The position numbers and the translations under genes were made by a program. Below, piece by piece: positions 1 to 64,000 of a stretch of 64,000 nt of DNA. The stretch covers positions 96,001-160,000 of the forward strand of contig CAXXIN010000018.1 of the NCBI GenBank assembly GCA_963665275.2, in the 5' to 3' direction. How positions within the stretch are numbered: position 1 is the stretch's first letter; each line of letters opens with the position of its first letter. The notes under the pieces were generated by a model. The model saw only the letters and a program-made list of their open reading frames with translations. It made no database searches and was not told the origin of the DNA. The DNA comes from Negativicutes bacterium (GTDB taxonomy: Bacteria > Bacillota > Negativicutes > UBA1444).

Positions 1-119
1 GGCCCTATCGCAAGGCAATGAGTCATGAGACCGCAATTGCAGAAATTTGTCGCTGTTCAGGCATTCAGTTTGATCCGCACTTGGTGAGGTTGTTTATTCA
101 ATCTTGGGAGAAAGGCTAA
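1..119 (+). CDS. 3' end of HD-GYP domain protein (partial, runs off left edge)
   Basis: Frame 3 reads PYRKAMSHETAIAEICRCSGIQFDPHLVRLFIQSWEKG* (TAA 117-119), the typical RPYR...SGxQFDP C-terminus of HD-GYP domains. Confidence 0.8.
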   Translation, partial: PYRKAMSHETAIAEICRCSGIQFDPHLVRLFIQSWEKG

Positions 120-124
120 TTAAT

Positions 125-162
125 AAAGAACTGCAATCACGTTTGTGACCGCAGTTCTTTTT
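125..162. terminator. Bidirectional intrinsic terminator
   Basis: AAAGAACTGC...GCAGTTCTTTTT inverted repeat between convergent genes. Confidence 0.75.
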
Positions 163-185
163 AATTAGCCTTTAATTGTTATGTT

Positions 186-512
186 TTATGCAAGCAAATC
201 GACAACCGATTTTGCATTGGGTGTGTGTAAATTTAAAGTGGTTGCGGGAGATTGTTGGGCAGCTGCTTTAATCAGGTCCAACTGCTTTTGGGCATCAGTT
301 GGATTGTTAGTGGCGGGAGTTTTGGAACCCATTAAGGCTTGCGCGGTTTCTGAAAGACTTAATTCGTAAGATGCCGACGGAGTCTTTTTTTGGGTTGTCG
401 ACTGAGTAGAACTTGAATTCGCAGCAGTTTCATTTCGCAGAAGCGCGTCGGCTGCGTTTTGTCCATTCAGGGCTGTTGATTGCGATGAAATTGTGTTACC
501 CATATGAATCAC
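186..512 (-). CDS. Hypothetical Ser/Thr/Gln-rich protein
   Basis: 108-aa ORF with AGGAG RBS upstream and a terminator downstream. Confidence 0.65.
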   Translation of the reverse strand: MIHMGNTISSQSTALNGQNAADALLRNETAANSSSTQSTTQKKTPSASYELSLSETAQALMGSKTPATNNPTDAQKQLDLIKAAAQQSPATTLNLHTPNAKSVVDLLA

Positions 513-603
513 GCTCCTGAATACTTACTCTCCTTCATATAATACCAGAAAAAGGCTGATTGTGGAACAACAGAAATAAAGAAAATGCGATTGAATGTAT
601 CGG

Positions 604-2619
604 TCAAGTTTCCTGGACAAGAGAGTCAATCAAAGAATCAGCAGCGAGATGGGGTAATGTGATGAAAGACCGGCCGTTCTGTGATTGGTTGAATTCGTTG
701 ACGGTAGTGATGGAGTGGGGATTGCGGGCCCAACTGCGGCGGGCGACTCCACCCATGACATCCCATAACATTGCAGACCGTATGATGTCATCCACACGAG
801 AGCTTCCATCCAGCACAAGACCAAAACCGCCGTTGATGGCTTTCCCAATACCGACCCCGCCGCCGTTATGCAAAGCGACCAGGCTCATACCGCGAGCCGC
901 ATTGCCGGCAAAGCACTGGATCGCCATATCGGCCATGACATTGCTGCCATCTTTAATATTGGCGGTCTCGCGAAAGGGCGAGTCCGTCCCGCTGACATCA
1001 TGATGATCCCGGCCAAGCATGACCGGACCGATTTCACCGTTGCGCACCATTTCGTTGAAACGCAGGGCAATTCGTATGCGCCCGTCCGCATCCTGATAAA
1101 GGATGCGGGCCTGTGTGCCGACAACTAATTTGTTTTGCTGCGCATCACGAATCCAGACGTAATTGTCACGGTCCTGGCCACGGCGCTCAGGATCAATGCA
1201 ACCCATGGCGGCCTGGTCGGTTTTTTCCAGATCTGAGGGGTTGCCGCTAAGACATACCCAGCGGAAGGGGCCGTATCCATAATCAAACAACTCAGGGCCC
1301 ATGATGTCTTCAACATAAGATGGAAAAATGAACCCGTCTTTTTCATCGACACCATTGCGGGATACCTCGCTGACGCCTGCATCAAACACCGCTTTGAGAA
1401 AGGAGTTCCCATAGTCGAAGAAGTATGTTCCCCGAGCAGTCAAAGTGCGGATGAGTTCAAACTGTTTTCGCAGGCTGGCGTTAACCAAGGTATGAAATTT
1501 TTGTCGATCTTCCGCCAACAGGCGGGTTCGTTCGTCAAAAGAGATTCCCTGCGGACAATAACCTCCATCATAGGGGACGTGGCAGGAAGTCTGGTCCGAT
1601 AGCAGGGGTAGAGGGATATTGTGCTCAACAACATATTCAATCAAATCGACGATGTTGCCGTGATAAGCAATGGCGAGAGGTTCACGATTTACTCGTGCGG
1701 TATTAGCCAGACGAAAGACTTCCGGCAGTTGATCGGACATGCAGCTGATCCAACCCTGACTCAGACGGGTCTGGATACGGGAAAGATCAACCTCGGCTAT
1801 GATGCCGACACCTCCGGCGATTTCAATGGCCTTCCCCTGCGCACCGCTCATGCCGCCGAGACCGGAGGTGATGAAGAGGCTGCCGCGCAAATCTTCGTTA
1901 TGGCTTAGGCCAAGCTTGAGCCGTCCTGCATTGAGTAGAGTATTGAAGGTTCCATGCACAATGCCCTGGGGCCCGATATACATCCAACCGCCTGCGGTCA
2001 TTTGACCATAGTTGGCAACGCCCATCTGCTCAGCGATTTCCCAGTCGTTTTGGTTGTCGAACATGCCGACCATCAATGCATTGGTGATGATGACCCGAGG
2101 GGCGTCAGGTTTGGACGGGAACAAGCCCAACGGGTGACCCGATTCGATTACGAGGGTCTGATCCTGGGTCAATACCTCAAGGTATTGCTTGATGAGTTTG
2201 TATTGCAGCCAGTTTTGACAGACACTGCCGGTTTCGCCGTAAGTAACCAGCTCGTAGGGATATAAGGCGACATCCGGATCCAGATTGTTGTCAATCATGA
2301 CCTGGAACGCCTTGCCTTCAATGCAGGCGCCTTTGTATTCATCGATCGGTTTGCCCCGCAAGCGTTGAGGAGGCATGTAACGGTAAGCATAAATCCGGCC
2401 GCGCGTTTTCAGTTCATGCAAAAATTCCGGTGCGAGAGTCGCGTGCAGGGATGCAGGTACATAGCGCAAGGCGTTGCGCAAGGCGGTTTTCGTCTGGGCG
2501 GGCGTCAGCTTGAAACCACGGTCAGGCGCCCTTCGCAGTGCCGGGTCAAAAGAGATCGACGGTGGAAGTTCACTCCCAAGGCCGATGGAAAAATAACTGG
2601 ATTTTGCAATTTCACTCAT
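604..2619 (-). CDS. hutU: Urocanate hydratase (long ~670-aa form)
   Basis: Motifs GQMTAGGWMYIGPQGIVHGT, SGLGGMSGAQ, SDQTSCH, GRDHHDVSGTDSPFRET, HNGGGVG. Confidence 0.95.
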   Translation of the reverse strand: MSEIAKSSYFSIGLGSELPPSISFDPALRRAPDRGFKLTPAQTKTALRNALRYVPASLHATLAPEFLHELKTRGRIYAYRYMPPQRLRGKPIDEYKGACIEGKAFQVMIDNNLDPDVALYPYELVTYGETGSVCQNWLQYKLIKQYLEVLTQDQTLVIESGHPLGLFPSKPDAPRVIITNALMVGMFDNQNDWEIAEQMGVANYGQMTAGGWMYIGPQGIVHGTFNTLLNAGRLKLGLSHNEDLRGSLFITSGLGGMSGAQGKAIEIAGGVGIIAEVDLSRIQTRLSQGWISCMSDQLPEVFRLANTARVNREPLAIAYHGNIVDLIEYVVEHNIPLPLLSDQTSCHVPYDGGYCPQGISFDERTRLLAEDRQKFHTLVNASLRKQFELIRTLTARGTYFFDYGNSFLKAVFDAGVSEVSRNGVDEKDGFIFPSYVEDIMGPELFDYGYGPFRWVCLSGNPSDLEKTDQAAMGCIDPERRGQDRDNYVWIRDAQQNKLVVGTQARILYQDADGRIRIALRFNEMVRNGEIGPVMLGRDHHDVSGTDSPFRETANIKDGSNVMADMAIQCFAGNAARGMSLVALHNGGGVGIGKAINGGFGLVLDGSSRVDDIIRSAMLWDVMGGVARRSWARNPHSITTVNEFNQSQNGRSFITLPHLAADSLIDSLVQET

Positions 2620-2634
2620 GACAATCCCTCCAAA

Positions 2635-3465
2635 CTAAAGCGTTTCGTTCAGACTGCCCATACGATAACCGGACAGGTCCAGGGTAACAAAGGGGAACCC
2701 AATGGATTGAAGCTCTTTGCTGATTTTTTTGGCAGTCTCAGCATCGATCAGGTACTGCATTTGCGAAGGTTCAACTTCGATTCGGGCGATGGCTCCATGA
2801 TGACGGACTCTCACTTGTCCGGCAGCAAACCGGCGGACGACACGCTCAGCTTGTTCGATTTGCGACAGATTGGCGGCACTGATCGGCAGTCCGTAAGCGA
2901 TCCGGGATGCCAGGCAAGCAGCGCTGGGTTTGTCCCAGGTTGGTAGGCCCCACTCTTTTGAAAGGGCTCTAATTTCAGCTTTTGTCAAGCCTGCCTCAAG
3001 CAGGGGGCTTCGTACATTTGACATGGCCTCGATCGCTTTCATACCGGGACGATAGTCGCCCACGTCATCCGCATTGGACCCTTCAATGATCCAATGGATC
3101 CCATTCTGTGCCGCCCACTCGGCAAGGATGCCGAAACGAAGTTTCTTGCAGTGGAAGCAACGGTCCGGACCGTTCTGACGAAACCCTGCGTCGTCCATTT
3201 CATCTGCTGGTAGCATCAAATGTCGGATCCCGATGCCGGCAGCGATTTTGATTGCGTCTGACTGTTCTTCCATGGCCAAGGTCGACGAATAAGCAGTGAG
3301 GGCAACGGCCTTATCCTGCAAACGACGGAAAGCTGCAGCTGCCAATAAAGCGCTGTCAGTTCCGCCCGAAAAAGCGATGGCCGCCGATTGGAGTGAGTCG
3401 AGTATTTCATTGAGGCGGGCCGTTTTTATTTGTAACAGGGTTGCATGGTCTGACACTAAGGGCAC
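2635..3465 (-). CDS. larE: ATP-dependent sulfur insertase LarE (nickel-pincer cofactor biosynthesis)
   Basis: PP-loop SGGTDS, RCFHCK, DYRPG, WDKPSAACLASR, GYRMGSLN. Confidence 0.9.
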   Translation of the reverse strand: MPLVSDHATLLQIKTARLNEILDSLQSAAIAFSGGTDSALLAAAAFRRLQDKAVALTAYSSTLAMEEQSDAIKIAAGIGIRHLMLPADEMDDAGFRQNGPDRCFHCKKLRFGILAEWAAQNGIHWIIEGSNADDVGDYRPGMKAIEAMSNVRSPLLEAGLTKAEIRALSKEWGLPTWDKPSAACLASRIAYGLPISAANLSQIEQAERVVRRFAAGQVRVRHHGAIARIEVEPSQMQYLIDAETAKKISKELQSIGFPFVTLDLSGYRMGSLNETL

Positions 3466-3492
3466 CTCCGCGGAATTAAATATTCCTGGGCA

Positions 3493-4593
3493 TTATTCGA
3501 TGACGCCGCCGCCGATTACGCAGTTGCCGTCATAAATTACTACAGATTGGCCTGGAGTAATCGCCCGTTGTTTTTTCGCAAACAGCACTTCCATCCGCTG
3601 ATTCGGCAACGGCGTAATCTGTGCCGGATTTTCCGCGGCATTGTAGCGGATTTTGGCGGATGCCTGAAAGAGAGTGGTAGGGATATCGCCAGAAACCCAG
3701 CAAACATCACGGGCGATCAGGCGATCGGTGAAAATGTCGGACTCGGGGCCCAGTGTGACCGAATTTGTAGTCGGGTTAACGGCCGAAACAAACACCGGTT
3801 GACCCAAAGCTATTCCAAGACCTTTGCGCTGCCCGACGGTATAGCACGCGAAGCCTTTGTGGATTCCCAGAACTCGACCGTCCGGCGACATAAATGGTCC
3901 GGGAACAATCGCCCCCGGTACCCGCTCCGCCAGAAAACGGCGATAGTCATTGTCTGGAATAAAGCAGATTTCCTGGCTTTCCGGCTTGTTGGCCACCAGG
4001 AATCCGAATTCAGTCGCCCGGGCGCGGGTTTCCGGTTTTGTCAGCCCCCCGAGTGGCAGCAGAAAATGCGCCAGAAGTTCCTGGTTCAGATGATACAGGA
4101 CATAGGACTGATCTTTTTTTTCATCTAGTCCTTTGAGTAAACGGTATTTTTGCGTTTCAGGATTGAAATCGATTTGGGCGTAGTGGCCGGTGGCGACATA
4201 ATCGACTCCCAACTCTTTGGCCCGCTGCAGCAACGCTCCGAATTTGATATGGCGGTTGCAGGCGATACAAGGATTGGGGGTGCGCCCGGCCAGATATTCC
4301 GCTGTAAAGTAATTGATTACTTCCCGTTCGAAGTCAGCCTGAAAATTAAAGACATAATGTGGAATATCTAGCATCTGGGCGACACGGCGAGCGTCTTCCA
4401 CGGCAGAAAGGGTGCAGCAGCTTCGTTCCGGGCCTTCAGCTTCTGCTGAAGGTCCGGTCTGGGGCTCATTCCAAAGTTTCATCGTAGCGCCGATAACTTC
4501 ATATCCTTGACGTTTGAGGAGTGCGGCGGCGACTGAACTGTCAACGCCGCCACTCATGGCAATAAGAACTCGTTTTGATTTATTCATGCCCAA
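3493..4593 (-). CDS. mnmA: tRNA 2-thiouridine(34) synthase
   Basis: AMSGGVDSS, TPNPCIACN, ATGHYA, KDQSY, ESQEICF, TPGQ. Confidence 0.95.
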   Translation of the reverse strand: MGMNKSKRVLIAMSGGVDSSVAAALLKRQGYEVIGATMKLWNEPQTGPSAEAEGPERSCCTLSAVEDARRVAQMLDIPHYVFNFQADFEREVINYFTAEYLAGRTPNPCIACNRHIKFGALLQRAKELGVDYVATGHYAQIDFNPETQKYRLLKGLDEKKDQSYVLYHLNQELLAHFLLPLGGLTKPETRARATEFGFLVANKPESQEICFIPDNDYRRFLAERVPGAIVPGPFMSPDGRVLGIHKGFACYTVGQRKGLGIALGQPVFVSAVNPTTNSVTLGPESDIFTDRLIARDVCWVSGDIPTTLFQASAKIRYNAAENPAQITPLPNQRMEVLFAKKQRAITPGQSVVIYDGNCVIGGGVIE

Positions 4594-4642
4594 ATTATAT
4601 CATATTTTGCGTGTAAGTCTTTCGATTTGCGGACGGACATTT

Positions 4643-4671
4643 TTGACAGACACAGGCGCATCTGCTATGAT
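4643..4671 (+). promoter_or_regulatory. SigA-type promoter for lplT operon
   Basis: TTGACA (4643) - 17 bp - TATGAT (4666) with TG extension. Confidence 0.65.
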
Positions 4672-4776
4672 TTACGGCATACGGGCATGAGTGTCCGTTC
4701 ATTTGAATTTGTCGGTTTTTGCAGAGTTTTACGCATGTGATGCTGAGGGTTCGCGCTAAAGGCAAAGCGAGGAAGG

Positions 4777-5982
4777 GTGTGGAACTGGTTCTTGAAAATT
4801 TTGTTTTCCCCGCTCGGTGCGTTGTTGTCCAGTCAATTTCTTTCCGCTTTCGTCGATAATACGCTCCTGTTCATCGCTCAGGCGATTATCCGGCGGGATG
4901 GATTTCCCGATTATTATCTGCCGCTGGTGCAGGGCCTGTACCTTGCTTCTTATATAGTTGCATCCCCCTGGGTTGGCGTATTTTCGGATTATGTTCCGAA
5001 GGCGCGCGTGTTGCTTTATGGCAACATTATTAAAGCGCTTTGTCTGGTAGGCTTCCTTTTGGGAGTGAACCCGGCTTTGAGTTACGGTATTTTCGGACTG
5101 GGGTCGGTGATCTACAGCCCGGCAAAGTATGGCATCCTACCTTTTCTCACACGCAATGAGCATAAATTGATGCGGGCCAACTCCTGGATGGAAGGGACCA
5201 CGATTGTGGCCATTCTCAGCGGTTCGGTCCTGGGCGCAACATTGTCGGACTATTCCATTCCGCTGGCTTGTGTTGTTGGAATGTTCTTGTACGCCGGCTC
5301 CATTGCCTTTACCTGGTTGATTCCCCTGAACCCCTGCAGCGGTCACAGGCCTCGTCTGAATCAGATCGGCGAGTTTTTTTCTGACATAAAACTGTTTATG
5401 ACGCACGTTGATGCCCGATTTTCAGTCATTGGTTCCGCTTTTTTCTGGACGGTATCCAATATTCTGCGGCTGGGGATGTTCGTCTGGGTACCGGAAGCAC
5501 TTGGATTGGCCGGTAATAAACCAGTGAGCCTGTTGATGGCAGTTATTGGCGTTGGTATCGGCATCGGCGCATTCATGGCGCCTAAGTTCGTATCGGTCCG
5601 GACTTATCGTCGGGCAATACTGTTCGGTATTATCATGGGGATTACGGTGATGGTGCTGAGTTATGTGCACACTTTGAACATTGCTGTCGGGCTGATTTTC
5701 ATCGTAGGTTTGTTGGGTGGGTTATATATTGTTCCGGTCAACACCCTGAATGAATATTTGGGAGACGGGACCATCGGAACCGGCCGTGCGACAACGGTGC
5801 AAAATTTCGCCGAAAACACGTTCATGCTGATGGGAACCGGTGCTTATACTTTTGCGGAACAAATCAACATACCGATCGATCACACCATCCGTTGGTGCGG
5901 ATTGCTCTTGCTTGGCTTTATGGCATTTTTAGCTTTCTACCGCAAAGGTTGTCCGATTGCGGTACGTGGCGATATTAAATGA
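4777..5982 (+). CDS. lplT: Lysophospholipid transporter LplT-like MFS protein
   Basis: SQFLSAFVDN, YSPAKYGILP, ANSWMEG, VQNFAEN motifs; multiple TM segments. Confidence 0.8.
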   Translation: MWNWFLKILFSPLGALLSSQFLSAFVDNTLLFIAQAIIRRDGFPDYYLPLVQGLYLASYIVASPWVGVFSDYVPKARVLLYGNIIKALCLVGFLLGVNPALSYGIFGLGSVIYSPAKYGILPFLTRNEHKLMRANSWMEGTTIVAILSGSVLGATLSDYSIPLACVVGMFLYAGSIAFTWLIPLNPCSGHRPRLNQIGEFFSDIKLFMTHVDARFSVIGSAFFWTVSNILRLGMFVWVPEALGLAGNKPVSLLMAVIGVGIGIGAFMAPKFVSVRTYRRAILFGIIMGITVMVLSYVHTLNIAVGLIFIVGLLGGLYIVPVNTLNEYLGDGTIGTGRATTVQNFAENTFMLMGTGAYTFAEQINIPIDHTIRWCGLLLLGFMAFLAFYRKGCPIAVRGDIK

Positions 5983-6013
5983 TAGGTTTTGAAATTTCAA
6001 GGAGGTGTCTTTA

Positions 6014-7039
6014 ATGGAATGGTCTGAAGTCAAGGTGAACGCAAAAGAACGCTTTCATGGGGCGTGCAGGGTTTGCCCGGTTTGCAACGGAATTGCCTGC
6101 GCCGGCGAAGTTCCCGGAATGGGTGGGGTCGGAACAGGGATGGGCTTTCGCAACAACGTCAGCGCGCTGGCGGCAATTAAAATGAATCTGCGGACGGTGC
6201 ATCGGGTCAGCTCACCTTTCCTGGCAGCGACGCTGTTCGGGCAAGAACTGAGTATGCCTGTTCTGGCCGCTGCAATCGGCGGAACGGCTATGAATATGAA
6301 GGCTGAACTGAGCGAAGCCGAGTATTCGGCGGCAGTGGTATCGGGATCGGTGCAGGCTGGCGTCCTTGCGATGACCGGCGATGGACCCAAGCCGGAAGTC
6401 TTCGAAGGCGGCCTGACTGCCATCAGAGCGGAACAGGGACACGGAATTCCCATCATCAAGCCACGCGAACCGGAACGCATCGTGAAACTGGCCAACGAAG
6501 CCGCCCAAGCCGGCGCCGTGGCCTTTGGCATTGATATTGACGCTGCAGCACTGATCAACATGACTCGTATGGGGCAGCCTGTGGGACCCAAAAGCTTCGC
6601 TGAACTTGAATATATCAAAAGAAATACGAGGATCCCTTTCATCGTGAAAGGGATCATGACGGTCGACGATGCTCTGGCGTGCGTGGAAGCGGGCGTGGAT
6701 GCCATTGTGGTATCCAATCATGGGGGGCGCTCTATGGACCATACGCCGGGTACCGTTGAAGTTTTGCCTGCGATTGCCAAGGCTGTTCAGGGCCGTCTGG
6801 TCGTTATGGCTGACGGCGGCGTGCGCACGGGGATCGATGTGTTGAAGATGCTGGCACTGGGAGCTGAGTTCGTTTTGGTAGGCCGACCGGTCATTGTGGG
6901 CGCGGTTGGCGGTGCGGCCGAAGGGGTCAGGATGGTTATGGACCGTATTGCTGCTGAACTGCGTACCGCCATGGTTCTGACTGGAACCAGCGACGTCCGT
7001 TCCGTATCTTCAAGGGTAATATATCCCCCCGCTTGGTAA
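6014..7039 (+). CDS. FMN-dependent alpha-hydroxyacid dehydrogenase family protein with N-terminal Cys cluster
   Basis: SNHGGR, DGGVRTG, LVGRP; N-terminal CRVCPVCNGIAC; ATG at 6014 follows GGAGG (ORF track starts 6005). Confidence 0.85.
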   Translation: MEWSEVKVNAKERFHGACRVCPVCNGIACAGEVPGMGGVGTGMGFRNNVSALAAIKMNLRTVHRVSSPFLAATLFGQELSMPVLAAAIGGTAMNMKAELSEAEYSAAVVSGSVQAGVLAMTGDGPKPEVFEGGLTAIRAEQGHGIPIIKPREPERIVKLANEAAQAGAVAFGIDIDAAALINMTRMGQPVGPKSFAELEYIKRNTRIPFIVKGIMTVDDALACVEAGVDAIVVSNHGGRSMDHTPGTVEVLPAIAKAVQGRLVVMADGGVRTGIDVLKMLALGAEFVLVGRPVIVGAVGGAAEGVRMVMDRIAAELRTAMVLTGTSDVRSVSSRVIYPPAW

Positions 7040-7045
7040 CATAAA

Positions 7046-7294
7046 TTATTCGCTGCGAATGTCCGAAAACAGAATGGCAGGGGAATCTATGGGAAATACA
7101 TGGGGCGGAAGTCGACGCAATTCTTCGATCAGCCAGCCTTCTTCCTTTGCTTCCAGGAGCTCAAGAGCCTGTTCTGCTGATTCCGCGATAGCGATTGCGA
7201 TTGCGTCGGTATAAAGGGACTGGTGGACACAAGGTTCACCGAACATGCTCCAGCTGTGAAATTTTCGATTATGTCGCCAGAGGTACAAATTCAT
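7046..7294 (-). CDS. Small hypothetical protein
   Basis: 82-aa ORF with AAGGAG RBS and protein-like composition. Confidence 0.65.
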   Translation of the reverse strand: MNLYLWRHNRKFHSWSMFGEPCVHQSLYTDAIAIAIAESAEQALELLEAKEEGWLIEELRRLPPHVFPIDSPAILFSDIRSE

Positions 7295-7376
7295 ACGATT
7301 TTACTCCTTGTGGCAGGGTACAGGTAGCAACATTCGTGTTCTACTGTAAGCTGCCATCTTTTTATGGGATATGAGA

Positions 7377-7409
7377 AACCACCTGACCGGTTTGATCGAG
7401 CAGGTGGTT
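7377..7409 (-). terminator. Probable terminator of hydrogenase operon
   Basis: AACCACCTG...CAGGTGGTT inverted repeat just past the hfsD-like stop. Confidence 0.55.
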
Positions 7410-7435
7410 GGTGGCAAGGACCGTTTTAACTTAAG

Positions 7436-8956
7436 TTAGTCTTTCTTTGATTCGTTATGATTCTCGTGAGGGCGGTGGAGTCCAAGCTTGATGATTTCTT
7501 CGCTTTTCGGATTCGTTACGGCAGATTTTTCCGGTGAAGAACCAGCGAAATTCTCCACCAACCGGGTCGTGACTCGTGAATCCGTCAGAACGCCGGGACC
7601 GCCGACGCAACCACCGGTGCAAGCCATACCTTCGAAGAAATTGGCCGTTCGTTTGCCTGCTTCAATTTCCTGCAGGCTTTTCTTGCAATTGCCCAGTCCT
7701 TCGCAGCGTTCCGCTTGAACCGACACTTCTGGAGCCAGCTGGCTTAGGACGTTTTCGACTGCTTGCAAGACGCCGCCGGCCCGAGCAAAAATGTTTCCGT
7801 CCTTTGACCCGGCGGATTCAAAAGCTCCTGGATCAGCCTCTGTCACGTTGACACCCGCGCCGACGATCATGGTTGCCAGCTCTTCAAATGTCAGGACATA
7901 GTCGACGATACCAGGATAACGCTCCGCTTCGCTTTTTTTCGCAATGCATGGGCCGACAAATACGACGATCCCTTCGGGATCGTTTTTCTTTACGTCCATC
8001 GCAGCGGCCACCATGGGAGAAACGAGAGAAGAGATATGAGCCTTCATTGTTGGCAGATGTTTTTCCACCATGCCGACAAACGCGGGGCAGCAGGAAGTGG
8101 TCATAAACGATCCCGGCGTTTGACTGCGTTCGATAAATTCATGGGCTTCTTCGACCGCGACGGCGTCGGCGCCAACAGAGACCTCAAGCGCATCTTTAAA
8201 ACCGATCTTACGCAGGCTTGACAGCACCTGACCAGGACGGACTTGAACACCGAATTGCCCGATAAAGGCTGGCGCCAGCAGGGCATAAACGTTTCGCCGA
8301 GCTTTGATTTGTTGGATGACTTGGACAATCATGGAACGGTCGGAGATCGCGCCAAAGGGGCAGGCCATTTTGCAGGCGCCGCAATGGACACATTTATCAT
8401 AGTCGATGACAGCTTTTCTGGCCTTGTCAGCAGCGATGGCGCCGAGTTCGCAGGCGCGTTCGCAGGGACGAGAGATTTCGATGATGGCTCCGTATGGGCA
8501 GGAACGCTTGCAGAGGCCGCATTCCACACATTTCGTTTTATCGATGAATGACCGATTGGCTACGACCGATATCGCTTTTTTAGGGCAGCTCGCAATACAG
8601 CTGTGAGCGAGGCAATTTCGGCAGGCATCCGTAACGATGAAGCGATCCAGCGGGCACTGGTCGCAGGCAACCGGCAGAACCTGAATAATGGGTGAGGCTG
8701 AAATAACACCATCCAAAGCGGCAATCGCCGCTTCCGTCATGGTGGAGCTCATGGGTTGGCTGAGGGCGGACTTGATACGGTCCTGCAGCACGGCTCTTTC
8801 CTTGTGAACGCAGCAACGATACCGTGGTCCTTCGTCGGTCACGACGGAAGTCAGGATGTTTTCCACGTCTGTGTCCAAGCGTCCGTCAAAAGTCATTTGT
8901 GAAATTTCTGTTAGCACTTTTCGTCGAATTTTGGTTATTTCATTGATTTCTGGCAC
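7436..8956 (-). CDS. Monomeric [FeFe]-hydrogenase with ferredoxin domains (HfsD-like, group B type)
   Basis: H-cluster motifs TSCCPAF, GPCIAKKSE, EGMACTGGCVGG; several CxxCxxCxxxCP 4Fe-4S motifs. Confidence 0.88.
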   Translation of the reverse strand: MPEINEITKIRRKVLTEISQMTFDGRLDTDVENILTSVVTDEGPRYRCCVHKERAVLQDRIKSALSQPMSSTMTEAAIAALDGVISASPIIQVLPVACDQCPLDRFIVTDACRNCLAHSCIASCPKKAISVVANRSFIDKTKCVECGLCKRSCPYGAIIEISRPCERACELGAIAADKARKAVIDYDKCVHCGACKMACPFGAISDRSMIVQVIQQIKARRNVYALLAPAFIGQFGVQVRPGQVLSSLRKIGFKDALEVSVGADAVAVEEAHEFIERSQTPGSFMTTSCCPAFVGMVEKHLPTMKAHISSLVSPMVAAAMDVKKNDPEGIVVFVGPCIAKKSEAERYPGIVDYVLTFEELATMIVGAGVNVTEADPGAFESAGSKDGNIFARAGGVLQAVENVLSQLAPEVSVQAERCEGLGNCKKSLQEIEAGKRTANFFEGMACTGGCVGGPGVLTDSRVTTRLVENFAGSSPEKSAVTNPKSEEIIKLGLHRPHENHNESKKD

Positions 8957-8974
8957 TGTTGATTATTCCCTCCA

Positions 8975-9205
8975 TTATTGTAATATGGTTAGCAAAACTT
9001 CCCGTAATCGTTCCGGCGTGGCGTTATCCAGCATCTCTCCATTGATTCGGATGTTGGGGCCTTTGCCGCATTTTTTGAAGCAGGTGACTCCTTTGATTTC
9101 GATTTGCCGCCGCTGGTCAAAAGGTAAGGCTTCCAATACGTCCATCAGTTCTTGAGCCCCCATCAGATGGCAGGAAGTTCCCATACAGATTTCAACAGTT
9201 AACAT
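8975..9205 (-). CDS. Small thioredoxin-like [2Fe-2S] protein (NuoE-type)
   Basis: ICMGTSCHLMG...CFKKCGKGP Cys pattern. Confidence 0.85.
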   Translation of the reverse strand: MLTVEICMGTSCHLMGAQELMDVLEALPFDQRRQIEIKGVTCFKKCGKGPNIRINGEMLDNATPERLREVLLTILQ

Positions 9206-9240
9206 GAGATAACACTCACTCCTTATATGGTATCACTTGG

Positions 9241-10389
9241 TTATACCCAGTCAATTTGCACGACTTTACCGAGCGCTTCCAACTGGGTTCGCAGGCGTCC
9301 AAGCACCTGGACCTTGATATTCATGGCCGAAGGTAGCAAGGGGTTTTGATGCGCCGGATTCACTGCTCCGCCGGCCCAGATGTGAACATGATCGACATCC
9401 ATCAGCAAACGGGCGATGAGCGTAGCGCCATCTTTTCGGCTAGATCGCTTCAAGTCTGGGAGGGACCGCAATTTGTCCGCTGCGGCATTAAGAGTCAGGA
9501 CTCCTTCCGTTACCAGATCGATTCCGTCAAGAAAGGCGATAGGTGGGATGCTGGGGTCGTGATATTCCAGAGATACTTTAAGCGGTTTTCCCATGACACG
9601 ACTGACAAGGGTGGCGGTCGTGCCACCGGAGACGACTTTTTGACCGGGCGCCGCCAAGAATCGTCGGACTACATCTTCATCCTGTTCTGCCGAAGCCGGC
9701 GGTCCCATCATCAAATTAAGCCAACGCGGGCGGCGTATTTTAACAGCGACAATCGTTGTGTCATCGCCAGGCTTCCCCAGATAGTAACCTTCGCAGCAGT
9801 TAAGCAGAGAGGCGCAGATGTCTGTGGTGTCGGTTGCCTTGACAACGTCCTCCGCGAGGCGGGCGGATAGACCTTCCCAACCGAGTCCCAGCGGCAACAG
9901 TCCTCCGATTCCGGCATGAATGACTCCGTCACTGACCATGACGACCCAGTCATCTTCTTTTAGCTCAAATTGCCCGGCAAGAACGCTTTTTCCTCCCACC
10001 ATTTTGGTCTGGGCTGGAAATGGCATCACGTGCCCGGCACGCGATAGTAAGGTTCGCGGGCTGTCAAACTCTACGAGGGTTGCATTCCCGGTTTGGTCAA
10101 TTCGCAAAATCTGGAGGGTAGAATAGGCGATTTTTCGTTCCCTGCAAACTGGCAGGGTCTGGGCGATGGTTTCCACAACGTCGTCGAGACTGGCGCCTCT
10201 AGCTAACATTGACGATGCGATCTTCGTTGTCAAAGTGGCGAGAATATTGGCTTTTACTCCGCTGCCGAGCCCGTCGGAAACCACGACGATCAAGGAATCG
10301 CCGGTTCGAGTGATCTGAACATTATCGCCGCATAGTTCTTCACCATTTTTGCACATCTGTGAGACCGTTACTTCAGCATGCAATGTCAT
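9241..10389 (-). CDS. SpoIIE/PP2C-family Ser/Thr phosphatase (HfsC-like)
   Basis: CGD, SDGLGSG, SDGVIHAG, GDDTT PP2C metal-binding motifs. Confidence 0.88.
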   Translation of the reverse strand: MTLHAEVTVSQMCKNGEELCGDNVQITRTGDSLIVVVSDGLGSGVKANILATLTTKIASSMLARGASLDDVVETIAQTLPVCRERKIAYSTLQILRIDQTGNATLVEFDSPRTLLSRAGHVMPFPAQTKMVGGKSVLAGQFELKEDDWVVMVSDGVIHAGIGGLLPLGLGWEGLSARLAEDVVKATDTTDICASLLNCCEGYYLGKPGDDTTIVAVKIRRPRWLNLMMGPPASAEQDEDVVRRFLAAPGQKVVSGGTTATLVSRVMGKPLKVSLEYHDPSIPPIAFLDGIDLVTEGVLTLNAAADKLRSLPDLKRSSRKDGATLIARLLMDVDHVHIWAGGAVNPAHQNPLLPSAMNIKVQVLGRLRTQLEALGKVVQIDWV

Positions 10390-12095
10390 GAGTGAACGTC
10401 CCGTTCCTTCAAAAGTCCAACCAAGTCCAGAAGCGCCGCCTTGGTTTCACCGGTTGTTTCGCCGAGTAATCCGGCGATTTCCTGCGCTACATGCATTTGC
10501 CTGTTGATGATCTCAGCGGCCTTGTCGATGGTTTCCAGTTTGACTTTTTGCAGGTCACGATCTTTCTTTTCTCGTTCGCTGACGTCCGTTACGATCAGGA
10601 TGACCATGTTATGGTCACGGATCGGCAGAATCATTTGCTCCGTTACGAGCGATCGTTCCGGATATTCGACTCGGCGGGCCACCAATTTTTCCTGAGTTCG
10701 GACGGAGCAGAGCAAATCTGAACAATCGATGATACGGGCCAGATTCGTTCCCTTTACTAGGTCCACACTATGACCGAACATTTTTTCGGCCGCTGGATTG
10801 AATTCCTGGATGACCATGCTTTCATCCACAACAATGATGGCGTTCAGGGAGTTATCGATTACCATGTTGGAGAAAGATTCGGCCTTGGACTTCATATAAG
10901 GAATACACATATCGACTTCAGCCAGACCTTGCCAGACGGCAATGGCTTTTTCCCGGCAGGTGTTGTAGCCGCAGGCGCCACAATTTTTCTCATCGGCCTT
11001 GCTGAATTTGGCGGTTTTGGCAAGGATCTCGCGAATCTCAATTTCACTGGGTTGTTGCAATATTACAGGGGTTGCTGCGTGCTGGCGTGAAAGCCTATCG
11101 GAGGTGATCGTGAAATCAAGGCTTTCATCTACGGAATGACGGGCAAATTCAACGACCTTAGCCCGACGTACCGGGGTGCCATTTTGTCGTGGAAATCCAG
11201 GCCCGCCGATGCAACCGCCGTCGCAGGCCAAGGCTTCGATGAACCGGGGCGAAATTTCCCGTTGGCTAAGACAATCAAAGACTTCCATGCAGTTGTGGAT
11301 TCCGTGGACAGTAATGATATCGGTGTCTGTTTCATCGTGTTCTGTAAAACTCTTTAATATCCCGCCTGTGATAGGAAAGAAGCGAGAGGAACCTGGCGTA
11401 TCCAAAGAGTCGGTGTCTTCGGTCACTTCTGAGTTGAAAGCGTTTGAGTCGGTAAGCCAAGTTTGTAGATGGTCGAAGGTTAGCACCGCATCAATGGAAC
11501 CGGCAACGTCGTTGTCGCGACCTTCGGCGATTTTCGCTATACAGGGGCCGATGAAAACAACAAATACATCTTCACCTAATTTTTTCTTCAGAATACGGCC
11601 ATGGGCGATCATAGGAGAGACAACAGGAGCCAGGTTACTTGTCAGATCAGGGTAATACTTTTCAACCAGACGGGTGACTACCGGGCAGCAACAAGAAATG
11701 ACCGGTTTGTCGGTATTTTCAACCAGAGCGGCATAAACTTCTGAAACAGCGGCGGCGCCAACGGCGGTTTCTTCGACAGCGCAGGCTCCGAAGCCTTTTA
11801 ACAGAGAGCGAAGCTGACCAAGGGATAAATTCGAAAAGGCAGCTACGAAAGAAGGCGCAATGCTAAAAGCGACCCGTGTACCATTCGCGAGAGCCTGCAG
11901 GACGATCTCCAGCTGGTTTTCAACCTGTTTGGCATGTTGCGGACACTCCACCACGCATTCGCCGCATAATATACATTTATCCAGAACAACGCTCGCATGA
12001 CCGCCTTCGATACCAATCGCCTTGACCGGACACGAGCGCACACAACGATGGCAGTCTTGACAGTTGACCTTTTGTGTCGTTATTGCTTGCTTCAT
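10386..12095 (-). CDS. PAS-domain sensory [FeFe]-hydrogenase (HydS/HfsB-like, group C)
   Basis: N-terminal 2x4Fe-4S; variant H-cluster motifs SCCCP, GPCIAKIAE, EALACDGGCIGG; NCGACGYNTC FeS domain; PAS (FNPAAEKMFG); ATGA overlaps with both neighbours. Confidence 0.9.
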   Translation of the reverse strand: MKQAITTQKVNCQDCHRCVRSCPVKAIGIEGGHASVVLDKCILCGECVVECPQHAKQVENQLEIVLQALANGTRVAFSIAPSFVAAFSNLSLGQLRSLLKGFGACAVEETAVGAAAVSEVYAALVENTDKPVISCCCPVVTRLVEKYYPDLTSNLAPVVSPMIAHGRILKKKLGEDVFVVFIGPCIAKIAEGRDNDVAGSIDAVLTFDHLQTWLTDSNAFNSEVTEDTDSLDTPGSSRFFPITGGILKSFTEHDETDTDIITVHGIHNCMEVFDCLSQREISPRFIEALACDGGCIGGPGFPRQNGTPVRRAKVVEFARHSVDESLDFTITSDRLSRQHAATPVILQQPSEIEIREILAKTAKFSKADEKNCGACGYNTCREKAIAVWQGLAEVDMCIPYMKSKAESFSNMVIDNSLNAIIVVDESMVIQEFNPAAEKMFGHSVDLVKGTNLARIIDCSDLLCSVRTQEKLVARRVEYPERSLVTEQMILPIRDHNMVILIVTDVSEREKKDRDLQKVKLETIDKAAEIINRQMHVAQEIAGLLGETTGETKAALLDLVGLLKERDVHS

Positions 12096-12343
12096 GCCTT
12101 TTCCCCGTTCAACACATATTTCAGAAATATTTCATGGACCTGATCTTTTGACACATGGGTCAGAATTAGATCGTCAATTTGTACAACGACGCCTTCTGTA
12201 CAACGACCCTGGCAAAAGTTGCCGGCCATTTGAACTTTTGCTTGAACCTGGTGCCTCTCGACGAGAGCGAGAAAAGCATCCAATACTCCATTGGCGCCTT
12301 TCAGGTGGCAAGCGCTTCCGAGGCAGACTGAAACAGTGATCAT
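12092..12343 (-). CDS. Small thioredoxin-like [2Fe-2S] protein (HfsA-like)
   Basis: VCLGSACHLKG...FCQGRCTEGV. Confidence 0.85.
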   Translation of the reverse strand: MITVSVCLGSACHLKGANGVLDAFLALVERHQVQAKVQMAGNFCQGRCTEGVVVQIDDLILTHVSKDQVHEIFLKYVLNGEKA

Positions 12344-12361
12344 GTCGTTACCTCCGCAATA

Positions 12362-12379
12362 CTGTGAAAACTTTCACTA
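12362..12379. promoter_or_regulatory. Putative Rex (or Crp/Fnr-type) operator
   Basis: CTGTGAAAACTTTCACTA matches TTGTGAA-N4-TTCACAA at 12 of 14 specified positions and abuts the hfsA RBS. Confidence 0.6.
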
Positions 12380-12489
12380 TCAGATGGATTCTATTTTACT
12401 AAAGGAACAAAGTTTTCGCAACAGCCCTCTTATGCGGCAGGATTTTTCGTGACAGTATCAAATATATATACAAGTTAATCTGCAAAACA

Positions 12490-14583
12490 ATGTTCGATTT
12501 TTTCAATGGAGGTACCTATTTCTTGCCATATTTTTTGTGTTTTGTAATCCTCACACCGAATCTGATGTCGTTGGTTTTCTTATTGAATAAAAACAGTTTG
12601 CTTCATCGGGCCGCCGCTTTTTTTATGTCTGTTGTATTGTTATCGTGTACCGGCTGGGCAATCCGGCAGGGAACAGGTGTATACCTGCCGGCTGGTTTGC
12701 TGGCTGTGGTTTTCGACAAGTTTTTTGTCGTTGGCATTGCGGGGATGGTTCTTGGGACGGCTTATTGGAGCTGGCGCAGTCAAGATCGACTGCTTGGCAG
12801 TCTGACACTGGCGCAGGGAATTCTGCTCGGCGGGGTTCTTTGGAAGTCCAGTGCCCTCGACGGCCACGGTTCCTTTGCGCTTGATCATCTGTCAGGCCTC
12901 ATGCTGTTACTGATAGACGGGGTTGGATTGATGGTGCTTCTGTTTGTCATGCGATACATGGAAACGCATGGGCGACGTCGATCCCTGAAACATTCACGAC
13001 AACCTCATTTTTTTGCTGTGTTTTCGATCTTGCTCGCAGCAATGAACGGGTTCGTTTTGGCGAACCACTTACTCTGGACGCTGTTTTTTGCCCAAGTGGT
13101 CGTGGTATGTTCGGTGTTGTTGATTGCGCACGATAGAACTCAGCTTGCGTATAAGAATGCCAGACAGTTTGCCCGGATGCTCTCGGTCGGCGCGCTCGCC
13201 TTTTTGTGCGGTATTTATTTGATTTTATCAGCGGCGGGAACTTTGTTGATTTCGGACTTGCTGTTGTTCAAGGATGCGAATTTGCTGTTGCCGTCGTTTT
13301 CCTGCATCGTGGTGGCGGGTCTGGTATTTGCAGGTCAATTCCCTTTTCAGAGCGCGTTGATTCGGGCCACGACGGCTTCGGCGCCTGTATCGGCAATGCT
13401 GCAGTCGTCCGCAATTGTGACTGCCGGGGTTTATCTCATCCTGCGGTTATCTCCAGTGCTGATGAACACCTTTGCGGCAAAAATGCTGGCAGTGATCGGC
13501 GCCTTTACCTTTGCGGCGGCTGCGCTACTAGCAGCGATTCAGCATGATACCAAGCGCGTGCTGACACTGACGACCATCTCCAACGGCGGATTGGTGATTG
13601 TCCTGGCGAGCTTTCCCGAACTACAGGCAATTTACGCAGCGCCGCTGCTTCTTGTTCTTCATGGAATATTCAAAGCGATGCTATTTCTTTGTATAGGAAG
13701 TCGTTCGCCTTCGTCGATTCCCGGACTTCTGGTGGTGCTCGGCGGGGTTTCTATGTTTATGCCACCTTTTGCCGTACCGCTGGCGCAATGGACGGCGCTG
13801 GAATCCTCGGTTCGTAATCCTGTCGTTTTGGGGCTGATTATTGCAGGGAGCGTTTTTTCCATGATTGTATGGTGTCGCTTTATCGGTAAACGTCTGCCTG
13901 CCAGTTTTTCCCGTGATGTTGGGGCAAAGTGGAACCCTATTGCCTATTGGCCGCAACTGGCATTGGCTTTATTTGCGACCGCTCTGTCTGTATTTATCGT
14001 TCCTTTTGCCAATTCATGCGTGACACCGATTCTTAAGGAAAATTATGGGCGGTTTGGCGATATCTCGCAAGGAGCTGCATCTGCTTTTCAAGTTCGTGAT
14101 TTTTCCGGCGTGAATCCGTCTTTGCTTTTTGGGGCAATTTTGGCGCTTGCTTCTTTGGGGTGGGGCGTGAAGCGGTTGTTGATGTGTGCAGTTGTCGATG
14201 AACCCACTGCATCCAAAGTTCTAGAAATTCAAGAAAGCGTGAGCAATGAGGTTGGTGAGGTTCAGGAAAAAGCAGAGGATGCTGGGGCGCAAGAAGATGT
14301 TAAGGCGCAAGAAGAGGCTGAGATGCAGGAGGAGCAAGAAAATAAAAATATGCCGGAGTTACTCGCAGCACCTTCGGAGCTTAGCGAAGAGGAGACGGAA
14401 GCGCTCGAAATCCAAAGGTTGCTTGAAATGAGCTCCGGAGATGAAGACATAACAAACCGACATACAACCGCACCGAGGTGTTCGGTTTTTGCCGTATTTC
14501 CGGATGAAAAGAAAACTTATTTCTATGCAACCACAGTTGCGGGAGCCCTTATAATCCTAATGTTGGAGGTGGTGTTCCGTTGA
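12490..14583 (+). CDS. EchA/NuoL-like antiporter-family membrane subunit, divergent (likely start TTG 12523)
   Basis: Many TM segments; AGQFPF, PVSAML, AGVYLILR, HGIFKAMLFL resemble NuoL/EchA motifs; acidic insert near C-terminus. Confidence 0.75.
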   Translation: MFDFFNGGTYFLPYFLCFVILTPNLMSLVFLLNKNSLLHRAAAFFMSVVLLSCTGWAIRQGTGVYLPAGLLAVVFDKFFVVGIAGMVLGTAYWSWRSQDRLLGSLTLAQGILLGGVLWKSSALDGHGSFALDHLSGLMLLLIDGVGLMVLLFVMRYMETHGRRRSLKHSRQPHFFAVFSILLAAMNGFVLANHLLWTLFFAQVVVVCSVLLIAHDRTQLAYKNARQFARMLSVGALAFLCGIYLILSAAGTLLISDLLLFKDANLLLPSFSCIVVAGLVFAGQFPFQSALIRATTASAPVSAMLQSSAIVTAGVYLILRLSPVLMNTFAAKMLAVIGAFTFAAAALLAAIQHDTKRVLTLTTISNGGLVIVLASFPELQAIYAAPLLLVLHGIFKAMLFLCIGSRSPSSIPGLLVVLGGVSMFMPPFAVPLAQWTALESSVRNPVVLGLIIAGSVFSMIVWCRFIGKRLPASFSRDVGAKWNPIAYWPQLALALFATALSVFIVPFANSCVTPILKENYGRFGDISQGAASAFQVRDFSGVNPSLLFGAILALASLGWGVKRLLMCAVVDEPTASKVLEIQESVSNEVGEVQEKAEDAGAQEDVKAQEEAEMQEEQENKNMPELLAAPSELSEEETEALEIQRLLEMSSGDEDITNRHTTAPRCSVFAVFPDEKKTYFYATTVAGALIILMLEVVFR
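14275..14328 (+). repeat. Three imperfect 18-nt tandem units in the acidic insert
   Basis: gaggatgctggggcgcaa / gaagatgttaaggcgcaa / gaagaggctgagatgcag encode EDAGAQ EDVKAQ EEAEMQ. Confidence 0.55.
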
Positions 14584-15410
14584 ATGCGACGTTGCTCGAA
14601 CTTCTTCCGTCAATCGGAATATTCGCCGCTTGCCTGCTGTTGCCGCCGCTGATTGGCGGATTGACTGAAGGCGTTCTCTATCGTTTTCACGCAAAAGGAG
14701 CGGGGAGAACCGTTCCGTCTCTCCTCGCTCCTTTTCAGGAGGTTGCTGTAAATTTGCGACTGCCCCTGACAGCGGTTCCTAATGAACAAATCCTCTGTAT
14801 CCTGATGGCAATGGTGTTTCACTTATTGGCGATAGTAATGATGGGGTTGCAGCGAGAGTTGCCCTCGATCCTTTTATTGCAGGCTTTTGGAGTGTTAGCA
14901 CTAATCATGGCAGGAATGTCCCGGACTGTGCCGTATTCTCACTTGACTATCAATCACGCGTTGAGGGCGTTTTTAACTGCTCAGCCGCTTTTGATGCTGG
15001 TTGCCGCTGGGATTTACTTTGCCACAGGCAACTTTAACCTTGGTGGCGTCAAGGATTATCCGCGACTGTTGGTCGTCGATCTCCCTTTTTTGTTTATGGT
15101 ACTGATTCTTGTTGAACTGGCGGCCCCCAGCGCTGTGAACGAGGTCTCTGCGAGTGATCCGATGCTGGCGTTCGTGAAACTGGCGAATTGCTATCGTAGT
15201 GGGACCATGTTACTGTTGGCCGGCTGCTTTTTTGCCCATAGTCTCTTAATGGCTGCCTTGGCAGCGATTATATTGCATGCCCTTCTGCGAGTTACTCCGC
15301 ATGCCTTGCCGCGCGCAGCAGGATGGGTGAAGGCCGAGTGGAGCTGGGGTTTCCTTTACTTTGCCTGTGGAGTGAACTTGCTGTGGATTTATATTAAATA
15401 TTGGATGTGA
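14580..15410 (+). CDS. EchB/NuoH-like membrane subunit, divergent
   Basis: PLIGGLTEG...GRTVPSLLAPF resembles the EchB/NuoH N-terminus; hydrophobic throughout; TTGA overlap with echA-like stop. Confidence 0.65.
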   Translation: MNATLLELLPSIGIFAACLLLPPLIGGLTEGVLYRFHAKGAGRTVPSLLAPFQEVAVNLRLPLTAVPNEQILCILMAMVFHLLAIVMMGLQRELPSILLLQAFGVLALIMAGMSRTVPYSHLTINHALRAFLTAQPLLMLVAAGIYFATGNFNLGGVKDYPRLLVVDLPFLFMVLILVELAAPSAVNEVSASDPMLAFVKLANCYRSGTMLLLAGCFFAHSLLMAALAAIILHALLRVTPHALPRAAGWVKAEWSWGFLYFACGVNLLWIYIKYWM

Positions 15411-15421
15411 AACGACCGCGA

Positions 15422-15982
15422 TTAGTAGCGGGGACCGGGAAACTGGCGCGGGAAGATTTTGTCCAGACGGTTCAGCATTTCTTCCAGAGCATCCAGCGCC
15501 AAGGGCAGGGGACCGCTGAAGACACCCACAATTTCCGTGGCAGAGCGAGCTGCCTTGAATTGGCCGTATTGAGAGGTCTTTTTGTCGAAATAAGTGAGAG
15601 AAAGGTTGAGATCGGTTACCTCAACCATTTCATCCCCCAGGAGACTCTGTTGCAAGAAGTTCCGCAGGAAATTGATTTCCACGATGACCGTGCCCTCTGC
15701 CCCCGCATCGTTGGTGATTTTCTCCAGTGTCAGACGATCTGGCGCTACAGCTTTAGAGTCGGTCAAGATAATTTCATACTTCGGGAACCGGAACTGACTG
15801 CGTAACTTGCCGAGCAAGGCGGAATTCAGCTCGGGGCTGTTATACCCGGATTTGTCGCTGATCGCAGGCAGAAGGATCTTCGTTGAGTCGAACGCATAGG
15901 CGGACGGTAGGTTTGCAAAGATCATTATTAGTGTGACCATCACCAGAAACAGGGAATTCAGACGATGTGGCGCATATTTCAT
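15422..15982 (-). CDS. Secreted hypothetical protein
   Basis: Signal peptide ending AYA; AGGAG RBS. Confidence 0.7.
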   Translation of the reverse strand: MKYAPHRLNSLFLVMVTLIMIFANLPSAYAFDSTKILLPAISDKSGYNSPELNSALLGKLRSQFRFPKYEIILTDSKAVAPDRLTLEKITNDAGAEGTVIVEINFLRNFLQQSLLGDEMVEVTDLNLSLTYFDKKTSQYGQFKAARSATEIVGVFSGPLPLALDALEEMLNRLDKIFPRQFPGPRY

Positions 15983-16065
15983 TGCAGCTCACTCCTTCGA
16001 TTCAAGATTGTTAATATAATTATAGTTTTTTTTCGGCAGAAGCGTGATTCACACCTGCAGAAAAA

Positions 16066-16094
16066 TTGACACATAATTGTCCGTCTGCTAGGAT
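16066..16094 (+). promoter_or_regulatory. SigA-type promoter of symporter-hutP operon
   Basis: TTGACA (16066) - 17 bp - TAGGAT (16089) with TGn extension. Confidence 0.65.
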
Positions 16095-16162
16095 GGAAAA
16101 TGTAGAATGGTAGGTTTCCCGGTTAAACCTTGGGTCGAGCATGGCAGGATGGTGAAGAAACA

Positions 16163-16192
16163 AAACACTCCCTGGCCGGAGTGTTTCTTTTT
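16163..16192 (+). terminator. Leader (attenuator) terminator upstream of symporter
   Basis: AAACACTCC-ctggcc-GGAGTGTTT followed by CTTTTT, between promoter and start codon. Confidence 0.65.
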
Positions 16193-16254
16193 GCCTGAAT
16201 GTATATCCAAGATGGCCGATAAAGGATATATACTAACGGTGTAGAAAGGTAGGA

Positions 16255-17670
16255 ATGGTAAAAATGTCACTTCAACTTGGTATTATTTTACTGTACATCG
16301 CGTTATTGTTCGGAATTAGTTTGTATGCCAAGCGTTTGGCTGCCAACGGTAGCACCAATTTTTTGTTTGCCGGGCGCAAAATGGGCACGGGGCTCGTGGC
16401 GGTGAATGTTGCAGGGCTCGCTATCGGAGCAGCCTCAACGATCGGTGTTGCTGAACACGCTTTTACAGCGGGAATCGCTGCCGGGTGGTACAATGCCGCT
16501 TGGTCGGCGGGCGCGTTGGTCATGGGAGTCTTCGCGGCGGCGAAATACCGTGACATGGATTGCACGACTGTGCCGGAACTTTTTGAACGGTATTATGACA
16601 AAAATAGCCGCGTCATAGCTGTAGTCGGGCTGGTCATCATCCAGATGGTCATTACTGCCCTGCAATATTTGGCCGGCGGAGCGATTCTATCGTCATTGCT
16701 GCCTGAATATTTCACGTTTCAGCTGGGCATGATCGTCAGCGCGGCTGTCTTTATCGGCATTACGCTAATCGGCGGACTCTGGTCTTCCGGACTTTCGAAT
16801 ATCGTCAGCATGATTTTAATCTACATTGGTGTCCTGGCTGGTACTTACATGACGGTTTCCAACCAGGGCGGCATCGGCGCCATCGCGGCAAAACTGCCTG
16901 CGGGGACTGACTGGTTCGGTCCGATTGGAGGGCTGGGGCTCGCCACGATCATTGGCTGGTTCGCGGTTATGATGACGCAGTCGATTACCGCACAGGGACC
17001 CGTGCAGATTGCCTGCGGCGCCCGCGACGGCAAGGCGGCGAGAAATGGATATCTATTGGGTGCGCTTATCATTTTTCCCATCGGCTTTTTATGTGCGTTG
17101 ATGGGGCTGGCGGCTAAAGTAGCTTATCCCAATATTAAGGCGACCATGGCTCTGCCACAGATCATTATGAGTCTCGATCCACTTCTTTCAGGGATGACTC
17201 TGGCAGCCCTCTGGGCGGCGGATGTTTCCACGGCCTGCACTTTGTTGCTGGGGGCGGGAACACTGTTTTCCCAGGATATTTTCAAGCGCTTTATCGCTCC
17301 GGGAATTACCGATAAAAAATATGTGATTGTGAATCGGATTGCGATTTTGGCCATCGGACTTGTTACTTTGTGGTTTGCTTTTAACGCAGTGGGGATTTTG
17401 CGGACGCTGTTGATCGGCCTCAGTTTGACCACTGCATTTACGGTGGTGTTTTTGTTTACTATTTTTACTCCCGGGCTTTGCCGAAAAAGTTCCGCCTTTT
17501 ATACCACACTGGTGGGGATGCTTGGCTTGGCTGCTTGGCAGGTGTTCCCGGCTGTCCGGGTATTTGCGCATCCCATCTATATGGAGTGGACAGTTTGTCT
17601 GGTGACTTTTTTTCTGGTATCTGTAATCGACAAACGAAAAATATCCAAAACACCCAGTTTTTCAAAGTAA
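16255..17670 (+). CDS. Sodium:solute symporter (SSS) family transporter
   Basis: FLFAGRK, TVPELFERYY, TLIGGLWS; about 13 TM segments. Confidence 0.9.
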   Translation: MVKMSLQLGIILLYIALLFGISLYAKRLAANGSTNFLFAGRKMGTGLVAVNVAGLAIGAASTIGVAEHAFTAGIAAGWYNAAWSAGALVMGVFAAAKYRDMDCTTVPELFERYYDKNSRVIAVVGLVIIQMVITALQYLAGGAILSSLLPEYFTFQLGMIVSAAVFIGITLIGGLWSSGLSNIVSMILIYIGVLAGTYMTVSNQGGIGAIAAKLPAGTDWFGPIGGLGLATIIGWFAVMMTQSITAQGPVQIACGARDGKAARNGYLLGALIIFPIGFLCALMGLAAKVAYPNIKATMALPQIIMSLDPLLSGMTLAALWAADVSTACTLLLGAGTLFSQDIFKRFIAPGITDKKYVIVNRIAILAIGLVTLWFAFNAVGILRTLLIGLSLTTAFTVVFLFTIFTPGLCRKSSAFYTTLVGMLGLAAWQVFPAVRVFAHPIYMEWTVCLVTFFLVSVIDKRKISKTPSFSK

Positions 17671-17706
17671 GCAAGCAAATATTGCAGGGGTAGAGGAGGG
17701 GATGAA

Positions 17707-18156
17707 ATGGTTCCCACGACATTGACCAGTTTGGATATCGGCCGAGCAGCCCTTAAAATGGCTGTGACTGAAAACCGTGAGGAAGAGCAGAGTTTGCGCC
17801 AGGCTTTGTTGGAAAAACAGGGAATACACTCGTTGGCCATTGATTTTGGCGGCGATTTTGTGCCATCCGTTAAAAAGATCATCGAACGGGCGGTTGTGGC
17901 AGCTCAGCGTCAGGGTCTGGTGCCTTCCAATCATGTCGGGGAGGGGGCGGTTGCCGGGGCGGTGCGCGCCGCGCTGGGACAGATATCTTCACAGGCTGTG
18001 GGCTTGTCTGTCGGTGGGAAAATCGGTGTTGCGCGTTACGGAGAACACCTTTGCGTCGCAATATACCTGGGAATAGGAGTACTGAACCTTAATGAAGTAG
18101 CGGTGGGCTTGGCCCACCGCTCACTTCCCGAACAATACAATTCGACTAATTCATGA
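17707..18156 (+). CDS. HutP-family RNA-binding antiterminator-like protein
   Basis: IGRAALKM, KIIERAVVAAQRQGLV, GGKIGVAR, AVGLAHR; 149 aa. Confidence 0.8.
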   Translation: MVPTTLTSLDIGRAALKMAVTENREEEQSLRQALLEKQGIHSLAIDFGGDFVPSVKKIIERAVVAAQRQGLVPSNHVGEGAVAGAVRAALGQISSQAVGLSVGGKIGVARYGEHLCVAIYLGIGVLNLNEVAVGLAHRSLPEQYNSTNS

Positions 18157-18160
18157 AACG

Positions 18161-18979
18161 CTAGGCCTTTCGCTTCGAGCGCGAGGTACCCGGCTTTTCC
18201 GGAACAGGCTGAGGCGTCCGTTGCCGGCCAAACCACCAAATAGCAACCAGGCCGCCTGCAATGACGGCTAAACTGGTCAATTGGGCTGATTTGAGACCTA
18301 GAGCCAAGGCGCCGTAATCTCCCCGCATATATTCGAGAAAAAAACGTGAAATAGAGTATAATATTGCATAGAGGGCGAAGATTTGACCTTTCGCGTGCGG
18401 CACATACCTGGCGAGCAACAGCAGAATAAAGATGATAATATCGATCTGGCCCTCCCAGACTTCGGTAGGCCATAAAGGTTGCGTTCCGTACGTTGAATGG
18501 GCTAAGGTTCCCGGTGGGTAGAGCAGGCCAAAAGCGCCGCCGGTGGGACTGCCAAATGCGTCACCGTTGAGAAGGTTGGCCATCCGGCCGATCGACTGTC
18601 CGAGAATGACGGCAGGTGCAGCGATGATGTCGGCGAATTCCCAGGTATCAATGCCGTGCCGCCGGGTATAGAGATAGCCGGCGATCGTTCCTGCGACCAC
18701 ACCACCCTGAATAGCCATGCCGCCCTGCCACACAAAAGGAATTTCAAGCAAGTGATCCTGATAATAGGCCCAGTCAAAGAAGAACACATCCCATAGCCTG
18801 GCCCCAACGATGCCGGCCAATCCGCAATAAAGCCCCATATCGGCCACATACGCATGCCAGCGTCCATCCTGGCGAGCCAGAAACCAAGCCATACCGGTGG
18901 CCATAAAAATACTCAGGCACAGGATCAGGCCATACATTCGTATCGGAAAATCGCCGATGTGAAAAAGATATTGATGCAT
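18161..18979 (-). CDS. lgt: Prolipoprotein diacylglyceryl transferase
   Basis: IRMYG, GARL, WQGGMAIQGG, GRMANLLNGDAFG, RFFLEYMR. Confidence 0.9.
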   Translation of the reverse strand: MHQYLFHIGDFPIRMYGLILCLSIFMATGMAWFLARQDGRWHAYVADMGLYCGLAGIVGARLWDVFFFDWAYYQDHLLEIPFVWQGGMAIQGGVVAGTIAGYLYTRRHGIDTWEFADIIAAPAVILGQSIGRMANLLNGDAFGSPTGGAFGLLYPPGTLAHSTYGTQPLWPTEVWEGQIDIIIFILLLLARYVPHAKGQIFALYAILYSISRFFLEYMRGDYGALALGLKSAQLTSLAVIAGGLVAIWWFGRQRTPQPVPEKPGTSRSKRKA

Positions 18980-18988
18980 ACGGGCCTC

Positions 18989-19264
18989 CTATTTCTTCAT
19001 AAAAGTGAGCAACTGCTTTACAACCTGCTCGACCTTTTGCCGGTCGGCGCCGAGATTCGGCGCGTCTTCGCACAGACAGTTGACGGCGTTATTTTCCAGC
19101 AGAAAAAAACCGACCTTGTCAATCGAGGAACGTACGGCGGCAATTTGCACCAATAGATTCGAGCAGGGTTGATCTTCCTCCAGCATGCGTTCGATGCCGG
19201 CGATATGGCCCCGAATGTTTTTGAGTCGGGCCAACACTTCAGTTTTGAGGGTCGGGTCTGTCAT
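18989..19264 (-). CDS. CsoR/RcnR-family regulator with CstR-like x-C-N-C fingerprint
   Basis: RLKNIRGHIAGIERM...CSNLLVQIAAVRSS...ENNAVNC. Confidence 0.85.
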   Translation of the reverse strand: MTDPTLKTEVLARLKNIRGHIAGIERMLEEDQPCSNLLVQIAAVRSSIDKVGFFLLENNAVNCLCEDAPNLGADRQKVEQVVKQLLTFMKK

Positions 19265-19284
19265 TTGACTTCACCTCTTTCATG

Positions 19285-19309
19285 ATCCCCCTGCGGGGGG
19301 TGGGGGGAT
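19285..19309. promoter_or_regulatory. G/C-tract operator typical of CsoR/CstR family
   Basis: ATCCCCCtgcGGGGGGTGGGGGGAT immediately upstream of the regulator in the divergent intergenic region. Confidence 0.65.
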
Positions 19310-19345
19310 GCTTCTTATTGTATTATAATAGTTTCTGAGGAATTA

Positions 19346-20668
19346 TTGCAAATGGAGGGACGAATTGTGGGAGACAAAATTTACAAGTTCGGATACGGTA
19401 ACACTACGGTAGAGTTGGCGTTGCCGGCAGAGCAAGTTATTCATGAGGTTGAAGGGCGTCCGGTTGCAGCGATTGAAGATGTGCCGGCTGCGGTGAGGCA
19501 AGCGCTTCGCAATCCTATCGGAACTCCGCCGTTGAAAGAGATCGTGAAAGCAGGGGAAACAGTAGCGATTGTTGTTAGCGACATCACCCGAGCCTGGATT
19601 AAAGCAAATCAGTTTTTGCCGACATTACTGGATGAGCTGAACGCAGCCGGAATCCCCGACCAGGATATTTTCATCATGATAGCGCTCGGGGCCCATCGCC
19701 CGCATACGGATGAGGAGGATGTGGTTGTCTGCGGCGCATCGGTGTGCCATCGAGTACGGATTTATCAACACAATGCCCGGGATAAAGCGGGACTGGCATA
19801 CAACGGGAAAACTTCGCGAGGCGTGGAGGCATGGACGAATAAAAGAGTCATGGAAGCCGACAGGATCATTCTGACAGGCGGTATCGTTTATCACCTCATG
19901 GCTGGGTTTGGCGCCGGGCGCAAGGCGGTTATGCCGGGCATCAGCGGTTACGAGACAATACAGGCTAACCATCGATTTTGTCTGCATCCGGAAGTCGGAC
20001 ACGGTTTGAATCCCCACTGCATGTCAGGTCGGACCGAAGGCAATGATATGCATGAGGACCAAATGGAAATCGCAACGCTTGTAAATCCCGACTTCTTGCT
20101 CAATGTAGTAAATACGCCGGAAGGAAAATTCGCCGGCATTTTTGCCGGACATTGGCAAAAAGCCTGGGAAGAGGGATGCAAGCTGGTAGAGAAAATCTAC
20201 GGCATCCCCATTACAGCCAAGGCTGATTTGGTAGTGGCTTCAGCCGGAGGCTTCCCCAAAGACATCAACCTTTATCAGGGTTCGAAATCACTCGATAATG
20301 CCTATATGGCCACCAAATCCGGCGGCGTTGCGATTTGTTTTCTCGAATGTCGCGATATCATGGAACCGGCGGAGTTCAGCAACTGGTTCAAGTATCCTGA
20401 TGCGCTGGCGTTTGAGACTGCATTGCGGGCTGCTTTTACGGTGCCTGGCTTCATTGCATTCAAGTGCATTTCCATCGCTCAGGATATTTCGATGATTGTG
20501 GTGACGAAGCCGGAAAATGCCGAATTCATCCGTAAAACAGGCATGATTCCCGCGAGTTCCGCCGAAGAAGCGATGCAAATGGCCCGGGAAAAAATCGGCC
20601 GCGACGACTTCACCATTACGGTGATGAGCCATGCGGCCAATACGGTTCCTTTATTGAAACAAGGTTAA
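19346..20668 (+). CDS. larA: LarA-family nickel-pincer racemase/epimerase (likely start GTG 19367)
   Basis: ALRNPIG, SDITR, GAHR, HLMAGFGAGRK, NH, GGFPKDINLYQGSK. Confidence 0.85.
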   Translation: MQMEGRIVGDKIYKFGYGNTTVELALPAEQVIHEVEGRPVAAIEDVPAAVRQALRNPIGTPPLKEIVKAGETVAIVVSDITRAWIKANQFLPTLLDELNAAGIPDQDIFIMIALGAHRPHTDEEDVVVCGASVCHRVRIYQHNARDKAGLAYNGKTSRGVEAWTNKRVMEADRIILTGGIVYHLMAGFGAGRKAVMPGISGYETIQANHRFCLHPEVGHGLNPHCMSGRTEGNDMHEDQMEIATLVNPDFLLNVVNTPEGKFAGIFAGHWQKAWEEGCKLVEKIYGIPITAKADLVVASAGGFPKDINLYQGSKSLDNAYMATKSGGVAICFLECRDIMEPAEFSNWFKYPDALAFETALRAAFTVPGFIAFKCISIAQDISMIVVTKPENAEFIRKTGMIPASSAEEAMQMAREKIGRDDFTITVMSHAANTVPLLKQG

Positions 20669-20676
20669 GTTACGAG

Positions 20677-21369
20677 TCAGACAATTTTTTTCGGCTGAAA
20701 GTTCAGGGCGTCGCAGGCTACTAGGTGGCAAGCGGCGCCTTTGATCTGTCCGCTTGGCGCCATGTGGGCTCCATCGCCGTGGATATGGCCGAAGATGCAA
20801 TATTCGACAGAGAATTCCTCCAACAATGCGGTGAAGCCATTAGTGGCTTCTTCAAAGGCGACAGGGGGGAAGTGCATCATCACCATCAGGTGTTCGAAAC
20901 CGGCGGTGCGGGCGCTCTCTAGCGAAATGCGGAGTCGGGATACCTCACGCAGGTAAATGGGCTCATCTTCCGGGCGGAAAAACGGATCGGCGGGGGTGAC
21001 CCAGCCCCGGCTGCCGCAAATGGCCCAGCCTTCCGCCGCAAAGAAATTATTGTGCAGGAAAAAAAGTTCGTCCGGCCTATCCTGGTTCATTTTGCCCACG
21101 GTTCCCCACCAATAATCATGATTTCCGCGTACAAGGATTTTGCGGCCCGGCAAAGTGGCGATAGCCTCAAGGTCAACGAGGGCTTCTTTCCACTTCATAG
21201 CCCAGGAGGTATCGCCTGCAATCAGGATTGTGTCATCTGGTTTTATGACTGCACGCCAGGCAGTCTGAATCTTGTCCCAGTGATTTTCCCAAGACGGACT
21301 GAATCGATCCATCGGTTTGGATGGAGGGTTGCCGGATAAGTGCAGATCGGCGAGTGCGAAAATAGACAT
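20677..21369 (-). CDS. Calcineurin-like metallophosphoesterase
   Basis: ADLHL, AGD, GNHD, HFPP, GHIH. Confidence 0.9.
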   Translation of the reverse strand: MSIFALADLHLSGNPPSKPMDRFSPSWENHWDKIQTAWRAVIKPDDTILIAGDTSWAMKWKEALVDLEAIATLPGRKILVRGNHDYWWGTVGKMNQDRPDELFFLHNNFFAAEGWAICGSRGWVTPADPFFRPEDEPIYLREVSRLRISLESARTAGFEHLMVMMHFPPVAFEEATNGFTALLEEFSVEYCIFGHIHGDGAHMAPSGQIKGAACHLVACDALNFQPKKIV

Positions 21370-21536
21370 AAAAATACTCCTTGCTGGGGGGATCGTTACG
21401 AATGTTTACTTTTCCAAGGGATAGCAAATATCCTGCAATAGCAATGAAAATCGGCAGGGAAAAAGACGGAAATCATGAATACATAATATATTACTTGATC
21501 GATTATTCGAAATTGACGGAGGGGAGGGGAAACGAA

Positions 21537-22664
21537 ATGCGGAAAATACTGCATCATGTACATGCGACACTTTTTGCGGTATTGCTTGTCAGTGGATTTT
21601 TGTTGCATTTTTCGATTTTACGGGGTCCTCTGTCGTCCTACCGGTTATTGCTGATGAAAACACATGCCTTTGCCGGAGAATTTTTTACTGCGGTGATCGT
21701 TGTGTATGGGCTGTATTTACTGGCACGGCGTTCCTTGGTGTGGAAAAGGAAAACTTACCGCCAATTTGTCAGAATCGCTTTTCTGATACTGACTGCCTGG
21801 GTGGCCAGCGGATGGGTTTTGCTGCAAAAGACTAATTGGGGACCGATTCCGACCGCTTATTCTTTTGAACTGCACCGCTGGTTGGCTTATGCTTCTGTGC
21901 CAATTCTGTTATGGCATGTCTGGGCTACTTGGCGCAAACCGTTGCCCGACTCTCTGGCCGGAACTCGCCGCCACTTTTTCGGCTGGCTGGCGGCCGCAGC
22001 AGGGGGGGCTTGGGGCGCGTCGCTGGTTTGGCGTTTTCAGGAACGCAACCGTCCCCAGGACGTAAAGGGAAATGAAAACTGCGATGTGTTTTTGCCGGTG
22101 CCTGAGCCTGCCAAAGATTCGTTGCCTCCGATTGGCGGTGGAATGCAGGGGAAATTCGGCGAATACAGCGTCATGAATTTCTTGCCTTGCCTGCATCATG
22201 ATACCTGGCGATTTAACATCGATGGACTGGTAAACCGCAACGTATCCTTCCGCTGGGAAGACTTCGTTCGCCTTCCGCGAAAGGTTCAGGTCAGCGATTT
22301 TCATTGCGTTGAAGGTTGGTCCGTATTCAACATCACTTATGAAGGCCTGAAAGTATCGGATTTGCTGGGGATGGCCGGAGTCAGACCAGAGGCGAGGTAT
22401 GTGAAATTTTACTCGGCTGACGGTCAGTATGCGGACGTATTGACGCTGGAACAGGCGCACATGGAAGATGTGATGATCGTCATGTTGATGGACGGACGCC
22501 CGATTCCGAGAGTTCTCGGGGGGCCGGCGAGGCTTATCGTACCCAAAATGTATGCGTACAAGGCAGTTAAGTGGGTGACGCGTATCGAACTCATCGACGA
22601 ACCATATCTGGGATACTGGGAGCACTATGGTTTTGAGACAAATGCCTGGGTGGGAGTATACTAA
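21537..22664 (+). CDS. Membrane molybdopterin oxidoreductase (MsrP/YuiH-like domain fused to His-bearing TM domain)
   Basis: SDFHCVEGWS, GGPARLIVPKMYAYKAVKWV, GYWE; N-terminal TMs with His; internal TRRHFF; ATG at 21537 after GGAGG (ORF track starts 21381). Confidence 0.85.
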   Translation: MRKILHHVHATLFAVLLVSGFLLHFSILRGPLSSYRLLLMKTHAFAGEFFTAVIVVYGLYLLARRSLVWKRKTYRQFVRIAFLILTAWVASGWVLLQKTNWGPIPTAYSFELHRWLAYASVPILLWHVWATWRKPLPDSLAGTRRHFFGWLAAAAGGAWGASLVWRFQERNRPQDVKGNENCDVFLPVPEPAKDSLPPIGGGMQGKFGEYSVMNFLPCLHHDTWRFNIDGLVNRNVSFRWEDFVRLPRKVQVSDFHCVEGWSVFNITYEGLKVSDLLGMAGVRPEARYVKFYSADGQYADVLTLEQAHMEDVMIVMLMDGRPIPRVLGGPARLIVPKMYAYKAVKWVTRIELIDEPYLGYWEHYGFETNAWVGVY

Positions 22665-22796
22665 AAATGGGTTAGACAGGCCGTCCAATACAATGGAAAA
22701 GGCAGAAACCCGGCTATAAAGACGAATTTCTACCCTTTATTTCCTTGCCATATATTATGCACGAGGGAGGCTTGGGATTAAAAACCGTTCGTAAAA

Positions 22797-23099
22797 CTAT
22801 TGAATTTCAAACACCTTGGTCAGTCGAGTCAATTCAAACAAATCTTTGACCAGTCCTTTGATCCCTTTGATGATAACACTACCGCCATTTTGCAGGGCAC
22901 GTTTCTGAATAGCCACCAAAGTTCCTAACCCCGAGCTATCGATATAGTCAACATTCCCCAAGTCCACGATGAAGGTTTTGTGTCCGCTATCAATGTACCC
23001 AATGAGGCTTTCCCTGATTTGTGCAGCTTCCGCCACGTAGATACTGCCGGATAAAACTACTAAAACATGGTTTTCTAAAACAGTAATTTCCTGAATCAT
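22797..23099 (-). CDS. STAS-domain anti-sigma factor antagonist
   Basis: VDLGNVDYIDSSGLGTLV, FELTRL; ATG at 23099 after GGAGG. Confidence 0.9.
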   Translation of the reverse strand: MIQEITVLENHVLVVLSGSIYVAEAAQIRESLIGYIDSGHKTFIVDLGNVDYIDSSGLGTLVAIQKRALQNGGSVIIKGIKGLVKDLFELTRLTKVFEIQ

Positions 23100-23302
23100 G
23101 GGTCGTCCACCTCCCAATAGTTCGCAGCTTATCGTTGGTTTACTAATATTGAAATAGTTATTTAAAATATTTATTCGCTATCTGATCACATTTTCCTTTT
23201 AATTTTTCAAAGAAATGAAGGGAAAAATTATGTGTGTTATGAACGTATAATTATGTAAAGAACTCGGGGCAAAATATCGGATAAGGTGGTGGAAGCTGCA
23301 AT

Positions 23303-23956
23303 ATGGAAATTAAAAGACGCTTTCTTATTGGGGGACTAATTTTGGCACTGATCAGTTTGATCCTGGCAGCAGGCTGTGGCGCCAGCAAATCAGAACCTGT
23401 GTCTCAGACAAAGTCTTCGGCTGCGCCCGCGCCAGCTGCCCCGTCTGTTGAAAAGAAACCGTTGTTGGCGGAAAAAATGGGTGAATGGAAACCAGATGGC
23501 ATCATTGCTGACGGTGAATACAGCAAGATGCAGTCCTTTGGTGAAATTGAAGTCTACAGCCGGATCGACGGCAATAAGGCAAGATTGGCGCTGAAAGCGA
23601 AAACCAATGGATATGTAGCGATTGGTTTTGATCCATCCGACAAAATGAAAGACGCTGATATTATCTTGGGCTTTGTGAAGGATGGCAAAGCAGTTGTTTT
23701 TGACATGTACAGTATCGGGCCGACAGGTCCCCATCCAGCGGATGACCAACAGGGTGGAAAAAATGATGTAAACGTATTTGGCGGCGCCAACAAAGAAGGT
23801 ATGACAGTCATCGAATTTGAACGCATGCTGCTGACCGGAGATCCCAAGGATAAGGAGATTAAAATTGGCGATAATAAAATCATTTGGTCCGTAGGTGATG
23901 AGAGCAATCCAACCACCAAACACGTGAAACGGGGCGGCGGAATTCTCAAACTGTAA
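23303..23956 (+). CDS. DOMON-domain lipoprotein
   Basis: Lipobox LAAGC; [22 protein letters not shown]-terminal His. Confidence 0.8.
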
Positions 23957-24009
23957 ATGCGAAAAGTGATAAAGTCAGAAGCCGGAAAGGGTCAGGGACC
24001 CTGACTTCG

Positions 24010-24038
24010 TTGACTTTGAAAAGTTCGTACACTATAAT
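24010..24038 (+). promoter_or_regulatory. SigA-type promoter of leuS
   Basis: TTGACT - 17 bp - TATAAT. Confidence 0.7.
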
Positions 24039-24066
24039 TAATGGCAACAGCGGAACCTTACGCATG

Positions 24067-24095
24067 GCCCCGCACTCAGCGGGGCTTTTTATTTT
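24067..24095 (+). terminator. Terminator hairpin in leuS leader
   Basis: GCCCCGC-actca-GCGGGGC followed by TTTTTATTTT, directly before the RBS. Confidence 0.7.
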
Positions 24096-24108
24096 GAGGA
24101 GGATGTCG

Positions 24109-26589
24109 ATGAACGAGAAGTACGTCGCGGGAGAAATTGAACCGAAGTGGCAAAAAATTTGGGCGGATTCGGGCGCGTTTCACTCGGAAGTAGATCGGAC
24201 AAAACCTGAGTATTATGTACTTGAGATGTTCCCGTACCCTTCAGGCGCTCTGCATATGGGTCATGTTCGCAATTACTCCATTGGTGACGTCATCGCCAGA
24301 TTTCAGAAGATGCGGGGCTATAATGTGCTGCACCCGATGGGCTGGGATGCTTTCGGTATGCCGGCGGAAAATGCCGCCATCAAAAATAAAGTACATCCCT
24401 CTGACTGGACGTGGAGCAACATCCGCAACATGCGCCGGCAGCAGCAGGAACTCGGATTGTCCTACGACTGGGATCGGGAAGTGGCGACGTGTCATCCGGA
24501 ATATTACCGCTGGACTCAGTGGCTATTTTTACTGTTTTTTGAACGTGGACTGGCCTATAAGAAAAAAGCCGCAGTCAACTGGTGCGAAGAATGCAACACG
24601 GTACTGGCTAACGAGCAGGTTATCGATGGCAACTGCTGGCGTTGCAACTCGGTCGTCGTCAAAAAGGAACTGGAGCAGTGGTTCCTGAAAATCACTGATT
24701 ATGCAGACCGCCTATTGAAAGACATGGATCTTTTGGGAGGTTGGCCCGAGCGCGTGAGGACTATGCAGGAAAACTGGATTGGCCGTAGCGAAGGGGCCGA
24801 ATTCAGCTTTGCGGTCCCCGAACTGGAAGAGAAAATACCGGTTTATACGACACGGCAGGATACTTCATTTGGCGTGACCTACGTCGTGCTGGCGCCAGAA
24901 CATCCGCTGGTGGAAAAACTGATCGCCGGCAAACCGGAAGCCGCTGCGGTGAGCGCTTTTGTCGAAAAAGTCCGCAAGCTTAGTGAGATCAACCGGACAG
25001 CTACCGATGTGGAAAAAGAAGGCATGTTTACCGGTGCATACGCTGTAAATCCTTTCAATGGTGAAGCGGTGCCCATCTGGGTCGCCAACTATGTTTTGTA
25101 CGAATACGGTACAGGCGCGGTGATGGGCGTTCCCGCCCACGATGAACGTGACTGGGCTTTTGCAACCAAATATAACCTGGAGAAGCGCCTGGTGGTGCAG
25201 ACCCCGGCGACGCCGCTGACGATCTTGACGATGGACGGCGCCTATGGCGGATCTGGCGTGATGGTCAACTCCGGCCGGTTTAACGGATTGGAAAATGAAA
25301 TCGCCAAAGCCCAGATGGCGGATTGGCTGGAAGAACAAAAAGTTGGTCGACGCCGTGTGACTTACCGTCTGCGGGACTGGCTTGTTTCGCGCCAACGTTA
25401 TTGGGGAGCCCCCATTCCGATTATTTATTGTGAAGATTGCGGTGCGGTGGCGGTGCCCAAAGAAGATCTGCCAATCAAATTACCGGAAAATGTGCGTTTC
25501 GATGCGGGGGCTGTTTCCCCCTTGGCTACTGTTGAAGAATTCGTCAACTGCAAGTGCCCGAAATGCGGCAAGCCTGCCCGACGGGAAACCGACACCATGG
25601 ATACTTTTATCTGTTCTTCCTGGTATTATTTCCGTTATACGGATCCCCGCAACACCAAAGCACCGTGGGATATCAACACTTGCAATTATTGGACTCCAGT
25701 CGACCAATATATCGGTGGAATCGAACACGCGATTTTACACCTCTTGTATTCGCGCTTTTTCACCAAAGTGCTCAAGGATGCAGGCCTGATCGATGCCGAT
25801 GAGCCTTTCAAAAACCTGTTGACGCAGGGTATGGTCATCAAGGACGGCTCGAAAATGTCCAAATCCAAAGGAAATATTGTTTCACCGGAAGAAATCGTAA
25901 AAAAATATGGTGCGGATACAGCGCGCCTCTTTATCCTTTTTGCATCGCCGCCTGAGCGCGATCTCGAATGGAGCGATCAAGGCGTGGAAGGCGCCGCGAG
26001 ATTTTTCAACCGCCTATGGCGCATTGTCAGTCACTTCGCGGAAATCGCCCAGGGCGCCGAACCAAACTATGACGCGGCGACACTGGATGATCAGGCCAAG
26101 GAACTAAGGCGTGCCCTTCATGCTACAATCCGTAAGGTTACAGAAGATGTTTCCGATCGCTTTAATTTCAATACGGCCATCAGCTCGGTGATGGAACTGG
26201 TCAACGCAATGCATGTATATCGTGATGCGGCGACCGAACCCCAACCGGCACTGATCCGCGAGACGGTTGATGCGTTGCTTCGTCTGCTGGCGCCCTTTGC
26301 TCCCCACATCACTGAAGAACTGTGGAGTTTGACGGGCCATTCAGACAGTATTCACAGTCAGCCCTGGCCTAAATGGGATGCCGCCGCACTGAAAACGGAT
26401 TCGGTGGAAATCGTGCTCCAGATTAACGGCAAGGTTCGCGAAAAGCTGATTGTGCCGTCGGAAATTACTGCGGACGCATTGGGCAAACTGGCACTAGCTC
26501 AGGAACGGATCCAGGCCCTGATGGAGGGGAAAACCATGGTTAAAGTAATCGCGGTGCCTGGGAAATTGGTCAATATCGTCGTCAAATAG
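24109..26589 (+). CDS. leuS: Leucine--tRNA ligase
   Basis: [18 protein letters not shown], editing domain [12 protein letters not shown]; ATG at 24109 after GAGGAGG. Confidence 0.97.
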
Positions 26590-26645
26590 CCTGTGAGTTT
26601 CTAAAAAAATCGGTTGAATGCCGATATGAAATGTGGTGCACTGCG

Positions 26646-26674
26646 CCGGTCTGTAAGCACAGACCGGTTTTTTT
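26646..26674 (+). terminator. leuS terminator
   Basis: CCGGTCTGT-aagc-ACAGACCGG + T7. Confidence 0.8.
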
Positions 26675-26705
26675 ATTGCAGAAATCAAGATGGGAGGGTA
26701 AACAT

Positions 26706-27368
26706 GTGAGAGAAATTAATGAGGCGGAAGAAGAGGCGGACAAGCAACGGAAGGATAGAAGGAAAATCCTGGCGGCCGTTGCGGTGGTGGTTATCAGCAT
26801 TAGTTTTTATGGTTGGTGGAGCAAGACTCAGAAAACGGATCCCGGAATCGCAGTTTCGCGGGAGACAGTTGTTGAAGCTGCCAATAAAGAACAGGGGGAA
26901 GTTGTCGTATATGTGAGCGGTCGAGTGGAACATCCCGGCGTCATCAGGGTAAGCGCCGGAGCGCGTGCGATCGATGTCGTCAATGCCGCCGGCGGCCTGT
27001 TGTCAGGGGCGGATGTCTCGAAGGTTAATTTGGCGCAGTCGGTTAAGGATGGCATGCAGATCAACGTACCAGGGCAACCGATAATGGCGGGAGATCCCAA
27101 CGCAGGCAAATATTCCGGGCCTGGGAACGTTTCTGGCAAGACTGGCTCATCATCTTCAGGGGCTAACTCGGTGGAGGGGAAAATCAATATCAATACCGCC
27201 GATGCGTCTGAACTCGATAAACTTCCGGGAGTGGGGCCTGCCATGGCGGAAAAAATTGTTGAATGGCGCAAGAACAATGGTCCGTTCCAAGCCGGTGAAG
27301 AACTGAAAAAAGTCAAAGGAATCGGCGAAGAAAAATATCGAAAACTGAAGGACAAGATTTCTTGGTAG
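26706..27368 (+). CDS. comEA: Competence DNA receptor ComEA
   Basis: TM anchor, SLBB (VYVSGRVEHPG), HhH motifs KININTA..LPGVG..VKGIG; GTG at 26706 after GGAGGG (ORF track starts 26631). Confidence 0.92.
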   Translation: MREINEAEEEADKQRKDRRKILAAVAVVVISISFYGWWSKTQKTDPGIAVSRETVVEAANKEQGEVVVYVSGRVEHPGVIRVSAGARAIDVVNAAGGLLSGADVSKVNLAQSVKDGMQINVPGQPIMAGDPNAGKYSGPGNVSGKTGSSSSGANSVEGKININTADASELDKLPGVGPAMAEKIVEWRKNNGPFQAGEELKKVKGIGEEKYRKLKDKISW

Positions 27369-29765
27369 GATATGTGACTGCTTTTGCCGCCGGTATTTGG
27401 GCGATGGGCGATGCCGATCCGTCTTGGGCATATATGCTGGGGTTGGCGGGGTGCCTTCTACTGGCTTTAACCTACGGATTTGACCGACAACACAGCAGAC
27501 CGCACTGTCTTTGGTTATCAGCCGCGCTGGTTTTTTTGTGGTTTTTGGCAGGGATGATGAGAATGGGAGCGGTTGGAGCGCCTACTCCTGGTGGTGTACG
27601 TGATTATGAAGGTCAAGAAATTACGATTCATGGAACGATAAGTGGGGTTCCGAAGGTGTCAGCCGGTGCAGCTGGGGAATGGCATGTCCGTTATGAAATC
27701 GTTCTTGACAGCGTAACGGAAGTAGGAAATAAGCGGTTGCCGAGCAGGCTTGCCGGCGGCGTCCTGTTGAGTGTGCGGCAGTATGGCCCCCAGCCTGAAG
27801 GAGAAGAAGGCGATTCCATCAGCGCATCTGGAACCGTTCGATTGTTTCATTCCTATCATAATCCGGGGCAACCGGACTGGGCTGCTGCCTTGGCAACACG
27901 GGGCATCGACGCCCGAATTTCCGCAGTACCGGGAACGGTTCGCATTGTTCGGCGCGAGGGACAAGAAACCTTCTTGAGTACATTGGCACGTTGGCGCAGT
28001 CAGGTTCGGGCGGCTTTGATGCAGGCAATGCCTGATAAGGATGCCGCTTTGATCATGGGAATGTTGTTTGGTGGCTATGATGGCATCGACCGTGAGACGG
28101 TTCGTGATTTTGCGACGACAGGTATTGTGCATATCTTGTCAGTTTCAGGCGCCCATATCGCGCTGGTGGCAGGAGCAATTTTCTGGCTGAGCCGGCGGTT
28201 GGCAGTTCCGGACAACTGGGCGGCTGGACTGGCGGCAACTGCAATGGTAGGATACGGGTTTATTAGTGGATTTTCGGCGCCGGTGGTCCGCTCCGTTATC
28301 ATGGGACTGATCGGCATGGCAGCAATCGGTTCAGGACGCCTGGCCTCAGCACCCAGAGCATTATTGCTGGCAACTCTCGGAATGCTGATCTATGAGCCGC
28401 GAAACTTATTTGACATCAGCTTTCAACTGTCCATTGGCTGTACTGCTGGTCTATTGTTCCTACACCCACGGCTGTCAACATGGCTGCGCAGCTGTTTACC
28501 GAGCGGGGCCGGGCGGTGGGTTGTGGAGGGCGTTGCAGCCACGTTGGCGGCACAGTTGGCTGTGATTCCCTTCCTGTCCTGGTATTTCGGCTCTTTTCCC
28601 ATCATTTCGCTGTGCGCCAACCTATTGGTGGTGCCGATCCTTGAGGCTGTAATCCTATTCGGGCTGTTGGGCATATTAATGGCAGGAGCTTTTGCTCCGA
28701 TGGCTCACGCGGTTTTCATCGTGATAAGCCTGCTTACGGGGCTAGCGGTCGAGATCAATCGGCTTTTGGCGCGGATTCCAGGGGGTTCAATGACTCTGCC
28801 GGCCATGGGAATTGGTGCAGGTTGCCTTTACTATGGATTGCTCCTTGGATGTGCATGTTATGATAAACAATGGCTGTATAGGCGGTTACGGCAGGTTGCG
28901 GTGATTTTGGTGTTTGCAGCTGGAATAGCTGTTTGGGGAGTGACTCGTCCCAGCCCGCTTCAGGTTCATTTCATCGATGTTGGGCAGGGAGATGCGACGC
29001 TCGTTATCACTCCACATGGCCAGACGATCCTTGTCGATACGGGTGGCGCAATGGGACCGCAAAACGGATTTGATATTGGAGAGAGGGTAGTAGTGCCCTA
29101 TCTTCGACATTATGGCGTGAAATCAATCGATTGGCTGATTTTGACTCATAATCATCAAGATCATGCGGGCGGGGCTGCTGCCATAGCAGAAATTCTGGGT
29201 GTGCGTCAGGTTCTGCTGCGGTTGGGGGAATCGCCCCCTCCCTCAGCTATTCTGCGCCTGCAACAGGTGATGCATGGCAGAGGGATGCGGGAAGCCGCTG
29301 AAGTCAGCGAAATCAAAGTGGATGGGGTAAAAATAAATTTGTTTCAAGTGGACTCTGACGATCCTGATAGGGATGCGAAAGGAAAGAAAGGAAGCAGTTC
29401 GACGGAAAATGGACGGTCCAATGTGCCTCGTATCGAATATGGCCGTCACAGCTTTTTACTGACAGGAGATTTGGAGGGCGAGAGCGAAAAGAAACTATGT
29501 GAAAAAACTATGCCTCCCTCAACAGTATTGAAGGTGGGCCATCATGGCGCACGCAAATCCACCCAGTCGGAATTTCTGGCCCGGATTACGCCCGAGTACG
29601 CTGTAATTTCCGTGGGCGCCGATAATCATTTTGGGCATCCCACGGCAGAGACCTTGCATCGCTTGCAAGAGTGGCCGGTTACCCTTTATCGAACTGACCG
29701 TGATGGAGCTGTGGTGTTTCACAGCGACGGAGAAAACGCTGACGGTGGAGAAAACCGTTCATTAA
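27362..29765 (+). CDS. comEC: DNA uptake channel ComEC; native stop reached only with a +1 frame correction near 29733
   Basis: TGIVHILSVSGAH, SFQLS, DVGQGD, THNHQDH, KVGHHG, RTDRDGAV; +1 frame ends TLTVEKTVH-TAA-TAA. Confidence 0.88.
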
Positions 29766-29779
29766 TAAGGCGGGGAGAA

Positions 29780-30751
29780 ATGGAACTGCATAAAAAAATG
29801 CCACGAGGACGCTTTGCACCGAGTCCCTCGGGTCGGATGCATTTGGGCAATGCATGGACGGCCCTCTTGGCATGGCTGGATATACGCCAAAAAGGTGGTA
29901 CGATGGTGCTGCGAATCGAAGATCTTGATCCTGGCCGGAGCCGTCAGGAATATTCGGACGGATTACTGGACGATTTGCGCTGGTTGGGACTTGACTGGGA
30001 TGAGGGGCCGGATGTTGGGGGAGATTGCGCACCATATAACCAAAGTGAGCGTACTGCTTTGTATCAGGACGCTTTTGATAAATTAACACAGGCGGGTCTG
30101 GTGTACCCCTGCTCCTGCTCGCGTTCGGAGCTCCGATCCGTGGCGTTGGCGCCGCATGCTGGCGATACAGAGGTTCCTTATTCCGGCCGTTGTCGAAACC
30201 TGAACCGGACGGCCTTGTCGGAATTACAGATGTCAGGACGTCGCCCGGCATTTCGACTGAAAGTTAATGAGGAAAAAATTGGATTTGTCGATGAGGTATA
30301 CGGGCCTCAATATCAGGAACTGTCCCAAACCTGCGGCGATTTTGCCATTCGGCGTTCGGATGGGGTTTTCGCCTATCAGCTTGCAGTTATTGTTGATGAT
30401 GCGACGATGGGTATAAGTCGGGTCTTACGGGGAGCAGATTTGCTCGAGTCCACGCCTCGTCAGATATATCTCGGGCGTTTGCTGGGATATCCGGTTCCAT
30501 CCTTTCTGCATGTACCTCTGCTGGTCGGGAGTGGAGGCGAAAGGTTGTCAAAACGACATGGGGCGTTGTCCATTGCAGCTCTTCGAAGTGCTGGCGTCCG
30601 TCCGGAGAGGATCGTCGGGCAACTGGCGTCGTGGGCCGGGTTGGTGAAAAAAGTAGAATCGATGAAGGCTAAAGAATTAATCGACGGATTCGAACGCTCT
30701 CGTTTGCCTCGGGATCCGGTAACGGTTCCGGATACAATGCAGTTTATATGA
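29780..30751 (+). CDS. gluQ: tRNA glutamyl-Q(34) synthetase (GluQ-RS)
   Basis: GRFAPSPSGRMHLGN, RIEDLD, YPCSCSR, RGADLL, RLSKR; no anticodon-binding domain; own GGGGAG RBS. Confidence 0.88.
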   Translation: MELHKKMPRGRFAPSPSGRMHLGNAWTALLAWLDIRQKGGTMVLRIEDLDPGRSRQEYSDGLLDDLRWLGLDWDEGPDVGGDCAPYNQSERTALYQDAFDKLTQAGLVYPCSCSRSELRSVALAPHAGDTEVPYSGRCRNLNRTALSELQMSGRRPAFRLKVNEEKIGFVDEVYGPQYQELSQTCGDFAIRRSDGVFAYQLAVIVDDATMGISRVLRGADLLESTPRQIYLGRLLGYPVPSFLHVPLLVGSGGERLSKRHGALSIAALRSAGVRPERIVGQLASWAGLVKKVESMKAKELIDGFERSRLPRDPVTVPDTMQFI

Positions 30752-30790
30752 GATGGCTTTTGAAAATGACAGGAATGAGGGTAGGAATGA

Positions 30791-31867
30791 ATGGCAAAAG
30801 CGACCAATAAAGAAGTGAGGGTGTATCTGTTTTATGGCGAGGAAGGACTTTTGGTCCGTCAACTTGCAGAAAAAGTAATTGCCGCAGCGCTAACGCCGGC
30901 AGATCGGGAATTCAATCTGGTTGCCATGGAGGCCGACCCTTCAATTCCGGAGTTGCTGCATTTGGTTGAAAGTGCACCATTTTTCGGTGATCATAAAGTT
31001 GTCATCATCAGAAACTCCAAGTTGTTTCAGACCTCACGACGCAAGCTGGTTGCCGCAGAGGACACGGATGATGAAGAGAGCGGGGAGGGTGGCGATTCGG
31101 AAAAAGAAGCTGCGGATTCGGCCGATCCACGCCTATTGAAGCTTTTGGCGAATATGCCACCTTATACAACGTTGGTTTTTACGGCTGCCAAGGCGGATAA
31201 GCGGCGCAAAATTTTGAAAGTAGTGGCCGAAAACGGACAAGTTCGGGAATTGAATCCGTTTCGTCCGATGGAAGAACGGGAAATTCGAAACTGGGTGGAA
31301 GACCGCCTCGCGGAACTGGGCAAGCGGATCAGCCGAGATGCGATGGATTACCTCATGTCAGTTGTTCTCACTATGAATCAGATTTCCAGAGGCTTCCTAT
31401 CGTCTGAAATTGAAAAAGCCGCATTGTTTGCCGGGGATGATCCTGTTATCAGTAAAAAAGCGTTGGAAGAAGTGATGGCGTCGGTGCCTGAGGTATCTGC
31501 TTTCGCCATGACGGATGCTCTGGCTCGCCGCAATGTTGCGCAGGCCTTGACGAGGTTGGAAGAGCTGTTCGTCAGTAAGGAGCCGCCGCTGAAAATCATT
31601 GGACTGCTTGCCTATAACGTCCGTCGGTGGTGGCAGGTGCGCCAGGTAATCGACCGCCGGGGAACCGAAGCGGAAATGGCAGCAGCACTCGGGACGAAAG
31701 GAGGCAGCCCCGGAATGGTTAGCCGCGTGATCAGTCAAAGCCGTGCCTTTAGAGATGCAGCGCTGAAACAGGCATTGCTGACGTTGGCTGACGCTAACGT
31801 AGCCAGTCGGTCGGGTGGTGATGCGAAACCCTATTTGGAGCGGGTGCTCATTGAACTATGCCAATAG
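30791..31867 (+). CDS. holA: DNA polymerase III delta subunit
   Basis: VYLFYGEE, APFFG, DKRRK, SEIEK; lies between comEC and rpsT. Confidence 0.88.
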   Translation: MAKATNKEVRVYLFYGEEGLLVRQLAEKVIAAALTPADREFNLVAMEADPSIPELLHLVESAPFFGDHKVVIIRNSKLFQTSRRKLVAAEDTDDEESGEGGDSEKEAADSADPRLLKLLANMPPYTTLVFTAAKADKRRKILKVVAENGQVRELNPFRPMEEREIRNWVEDRLAELGKRISRDAMDYLMSVVLTMNQISRGFLSSEIEKAALFAGDDPVISKKALEEVMASVPEVSAFAMTDALARRNVAQALTRLEELFVSKEPPLKIIGLLAYNVRRWWQVRQVIDRRGTEAEMAAALGTKGGSPGMVSRVISQSRAFRDAALKQALLTLADANVASRSGGDAKPYLERVLIELCQ

Positions 31868-31912
31868 TTATTTGCGATGAATAGTAAGGGGCACTTTGCT
31901 GGCGGACAACAA

Positions 31913-31944
31913 GAAGCCCCCTGTCCGATCGGACAGGGGGCTTC
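31913..31944. terminator. Perfect 32-bp palindrome between convergent holA and rpsT
   Basis: GAAGCCCCCTGTCCGA|TCGGACAGGGGGCTTC. Confidence 0.75.
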
Positions 31945-31966
31945 GACATGATCAAATAAACGACGC

Positions 31967-32233
31967 TTATTTCGCAGCGGCGTTAACTTTTTTTGCCAGA
32001 CGCGATTTTTTGCGCGCTGCTGCATTTTTATGGAGTATGCCTTTGGACGCTGCCTTATCGATCGTGCTTGCCGCTTTGGCAAGCAAAGTTGTGGCATCTT
32101 CGACTTTGCCGGCCGCCGCAGTTTCCACTGTCTTACGGACAGCAGTTTTCACGGAAGACTTAACAGCAAAATTCTTAGCGCGTAGTTCAGCATCAGTTTT
32201 TACGCTTCGGATGGAAGATTTGATTTGTGGCAA
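31967..32233 (-). CDS. rpsT: 30S ribosomal protein S20
   Basis: PQIKSS, IDKAASKGILHKNAAARKKSRL; TTG start after GGAGG. Confidence 0.95.
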   Translation of the reverse strand: MPQIKSSIRSVKTDAELRAKNFAVKSSVKTAVRKTVETAAAGKVEDATTLLAKAASTIDKAASKGILHKNAAARKKSRLAKKVNAAAK

Positions 32234-32464
32234 GGGATTCACCTCCTTGTGCAAAGGTTACACAGGCTACGGTGAAAATTTTAGCACGCTGGCGTGGAAA
32301 ATGCAAGAGCTTCCGGGCTTTCTTTCCTTGAAAATTAGAAAATGCCCATTAATCAAGCGACGGAGGCGGGTATGGACGTTGGCTTGTTTGCCCAGGGCTT
32401 GACCGGCGGGCCAAAGTCAATATAATTAATAAGGAATAGAGTGCAAAAAAAAAGGAGCCACGAT

Positions 32465-34261
32465 TTGAAGACTTCGCATATACGCAATTTCTCCATTATC
32501 GCTCATATAGATCATGGGAAATCGACACTGGCTGACCGCCTGATCGAACTGACCGGTACGGTGACCGCCCGCCAGATGGAAAACCAACTGCTGGACCAGA
32601 TGGATCTGGAACGGGAGCGCGGCATTACCATCAAGGCTCAGGCCGTGCGGCTTGATTATGTGGCGCAAGATGGCGAAACATACATGCTGAACCTCATCGA
32701 TACCCCGGGGCATGTCGACTTTTCCTATGAAGTTTCCCGTAGCCTCGCCGCCTGTGAGGGGGCGTTGCTGGTCGTGGACGCAGCGCAGGGAATCGAGGCT
32801 CAGACGCTGGCCAATGTTTATCTGGCATTGGATCATAATATTGAGATTGTGCCTGTCATCAACAAGATAGATTTGCCAAGTGCCGATGTTGAAAAGGTCA
32901 TTCGTGAAATTGAAGAAGTAATCGGTATCGATGCACATAATGCGATTCTGGTCAGTGCAAAATCTGGCTTGGGCGTTCCGGACGTTCTGGAAGCGATTGT
33001 GAAGCGCATACCTGCGCCGACTACCGATGAAAGCGCTCCGACGAGAGCACTCATCTTTGATTCCCATTTTGATTCCTATCGTGGCGTCATTTCTTATGTT
33101 CGTGTAATGGACGGAACGATTGCCAGTGGCATGAAAGCACAGATGATGCATAGCGGACGCAGTTTCGAGGTATCAGAAGTCGGCGTTTTTCGACCGTCTC
33201 TCACTCCCATGCCTGAATTGGGACCCGGTCAGGTCGGTTATGTGATTGCCGGAATCAAGAATCTGAAGGAAGTTCGGGTGGGGGATACCATCACGGATGC
33301 AGCGCGGCCTGCCAAAGAGCCTTTGCCGGGGTATCGCAAAGTGACGCCGATGGTTTATTGCGGCATGTATCCGGTTGAAACCAGTGAGTTCGATAATTTG
33401 CGCGAAGCGCTCGAAAAACTACAAATGAACGATGCGTCCCTGACCTTTGAAGCCGAGACGTCAGCTGCGCTGGGTTTCGGGTTCCGCTGCGGATTTTTGG
33501 GACTGCTGCATATGGATGTTGTGCAGGAACGCTTGGAGCGCGAGTACCAGATGTCCCTCGTTATTACAGCGCCCAACGTTATCTATCAGGTCCGCAAGAC
33601 GGACGGAGAGGTCCTGTTGATCGCCAATCCTTCCAAAATGCCGGTTCCACAGGTCATTGAAGCGATCGGCGAGCCCTATGTGAAGGCGACCGTCATTGTG
33701 CCCAATGATTTTGTTGGCGCCATTATGGAACTTTCCCAGGAGAAACGCGGTGAATTCAAGGACATGAAATATATGGACACGACACGGGTCATGCTGACCT
33801 ATCATTTGCCATTGTCGGAAATCATTTATGATTATTTTGACAAACTGAAATCCGTCAGCCGTGGCTATGCATCCCTGGACTATGAGTTGGAAGGCTATCA
33901 GGAGTCTGACTTGGTCAAGATGGATATTTTGCTGAACGAGGAGCCGGTCGATGCGTTGTCGATCATCGTGCATCGGGATAAATCAGTATTCAGGGGACGG
34001 CAGTTGGTGGAAAAACTGCGGAGCCTCATACCTCGTCAAATGTTTGCGATTCCGATTCAGGCTGCTATCGGCAACAAAGTCATTGCACGGGAGACAATCA
34101 GCGCCATGCGCAAGGATGTGCTGGCCAAATGCTATGGGGGTGACATAACCCGCAAACGCAAACTTCTGGAAAAACAAAAAGCAGGTAAAAAACGCATGAA
34201 ACAGGTTGGCAGCGTTGAATTGCCCCAGGAAGCATTCATGGCTGTTTTGAAGCGAGATTGA
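32465..34261 (+). CDS. lepA: Translation elongation factor 4
   Basis: [37 protein letters not shown]; TTG start after AGGAG (ORF track starts 32441). Confidence 0.97.
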
Positions 34262-35406
34262 CAAAGGTGCTTGCAAACTCTCTTGGAATTTATGTCCATA
34301 TTCCATTCTGCCTTGCAAAATGCAGCTATTGTGCATTTGTATCTGCAGTGTGCGACAGGTCTTTGCAGCAGTCCTACGTCGCCGCTCTCTGTGGGGAAAT
34401 TACCGCAGCGGGCGGCGATTTCTCTGTGCCAGTCGATACGGTTTTCTTTGGCGGCGGCACGCCGACAGTTTTGGAGACCACGGCGTTAAGCGCGATTCTG
34501 CAAGTCCTGCGTGCTGCTTTTCCGGTGGCTGCGAATGCAGAAATCAGCTTGGAGGCTAATCCAGGCACAGTAGATCGGAACTCGCTGCAGCTTTTACGGC
34601 AGTCAGGATTCAATCGACTGAGTTTGGGCATGCAGAGTTTTGACGATGCGGTGCTGGCTGGCATTGGGCGGATTCACCGGGCGGAAGACGCAGAAAAGGC
34701 TTTTACCGACGCGCGTGCCGCTGGGTTTGAAAATATCAGTCTGGACCTGATGTATGGGTTGCCGCTGCAAAGTGTTTCGGGATGGAAGAAAACACTGGAC
34801 CGGGCTGTGGCGCTTGGGCCAGACCACATATCGGCATACGGGCTGAAACTGGAAGAAGGAACTCCGTTGGAATCTGCTGTGACAAGTGGGCAAGTTGCAT
34901 TGCCGTCTGAAGAGGACGAAGAGTCTATGTACGATTTGCTCAATGATTTTTTACCTTCCCAGGGCTATGCCCGCTATGAGATTTCCAACTATGCCACTCC
35001 CGGCAGGGAATGCCGGCACAATTTGAAATACTGGAATTACGAGATCTATCGAGGTTTTGGTGTCGCGGCGCATTCGTTTGACGGCGTGGATCGATTTGCG
35101 AATACGGATGATTTATCCAAGTATGTCGAAAGCCTGACAGGCGGCATGTCTTGCGAGGGCTTTCGCGAATCGCTTGATTTGCCTACTGCAATGGCAGAGT
35201 ACGTCTTTTTATCACTTCGAACTTCCAGGGGCTTGAGCGGTACCAACTTTTCGCGGCGGTTTGGGCGAGAATTTGTCGAATACTATGAGGAACCCATTGC
35301 CCGATTGGTGAGACTTGGATTGCTGATGCAGGAAACAGATTCCTGGCGTTTGACCGAACGGGGGATGAAATTGGGTAATCAGGCGTTCGCGGAATTTTTG
35401 CCGTAA
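34258..35406 (+). CDS. hemW: Radical SAM heme chaperone HemW
   Basis: [33 protein letters not shown]. Confidence 0.92.
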
Positions 35407-35441
35407 AGGCGGAAAACGTAGCGTGGAGCAGGGGCGAAGGC

Positions 35442-35470
35442 TTGACAGGGAAGTCTTTGCATGGTATGTT
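35442..35470 (+). promoter_or_regulatory. SigA promoter of hrcA-dnaK operon
   Basis: TTGACA - 17 bp - TATGTT just upstream of CIRCE. Confidence 0.7.
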
Positions 35471-35480
35471 TGTGTATATG

Positions 35481-35507
35481 TTAGCACTCTTCTTCATAGA
35501 GTGCTAA
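35481..35507. promoter_or_regulatory. CIRCE element (HrcA operator)
   Basis: Perfect TTAGCACTC-N9-GAGTGCTAA. Confidence 0.97.
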
Positions 35508-35513
35508 CAAGAG

Positions 35514-36554
35514 GTGAAAGTTATGTTGGATGAACGAAAACGACAAGTTCTACAGGCTATAATCGATGATTATATTTCCACTGCGGAACCGATTGGATCG
35601 CGAACGATCGCGCGAAAATGCGGCCTCGGCGTCAGTCCGGCCACGATCCGCAATGAGATGTCCGATTTGGAGGCCCTCGGTTTTTTGGAGCAGCCCCATG
35701 CCTCGGCTGGGCGCATACCGTCCGCAAAGGGGTATCGTTTTTATGTCGATTGCCTGATGGGACCGCAGCAGGTTTCCGACCGTGACACGGTGCTGATCAA
35801 CCAATGGTTCGAACAGAAAGTGCGGCGGCTGGACGAAGCGTTTCAGGAAACAGTCAGGGTTCTTTCGCGGGTGACACGAAATGTTTCGTTGCTGTTGGCG
35901 CCGCAGGCATCGGCCTGTAAATTTAAATACCTGCAATTTTTGCCCTTTGATGCCACGCGGGTAGTGGTTGTTGTCGTTACCGATACTGGCGTGATGGAAA
36001 ATCGGCTGATGGAAATTCCAGAAGGAACTTCCGCCGAGGAACTGCAGCGGATCGCCGGAGCTATGAACCATCGGCTTGGTGGGCTTTCGTTACAGGAAAT
36101 CCAGTCATCTCTGCTGGAAAAGATCAAGGATGATGTGCTGCCCCGGCCGGAATTGCTGGAAAGTGCGATGTCTTTGATCCGGGAAGCAACAAGTGGAACT
36201 CCCGGCGGGGAAAAAGTATATCTGGGCGGAGCGACGCAGCTGCTCAACCAACCGGAGTTCCGTGATGTTGAAAAAGTGCGGCACTTGCTGTCCATGTTGG
36301 AAGAAGACCGATTACTTTATGATATTCTTCATACGCAGGACGGCAATGGCACCATCGTGACAATAGGCAAAGAAAACAAATACTCCGGCATTCAGGATTG
36401 CAGCGTCATTCAGGCCTCGTTCCGTATTGACGGGCAAACAGTGGGAACACTGGCAGTTCTCGGGCCTACCCGAATGGAGTACGCCCGTACGATGGCAGCT
36501 ATCGAATTCATGCAAAAACACATGGAGCAAATCCTGAAAAAATATCAACGATAA
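35514..36554 (+). CDS. hrcA: Heat-inducible transcription repressor HrcA
   Basis: SPATIRNEMSDLE, PHASAGRIPS, GPTRMEY. Confidence 0.97.
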   Translation: MKVMLDERKRQVLQAIIDDYISTAEPIGSRTIARKCGLGVSPATIRNEMSDLEALGFLEQPHASAGRIPSAKGYRFYVDCLMGPQQVSDRDTVLINQWFEQKVRRLDEAFQETVRVLSRVTRNVSLLLAPQASACKFKYLQFLPFDATRVVVVVVTDTGVMENRLMEIPEGTSAEELQRIAGAMNHRLGGLSLQEIQSSLLEKIKDDVLPRPELLESAMSLIREATSGTPGGEKVYLGGATQLLNQPEFRDVEKVRHLLSMLEEDRLLYDILHTQDGNGTIVTIGKENKYSGIQDCSVIQASFRIDGQTVGTLAVLGPTRMEYARTMAAIEFMQKHMEQILKKYQR

Positions 36555-36570
36555 GTACGGAGGAGTCAAG

Positions 36571-38157
36571 ATGAATTTCAAGCAAGGCGGCGGCAGCGAA
36601 GTAGATGAGAGTCTGGCCGCGTTGATGACAAATGCGCAAGCGGTGCGGGCAATCGCGGCGGCGGTGCAGGGCACGATAGGACCCAAAGGCCTAGACACCA
36701 TGCTGGTCGATCGCTTCGGTGAAGTAATCATCACCAATGATGGAGTGACGATTCTGGACAAAATGGATGTCAATCATCCAGCTGCCAAAATGGTGATCAA
36801 TATTGCAAAAGCCCAACAACACGAAGTAGGCGACGGAACCACGACCGCCACCATCATGGCGGGAGCGTTGGTAAATGAGGGCGTGGCGCAGGTACTAAAA
36901 GGGGTTCCGGTGGCACGCGTTATCGAGGGAATCCGGCTTGGAATTTCACTGGCGCAGACGGAACTAGGGAAAAGAGCCCGCCATTTTAAAGATCTGAAAG
37001 ACTCCAAACTTACCAATATCGCCATGGTGGCGGGCCGTGACAATGCAGATATCGCAGACCTGGTGGTGCAGGCGGCCCGGCTGATAGGCCGGGAGAAACT
37101 GTTGGAAACGAACTATAAACTTTCTGATATCATCGTTGCCGAGGAGAATGCCCAGAATGAAGTGTTCATGGGCGTTATCGTCGATAAAGAGCGGATGACG
37201 AAAGAGATGCCCGAGCTCGTGGAGCAAGTCTTGGTGATGATCATCGATGATGCACTGGAACCTGAAGAACTTGGGAGCGAGGCGCTGGGAACCGAAGCCG
37301 GCTTCCGGCGTTTCCGGGAATTGCAGGACGAATTCGAAGCAAATGTGCGCAAGATCGTTGAACTCGGCGTAAAGGCAGTGTTGACCGACCGGGGTGTGCA
37401 TGCCAGAGCGGAGGAGATTCTGACCGACGCGCAGATTCTGGTGGTGCAGCGCGTGCCGACCAATGAACTACGCCGCGTGGCGGAACACGTCGGCGCTCGT
37501 ATGATCAAGCGAACCGGGCTGAAGAAAGACCTCGACGAACTTCGGAAGCTCCTTGGATATGCAGAAAAAGTGTACGAGGATGAAAAACTGGAACATGTCA
37601 GGATTATGGGAGGCCGGGGCAAGCCAGCCGCTACGATCCTGGTGGGCGCTGCGACGCAGGAAGTCGTCGGTGAACGACAGCGAATAGCGCGAGACGCAGC
37701 TTCCAGCGTGCAGGCTGCCGTGCGCGGCGGCTATGTGGCCGGCGGCGGGTCAGTCGAAGTGGCGATTGCCCGTGCTATTGAAAAGTCCAGAGGCAGTCTC
37801 AAAGGGATGTCCGCTTATGGACTCGACTGCGTGGTGAACGCATTGAAGCGGCCTTTGGCCCAAATCGTGGAAAATGCCGGCTACAATCCGCTGGAAAAGG
37901 TCGAAAACATTGTAGCTGCGCAGAACGAGAAAAAATCGGACTCACTCGGGATTGATTGTGAGACAGGAGAGATCTGCGACATGGTGAAACTGGGTGTGAT
38001 TGACCCGGCTCCGGTCAAACTGCATGCGTTGAAAGCAGCAGGCGAAGTGGCGACCGCCATTTTACGGATCGATACGATTATCAGGAAAAAAGACGAAGGC
38101 GAACAGGCTGGGCACCCGGTAGGAGGGGACTCCCCTTCAAGTTCACCAGATTTTTGA
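36571..38157 (+). CDS. Thermosome-like (group III) chaperonin
   Basis: GTIGPKGLDTMLVD, ITNDGVTILDKMDVNHPAAK, GDGTTT, ILRIDTII resemble archaeal/TCP-1 chaperonins rather than GroEL; lies between hrcA and grpE. Confidence 0.9.
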   Translation: MNFKQGGGSEVDESLAALMTNAQAVRAIAAAVQGTIGPKGLDTMLVDRFGEVIITNDGVTILDKMDVNHPAAKMVINIAKAQQHEVGDGTTTATIMAGALVNEGVAQVLKGVPVARVIEGIRLGISLAQTELGKRARHFKDLKDSKLTNIAMVAGRDNADIADLVVQAARLIGREKLLETNYKLSDIIVAEENAQNEVFMGVIVDKERMTKEMPELVEQVLVMIIDDALEPEELGSEALGTEAGFRRFRELQDEFEANVRKIVELGVKAVLTDRGVHARAEEILTDAQILVVQRVPTNELRRVAEHVGARMIKRTGLKKDLDELRKLLGYAEKVYEDEKLEHVRIMGGRGKPAATILVGAATQEVVGERQRIARDAASSVQAAVRGGYVAGGGSVEVAIARAIEKSRGSLKGMSAYGLDCVVNALKRPLAQIVENAGYNPLEKVENIVAAQNEKKSDSLGIDCETGEICDMVKLGVIDPAPVKLHALKAAGEVATAILRIDTIIRKKDEGEQAGHPVGGDSPSSSPDF

Positions 38158-38167
38158 ATAAACGATT

Positions 38168-38740
38168 ATGGGAGGAGACAACATGACACACAAGCATAAA
38201 ACTGACCGTAATGAAGACTTGAAGGAGAATCAGCAGTCCGACGCAGAAGCCAAGACGGACTCCACGACAGCACCTGAATCAGAAGTGATGGCGGAAGTGG
38301 TTGTTACCGCCGAATCGGTCAAAACGGAGATGATGGACCGGATTTTGCGGCTGCAGGCGGATTTTGACAATTTTCGGCGTCGAACACGCCAGGAACAGTC
38401 TGAACTTGGGGTATTTGTCACGCAGAATCTGATCAAGGAGTTGCTGCCGGTAGTGGATAATTTCGAAAGAGCGATGACCAGTCGCCCTGCGGAAGATACA
38501 TCCGGATTCGGCGCGGGGATCGAGATGATTCTGCGGCAGCTGAACAGCGTGCTGGAAAAGCAGGGGGTCAGTGTTGTGGAAACTGTTGGCTCCATGTTCG
38601 ATCCGGCAAAGCATGAAGCGATTCTGACGGTAGAAGGCACTGGTCAACCGGAAGGAACGGTTGTGGAAGAACTGCAGAAAGGGTATGCAGTGTCTGGTAA
38701 AGTGATCCGACCCGCACTGGTCAAAGTCGCAGGGAAATAG
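38168..38740 (+). CDS. grpE: Nucleotide exchange factor GrpE
   Basis: RLQADFDNFRRR, FDPAKHEA, KGY...RPALVKV. Confidence 0.95.
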   Translation: MGGDNMTHKHKTDRNEDLKENQQSDAEAKTDSTTAPESEVMAEVVVTAESVKTEMMDRILRLQADFDNFRRRTRQEQSELGVFVTQNLIKELLPVVDNFERAMTSRPAEDTSGFGAGIEMILRQLNSVLEKQGVSVVETVGSMFDPAKHEAILTVEGTGQPEGTVVEELQKGYAVSGKVIRPALVKVAGK

Positions 38741-38841
38741 GGTCGAAAAACCGACAAAATAACAGGGCAAATCAAACAAGAAAATTAAACAAGAAAAGCT
38801 GTGCGGCATGGCCGCACAGCCAGTGAAGGAGGAACTATATT

Positions 38842-40698
38842 ATGGCAAAAGTAATCGGTATCGACCTCGGTACAACAAACTCGGTAGTGGCAGTCATGGA
38901 GGGTGGCGAACCCGTTGTTATCGCCAATGCGGAAGGCAGTCGCCTGACCCCCTCGGTTGTTGGGTTTTCCAAATCAGGTGAACGTTTGGTGGGGCAAGTG
39001 GCCAAACGCCAGGCGATTTCAAATTCAGACCGTACCATCAGCTCGATTAAACGAGAAATGGGCAGCAATTATACCGTTGCCATTGATGACAAAAAATATT
39101 CACCGCAGGAAATTTCTGCGATGATTCTGCAAAAATTAAAGACGGACGCTGAAGCTTATCTGGGAGAAAAAATAACGCAGGCTGTCATTACTGTTCCTGC
39201 GTATTTCAGTGATAGTCAAAGACAAGCAACCAAAGATGCCGGAACCATCGCCGGGCTGGAAGTTCTCCGTATCATCAACGAGCCAACGGCTGCTTCGCTG
39301 GCTTATGGAATCGACAAAGGCGACGACCACACCATTCTGGTATTCGACCTTGGCGGCGGCACCTTCGACGTCTCGATCCTTGAACTGGGCGACGGCGTCT
39401 TTGAAGTCAAATCGACCAGCGGCAACGGGCGACTGGGCGGCGATGATTTTGACGATAGGGTTATGAAATGGTTGGCTGCCGAGTTCAAAAAGGACTCCGG
39501 CATTGATCTTTCTGGTGACCGCATGGCGATGCAACGGTTGAAGGAAGCGGCCGAAAAAGCGAAAATCGAACTGTCGTCACTAATGTCAACCAACGTTAAT
39601 CTACCCTTTATCACTGCAGATGCTAATGGCCCCAAACATCTCGATATCAGTGTCACCCGGGCAAAATTCGACGAACTGACAGCCGACCTTGTCGAGTCAA
39701 CGATGGGTCCCACTCGTCAGGCAATGTCGGACGCCGGTCTGAGCCCGAAAGACATAGATAAAATTATACTGGTCGGCGGTTCAACCCGTATTCCGGCGGT
39801 ACAGGACGCCATCAAAAAATACTTCGGCAAAGAAGCTCACAAGGGAGTCAACCCCGACGAGTGCGTGGCTGTTGGCGCAGCAATCCAGGCCGGTGTATTG
39901 GCTGGCGAAGTCAAGGATGTACTGCTGCTTGACGTGACGCCGTTGTCTCTGGGTATCGAAACCTTGGGTGGAGTTTTCACCAAAATTATCGAACGCAATA
40001 CGACCATTCCGACGGCGAAGAGCCAGACGTTCTCAACTGCGGCGGACAATCAGCCGTCCGTCGATGTGCACGTTTTGCAGGGCGAGCGCGAAATGGCCGC
40101 TTACAATAAGACTCTCGGCCGATTTGAGTTGTCCGGCATCGCTCCCGCGCCACGTGGAGTACCGAAAATCGAGGTTACTTTTGATATTGACGCCAATGGC
40201 ATCGTACATGTCAGCGCCAAAGATCTAGGTACTGGTAAAGAACAAAAGATCACCATCACTTCCGCCTCACAGGGCGGCGGCTTGACGAAGGAAGAAGTCG
40301 AGCGCATGGTGAAAGAGTCGGAAGCAAATGCCGCTGAAGACAAAAAACGCCGAGAAGAAGTTGAAACCCGTAACGGCGCCGACTCCCTCGTCTATCAGGC
40401 GGAGAAGACGCTGAAAGAATTCGAAGGCAAAGCCGACAAGGCGCTTGCGGACAAAGTTCAGGCAGCTATCGAGGTACTGAAGGAAACCCTGAAAGGCACC
40501 GATACTGAAAAAATCAAGGCGGATACTGAAGCCCTCTCCAAACCTCTTTATGAACTGACCTCCGCTGTTTATCAGCAGGCCGGTCCTCAGGAAGGCGCTC
40601 CCGGACAGGAGGGACCGACTGGATCTGCTGGCGGCTCCAAGCATGATGAAAAAGTTGTTGATGCTGAATATAAAGTGGTAGACGACGAAAAGAAATAA
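38842..40698 (+). CDS. dnaK: Chaperone DnaK
   Basis: [25 protein letters not shown]; lacks the proteobacterial insert. Confidence 0.98.
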
Positions 40699-40768
40699 TT
40701 CAATAATCCGGCTTTCGGAGGGATCGTTTTTCGCATCTTTCCGGAAGCCGATATAAGTTGGTGAGATA

Positions 40769-41902
40769 GTGGCGGATAAAAAAGACTATTATGAACTCCT
40801 CGGCGTTCCCCGTACAGCTACGGAAGAGGAAATTAAAAAAGCGTTCCGCAAAATGGCGCGCAAATATCACCCGGATGTTAACCGGGACGATCAGAAAACA
40901 GCCGAGGCTAAATTCAAAGAAATCAATGAGGCGTACGAGGTTCTTTCCAATCAGGAAAATCGGGCCAAGTACGACCAGTTCGGCCACGCCGCTTTCGATG
41001 GCGCGGCCGGGGCCTCTGGGTTCGGCGGCGGCGGCGGTGGGATCAATGACATCTTTGACATGTTCTTCGGCGGTGGATTCGGTGGCGGTGGGGCGCGCAG
41101 ACAAGGCCCGGAACGTGGATCAGACCTTCGCTATGACATGGATATCACGTTGGAACAGGCGGCAACCGGCCATGCACAGGAGATCGAAATCCCGCGAACA
41201 GAGGACTGCCAGGTCTGTCATGGGACGGGAGCTGCCGCAGGAACGCATCCCGAGACCTGCCCCCAATGCGGCGGCAGCGGACAGGCCCAAGTAGTTCAGA
41301 ATACTCCATTCGGACGCATGGTCAATGTTACTACCTGCAGCCGTTGCCGGGGTGAAGGCAAGATCGTGCACACACCCTGCACAGAATGTAAGGGCAGGGG
41401 TAAGGTGCGCAAGACGCGCCGCATCCAGGTGACCATTCCTCCGGGGGCTGACAATGGCTTGCGACTCAGGATTTCACAGGGCGGCGAAGCGGGAACCCGC
41501 GGTGGCCCGCCAGGAGATCTGTACGTTTACATTTCCGTCAAGCGGCATAAAACTTTCGGACGCGATGGAGACAACCTGGTCTTTGATCTGCAAGTCAGTT
41601 TTCCGCAGGCGGCACTCGGCGATGAGGTAGAAGTACCGACCCTGGACGGAATGGCCAAACTTGAGATCCCTGCCGGCACACAGACAGGAACCGTCCTTAC
41701 TTTGAAAGAGAAGGGAATTCCGCATTTGCGTGGTCACGGCAAGGGTGATCTGAAGATCCGGCTGACCATTGTAACACCGAAAAAACTCTCGGATAAGCAA
41801 CGCCAGCTATTGCTGGAATTCGCCAAGTTAGGCGGCGAGAATATCAAGCCACCTAGCCAGAGCTTCGTAAAAAAAGTCAAAGACGTGCTGGGCGGGGTTT
41901 GA
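40769..41902 (+). CDS. dnaJ: Chaperone DnaJ
   Basis: HPD J-domain, G/F-rich region, four CxxCxGxG repeats. Confidence 0.98.
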
Positions 41903-41939
41903 GAAGCACAAAGGTCGGCAATCGGAAGGAGGCGACGAT

Positions 41940-42884
41940 ATGAACGATAAATGGGCAGAGATCAGTATTTATACAACACAAGAGGCCACAGAGGCGGTAG
42001 CCGCAGTCTTTCATGAACTGGGCGCAGGCGGGGTGGTCATCGAGGACCCTGATCTGATCCAGTCGTATCGTCGTTCAGGGAACTGGACCGATTGCATTTT
42101 TCCTGACGAACCCGCCGTTGATTTTGTGACGATTGTAGCCTATCTTCCTTCCGATGAAGAACTTCCTGGCAAGCTACGCATTCTGTCAACACGAATCGAT
42201 GAATTGGCCGGCCATTCTCTAGATAAGGGGAAGGGGACCATTCATTGGCGTGAAGTTCGGGAGGCAGAGTGGGCTGATGCTTGGAAGCAGTATTTTCATA
42301 CTTCGCGCATCGGTGAACGGTTCGTGGTCAAACCGTCTTGGGAGGACTATACAGCCCAGCCGGGCGATATTCTACTGGATTTGGATCCAGGCATGGCTTT
42401 TGGTACGGGAACTCATGGAACCACTATTCTCTGCATGGAAAGCCTTGAGAATCTCGTAACACCAGGGATGACGGTATTCGATATCGGCGCCGGATCGGGA
42501 ATCCTGTCCATCGCAGCTGCCAAACTCGGTGCTGTGGCAGTAAAGGCGGTTGAATATGATGTGATGGCGGCGGAAACAGCTCGCCACAATGTTGAAGCCA
42601 ATGGTGTCAGCTCAATAGTCGATGTTTCTCAGGGAAATTTGTTGGACGGTATTGAAGGGCAGGCTGATGTCATTGTGGCGAATCTGATAGCCGACCTGAT
42701 TTTGAAAATGGCTCCGGCCATACCGTCTCATCTGAAACCCGAAGGCTGCTTCCTGGGCAGCGGCATTATCAAGGAGCGTCTGCCGGATGTCACCAGTGCA
42801 TTGGCTCTGCAGGGCCTGACTTTGACAAAAGTGACGGAAGCTGGTGAATGGGCTGCAGTGGTTGCTTGCAGGAGTCAAGACTGA
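41940..42884 (+). CDS. prmA: Ribosomal protein L11 methyltransferase
   Basis: DPGMAFGTG, DIGAGSGILSI. Confidence 0.95.
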   Translation: MNDKWAEISIYTTQEATEAVAAVFHELGAGGVVIEDPDLIQSYRRSGNWTDCIFPDEPAVDFVTIVAYLPSDEELPGKLRILSTRIDELAGHSLDKGKGTIHWREVREAEWADAWKQYFHTSRIGERFVVKPSWEDYTAQPGDILLDLDPGMAFGTGTHGTTILCMESLENLVTPGMTVFDIGAGSGILSIAAAKLGAVAVKAVEYDVMAAETARHNVEANGVSSIVDVSQGNLLDGIEGQADVIVANLIADLILKMAPAIPSHLKPEGCFLGSGIIKERLPDVTSALALQGLTLTKVTEAGEWAAVVACRSQD

Positions 42885-42885
42885 G

Positions 42886-43620
42886 ATGCGCCGAATTTTC
42901 ATTCAGGGTCCGCTTACCGATTTCATGGATGTTAAAGGGGAAACAGCCAGGCATATCGGATTGTCGCTGCGCATGGCTGTAGGGAGTACGCTCGGCGTAG
43001 CCGGACAGGACGGGCGCTGCGGCGAGGCCGAAATTGTCAGGATTACGCCCGAAACTGTAACGTTGGCGCTAAAAAACATTAGCGCCTCGACGGAGCCGCC
43101 TGTGGATGTGTGGCTGGCGCAAGCTCTGCCCAAAGGTGACAAGATGGACTTTATTGTCCAAAAAGCTGTAGAGTTGGGAGTAAAGGGAATCATTCCTTTA
43201 CTGACACAACATTGTATTGTTCGCTACGATGAGGCAAAGCAAACGGAAAAGTTGCGCCGATGGCAGAAAATATCGCAAGAGGCCGCGCAGCAGAGCGGAC
43301 GCGGGGTCATTCCGGCAGTCGGACCTTTCGTCACGATGCAGGCATTGTTTGAACACGTTTCGCCGGAGACACGGGTGCTGACTCTTTATGAGGGCACTGG
43401 GCGTCAGGGGTTACGCTCACTGCTGACGCAGGATCTTTGTGACTCCTGGATATTAATTGTGGGCCCGGAAGGTGGTTTTTCCGAGGCGGAAGCCGAGTAT
43501 TGCCAGAGCAAAGGTGCGTGCCTGACCGGACTGGGTTCGCGGATTTTGCGGACAGAAACGGCAGGATTGGCGGCCTTGTCGGCTATAATGTATGAATGCG
43601 GCGACCTGGGAGGTATTTGA
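42886..43620 (+). CDS. rsmE: 16S rRNA m3U1498 methyltransferase
   Basis: QKAVELGV, VGPEGGFS, LGSRILRTETA. Confidence 0.93.
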   Translation: MRRIFIQGPLTDFMDVKGETARHIGLSLRMAVGSTLGVAGQDGRCGEAEIVRITPETVTLALKNISASTEPPVDVWLAQALPKGDKMDFIVQKAVELGVKGIIPLLTQHCIVRYDEAKQTEKLRRWQKISQEAAQQSGRGVIPAVGPFVTMQALFEHVSPETRVLTLYEGTGRQGLRSLLTQDLCDSWILIVGPEGGFSEAEAEYCQSKGACLTGLGSRILRTETAGLAALSAIMYECGDLGGI

Positions 43621-44921
43621 TGGCCAAGGTGGCTTTTATCACCCTCGGATGCAAAGTAAATCAAACAGAAACAGAGGCTATGGCCGGAATCTTTCAGCAA
43701 CGGGGCTATATTTTGACCGATCCTGACACTCGGGCTGATGTCTATGTGGTCAATACCTGTTCCGTCACACACCTGGGGGAACGAAAATCGCGACAGATGG
43801 TCCGGCGTGCCATTCGACTGAACCCTGATGCTGTCGTTGCGGTGACAGGCTGTTTCGCACAGGTTTCACCGGCGGATGCTGCGGCGATCGAAGGTGTCGA
43901 TGTCGTTATTGGAACCCGCGACCGTGACCGTATCGTGGATTTTGTCGAAGAATCCTTGCGGGAAAAGCATCAGGTATTGGCTGTCAGTAATATTATGGAT
44001 GAGGTTGAATTCGAAGATATCCCTCTACAGGCAGTACCGGGACGTACTAGGGCTTTCCTGAAAATTCAGGACGGTTGTGAAAACTATTGCTCGTATTGCA
44101 TTATTCCTTACGCACGGGGGCATCTGCGTTCCCGTTCTCTCGACAGTATTGCCCGAGAAACTCGCGTGCTTGCGGCGGATGGTTTTCAAGAAATCGTGTT
44201 GACAGGGATCAATCTTGGCGCCTATGGCAGAGAGGGAGGTCGTTACACATTAGCTGACGCCGTTCGCACCGTGCTGGAAGAATCCCGCATTGTCAGGCTT
44301 CGCCTCAGCTCGGCAGAGTCTCTTGAAATATCGGAGAGCTTGATCGGGGTGATGGAATCTGATTCCCGGATGTGCCCCCATCTTCATTTGCCCTTGCAAT
44401 CCGGCGAGGATTCGATCCTGGCCGCTATGCGCCGTCCATATACTACGGCTGACTATGCCGAACTACTGGCACGGTTGCGCGAAAAAATGCCGGATCTCGC
44501 CGTGACCACGGATATTATTGTCGGCTTTCCGGGCGAAACCCCGGAACTTTTTGCGAAGAGCCTCGAATTCGCGACGGCTATGGAATTTGCAAAAATTCAT
44601 GTGTTTCCCTATTCACGCCGTGCAGGAACCCCGGCCGCTAACTTTCGCCAACAGGTTGGAGATGCGGAAAAAAAGCGCAGAGTGACCGAGTTGCTGGCGG
44701 TGGGAGAGCGCAGCGGATTCAAGTTCCGGCAAGGCTTTCTCGGTCGCACGATGTCGGTGCTCGTTGAGAAGTCGGAAATTGGTATGGCGGAAGGCTTGAC
44801 GCCGAACTATCAGCGAGTATTCATTGAGACTAAGACATGCGAGATCCAGGAGCGGGAGCTGGTTCCGATAGAACTGCTCAGAGTGATTCCTGAAGGCTTT
44901 GTTGGACGGTTGAAGAAATAA
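43620..44921 (+). CDS. mtaB: tRNA ms2t6A37 methylthiotransferase
   Basis: TLGCKVNQ, NTCSVT, GCENYCSYC, HVFPYS; follows rsmE. Confidence 0.93.
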   Translation: MAKVAFITLGCKVNQTETEAMAGIFQQRGYILTDPDTRADVYVVNTCSVTHLGERKSRQMVRRAIRLNPDAVVAVTGCFAQVSPADAAAIEGVDVVIGTRDRDRIVDFVEESLREKHQVLAVSNIMDEVEFEDIPLQAVPGRTRAFLKIQDGCENYCSYCIIPYARGHLRSRSLDSIARETRVLAADGFQEIVLTGINLGAYGREGGRYTLADAVRTVLEESRIVRLRLSSAESLEISESLIGVMESDSRMCPHLHLPLQSGEDSILAAMRRPYTTADYAELLARLREKMPDLAVTTDIIVGFPGETPELFAKSLEFATAMEFAKIHVFPYSRRAGTPAANFRQQVGDAEKKRRVTELLAVGERSGFKFRQGFLGRTMSVLVEKSEIGMAEGLTPNYQRVFIETKTCEIQERELVPIELLRVIPEGFVGRLKK

Positions 44922-45014
44922 CTTCAACCGTTTTTATGTTTTTGCAGGAAATTTAGCAACTCTGGCAGAACTTTCATAGAAGCGGATGTTGTCCAATGAA
45001 ATGGCGCTGGATGA

Positions 45015-45392
45015 GTGTATGAAGAAGGAAAGAAGGGATTGTCCTTGTCACAGGATTGTATTTTTTGCAAGATAGCAGCGGGAACCATTCCGGTAAAATT
45101 CCTTTATGAAGACGAGCTGTTGGTAGCGTTTCCAGACATTAATCCTGTCGCGCCGGTTCATGTGCTGGTGATTCCACGCAAGCATCTCGGCAGTGTACTT
45201 GAGACGACTCCTGATGATGCCGAGCTACTTACGCATGCCCTGCTGACGTTGCCGAAAATCGCTGCCAAACTGGGCGTGGCGGAGACCGGATTTCGCGTCG
45301 TAATGAACACCGGTCAAGAGGGCGGGCAGTCTGTCATGCATCTTCATTGGCATATTCTTGGCGGACGCTTCATGGAATGGCCACCGGGCTGA
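45015..45392 (+). CDS. Histidine triad nucleotide-binding protein
   Basis: DCIFCKI, HLHWHILGGR, WPPG. Confidence 0.92.
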   Translation: MYEEGKKGLSLSQDCIFCKIAAGTIPVKFLYEDELLVAFPDINPVAPVHVLVIPRKHLGSVLETTPDDAELLTHALLTLPKIAAKLGVAETGFRVVMNTGQEGGQSVMHLHWHILGGRFMEWPPG

Positions 45393-45451
45393 AAAACCTA
45401 AATAAGGCAAACGAAAACTTAGAAACCAGGAGATGAAAGGGGAATATAATT

Positions 45452-45907
45452 TTGGCGCAAGATGTTCAGTTGGTAATTTTTAAGCTTGCTAATGAAGACT
45501 ATGGTCTGCCGATTCAGAAGGTTCAGGAAATCAACCGCATGGTGCCTGTTACTCGGCTGCCGCAGACGCCTGAGTTCATGGAAGGGATCATCAACCTGCG
45601 CGGACGCGTCATACCGGTCGTAGATCTGCGTAAACGCTTTGGCCTTGCAGCCAAAGCCCATGAAGAAGATACCCGGATTATGATTATTGATGTTAGCGGA
45701 CAGACGGTTGGCATCATTGTGGATGCAGTCAACGAAGTTGTACAGATGCCTGGAACTTCGATTGAACCGCCACCGCCGGCTTTTATTCTTGATGCACAGT
45801 ATATTGAGGGCATCGGTAAAATGGAAGACCGCCTCGTGATCTTGCTGAATATCGATCAGATTCTGACCAGCCAAGAGGTCATCCAGCTGAAGCAAGCAGC
45901 AAATTAA
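45452..45907 (+). CDS. cheW: Chemotaxis adaptor CheW (orphan)
   Basis: GIINLRGRVIPVVDLRKRF, GIIVDAV. Confidence 0.92.
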   Translation: MAQDVQLVIFKLANEDYGLPIQKVQEINRMVPVTRLPQTPEFMEGIINLRGRVIPVVDLRKRFGLAAKAHEEDTRIMIIDVSGQTVGIIVDAVNEVVQMPGTSIEPPPPAFILDAQYIEGIGKMEDRLVILLNIDQILTSQEVIQLKQAAN

Positions 45908-45937
45908 AAGCCGGACGGCATGCCACCTGTAATTGGA

Positions 45938-45996
45938 AAAAATTAAAGAGACCGGCGATCAATTGGGAGAATCGATCGCCGGTCTCTTTAATTTTT
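45938..45996. terminator. Bidirectional terminator with 23-bp arms
   Basis: AAAAATTAAAGAGACCGGCGATC ... GATCGCCGGTCTCTTTAATTTTT between convergent genes. Confidence 0.85.
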
Positions 45997-46057
45997 ATTA
46001 GAAAAGCCTCCGGCAAAGGCCAGAGGCGAAGCAGGGGGAGGGAAAATCATGGGCTAT

Positions 46058-46648
46058 CTATTGGAAGCGAGGGCTACCGCCCATTCCATGTCCCGGACCA
46101 CCATTGCCAGGTCCACCACCACGACCGGAGAAACCTTTTTCCGACATCTCGTTGAAGTGTTGCTGCATCCGCTCAATGCGGGCATCCGCCTGTGCCTGGG
46201 TAATTTGTCCTGCTGAAACCATGCGCGACAGGTTTTCTTTCTGGATTGCCAGACGCTGTTCCCCCATTTTCTTCAGGTCAGCTTTCTGATCATCCGTCAG
46301 TGGAGTACTGAGGCGTGCGCCTGGGCTGACGAGGCTGTTCTTCATGCGGAACGAATTTGAACTATCCATCATTTTGATCTTGGCATCTGCCTGTTCTTGC
46401 GTCAGATAGCCGGTTTTTACCATGAGCTGCACTTTTTCTTTTTTTAGTTGGAAATTCTTTTCCTGCCAGGCTTTCCATTCAGCTTGCTGCGAATCGGTGA
46501 GCTTGAGAGGCTCAATTCCCATTGAACCGCCGCCCCTTCCGAACCCGCCGCCCATCATGCCCCGTCCCATGGGAGAGGCCATTGTGACTCCGGCTACCAT
46601 CAAGGCCAGCGCCGCTACGCCGGCGATTACCATTGCTTTCTTTTTCAT
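46058..46648 (-). CDS. Secreted DUF2680/YckD-like helical protein
   Basis: Signal peptide, two (V)xxGxxTQxQADA repeats, Gly/Met-rich ends. Confidence 0.7.
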   Translation of the reverse strand: MKKKAMVIAGVAALALMVAGVTMASPMGRGMMGGGFGRGGGSMGIEPLKLTDSQQAEWKAWQEKNFQLKKEKVQLMVKTGYLTQEQADAKIKMMDSSNSFRMKNSLVSPGARLSTPLTDDQKADLKKMGEQRLAIQKENLSRMVSAGQITQAQADARIERMQQHFNEMSEKGFSGRGGGPGNGGPGHGMGGSPRFQ

Positions 46649-46852
46649 CTTGCATTCCCCTTTCGTCTTATCGCGGATGTTTCCGCCCTCACTTATGAGT
46701 ATAGGGGATATATTTAACGAAACAATGTCAAAATTGTGACGTGTTTGTGAAATCGCACGGACGGATAGGACGCGCGAGAATGCTGAAGCAGGAATCGGCT
46801 TGTTTTGCGGGAATAATAGTGAAGGAGAGGCATTTGATTTTCAAAATGGAGG

Positions 46853-47914
46853 GTGGATGTTATGGCAGCATCGATCCAACGAATCGACACTCGAAATTTG
46901 CGTCCAGGCATGAAGCTGGCGAACGCCCTCATGTCTGAGGCGCACTCTCTGTTGGTGGCGGAAAAAACGATTTTGACGCAACTGATCATCGAGCGTATCC
47001 GACACAGCGATATGCGTTATGTCGATATACTGGTCGATATGGAGTCAGCAGCTTTGGCTGCGCGGCAGCCGCAACCTCCCAAACTTGTCGAAAATCAATT
47101 GAAGATGGTGCGCTCTGTCAAAGCAAGCTTCGATCGGATGCGTTTAACCCGTGCGTTGCCGCATGAGGAATTTCTGACAATCGCCAATGAAATTTCGACT
47201 ACTATGATTGATACACCAGGTGTTATTACAGCGCTCCAGATGGTCAAGTCTGTAGATAATTACACGTACACCCATTCCGTCAATGTCGGAGTTTTGTGTG
47301 GACTTATTGGAAAATGGACAGGTCATCAAAATTTGCAGGGATTGATTTTGGCGGGGTTGTTGCACGATGTGGGAAAAACGCAGATCCCTCTGGAGATTCT
47401 CAATAAACCGTCAGCGCTCACATCTCCGGAAATGAAGGTGATGCGGCGCCATTCCGAGTTGGGGTATGAGCTAGCCATGGGGAATGGGAGTATTAATGAA
47501 GAGGCAATGTCTGGTATTTTGTTTCATCATGAACGACTTGACGGTTCGGGATATCCGTCAGGACTTAAGGGCGCCCAGGTTCCTCAGGTTTCCCGAGTGC
47601 TTGCGGTAGCGGACCTTTTTGATTCGATGACTTCGAATCGGGTATATCGGAGCGCGGTGACGCCATTTGCTGTTTTGGAAGAAATTTATGATGAAATGTT
47701 TTCCGCACTCGATCCAGCGGTCTGCTTCGTTTTTCGTCAGCGAATCAAAGAATTGCTCGTTGGCAGCAAGGTGTTGCTCAGCGATGGACGCAGCGCCCGC
47801 ATCATTTTCATTGATGGCAACGACCACTTCAAACCGGTATTGCAGGACGAAATGGGACAGTCTTTCCAGCTGGAGGGCAACACCCCTGATATTGCCCGGT
47901 TTGTAAGCGATTAA
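46853..47914 (+). CDS. HD-GYP c-di-GMP phosphodiesterase
   Basis: HSVNV, LLHDVGK, HHERLDGSGYP. Confidence 0.92.
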   Translation: MDVMAASIQRIDTRNLRPGMKLANALMSEAHSLLVAEKTILTQLIIERIRHSDMRYVDILVDMESAALAARQPQPPKLVENQLKMVRSVKASFDRMRLTRALPHEEFLTIANEISTTMIDTPGVITALQMVKSVDNYTYTHSVNVGVLCGLIGKWTGHQNLQGLILAGLLHDVGKTQIPLEILNKPSALTSPEMKVMRRHSELGYELAMGNGSINEEAMSGILFHHERLDGSGYPSGLKGAQVPQVSRVLAVADLFDSMTSNRVYRSAVTPFAVLEEIYDEMFSALDPAVCFVFRQRIKELLVGSKVLLSDGRSARIIFIDGNDHFKPVLQDEMGQSFQLEGNTPDIARFVSD

Positions 47915-47945
47915 TGATATTTTCATGAGCGCAGACAAAACATGA

Positions 47946-48902
47946 ATGAAGGAGATCTATATGAAAACGAAAATTACCGAGCTTCTGGGGATAAAATATC
48001 CAATACTACAGGGTGCGATGGCCTGGGTGTCTGAGGCCAATCTGGCAGCTGCAGTATCAAATGCAGGGGGAGCGGGGATTATCGCAACCGGTGGTCGCAC
48101 GACCGAATGGACCCGTGATCAGATTCGAAAAGCCAAAACATTGACAGATAAACCGTTCGGCGTGAATGTCATGCTGATGGCTCCTAACTGCGACGAACTG
48201 GTATCCGTGATTTGTGAGGAAAAAGTTGCTTTTGTGACAATGGGAGCTGGTAACCCTGTGGTTTATTTCGAACAATTGCATGCGGCCGGGGTCAAAGTCA
48301 TTCCTGTCGTTCCCAGTGTAAAACTGGCGAAACGCGTTGAAACCGCCGGTGCTGATGCCGTTGTCATCGAAGGAATGGAAGCGGGAGGTCATATCGGAAC
48401 GCTGACTACGATGGCGTTGTTGACCAACGTCATACCTGAAGTATCCCTGCCGATAGTGGCCGCCGGCGGGATCGCCGATGGACGCGGGATAGGGGCTGCG
48501 TTGCTCATGGGCGCCGATGGCGTTCAGATGGGTTCGCGATTCCTGCTGACTACGGAATGTGCACTTCATCCAAATGCCAAGCAACGAATTATTGAAGCCG
48601 TTGACACAGATTCCATTGCGACGGGAATATCACGAGGGCATGGTGTACGGGGACTGAAAAACGATTTCACAGCCAAATTTACGCAACTAGAAGTTAGCGG
48701 CGCCCCACAGGATGAACTGGATAAGTTGGCGACCGGCACTGCCCGACTGGCTGCCGTCGAAGGAGATGTCCAAAATGGATTGGTTCAGGTGGGACAAAGT
48801 CTATTGCCATTGAGAGAGAGTAAGCCTGTCCACGAAGTGGTGGAGTCTCTAATATCCGAAACGGTTCAAGTTCTAAACCGTGCGCCGGAACTGTTGAAAT
48901 AG
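47946..48902 (+). CDS. FabK-like enoyl-ACP reductase / nitronate monooxygenase family
   Basis: YPILQGAMAWV, EGMEAGGHIG, AAGGIADGRG. Confidence 0.85.
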   Translation: MKEIYMKTKITELLGIKYPILQGAMAWVSEANLAAAVSNAGGAGIIATGGRTTEWTRDQIRKAKTLTDKPFGVNVMLMAPNCDELVSVICEEKVAFVTMGAGNPVVYFEQLHAAGVKVIPVVPSVKLAKRVETAGADAVVIEGMEAGGHIGTLTTMALLTNVIPEVSLPIVAAGGIADGRGIGAALLMGADGVQMGSRFLLTTECALHPNAKQRIIEAVDTDSIATGISRGHGVRGLKNDFTAKFTQLEVSGAPQDELDKLATGTARLAAVEGDVQNGLVQVGQSLLPLRESKPVHEVVESLISETVQVLNRAPELLK

Positions 48903-49014
48903 GTGAATAAACAAAAAACACGGCCAACGTAAAGAAGCGAGCTAACGGTAACCGAGCACCATGTGTTGAACCGAAATCTGAATGGTTTTTCAGTATTGAG
49001 CGGAGGAATTTTTC

Positions 49015-51837
49015 TTGGTCAATCATCTTGCGCAACTGCAAAAAAATGCCGGCAACCTGATCGGCCATATTGAACCGGAAAAAGTACTGAATGCCATTTT
49101 ACAACAGGCGGTCGATGCCATTGGCGCAGCTGGAGGGTCATTGTCGCTTGTTGATGACGAGGACTCCACGTTGCTTTGCTTTCGATTCGCTGTGGGAATC
49201 GATAAGGGCAGGGGCGGAATCCGAGTACGCGCTACAGAGGGATTGATCGGCGAAGTGTGGCGAACTGGAGAAACTCACATACAGCACGACTACCATTCCT
49301 GTGAGAATCGGATATCGAATCCTCGTTTGGATAGGATCACGACCGTGATTTCAGCCCCTGTCAAAATTGGGGAAGAAATCATCGGAGTGATGCAGCTGTC
49401 GTGGCAAGATCAACAGGCGGACATTACCGAGGCAAAATTATTTGCATTTAAACAATTTTCGCACCTAATCTCTGCCGCCTTGGAAAATGCGATGCTGCTC
49501 CTACATCTGCGAGATGAAAAGTCCATCATTGATCACTTGTTTGATGGAATGCCAGGCCTTATGTACATGCTTGACTCAGAGGGCCGGTTGGTTCGCTGGA
49601 GTAAAAAGCTGGAAGAAGTCAGCGGGTATTCCCAGACTGATTTAACAGGTATGCAATTTCTGGATTTTTTTCATGGTGATGACGTGGAACGAGTTTTCCA
49701 TTCTATTGCGATGTCAGTTCAGAATGGTTTGACAGAATTGGAGTCCGATCTACATACACGAAGTGGTTCCCGCTTGACTTATTATCTTACAACCATGCCT
49801 CTGCACATCAACAATGAGCTGTTTATTGCCGGAATCGGCGTGGATGTCACACTGCGTAAGGAATTGGAACAAGAGCTGCGATTACACCGTGACCGGCTAG
49901 AGGCTGTTGTCGAGCAGAGGACGGCCGAACTGTCCTCCGCCAATCAGGAATTGATCGCTATGAACGAAGAGATGACCGCCATGAATGAGGAATTGCAGGC
50001 GGCGAACTGTCTGTTGGAGCAGGAAGTCCAGCTTCGCCAGGAGAAAGAGAAGCAGTTGCTGCTTCGGGGGCATCAATATCGGGCGGCTACCCGTCTATTG
50101 ACGCGTCCGGCCGATGCCGAGTCAGAACGGTTCTCTTTAATTTTGAACGACGCCCTGCAATTGATCGGGGCTCCGACCGGCTATATTGGGATTTTGGATG
50201 CGGAAGACAATCTTGTTATTAGACGTTTCTGCACTGGATCAATTGATTTTGATCGCATGGAGCCGCAGTCCGCGAATTCCGGTATGATGGCCAGTGTATT
50301 TCAGCAGGGCGAGACAGTCCATGTAGTGGATTATCGTACTTATCCCGGTCGCATCGGGGCGCAGGAGCTCGAACGGATCACGACCATTGTAATGGTTCCG
50401 TTGAAACAGGGGAGTCGGATTAAAGGTCTCCTGGCAGCCCATTGGTTGGATGAAGTTCATTCCATTCCGATAGAAGATATTGAAGTGCTGCAGCATTATA
50501 GTGATCTTGCGTCAGCATTCCTGGAACGGATGGAAACTCATGCGGAAATCCGCAATCTTGCGTATAATGATCCTCTGACCGGGATGTCGAACCGTGTGAG
50601 TCTCAATCTATGGCTTGATGAAGAGCTGTCCAAAGTCCGTCAGGGTGTAATAAAAGGGGTTCTGTTTTTCATTGATCTGGATGAATTGAAAATCGTCAAC
50701 GACACATTTGGACACTCCATTGGCGATGATATGATTTTAACTGCAGCGAATCATATCCGGGATGCATTCGGGCAAGAAGCCTTTTGTGCCAGGATCGGCG
50801 GTGATGAATTCATCGTTGCACTTACTGGCGTGCAAAGTAGAGAGTCTGTTGCGGCGTTGGCAGATCGGTTGCTTCAAGTGTTATGCCGTGAATATGACGT
50901 GTTTGATGAACAGGTGCTCATGTCGGCCAGTGTTGGGGTGGTTTTATATCCCGAACATGGAGAAACTCCGGATGAGATAATGAAAAACGCAGATATTGCC
51001 ATGTATGCCGCGAAGGCGAGTGGACGCAATTGCTGGCGGCTGTATGAAGCCTCTCTGCAAAAAGACGCCTATGAAACTATGATGCTGACCAACAGTTTGC
51101 GACGCGCTTTGGATCGAGGGGAACTTTCCTTGCACTACCAACCGCAGATCTGCCTGGCGGATCAGTCAATTGTAGGATTTGAAGCACTGCTGCGCTGGAA
51201 CAGCCCCGAACACGGTTCTGTGCCTCCGAGCCGGTTCATTCCTCTGGCAGAAAAAAGCGGCGTGATCGTTTCGATTGGCGAATGGGTTATCCGGGAAGCG
51301 TGCGTTTTTGCCCGCCGTATCAGTAATATTGAACGGAAATCGATGCATGTTTCCGTCAATATTTCACCCCGCCAGCTGGCTGGCGCAGATTTTATCGACC
51401 GGGTACGGACGATTCTGCACGAAACGGGCATAGAGGCCGGTCAGCTCGAAATGGAAGTGACCGAAAGCATTCTCATCGAATCGATGGAAGAAAGCATCGG
51501 GAAATTGGAACAATTGAGGTCTCTCGGCGTAAATATCGCCCTCGATGATTTTGGCACCGGGTACTCATCGCTGACCTATTTGAGACGGTTGCCTGTAAGC
51601 ACTCTGAAAGTCGATAAATCCTTCATTGACGGGATCATCGATGATGTGACGCAGGCGGAGTATGTTCGGTTCATTATCAACCTTGCCCATGCGCTGAAGT
51701 TGCAGGTGGTGGCAGAAGGCGTGGAGTTCCCGGCGCAGTTGGATAAATTGCGCCAGTATGATTGCGACTGCATTCAGGGCTTTGTGTTCAGTCGACCGCT
51801 GCCGCCGGAAGAAGCAGTACGTTTGCTTGATAACTAA
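49015..51837 (+). CDS. GAF-PAS-coiled coil-GAF-GGDEF-EAL signalling protein
   Basis: DPLTG, RIGGDEF, FEALLR, DDFGTGYSSL, AEGVE. Confidence 0.92.
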   Translation: MVNHLAQLQKNAGNLIGHIEPEKVLNAILQQAVDAIGAAGGSLSLVDDEDSTLLCFRFAVGIDKGRGGIRVRATEGLIGEVWRTGETHIQHDYHSCENRISNPRLDRITTVISAPVKIGEEIIGVMQLSWQDQQADITEAKLFAFKQFSHLISAALENAMLLLHLRDEKSIIDHLFDGMPGLMYMLDSEGRLVRWSKKLEEVSGYSQTDLTGMQFLDFFHGDDVERVFHSIAMSVQNGLTELESDLHTRSGSRLTYYLTTMPLHINNELFIAGIGVDVTLRKELEQELRLHRDRLEAVVEQRTAELSSANQELIAMNEEMTAMNEELQAANCLLEQEVQLRQEKEKQLLLRGHQYRAATRLLTRPADAESERFSLILNDALQLIGAPTGYIGILDAEDNLVIRRFCTGSIDFDRMEPQSANSGMMASVFQQGETVHVVDYRTYPGRIGAQELERITTIVMVPLKQGSRIKGLLAAHWLDEVHSIPIEDIEVLQHYSDLASAFLERMETHAEIRNLAYNDPLTGMSNRVSLNLWLDEELSKVRQGVIKGVLFFIDLDELKIVNDTFGHSIGDDMILTAANHIRDAFGQEAFCARIGGDEFIVALTGVQSRESVAALADRLLQVLCREYDVFDEQVLMSASVGVVLYPEHGETPDEIMKNADIAMYAAKASGRNCWRLYEASLQKDAYETMMLTNSLRRALDRGELSLHYQPQICLADQSIVGFEALLRWNSPEHGSVPPSRFIPLAEKSGVIVSIGEWVIREACVFARRISNIERKSMHVSVNISPRQLAGADFIDRVRTILHETGIEAGQLEMEVTESILIESMEESIGKLEQLRSLGVNIALDDFGTGYSSLTYLRRLPVSTLKVDKSFIDGIIDDVTQAEYVRFIINLAHALKLQVVAEGVEFPAQLDKLRQYDCDCIQGFVFSRPLPPEEAVRLLDN

Positions 51838-51987
51838 AGGCTTCTTTCTCTACTACCCACTGGAAAATCGATAGAAATCTCGTGGAACTGGCAGGTGCCA
51901 GTTCATTTTATGTTTTCAGTTCCGACTTTTGGATTGGACGGGAAGCTCAGGCGGCGTTACAATAGAAAAATACGAGGAGGGTAACCA

Positions 51988-53178
51988 ATGCAAATGTGGC
52001 AAAAAAATTTATGGACGCTGGTTGTGGCTGTAATTTTGTCTGGCGCCAGCTACACGATGGTTATCCCATTCCTGCCGCTATATTTGTTGGAATTGGGAGT
52101 TGGTCATGAGAATGTGAAGATCTGGTCAGGCGTAGTCTTCGCGGCCGCTTTTTTGGTGGCTGCATTCATGGCGCCTTACTGGGGAAAGCGCGCAGATCGC
52201 TCAGGTAAACGCCAAATGATTATGCGCGCAGGAGTTATGCTGGCGATTGCATATTTTGCCGGCGCCTGGGTGCGTAATCCGACTGAATTGCTTTTTGTCC
52301 GGATCTTCCAAGGTTTCGCCAATGGTTTTGTACCCGCATCGATGGCGCTGGTTGCCTCATCGGCGCCACCGGAAAAAATGAGCTTCTGTATGGGAGTCAT
52401 GCAGGCCGCGCTGGTGACTGGGGGAATACTGGGACCGATGATAGGTGGGGTGTTGTCCCATCTGTTCGGCATGCGCATGTCTTTCGTGGTTTCGGCTGCA
52501 GTTATTCTGGCTGCAACCGCTGCTGTGAAGTGGCTGGTGTTTGAGCCAAAGAAAATCATCAAGTCTGCTGAAACAAGTTTGGTCGAAGACTTGAAAAGGG
52601 CGTTTCGTAACCAAGTTCTCGTCAAAATGTTAGGCTTGCTGTTTGTAGTTCAAATCGTCAGCATGACATTACAACCATTGATGTCCCTGTATGTCGCTGA
52701 ATTGCAGGGGTCGATGGAGGGAGTGGGACTCACGACTGGATTCATTTTCAGTCTGTCGGGCGTGGCCAGTGCCCTGGCGGCTCCACTCTGGGGAAGGGCG
52801 GGGGCGCGTCGTGAAATGCGCGGCCTTTTAGTCGTAGCGTTTGTCGGGGCTGGTTTATTCAATATGGGGCAGTTTTTTGCCTCAACGATTATTCAATTTG
52901 GTGCGCTACAATTCTTCATGGGCCTTTTTTTCATCGGTGTGTTTCCGGCGATCAACATGATGGCGCTTAATTCCAGCGATGTAGGGTTCCATGGAAGGGT
53001 ATTCGGTTTGACGAATGCAGCTACCCAGCTCGGATCGATGGTCGGTCCGCTGGCCGGAGGTTTCGTTAGCTCCTGGACTGGAATTCGGCCGATCTTTGTT
53101 TTGACTGGCGCGACATTGGTCCTCCTAGGAGTTTATGTCTTCCAGCTTAGGCTGAGAGGTTCATCAGTTAGTCGTTGA
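51988..53178 (+). CDS. MFS efflux transporter (MdtG-like)
   Basis: PFLPLY, WGKRADRSGKR, GPMIGG. Confidence 0.85.
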   Translation: MQMWQKNLWTLVVAVILSGASYTMVIPFLPLYLLELGVGHENVKIWSGVVFAAAFLVAAFMAPYWGKRADRSGKRQMIMRAGVMLAIAYFAGAWVRNPTELLFVRIFQGFANGFVPASMALVASSAPPEKMSFCMGVMQAALVTGGILGPMIGGVLSHLFGMRMSFVVSAAVILAATAAVKWLVFEPKKIIKSAETSLVEDLKRAFRNQVLVKMLGLLFVVQIVSMTLQPLMSLYVAELQGSMEGVGLTTGFIFSLSGVASALAAPLWGRAGARREMRGLLVVAFVGAGLFNMGQFFASTIIQFGALQFFMGLFFIGVFPAINMMALNSSDVGFHGRVFGLTNAATQLGSMVGPLAGGFVSSWTGIRPIFVLTGATLVLLGVYVFQLRLRGSSVSR

Positions 53179-53205
53179 TTTCATATAGGGGTGGAGTGTG
53201 AAGGG

Positions 53206-53913
53206 ATGAGAACTCAGGGTGTGCTTTTTGACTTATACGGAACGCTAGTTGTATATGGTGAGATGGAAAAAGCGTGGGATGCTTGGTACCAAGTAATTTA
53301 TGACACTTTCCGAATGAATGGTCTGTCGCTTGATACGGCTGGATTTCGTCCCTTTTGCATCGGATTCTTTGAACGGCCGGAACCGACTCATGCAGGGGGT
53401 GATCTGACAGTGGTCGAGCGACGCCTGCATCGCCTGGCACAGGAAATGGATGTTGTCATTCCGCGGGAGCAGGCTCTGCGGGCTGTCGAGCAATCCCTCG
53501 ACGTTTGGCACGATTACGTACACCTTGATCCGGAAGCGCCGGCAGTATTGGAAAAGATCGGCCGCAACAGATCCTTGGCATTAGTGTCGAATTTTGATTA
53601 TGCGCCGTATGTTGAGGACCTGATGTCGCGTTGGAATCTGGAACCTCTTTTTGATGCAATCTTGGTATCGGATTCGGTCGGCGTCAAAAAACCGCATCCG
53701 GGTATCTTTGAACAAGCGTTGCGGGAATTGGATATTCCTGCGACAAGCGCGATCCATGTCGGAGATAGCCAGGAAGATATTGACGGCGCCGCTGGAGCCG
53801 GTATACGGCCGGTTTGGATCGACAGACAACGCAAGGATCGTTGGAGAGCGAAGCCGGAATCCGATGTGATGAGGATTTCTTCTCTGGCCGAATTATTGGA
53901 TCTGTTGGACTAA
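53206..53913 (+). CDS. HAD-family hydrolase
   Basis: FDLYGTL, VSN, KKPHPGIF, HVGDS..DIDGA (ORF track starts 53191). Confidence 0.88.
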   Translation: MRTQGVLFDLYGTLVVYGEMEKAWDAWYQVIYDTFRMNGLSLDTAGFRPFCIGFFERPEPTHAGGDLTVVERRLHRLAQEMDVVIPREQALRAVEQSLDVWHDYVHLDPEAPAVLEKIGRNRSLALVSNFDYAPYVEDLMSRWNLEPLFDAILVSDSVGVKKPHPGIFEQALRELDIPATSAIHVGDSQEDIDGAAGAGIRPVWIDRQRKDRWRAKPESDVMRISSLAELLDLLD

Positions 53914-53920
53914 AGCCCTG

Positions 53921-55072
53921 ATGAATGCAACACAATGGCTATTTTGCGTCACAATTACACTATATTGGTTTTCCTTGTATACTTATGTTCCCATACTGCC
54001 TGTATACGCCTCAGCCATCGGGGCCTCATACAAGATGGTGGGTTTGGTAGTCGGAGCATATGGCGTTACCCAACTGCTATTGCGCATTCCTCAGGGAGTG
54101 CTTTCCGATCGCTGGCAGAAGCGCAAAGTTTTTGTGGTATTAGCGATGTTGATTTCAGCGGTCAGCGCATTGGGAATGTTCTTATTTCCAAATGTGACGG
54201 CTCTGCTGTTTTTTCGAGGATTGTCAGGGCTGGCGGCTACGGCCTGGGTAATTATTGTGGTGCTGTTTGCCAGTTATTTCAGCCCGACGGAAGCGCCCAA
54301 AGCCTATGGAATAATGAATTCGATCGGTTTCGCCGGACAGATGGCCGGAATGTTCGCCGGGGGGGTCATCGCAGAAGTTTGGGGATGGTCATCCACATTT
54401 CTGTTGGCTGTTGCAGCTGCGGCACTGGGCTTGTTGTTGTCCCTGTTCGTGAAAGAGAATGTTCCGCAGGTCGCGGCTCCCATGCGGTTGGCCCAGGTTC
54501 CCGAAATTGTCCGTAACTTTCATGTGCTTATGGCGGCGACGATGGCCATACTGGTCCAGTTGGTGGTATATGGCACTGTTTTTGGGTTTGTGCCGGTCGC
54601 AGCCCGTAGCCTGGGCGCCACCAACTTTGAACTGGGCCTGTTAACGACGCTTTCTACACTGCCGAGCATCATTGCTTCCATGATGGCCGGGACCTTGTTC
54701 GTCCGGAAGCTGGGGCTTCAGAAGACTCTTTACGCTGGCTTTTTGATGTTGGCGGTATCAGCGGCAGCTGTTCCTTTTTTGGACAATATGACTCAATTGT
54801 ACGGATTTCAATTTCTGGGAGGGTTCGGACGCGGACTGGTTTTCCCGTTGCTGATGACTCTTAGCGTGAAAAGCATGCAGGAGGAGACCAAGGCGACTGC
54901 GATGGGTGTTTTTCAATCGCTGTATGCGCTGGGCATGTTTGTCGGTCCGGTCATGGTGGGCTTGGTTGCTGATATGGCAGGACTAAATGTGGGCTTCTGG
55001 TTGTGCGGACTCGGTGGTCTCGCAGGAATCGGAATTGCCTTTTTATATGCAGGGGATCAGCCTTGCAGCTGA
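53921..55072 (+). CDS. MFS transporter
   Basis: About 12 TMs; GVLSDRWQKRK motif A. Confidence 0.88.
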   Translation: MNATQWLFCVTITLYWFSLYTYVPILPVYASAIGASYKMVGLVVGAYGVTQLLLRIPQGVLSDRWQKRKVFVVLAMLISAVSALGMFLFPNVTALLFFRGLSGLAATAWVIIVVLFASYFSPTEAPKAYGIMNSIGFAGQMAGMFAGGVIAEVWGWSSTFLLAVAAAALGLLLSLFVKENVPQVAAPMRLAQVPEIVRNFHVLMAATMAILVQLVVYGTVFGFVPVAARSLGATNFELGLLTTLSTLPSIIASMMAGTLFVRKLGLQKTLYAGFLMLAVSAAAVPFLDNMTQLYGFQFLGGFGRGLVFPLLMTLSVKSMQEETKATAMGVFQSLYALGMFVGPVMVGLVADMAGLNVGFWLCGLGGLAGIGIAFLYAGDQPCS

Positions 55073-55158
55073 TAGGTTTTAATAAACCTCCTTCCTACTT
55101 TGCGAATCTGCAAATTCAGAGTATACTATAGGATATGTTCTAAACGTGGAGGATATGC

Positions 55159-56757
55159 ATGCAAGATTCAGAGTTTGAGGCGCAAATTAAAAAAAGACGG
55201 ACGTTTGCCATTATTTCGCATCCGGACGCCGGTAAAACAACATTAACGGAAAAACTGTTGCTATATGGAGGCGCGATTCGCCTGGCCGGCACTGTCAAAG
55301 GGCGCAAGGCCCAAAAATTCGCCGTGTCGGACTGGATGGAAATCGAGAAGCAACGTGGGATTTCGGTGACCTCCAGTGTCATGCAGTTTGAATATGACGG
55401 TTGCTGTATCAATATCCTCGATACTCCCGGTCACCAAGACTTCAGTGAGGATACTTACCGAACCTTGATGGCGGCGGACAGCGCAGTGATGCTGATTGAC
55501 GCGGCCAAAGGTGTCGAGGAACAGACCCGGAAATTGTTCCAGGTTTGCAGGCAGCGGCATATTCCTGTCTTTACCTTTATTAATAAAATCGATCGTTACG
55601 GCAAGGATCCGTTCGAACTGATGGACGAATTGGAAAAAGTCCTCGGTATCCGGTCCTACCCCATGAACTGGCCAGTCGGACTCAATGGCAGCTACCAGGG
55701 CGTTTACAACCGGCAGAAACAACAAATTGAACTTTTCGAAGCCGATGGCTCTCATGGCAGCGACATCATCAAGTCGAAAGTCGGCGACCTTAAAGACGAA
55801 GTGTTCGCGCAGCTATTGCCGCCGGACGTTCACACGCAGCTTTGTCACGATATTGAATTGTTGGATATGGCGGGCGATCCTTTTAGCATTCAAACCGTTT
55901 TGCAGGGAGAACTCAGCCCTGTATACTTCGGCAGCGCGCTCACCAATTTCGGTGTGCGGGCATTTTTGGAGGACTTCTTGACGTTGGCGCCGTCCCCGGC
56001 GCCGCGCATGGCGAAAGAGGGCGTTATTATGCCCGAATCCGAAGGCTTCAGCGCGTTCGTCTTTAAGATTCAGGCCAATATGAACCCCGCTCATCGCGAC
56101 CGACTCGCATTCGTGCGCATCTGTTCCGGCAAATTTACACGGGGAATGACGGTGCGGCACAAGCAATCCGGTAAAACGCTCGCGTTGACGCAGCCGCAGC
56201 AGTTCGTCGCACAGGAACGGACGATTGTGGAAGAAGCTTATCCGGGGGATGTCATCGGATTGTTCGATCCCGGTATTTTTGCCATCGGTGACTCCATTTG
56301 CGAACCAGGGATCGATGTTACCTTCGAGGATTTTCCCGTTTTCCCGCCGGAACGATTCGCGAAGGTTCAGGCGAAGGCAACGTTGAAGCGCAAGCATTTT
56401 ATCAAGGGAATTACTCAACTGGGACAAGAAGGGGCCATCCAGATTTTCCAGATGCCTTATGCTGCTGATCAGGGGTATGTCATCGGTGTGGTGGGGCAAC
56501 TTCAGTTCGAAATTCTTGCATATCGACTGCAATATGAATATGGCGTCGAAATTGATGTTCAATATTTGCCTCACACGGCCTGCCGCTGGCTCATCACGGA
56601 TCCATCCAACAATCAGCCGCTAAAGTATATGGATGAAAATCTGGTGATCAAAGACCGATTCGACCGGACCGTAGTGCTGTTTCTGGGCAACTGGCAGATG
56701 AACTGGACCATCGAACAAAATCCTCATGTTCAATTTCTGGTGGCGCCGCCGCGGTGA
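55159..56757 (+). CDS. prfC: Peptide chain release factor 3
   Basis: RRTFAIISHPDAGKTT, DTPGHQDFSEDTYR, QANMNPAHRDR. Confidence 0.97.
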   Translation: MQDSEFEAQIKKRRTFAIISHPDAGKTTLTEKLLLYGGAIRLAGTVKGRKAQKFAVSDWMEIEKQRGISVTSSVMQFEYDGCCINILDTPGHQDFSEDTYRTLMAADSAVMLIDAAKGVEEQTRKLFQVCRQRHIPVFTFINKIDRYGKDPFELMDELEKVLGIRSYPMNWPVGLNGSYQGVYNRQKQQIELFEADGSHGSDIIKSKVGDLKDEVFAQLLPPDVHTQLCHDIELLDMAGDPFSIQTVLQGELSPVYFGSALTNFGVRAFLEDFLTLAPSPAPRMAKEGVIMPESEGFSAFVFKIQANMNPAHRDRLAFVRICSGKFTRGMTVRHKQSGKTLALTQPQQFVAQERTIVEEAYPGDVIGLFDPGIFAIGDSICEPGIDVTFEDFPVFPPERFAKVQAKATLKRKHFIKGITQLGQEGAIQIFQMPYAADQGYVIGVVGQLQFEILAYRLQYEYGVEIDVQYLPHTACRWLITDPSNNQPLKYMDENLVIKDRFDRTVVLFLGNWQMNWTIEQNPHVQFLVAPPR

Positions 56758-56790
56758 TAGGTCCGTATGCCGTAAAGGTTGGCATTGCAC

Positions 56791-56820
56791 TTGACAAACA
56801 CTTTGTTTTTTCACTATAAT
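56791..56820 (+). promoter_or_regulatory. SigA promoter upstream of glycine riboswitch
   Basis: TTGACA - 18 bp - TATAAT. Confidence 0.7.
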
Positions 56821-56924
56821 TTTAAAGGCGGATAACAGCGGTCTATAATTGAATAAGATTAGTCCAAACGAAGTTTGCGGAACACTTGCCGGTCATTCCG
56901 GCTGCGAACCGTAAATGAATGGAA

Positions 56925-57008
56925 CTCTGGAGAGCCCCTGTCAGCAGGGCGCCGAAGGTGCAAATCGGTCATATATGACCGGTGAAACTCTCAGGCAAAA
57001 GGACAGAG
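56925..57008 (+). ncRNA. Glycine riboswitch (singlet aptamer)
   Basis: CTCTGGAGAG...CGCCGAAGGTGCAA...AAACTCTCAGGCAAAAGGACAGAG matches the glycine aptamer consensus. Confidence 0.92.
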
Positions 57009-57057
57009 CAGATGGTACAACTTTTTTGGTTGTGCTGTTGCTTTTTTTGTGCATGTC

Positions 57058-57093
57058 CAGAGTCAAATCATCGTGATTTGACTCTGTTTTTTT
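57058..57093 (+). terminator. Leader terminator downstream of riboswitch
   Basis: CAGAGTCAAATCA-tcg-TGATTTGACTCTG + T7. Confidence 0.8.
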
Positions 57094-57186
57094 GAGAGCC
57101 TTCTGCGGTTGATGGGGCGGGTCCGTTTTTAAAGAATCGTAAATTACCGTCTGGTCCAGCCAATTAGGGGAGAGAGGGGATTTCAA

Positions 57187-58356
57187 ATGAACAGCAAAAA
57201 TCATGTCCTATTCGTGTTGCTTATCGTAGCTTTAATGGTGGGAAGCCTGGTGGCCGGTTGCGGTAAAAGTACCGATGCCAACAAGATTAAAATCGGACTG
57301 CTCAACGAAATGACCGGCGGTAATGCGACTTTCGGGACTTCTTCAGCTAACGGCGCGAAAATGGCGTTCAAGGAAATCAATGCCAAGGGCGGCGTACTGG
57401 GGAAACAAATCGAAGCCGTGATTGCGGACAACAAGAGCGAACCCTCCGAGTCGGCCAATGCGATGACCAAACTGGCGACACAGGATGGAGTCGTGGCTGT
57501 TACTGGTGTTTTTGCCAGTTCGAATGCGATTGCAGCCTCTAGCGTTGCAGAGGCTACCAAGACACCGTTTTTGGCAGTCGGTGCCACCAATCCCAAAGTA
57601 ACGGTGGATGAAAAATCCCAAAAAGTAAAAGAGTACACCTTCCGCGTCTGCTTCATCGATCCTTTTCAAGGGACTGTGGGCGCTAATTTCGTATTCAACA
57701 CCCTGAAACTCAAAAAAGCTGCAATCATGGTCGACAACAGCAGCGATTACAGCAAGGGACTGGCCGCATTCTTCAAAGAAGCCTTTGTCAAGGGCGGGGG
57801 CAGTATTCTGCTTGAAGAGGCGTATCTGCAAAAAGATCAGGACTTCAAAGCGGTGCTCACAAAATTGAAGGCATTGAACGCAGAAGTTATCTATGTGCCT
57901 GGGTACTATGAAGAAGTAGGCAAGATTGTCAAGCAGGCTCGTGAGCTCGGCATCACTGCTCCCATTATCGGCGGAGATGGTTGGGATTCACCCAAATTAG
58001 TCGAAATTGGCACTGCGGCAGCTCTCAATAACACGTACTTCACCAACCACTATTCGGTGGATGATAATAGTCCAGCTTCAAAGGCTTTTGTGGATGCGTA
58101 TAAGAAAGAATACGGACAAAACCCGGATGCGTTGGCCGTTCTTGGGTACGATGCTGCAAAACTGCTTATCGATGCCATTGGGCGCGCGAATAGCACGGAT
58201 AAGACAAAAATACTGGCAGCCATTGCTGCCACCAAAGACTATCCGGCAATCACTGGCGCAACTACTTTGAATGCAACGCATGATGCCGTCAAGAGCGCGG
58301 TTATAATCGAAATGAAAGATGGAAAACAAGTTTTCAAGGCAACAGTCAAACCATAA
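57187..58356 (+). CDS. LivJ/LivK-type ABC amino-acid-binding lipoprotein
   Basis: Lipobox LVAGC, EINAKGGVLGK, FRVCFID, GGDGWDS. Confidence 0.9.
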   Translation: MNSKNHVLFVLLIVALMVGSLVAGCGKSTDANKIKIGLLNEMTGGNATFGTSSANGAKMAFKEINAKGGVLGKQIEAVIADNKSEPSESANAMTKLATQDGVVAVTGVFASSNAIAASSVAEATKTPFLAVGATNPKVTVDEKSQKVKEYTFRVCFIDPFQGTVGANFVFNTLKLKKAAIMVDNSSDYSKGLAAFFKEAFVKGGGSILLEEAYLQKDQDFKAVLTKLKALNAEVIYVPGYYEEVGKIVKQARELGITAPIIGGDGWDSPKLVEIGTAAALNNTYFTNHYSVDDNSPASKAFVDAYKKEYGQNPDALAVLGYDAAKLLIDAIGRANSTDKTKILAAIAATKDYPAITGATTLNATHDAVKSAVIIEMKDGKQVFKATVKP

Positions 58357-58399
58357 GCGACAGTTATTGGACAGACAGGAATTTTCTCTGGGAATGGCG

Positions 58400-58437
58400 A
58401 AAAAAGAGATGTAGAAAATAGCTACATCTCTTTTTTT
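58400..58437 (+). terminator. Terminator after binding-protein gene
   Basis: AAAAAAGAGATGTAG...CTACATCTCTTTTTTT. Confidence 0.8.
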
Positions 58438-58554
58438 AGGCCACAATAAAAATTCGTACAGAAGGCGAAGCATTATCAATTTTGCAAGTAACCTTCAATG
58501 CTAAATCCTGGATTAATAACACTGATCAATGCGGCAGAGAATGGGAGGATATTA

Positions 58555-59022
58555 ATGAATCAATTTATGAAAATCGCCACCGACGAGGCCGCGATAGGAT
58601 CCCAAAATAATGAAGGGGGGCCTTTCGGTGCAGTGATCAGCAAGAATGGCGTAATCATAGCCCAAGGCCACAATGAAGTTCTGAAAACCAATGATCCGAC
58701 TGCGCATGCTGAGATCGTTGTGATCCGCAGGGCGGCAGCGGCGTTGGGGCAATTTAATCTTTCCGGCTGCGAAATCCACACTTCCTGTGAACCCTGTCCG
58801 ATGTGCTTATCGGCCATTTACTGGTCGCGAATTTCCAAAGTGTATTATGGTTGCACGAAGGAGGACGCGGCAGATATCGGATTCGACGATAACGCGATCT
58901 ATGAATACATCAGACATCCAAAGCAGCATCAGGAGGAACTTCGGTTGATTCCACTCGACCGTGAGGAATGTCTGCAACGGTTCAAGGCTTGGCAGGACAA
59001 ACAGGATAAAACGATGTATTGA
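58555..59022 (+). CDS. guaD: Guanine deaminase (cytidine deaminase fold)
   Basis: GGPFGAVI, DPTAHAE, CEPCPMC, GFDD, C-terminal Tyr; ATG at 58555 after GGAGG. Confidence 0.8.
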   Translation: MNQFMKIATDEAAIGSQNNEGGPFGAVISKNGVIIAQGHNEVLKTNDPTAHAEIVVIRRAAAALGQFNLSGCEIHTSCEPCPMCLSAIYWSRISKVYYGCTKEDAADIGFDDNAIYEYIRHPKQHQEELRLIPLDREECLQRFKAWQDKQDKTMY

Positions 59023-59048
59023 TCTAGTAAAGCAAAGAGGGTGTTCCT

Positions 59049-60026
59049 ATGAACGTTCGAGTCAAGTTTTCGCTGCGGGTATGGGGAATTGCACTGATAG
59101 TGAGCAGCTTTTTGGGGATGGGTATACAATTGGCTTCCGCGGCAACTCCGACCGCGGAAGTGGCCCCAACAACTCAAATATTGGAATATCTGCTAGCTGA
59201 GGCGCCGGAAATTCAGGCAATAGCTCGCAAAAATCCTGCCAATCGTCTGGTGCTGTCTGTCGAGTCGGCGCCCAATACGCAAGCGGCGGAAAGAGTTGAT
59301 CGTGAATTTTATCGGGTATATGTGGGCTTCAATATTCAGGATGGGGGTCCCGGGCATCAGTCTCGCTGGGCGACGTTTCTGGTGCATCAGGAGCGAACGG
59401 AAATCTTATGGGCAAACTATCTCAATCCTAATTCCTATGTACCCCTGTCGGATTGGCGAAAATATATCAATGAGTCTCCTGTGGCTGGGGTTAACGATTG
59501 GATGTGTATCCCATTCCTGAGAGTAGGGCCGATTGAGCCACACAGTTCGATCGATGATTTGATTCGGATATTCGGCAGTGATAATGTGCTGAAAAAGACA
59601 GTATATGGCGCAGAGGGAACGGAAAAATTCGAGGCTAGTTTGATTTTTCCGGGAACTCCCAATGAGTTGATCGTTTTCTGGCAGGACAACAAATATGGTA
59701 CCGTGCCATCAGCGGTTTCAATCAGGCGGCAGGGCTCAGAGTGGAAAACCGTTCAGGGCATTCAAATTGGAACATCGCTAGCCGAATTGAATACGATCAA
59801 TGGACGTCCGTTTTCATTTTACGGCTTTGGCTGGGATTATGGTGGCAGCATTCCGATGCAGTGGAACGGTGGAAGGATGGCGGCTGTTAAAGGATTGTTT
59901 CTTGTTTTGCGGGAAATCCGTGATTTGCCGCGGCAATATTATGGTGACAAAATATTGAATTCGGATATGGAGGAGCTACTGCCGGATGCGGCGCGGGTGA
60001 GACGGATCGATATACAACTGAGGTAG
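59049..60026 (+). CDS. Secreted two-domain hypothetical protein
   Basis: 325-aa ORF, signal peptide, GAGG RBS. Confidence 0.75.
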   Translation: MNVRVKFSLRVWGIALIVSSFLGMGIQLASAATPTAEVAPTTQILEYLLAEAPEIQAIARKNPANRLVLSVESAPNTQAAERVDREFYRVYVGFNIQDGGPGHQSRWATFLVHQERTEILWANYLNPNSYVPLSDWRKYINESPVAGVNDWMCIPFLRVGPIEPHSSIDDLIRIFGSDNVLKKTVYGAEGTEKFEASLIFPGTPNELIVFWQDNKYGTVPSAVSIRRQGSEWKTVQGIQIGTSLAELNTINGRPFSFYGFGWDYGGSIPMQWNGGRMAAVKGLFLVLREIRDLPRQYYGDKILNSDMEELLPDAARVRRIDIQLR

Positions 60027-60107
60027 CGGAAGAAGGGCTAGGGGCGACCAATGGTCGTTCTGATGCGCTTCGAGTCGAAGGTGTATACGTTTTAGTTCCG
60101 ATCATTC

Positions 60108-60152
60108 AGATAAGAACCATGCGTTGGGGAGACGTGTTTCTTATCTTTTTTT
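60108..60152 (+). terminator. Intrinsic terminator
   Basis: AGATAAGAA...TTCTTATCT followed by a T run. Confidence 0.6.
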
Positions 60153-60380
60153 GTAGTGTATGAAAAGCGACTTTGGAATTATGTAATGCTTTGATTAAAA
60201 AATGCCTTCGACGCAAACTTAGTGCTCATATTTCGAAAAAATTGCGAAATCTTACTAATGGGTATAAGATTAATTGATCAGTAGCATCAAATAGTATTAA
60301 AAATCGAATAGAGGGTTGGGTTTTTCGAGAAAATACTGATAGGCAGTTGGCCTATCAAGTTAAACGTGTGGAGGCATTTT

Positions 60381-61388
60381 GTGACTACAAGTAAATTTGA
60401 GACTCGACTTAAAACGAATGACAATACCTTTAAAGAATTGTTTCAAAGGCAGCCTGGAAATCCGATTCTGACTGCTGCAAATTGGCCCTACCCTGTGAAT
60501 ACGGTGTTCAATCCAGGAGTGACCTCCTTTCATGACAAAGTCCTATTGCTTGTCAGGGTCGAAGATCGGCGAGGCCTCTCTCACCTTACAAAGGCGGTCA
60601 GTGATGATGGGGTGGCAAACTGGTGTATTGATGGATGTCCTACTATGGAGGCGGACCCAGTCAATCATCCAGAAGAACTTTGGGGAATTGAGGATCCGAG
60701 AATTGTCTGGCTTGCAGAATTAGGCAAGTGGGCAATTACGTATACCGCATATTCACGTGGCGGGCCGCTGGTGGCGCTGGCACTGACGGATGATTTTGTA
60801 AACTTTGACCGCCAGGGGCCTATTATGCCGCCGGAAGATAAAGATGCTGCGCTGTTTCCGCGCCGAATCAACGGGAAGTGGATGCTGATTCATCGACCGA
60901 TTGCTGCAAACTATGTACCGGGGGCTCACATCTGGGTGTCCTATTCCGATGATCTTTCACATTGGGGTGACCGTCAGGTATTAATGCACGCCCGACGCGG
61001 CGGGTGGTGGGACAGTGGTAAGATTGGCCTAGCAGCTCCGCCACTGGAAACCGCTGAAGGGTGGTTGCTTTTTTATCATGGTGTCCGTCAAACTGCATCA
61101 GGCTCTATTTACCGGATGGGGTTGGCGCTACTTGATCTTGATGACCCTCTGAAAGTCAGACGTCGAAGCGACGAATGGGTCTTTGGCCCGACTGCACGGT
61201 ACGAGAGGGAAGGAGACGTTGATGATGTCGTATTCCCCAGTGGGTGGGTACTGGACGAAAAAGCCAACGCTCTGAAATTGTACTATGGGGCAGCGGACTC
61301 AAGCGTGGCGATGGCCACGGCCTCGGTCAGCGATTTACTGGACTATATACGGCAATGCCCGGAGCCACGTGATGAGGCGCTTTATTAA
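60381..61388 (+). CDS. Glycoside hydrolase family 130 (mannoside phosphorylase/hydrolase)
   Basis: VFNPG, GIEDPRI, KDAALFP, YHGV, VVFPSG, YYGAAD (ORF track starts 60366). Confidence 0.88.
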   Translation: MTTSKFETRLKTNDNTFKELFQRQPGNPILTAANWPYPVNTVFNPGVTSFHDKVLLLVRVEDRRGLSHLTKAVSDDGVANWCIDGCPTMEADPVNHPEELWGIEDPRIVWLAELGKWAITYTAYSRGGPLVALALTDDFVNFDRQGPIMPPEDKDAALFPRRINGKWMLIHRPIAANYVPGAHIWVSYSDDLSHWGDRQVLMHARRGGWWDSGKIGLAAPPLETAEGWLLFYHGVRQTASGSIYRMGLALLDLDDPLKVRRRSDEWVFGPTARYEREGDVDDVVFPSGWVLDEKANALKLYYGAADSSVAMATASVSDLLDYIRQCPEPRDEALY

Positions 61389-61501
61389 TACTGATGAAGT
61401 TTGAAGCTGCTTCTAGGGCGCACCGTCAGAGTTTGCCGAAATGTATGAAAAATCGATCCGCCAGGTTCGGCGCTATTCTGAAATCGGTCTAATTATATCG
61501 A

Positions 61502-61562
61502 TCAACAAGCAACCAGGGTAGTTTTATAACATTGTTATAAAACTACCCTGGTTGCTTGTTGA
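61502..61562. repeat. 61-bp perfect inverted repeat (30-bp arms, 1-nt centre)
   Basis: TCAACAAGCAACCAGGGTAGTTTTATAACA-T-TGTTATAAAACTACCCTGGTTGCTTGTTGA. Confidence 0.95.
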
Positions 61563-61787
61563 AACTTCGTTCTGTCGTTCTAATGTACTCGGCGTGAAAT
61601 TAACATAAGCTATAGAGAGACAGGTTCAGGTGAACTTGTGCGGCTGTATGCATAATGAGGATGCCCACCCAGTTTCGTGAGGGGCTGGTTGATCGCATCG
61701 CTTAGGAACACAAAATGGATAGGGGCAGGGATTATCATGCAGTGATTCCCCTTCGAAGTTGTAAGTGGAAAAATAGGAGCGTGTAAA

Positions 61788-62075
61788 ATGAACAAAAACA
61801 AAGTGTATTTGGAAAAAATTGAAGCCAATCTCGCCCAGTATGATGCCAAATTGGCAGGGTTGAAGGCGAAAGCCGCCGAGGTGCGCGCCGATATGAAATT
61901 GGAGTACATTTCTCAAACGGAGAGCCTTGAGAAATCTAGAGCGGGTTTCATGGTGAAATACAGCGAGCTTAAAAAAACAAATGGTCAGGCATGGGATGAT
62001 GTAAAAACTGGAACTGAAAAAGCATGGAACGATATGGAATCTTCCATTGAGAGGGCGATCTCCCGATTTAAATAA
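61788..62075 (+). CDS. Small coiled-coil conserved hypothetical protein
   Basis: YLEKIEANL...AWDDVKTGTEKAW...RFK; AGGAG RBS. Confidence 0.75.
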   Translation: MNKNKVYLEKIEANLAQYDAKLAGLKAKAAEVRADMKLEYISQTESLEKSRAGFMVKYSELKKTNGQAWDDVKTGTEKAWNDMESSIERAISRFK

Positions 62076-62110
62076 TCAGGAAATTTCAGCGATGGGGGGA
62101 GGAAGAAAAT

Positions 62111-62344
62111 ATGCTTTGGTTTTTACTCATTGGTATTATTGCCGGCTGGTTGGCCGGCAATATTGTGAAAGGCGGCGGGTTCGGCCTTATCGGGGATTTG
62201 GTCGTGGGTGTAGTAGGCTCTTTCATCGGCGGCTATTTGTTCGGATACCTGGGTTTGGGTAATGCGTATGGAACCCTCGGTGAAATCGGTATGGCTACGG
62301 TAGGCGCCATCGTATTACTGGGAATTTTGCGGCTTATCAGATAA
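62111..62344 (+). CDS. GlsB/YeaQ/YmgE-family stress membrane protein
   Basis: IGIIAGWLAG, GDLVVGVVGSFIGG, ATVGAIVLL. Confidence 0.9.
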   Translation: MLWFLLIGIIAGWLAGNIVKGGGFGLIGDLVVGVVGSFIGGYLFGYLGLGNAYGTLGEIGMATVGAIVLLGILRLIR

Positions 62345-62414
62345 CCGGCAACTGTGAGTCACTAAAAATAATTTGAAATGAACTACCTATAGAAAAATGA
62401 AGGAGTGAAACAAC

Positions 62415-62849
62415 ATGTCTAAACAGAAATTAGTCGTATTATCACTGGTGGCTCTAATGCTCGCGCTGTCAGCTACCGCCTTTGCAGCAAGCCCCTGGAT
62501 TTCGGTGATCGATCCGAATCCACAGACGATTTGGCAAAAAAGTACTGAATCCATGGTGAATAATACCGAGCCACTGACGATTTGGCAAAGTGGCCAGGAG
62601 TATATGATCGTATGGGACTCTGCTGGACTTGCGGGGAATGTTAAAGTCGATCTGATGAAAAACGGCGAAGTTGCGACAACTCTTTCACCAACAGGCGGAA
62701 CAGCGATTGGCGAGAATGGAAAAGGATTCCTGAAAACTATAATCATCGCTCCGGTTGGCGCAGCTGATTATCAGATCCGAGTTTCGAGTCTGGCAATGCC
62801 CGGGATTTCAAGTATTAGCGAACCCGTTTCAATCATTGTTAAACAATAA
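62415..62849 (+). CDS. Secreted protein with Ig-like (Kre9/KNH N-terminal-like) domain
   Basis: Signal peptide AFA; W..GQEYMIVW, VKVDLMKNG, YQIRV, SEPVSI. Confidence 0.65.
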   Translation: MSKQKLVVLSLVALMLALSATAFAASPWISVIDPNPQTIWQKSTESMVNNTEPLTIWQSGQEYMIVWDSAGLAGNVKVDLMKNGEVATTLSPTGGTAIGENGKGFLKTIIIAPVGAADYQIRVSSLAMPGISSISEPVSIIVKQ

Positions 62850-62963
62850 TAGGCGGAATGCGTTGCTAGGCGGACACAAATCGGCTCTTCACGGTATGCG
62901 TATAAGACGGCTTCTATTAGCACTATCCCAAAAATGAATTCGAAGAAAGAGAGCTGATTTATT

Positions 62964-63461
62964 ATGATGAATTTTGGCAAAAAGACCGCGTCGTACTTAT
63001 TGATTGGAGTCTTGCAATGCGGTATGAGCATATCGACGATAGAAGCTGCACCAAAAAAAGATGATCGGCAACAAAATCAACAACAGCAACGACAAGACCA
63101 GCAACGTCAGGAATCACAACGCGAAGAACAACAGCGCCGGGATCAACAGGAGGCTCAACGTCAGGAACGGGAACATGGGGACAATCGGGACTGGAATCAA
63201 CAACCTGGAAATTCGGAATGGGGACATCAACAGGGAAGCGCAGCCTGGAAGCAACAACGAAATGATCGGGAGTGGCAGGAACGTTATGATCGCCAACGTT
63301 TTGAAAATGATCGCCATGAACGCGAAATGGTTCGCCTCTATTGGGAAAATGACCAGCAGTGGAATGACCGGCAATGGCTGGAAAATGAACGCCACAGCCG
63401 GGAACTGAGCGGTATTGATGCTGCGATCCTCATCGTTTTGATATCCGTGTTTGGAAGTTGA
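62964..63461 (+). CDS. Secreted Gln/Arg/Glu-rich low-complexity protein
   Basis: Signal-like N-terminus, Q-rich tract, ENDRHEREM/ENERH repeats, hydrophobic C-terminus. Confidence 0.7.
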   Translation: MMNFGKKTASYLLIGVLQCGMSISTIEAAPKKDDRQQNQQQQRQDQQRQESQREEQQRRDQQEAQRQEREHGDNRDWNQQPGNSEWGHQQGSAAWKQQRNDREWQERYDRQRFENDRHEREMVRLYWENDQQWNDRQWLENERHSRELSGIDAAILIVLISVFGS

Positions 63462-63516
63462 TGCGAATCGATAGACAGGCTAAACCAAGAGGAAAAAAGG
63501 ATAAGGGTGAAGGACA

Positions 63517-64000
63517 ATGAAAAATAAATTTCTACCGATTTTGGTGACAATATTTTTCTTGATGACGATGGTTTCGCCAGCGATGGCCGCGAGAGATTAT
63601 CAGGGGAAACCAAGCAAACATGAAGCGGAAAATACAATGGGCTATTATATCTGGCAGGAAGGCGCCCGATGGAATGTACGGACAGTCAACGCCGGAACGC
63701 AGCACCTATTTACCGGGACGGTTGAGACGGACGGCGCCTTCACCGATGTGACAACACTGCAGTCGGAAAAAGTCGAACGGGTAGCAATGAACGTTCAAAA
63801 TGACAAGATTGAATTTCACTTCAATTCGGCGGCAAGAACCGACGGTTTCTCATTTACGACGAGCAACGGTCAGACCGTGACCTTCACGCTATATGCTGAT
63901 GGAATGCCTGTCGATCCGTCCAACATTTACTTTGGTAGCGGCAATCGACATCCTAACACGAGTTCGTTTTCCGTCAGATTAAACGACAACAGTTCTGGTA
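63517..64000 (+). CDS. Secreted hypothetical protein (partial, runs off right edge; absent from ORF track)
   Basis: ATG at 63517 after AAGGA; MKNKFLPILVTIFFLMTMVSPAMA signal then YQGKP...GYYIWQEGARW; frame open to window end. Confidence 0.75.
   Translation, partial: MKNKFLPILVTIFFLMTMVSPAMAARDYQGKPSKHEAENTMGYYIWQEGARWNVRTVNAGTQHLFTGTVETDGAFTDVTTLQSEKVERVAMNVQNDKIEFHFNSAARTDGFSFTTSNGQTVTFTLYADGMPVDPSNIYFGSGNRHPNTSSFSVRLNDNSSG

Follow-up and report, generated by a model that had tools for sequence, protein, structure and literature searches.

Described systems closest to the locus

HutP of Bacillus subtilis (PF09021; PDB 1WPV, 1WMQ, 3BOY) is an antiterminator that depends on its ligand to bind RNA. 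It acts on the hutHUIG operon, in which it is itself encoded, its gene lying before the regulated terminator. The family has so far been a one-system family, represented by this single Bacillus operon, known for more than 20 years. HutP reads XAG triplets that stand in arrays within single-stranded leader RNA, gathered in at least two clusters (sites I and II). The recognised motif is UAG-N4-UAG-N4-UAG, a 7-nt period, and the terminator is opened by binding of HutP to a second XAG cluster placed 3' of the GC-rich 5' arm (PMC2425495). A 2025 review of RNA-binding antiterminators, in its accessible text, discusses HutP homologs only for B. cereus and B. anthracis.

Leader RNA can also be controlled by T-box elements (Rfam RF00230), which sense tRNA and are protein-free. 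A third point of comparison is TRAP (MtrB) of Bacillus, a ring protein that binds arrays of (G/U)AG triplets, 11 repeats with spacers of 2-3 nt. Once bound, it takes an antiterminator strand away and thereby lets a terminator form; at other sites it covers the ribosome-binding sites of transporter and biosynthetic genes.

The locus described here has the fold (TM 0.72) and the Pfam family in common with HutP, as well as XAG arrays in two or more leader clusters and a regulator encoded in the operon that it apparently controls. It differs from HutP in its N5 spacer, in the position of the hutP-like gene after the terminator and in having one site on the Shine-Dalgarno sequence and no XAG cluster past the terminator 5' arm. 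The target differs as well: an SSS transporter gene instead of hutHUIG, accompanied by serine dehydratase genes in some loci. With TRAP the likeness is one of working logic and not of ancestry, one site lying on a candidate antiterminator strand and another on the Shine-Dalgarno sequence. The TRAP fold (TrpBP beta-wheel) is unrelated to the HutP fold, and no TRAP gene (PF02081) was found in the genome studied, which is 92.6% complete; TRAP acts on biosynthesis, whereas the target here is uptake or catabolism. No published description of this circuit was found, including in the literature on HutP homologs and the HutP family and on HutP in connection with serine dehydratase or Negativicutes genera.

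We propose, with a probability of roughly one half, that the leader RNA of the SSS transporter-hutP-like operon is controlled by the operon's own HutP-fold protein, most likely by repression following a TRAP-like logic.

The HutP-like protein and its neighbour

The window analysed is a stretch of 64,000 nucleotides of Negativicutes DNA; the features of interest are listed in Table 1. An earlier inspection of its letters (hereafter the sequence-only reading) had placed a hutP-like gene 3' of the transporter. The product of this gene matches Pfam PF09021 with E = 2e-42 and 144.9 bits (cut-off 25), all 128 positions of the model being covered. In NCBIfam it matched no HutP equivalog, and sequence searches against PDB chains (phmmer and a 37-sequence profile) returned no HutP match, the relationship emerging there from the fold search only. 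With the AlphaFold model as query (pLDDT 88.8, pTM 0.84), Foldseek ranks 1-10 are all HutP chains (E 5.6e-7 to 2.7e-5, TM 0.62-0.72), at 18-24% identity. Judged by its predicted structure, the protein downstream of the transporter is a genuine, very divergent member of the HutP fold, an alpha/beta arrangement with a four-stranded antiparallel sheet.

Table 1. Features of the operon and its leader, in window positions (feature; position; strand; remarks)
Predicted sigma-70 promoter	16066-16094	+	TTGACA-17-TAGGAT with upstream TG extension
Site 1, UGUAGAAUGGUAGG	16101-16114	+	UAG triplets at 16103-16105 and 16111-16113, 8 nt apart
Site 2, GGCAGGAUGGUGAAGA	16143-16158	+	CAG at 16145-16147; (U/C)AGGAUGG-type element
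Intrinsic terminator, AAACACUCC-CUGGCC-GGAGUGUUU + U-tract	16163-16195	+	
Site 3, UGUAGAAAGGUAGG	16240-16253	+	UAG at 16242-16244 and 16250-16252
SSS family transporter	16264-17670 (ORF also opens at 16255)	+	conserved start MS(I/L)QL, ATG 16264
Divergent HutP-family protein, 149 aa	17707-18156	+	presumed trans-acting RNA-binding regulator

The L-histidine/Mg2+ pocket of HutP is made of His73, His77, His138, Arg88 and Arg98, a numbering that we checked against the B. subtilis HutP chain sequence. By an approximate alignment this pocket is not preserved in the HutP-like protein: His138 maps to E130 or N129 of the segment LNLNE, and Arg98 to L/F100. For His73 and His77, BLAST and hhalign disagree on the helix register, and no more than one of the two could match H76. 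The sequence-only reading had taken the metal-binding histidines to be lost; this stands for His138, while for the other two the register is ambiguous and one may be retained. Allowing for this ambiguity, and with the residue roles as generally understood, at least two of the three metal-binding histidines of HutP are not conserved here.

The transporter matches Pfam SSF (PF00474) along the entire model (positions 1-406 of 406, E = 1.3e-23). In NCBIfam it obtained superfamily-level matches only, all under their cut-offs, with the PanF and PutP models far below theirs. Transporter paralogs in the same genomes, about 50% identical, carry T-box leaders (RF00230, 126-133 bits): there too, an amino-acid-type transporter of this family is under leader-RNA control. 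The T-box being a mark of amino-acid genes, we count it toward a serine-type ligand of the system. The substrate of the transporter is probably an amino acid, related to serine.

Sites in the leader and their conservation

The transporter gene is preceded by a leader of about 160 nt, in which the sequence-only reading had pointed out a promoter, a terminator, a UAG-bearing motif present twice and two small hairpins. Promoter, terminator and motif were all recovered at those places. The promoter sets the predicted transcript start at about 16100-16102; the terminator stem (16163-16186) counts 9 bp, 4 of them GC, and is followed by CTTTTTG; the motif TGTAGAAWGGTAGG occurs twice in the window, as sites 1 and 3, against 0.02 expected (100 shuffles). 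Beyond these two positions, the 12-mer GTAGRAWGGTAG has no copies on either strand of the 3.97-Mb genome. It is possible to draw the two hairpins (16112-16130 and 16200-16232), yet relatives do not conserve them.

Site 1 lies at the predicted mRNA 5' end, and the placement of the promoter directly upstream of it is kept in relatives. Site 2 lies directly 5' of the terminator and coincides with a conserved block, AUGGCAGGAUGGUG, in an alignment of 24 terminator-bearing leaders. Site 3 falls on the Shine-Dalgarno region from which the transporter would be translated. As a whole, the leader folds no better than its shuffles (z = -0.47), which speaks for no global structure. An Rfam 15 scan of 15900-16400 on both strands gave 0 matches at E <= 10. 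Two related leader loci (L089 and L091) matched no Rfam family either.

Conservation of the UAG motif was then assessed in 62 orthologous leaders. UAG triplets are found 8 nt apart in 95 pairs, compared with 6.8 in mononucleotide shuffles, and 16 nt apart in 26 pairs, compared with 6.3; the 7-nt distance is represented by 1 pair. The XAG code of this group thus has an 8-nt period with an N5 spacer, not the N4 of HutP, and its clusters hold 2-4 repeats each. With the exception of one leader, all have a period-8 chain within 30 nt of the start codon, over the Shine-Dalgarno sequence (61/62), and 59 of 62 have at least one further chain 5' of the ribosome-binding-site region. In at least 18 leaders the first chain begins 7-10 nt past the predicted -10 hexamer. 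The consensus of site 3, GtAGAAAGGTAG, is conserved at 80% or more in 59 anchored leaders; the remaining leader sequence has diverged among orthologs. A terminator within the leader is present in 24 of the 62.

The sites follow the protein. The transporter gene stands immediately 5' of hutP-like in 64 of 80 loci. Among 201 sampled Negativicutes genomes, 110 encode the HutP-like protein: 90 have both genes, 20 the HutP-like gene only, 14 the transporter only and 77 neither. Where hutP-like stands alone and the transporter ortholog is distant, the latter keeps GUAG(A/G)AAGGUAG at its ribosome-binding site in 5/5 genomes. In transporter-only genomes the chain is found in 0/14 leaders, and all of these carry an ordinary AGGAG-type Shine-Dalgarno sequence. 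The HutP-like protein without a transporter ortholog, in 20 of the 201 genomes, implies other targets there; a pattern search in 5 such genomes gave a single match, before a small secreted protein, and is uninformative.

One could still suppose that the HutP-like protein does not read these repeats, its neighbourhood being coincidental, and that they are operators of a DNA-binding factor or an extended Shine-Dalgarno or standby sequence. Site 3 does look like a Shine-Dalgarno sequence into which a single U has been added, AGAAAGG(U)AGG, and site 1 overlaps the predicted transcription start, a frequent repressor position. However, the repeats are direct, lie on the same strand and have an 8-nt period, unlike palindromic operators; they track the HutP-like gene through the 62 adjacent leaders and the separated ones, and disappear where the gene is not found, leaving protein-free transporter orthologs with a plain Shine-Dalgarno sequence. 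XAG arrays are moreover what the HutP fold reads in B. subtilis. We therefore regard this explanation as very unlikely. That a HutP-family protein is paired with UAG repeats located in its own operon's leader, as originally suggested, is backed by comparative genomics, which makes the proposed circuit convincing at the sequence level. Fold, conserved period-8 sites and their joint occurrence with the protein are shown by the data, whereas binding to the RNA, the sign of control and the ligand are inferred. The circuit is widespread in Negativicutes and is probably linked to the uptake and breakdown of serine.

Direction of control and the ligand

In the mechanism that we favour, the two-gene operon would be governed through its leader by the HutP-fold protein that it encodes. 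By homology to HutP, a hexamer with two RNA-binding faces, this protein would be a multimer reading the A-G of XAG triplets, here as UAG-N5-UAG in three clusters: at the mRNA 5' end, ahead of the terminator and on the Shine-Dalgarno sequence. Binding to site 3 would hide the ribosome-binding site. Binding to site 2 would keep its G-rich strand off the terminator 5' arm, and the terminator would form. Binding would be switched by a small molecule, for which L-serine or a close relative is the likeliest candidate; in a catabolic or uptake operon, this ligand would most simply release the RNA.

The sequence-only reading had seen the UAG sites as positioned for action on both termination and translation, as the comparison of leaders confirms, and had proposed antitermination of the HutP type as the direction. 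This second proposal fared less well. We favour repression because of the overlap of site 3 with the Shine-Dalgarno sequence, the existence of leaders without terminator and the complementarity of site 2 to the terminator 5' arm. The site on the Shine-Dalgarno sequence is near-universal, while the terminator is missing from 38 of the 62 leaders, so that translation is the only visible target there.

Antitermination would have a ligand-activated protein, bound to the nascent sites 1 and 2, block the 16163-16186 hairpin, with site 3 serving feedback or being neutral for translation. It is the mode of the sole studied family member, which works through two XAG clusters on two faces of the protein. 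Sites 1 and 2 are transcribed ahead of the terminator. With no protein bound, the terminator is also the leader's minimum-free-energy state, which makes 'off' look like the default, and a substrate-induced activator would suit a serine dehydratase operon. The gene order is no obstacle: antiterminator genes are commonly located downstream of the terminator they control, as in bglG and amiR. Against it, the second XAG cluster that the HutP mechanism requires 3' of the terminator 5' arm is absent, loop and 3' arm holding at most one GAG, which is not conserved. Binding at site 2 would free the 5' arm for pairing with the 3' arm rather than block it, and the sites are kept in the leaders that have no terminator. 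Of all the sites, the one on the Shine-Dalgarno sequence is the best conserved, and no structure sequestering that sequence was found that the protein could relieve. On balance antitermination appears unlikely, though it is the likeliest of the alternatives.

For the favoured repression, site 2 is the candidate antiterminator strand. Its sequence complements the 5' arm and loop of the terminator (16166-16177) and pairs with them in constrained folds where the 3' arm is blocked; UGCC at 16192-16195, 3' of the terminator, is able to pair with GGCA of site 2. The site 2 duplex has a median of -10.7 kcal/mol, compared with -6.7 kcal/mol at 493 terminator-like sites of the same genome, the 24 terminator-bearing leaders being mutually related, such that the Mann-Whitney p-value for duplex strength overstates the signal. 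The 5' arm contains CAC[CU]C in 23 of these 24 leaders and in 4 of the 493 background sites. Against composition-preserving shuffles of the G-rich upstream strand, the pairing reached a mean z of -0.66, with 0/24 leaders below -2. In contrast to that of TRAP, the antiterminator here is thus weak and statistically unproven. In full-length folds the terminator is favoured by about 1-13 kcal/mol (about 5 for the leader in the window), so read-through in the protein-free state is not assured. The terminator arms were misaligned by MAFFT. Comparison of CAG/CUG with UAG/UUA leaders, by eye only, showed C:G replaced by U:A.

Control could also be exerted on the fate of the mRNA: bound to site 1 at the 5' end and also close to the start codon, the protein would stop 5'-end-dependent decay or Rho loading, with an activating outcome. 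Such a mechanism would reconcile induction by the substrate with terminator-less leaders, and it fits the location of site 1 right where the transcript begins, seen in those leaders where the first chain closely follows the -10 box. Yet it finds no direct support in the sequence, the transcript start is a predicted one and coverage of the Shine-Dalgarno sequence should still stop ribosomes. We consider it improbable.

As to the ligand, urocanate had been put forward in view of hutU, about 14 kb away. The gene is indeed there (window 1303-1974, minus strand), but hutU is linked in 0/80 related loci, being absent from all those annotated, and urocanate or histidine finds no support as the ligand. 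Instead, hutP-like is followed by sdaAB in 28 of 80 loci, by sdaAA in 27 and by ridA in 24, and no more than 32 nt separate hutP-like from sdaAB in 24 of the 28. Because L-serine dehydratase genes, mostly with ridA, come after the pair in these 28 loci, a serine-related ligand is our best guess from gene context. Most of the evidence for serine is contributed by a single family, that of Phascolarctobacterium and its relatives, and the window itself lacks the link. It would be odd if the substrate of a catabolic operon repressed that operon; the repression model thus calls for inverted allostery or for another ligand.

A more complete version of the favoured reading would have the HutP fold rewired as a TRAP-like attenuator and translational repressor, with an XAG-N5 code and a rebuilt pocket for L-serine or a close analogue. 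Candidate residues of such a pocket are H76, E113, H114, C116, E130 and H137. Acting in cis or in trans, the protein would govern the uptake of serine throughout Negativicutes and, in Phascolarctobacterium and its relatives, serine deamination as well. We offer this version tentatively, with more doubt than confidence. If it is true, serine catabolism would gain its first ligand-controlled RNA-binding regulator, and the HutP family a second functional class.

The locus adds a second, well-delimited HutP subfamily, with its own 8-nt-period RNA code, a different operon and probably a different logic and ligand. This raises the questions of how a HutP-type multimer sets the spacing of its triplets, whether one fold can both antiterminate and attenuate, and how serine uptake and deamination are controlled in Phascolarctobacterium of the gut and in Sporomusaceae of the environment. 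Combined with its conserved 14-nt site, this small protein would also provide a compact, orthogonal protein-RNA switch.

In the genome of the window, no period-8 sites were found upstream of the sdaAB/sdaAA operon. A regular-expression search for a regulon in the same genome returned one good extra candidate, a gene for an NMT1-type ABC binding protein (C12), and two weaker ones.

Leader elements and their conservation

In the window, the promoter, the terminator and both copies of the repeat motif stand at the positions where the sequence-only reading had put them. Two matches to the motif are observed in the 64-kb window against 0.02 expected, and its core GTAGRAWGGTAG has no further copy in the 3.97-Mb genome (both strands searched). 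Two extra hairpins from that reading can be drawn, but are not kept in relatives. The global leader fold is no better than that of shuffles (z = -0.47), and comparison with Rfam gave zero family matches even at E <= 10, i.e. no known family. ATG 16264 is taken as the transporter start because the N-terminus MS(I/L)QL is conserved.

Features of the operon and its leader (positions in the window)
Feature	Position	Description
Promoter	16066-16094	TTGACA-17-TAGGAT with TG; transcript start predicted from promoter
Repeat motif, first copy (site 1)	16101-16114	TGTAGAAWGGTAGG
Site 2	16143-16158	before the terminator
Intrinsic terminator	16163-16193	AAACACTCC-CTGGCC-GGAGTGTTT, then CTTTTTG
Repeat motif, second copy (site 3)	16240-16253	TGTAGAAWGGTAGG
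Sodium:solute symporter ORF	16255/16264-17670	Pfam SSF, 1.3e-23; equivalog-level assignment not obtained
HutP-like ORF	17707-18156	Pfam HutP, end-to-end match, 2e-42

Related loci came from 403 matched stretches, 142 of them encoding a relative, of which the best 80 were retained. Almost every one carries a Negativicutes label (Sporomusaceae, Pelosinus, Propionispira/Propionispora, Phascolarctobacterium, Dialister); a few bear clearly different bin labels, e.g. Escherichia coli and Patescibacteria. In 64 of these best 80 loci the gene immediately 5' of hutP-like is the transporter, three of them being cut by a contig end; one further locus begins inside the gene and is not judgeable. Together with the window, 61 complete leaders form a set of 62, diverged nearly throughout except for short purine-rich blocks.

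UAG triplets recur in this set with a period of 8 nt: 95 pairs have this distance (6.8 in mononucleotide shuffles), with a harmonic at 16 nt (26 vs 6.3), and the canonical HutP distance of 7 nt occurs once. In 61 of the 62 leaders, a chain of XAG triplets (period 8, consensus GUAGAAAGGUAG) is placed no more than 30 nt from the start codon, so the UAG motifs noticed in the window are conserved in relatives; 59 leaders have a chain further upstream. The block (U/C)AGGAUGG(C/U)AGGAUGG is found just 5' of an intrinsic terminator in 24 leaders, from the window's group, Pelosinus and Propionispora. The terminator is absent from the other 38, all Phascolarctobacterium leaders among them.

Directly 3' of the terminator U-tract, a conserved UGC(C/U) (16192-16195 in the window) could base-pair with the GGCA in site 2 (16143-16146). 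Four relatives (stretches L004, L005, L007 and L008) have an 8-bp CUGAGCA/UGCUCAG helix enclosing site 2 and the terminator.

The HutP-like protein and its link to the sites

Profile and fold both place the window protein in the HutP family. The ten best PDB structure matches of its AlphaFold model (pLDDT 88.8) are all HutP chains, with TM up to 0.72 and 18-24% identity; a PDB sequence search with either the protein or a 37-sequence profile gave no HutP match. The subfamily is small, as only 222 cluster representatives (E <= 1e-3) are present among 1.84 billion proteins. Residues invariant in the clade include E113, H114, C116, N129, E130, H137 and R138. As far as an ambiguous alignment register allows, the histidine/metal pocket of B. 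subtilis HutP, which we take to be formed by His73, His77 and His138, is not conserved: His138 aligns to E130 or N129, and H76 could correspond to one of His73/His77 at most.

Outside the window, the same genome encodes another and more canonical HutP paralog at 497944-498336 (-) of contig C7 (1477-1914 (-) of stretch L002); it has 31% identity to the window protein and matches PDB HutP at 7.5e-4. Downstream of it comes a ~300-nt intergenic region containing an XAG/GAG-rich stretch and a strong terminator, and then a family-III CoA-transferase gene, which is the classical hutP-terminator-enzyme order but in a non-hut operon.

Three lines of evidence from sequence comparison tie the leader sites to the HutP-like protein. 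First, in five of five genomes with a stand-alone hutP-like gene, a transporter ortholog (67-70% identical) is found up to hundreds of kb away, and all five are UAG-rich upstream, with GUAG(A/G)AAGGUAG at the ribosome-binding site. Second, with orthologs defined by at least 61% identity (paralogs have at most 54%), both genes co-occur in 90 of 201 sampled Negativicutes genomes, while 14 have just the transporter, 20 just the HutP-like protein and 77 neither. Third, none of the 14 transporter-only leaders carries an XAG chain. These have ordinary AGGAG-type Shine-Dalgarno sequences, and count as about four independent lineages because 11 of the 14 come from one genus. A search of the window's own genome (92.6% complete) gave no TRAP gene, and arrays of XAG triplets are just what the HutP fold reads in B. 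subtilis (PMC2425495).

Most transporter-only leaders (L098-L108) share another conserved element, GTTGCA-N6-GGAAC-N5-GTTGC(A), located ~40-60 nt before the ordinary Shine-Dalgarno sequence in genomes without the HutP-like gene. It looks like the site of a replacement regulator.

Direction of control

The data show the fold, the conserved period-8 sites and their co-occurrence with the protein; in which sense the protein controls the operon is inferred. We favour repression, since the sole universal site covers the Shine-Dalgarno sequence. No structure hiding this sequence, which the protein might relieve, was found in the 38 terminator-less leaders, and binding there could do hardly anything except block ribosomes. 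In at least 18 leaders the first upstream chain begins 7-10 nt 3' of the predicted -10 box and, given these boxes, forms the extreme 5' end of the RNA; a role of the protein in protecting that end is conceivable, if quite improbable.

The sequence-only reading had proposed antitermination as in HutP, a mechanism that depends on another XAG cluster located past the GC-rich 5' arm (PMC2425495). No conserved cluster was found beyond the 5' arm in leaders with a terminator, which again argues for repression. So does the complementarity of site 2 (GGCAGGAUGGUG, 16143-16154) to the terminator 5' arm and loop (CACUCCCUGGCC, 16166-16177): with the 3' arm kept unpaired, this helix forms in most of 21 folded leaders. 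Its median energy is -10.7 kcal/mol, against -6.7 kcal/mol at 493 terminator-like sites of the same genome, and 83% of leaders versus 20% of these background sites are at or below -9 kcal/mol, the 24 terminator-bearing leaders being related to each other. As a last reason, the 5' arm reads CAC[CU]C in 23 of the 24 leaders and at 4 of the 493 background sites; for a terminator, keeping it would be odd unless the arm must also fit a site 2 constrained by the protein.

Under repression, protein occupying site 2 would leave the 5' arm available and let the terminator form, and protein on site 3 would block ribosomes at the Shine-Dalgarno sequence. A catabolic operon repressed by its substrate is implausible, so a ligand would have to release the RNA, or another signal would act. 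Because of this, because shuffled versions of the G-rich strand pair as well as the real one (mean z = -0.66), and because the terminator is more stable than the site 2 helix by ~5 kcal/mol in the window, antitermination stays a serious rival, if a rather unlikely one. The sequence-only reading had the partners right, and probably the sign and the ligand wrong.

The window protein shares its family with HutP but does not count as HutP proper, from which it differs in its ligand pocket, in the spacing of its RNA triplets, in its operon and in gene order. The logic at site 2 would be TRAP's, not HutP's, and by analogy the protein may work like TRAP, to which it is unrelated; RNA release by a ligand would be the opposite of both. 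Within the searchable literature, we found no earlier description of the Negativicutes circuit. The only match on HutP-like proteins or the HutP family was a 2025 review, the accessible part of which treats homologs in Bacillus alone, subscription journals and RegPrecise lying outside the search. In the same literature, looking for HutP together with serine dehydratase or with genera of Negativicutes gave no publication that mentions HutP; an earlier computational mention is possible.

Candidate substrate, neighbouring genes and further sites

Among the best 80 of 142 relatives, the same strand downstream of the hutP-like gene carries sdaAB in 28 loci, sdaAA in 27 and ridA in 24, and the gap to sdaAB is 32 nt or less in 24 of the 28. 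The extended operon, in which the transporter and regulator genes are joined by those for the beta and alpha chains of L-serine dehydratase and for RidA, occurs mainly in Phascolarctobacterium and also in two Sporomusaceae-like bins. Paralogs of the transporter (~50% identical) carry T-box leaders (RF00230, 126-133 bits), which points to a group of amino-acid carriers. On the strength of these neighbours and paralogs, the leading candidate, as substrate and as signal alike, is L-serine or a closely related compound. The window operon contains transporter and regulator only, and the genome's separate sdaAB/sdaAA operon has no such sites. The suggested link to urocanate or histidine finds no support, as the annotated related loci hold no hut gene; hutU does lie 14 kb from the operon in the window.

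The paralog T-box leaders lie at ~1130-1380 in stretches L093, L095 and L097, followed by a second T-box-like GGGUGGUACCACG element; by the 'GAA + codon' rule we take the specifier to be GUU (valine). The window's genome has its own transporter paralog (53% identity) at 48322-49701 (-) of contig C5. A CorA-type Mg2+ transporter gene stands divergently upstream of the operon, sharing its regulatory region, in 24 of the 80 loci (e.g. L053, 1034-1981 (-)); this is curious given the Mg2+ need of B. subtilis HutP for RNA binding, and plain inheritance of gene order may account for it. Another gene found repeatedly close to the transporter/hutP-like pair is of LarA type (lactate racemase family), at 19346-20668 (+) in the window, 5406-6929 (+) in L004 and 4445-5734 (+) in Propionispora L078, where it comes immediately after hutP-like in the same orientation.

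Elsewhere in the genome, a clean three-triplet period-8 chain, GUAGCAAGGUAGAAAGGGAG, covers the ribosome-binding site of an NMT1-type ABC substrate-binding protein gene (contig C12, 49528 (-); ~5020-5050 (-) of L086), with a UAG just after the TATAAT box. From its sequence, this gene may be another target of the regulator. Less convincing matches occur at C20:2318 and C15:47002, the former preceding a B3/4-domain gene that itself comes after the gene for an oxidoreductase subunit bearing a POR domain (Pfam).

Small genomes of Veillonellaceae and Dialister type that lack the transporter ortholog have the hutP-like gene immediately behind thrS (L043, L081, L113, L118), with infC on its other side in L043, or behind trpB-trpA (L114, L119). 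Stretch L048 (same region as L117) has a UAG run with 4-nt spacers, UAGgauuUAGgaauUAG, ~150 nt upstream of its hutP-like gene; its 7-nt period is the canonical HutP spacing, and it lies inside a longer UAG/CAG-rich stretch. The gene after hutP-like in that genome is presumably of MATE type, by N-terminal similarity.
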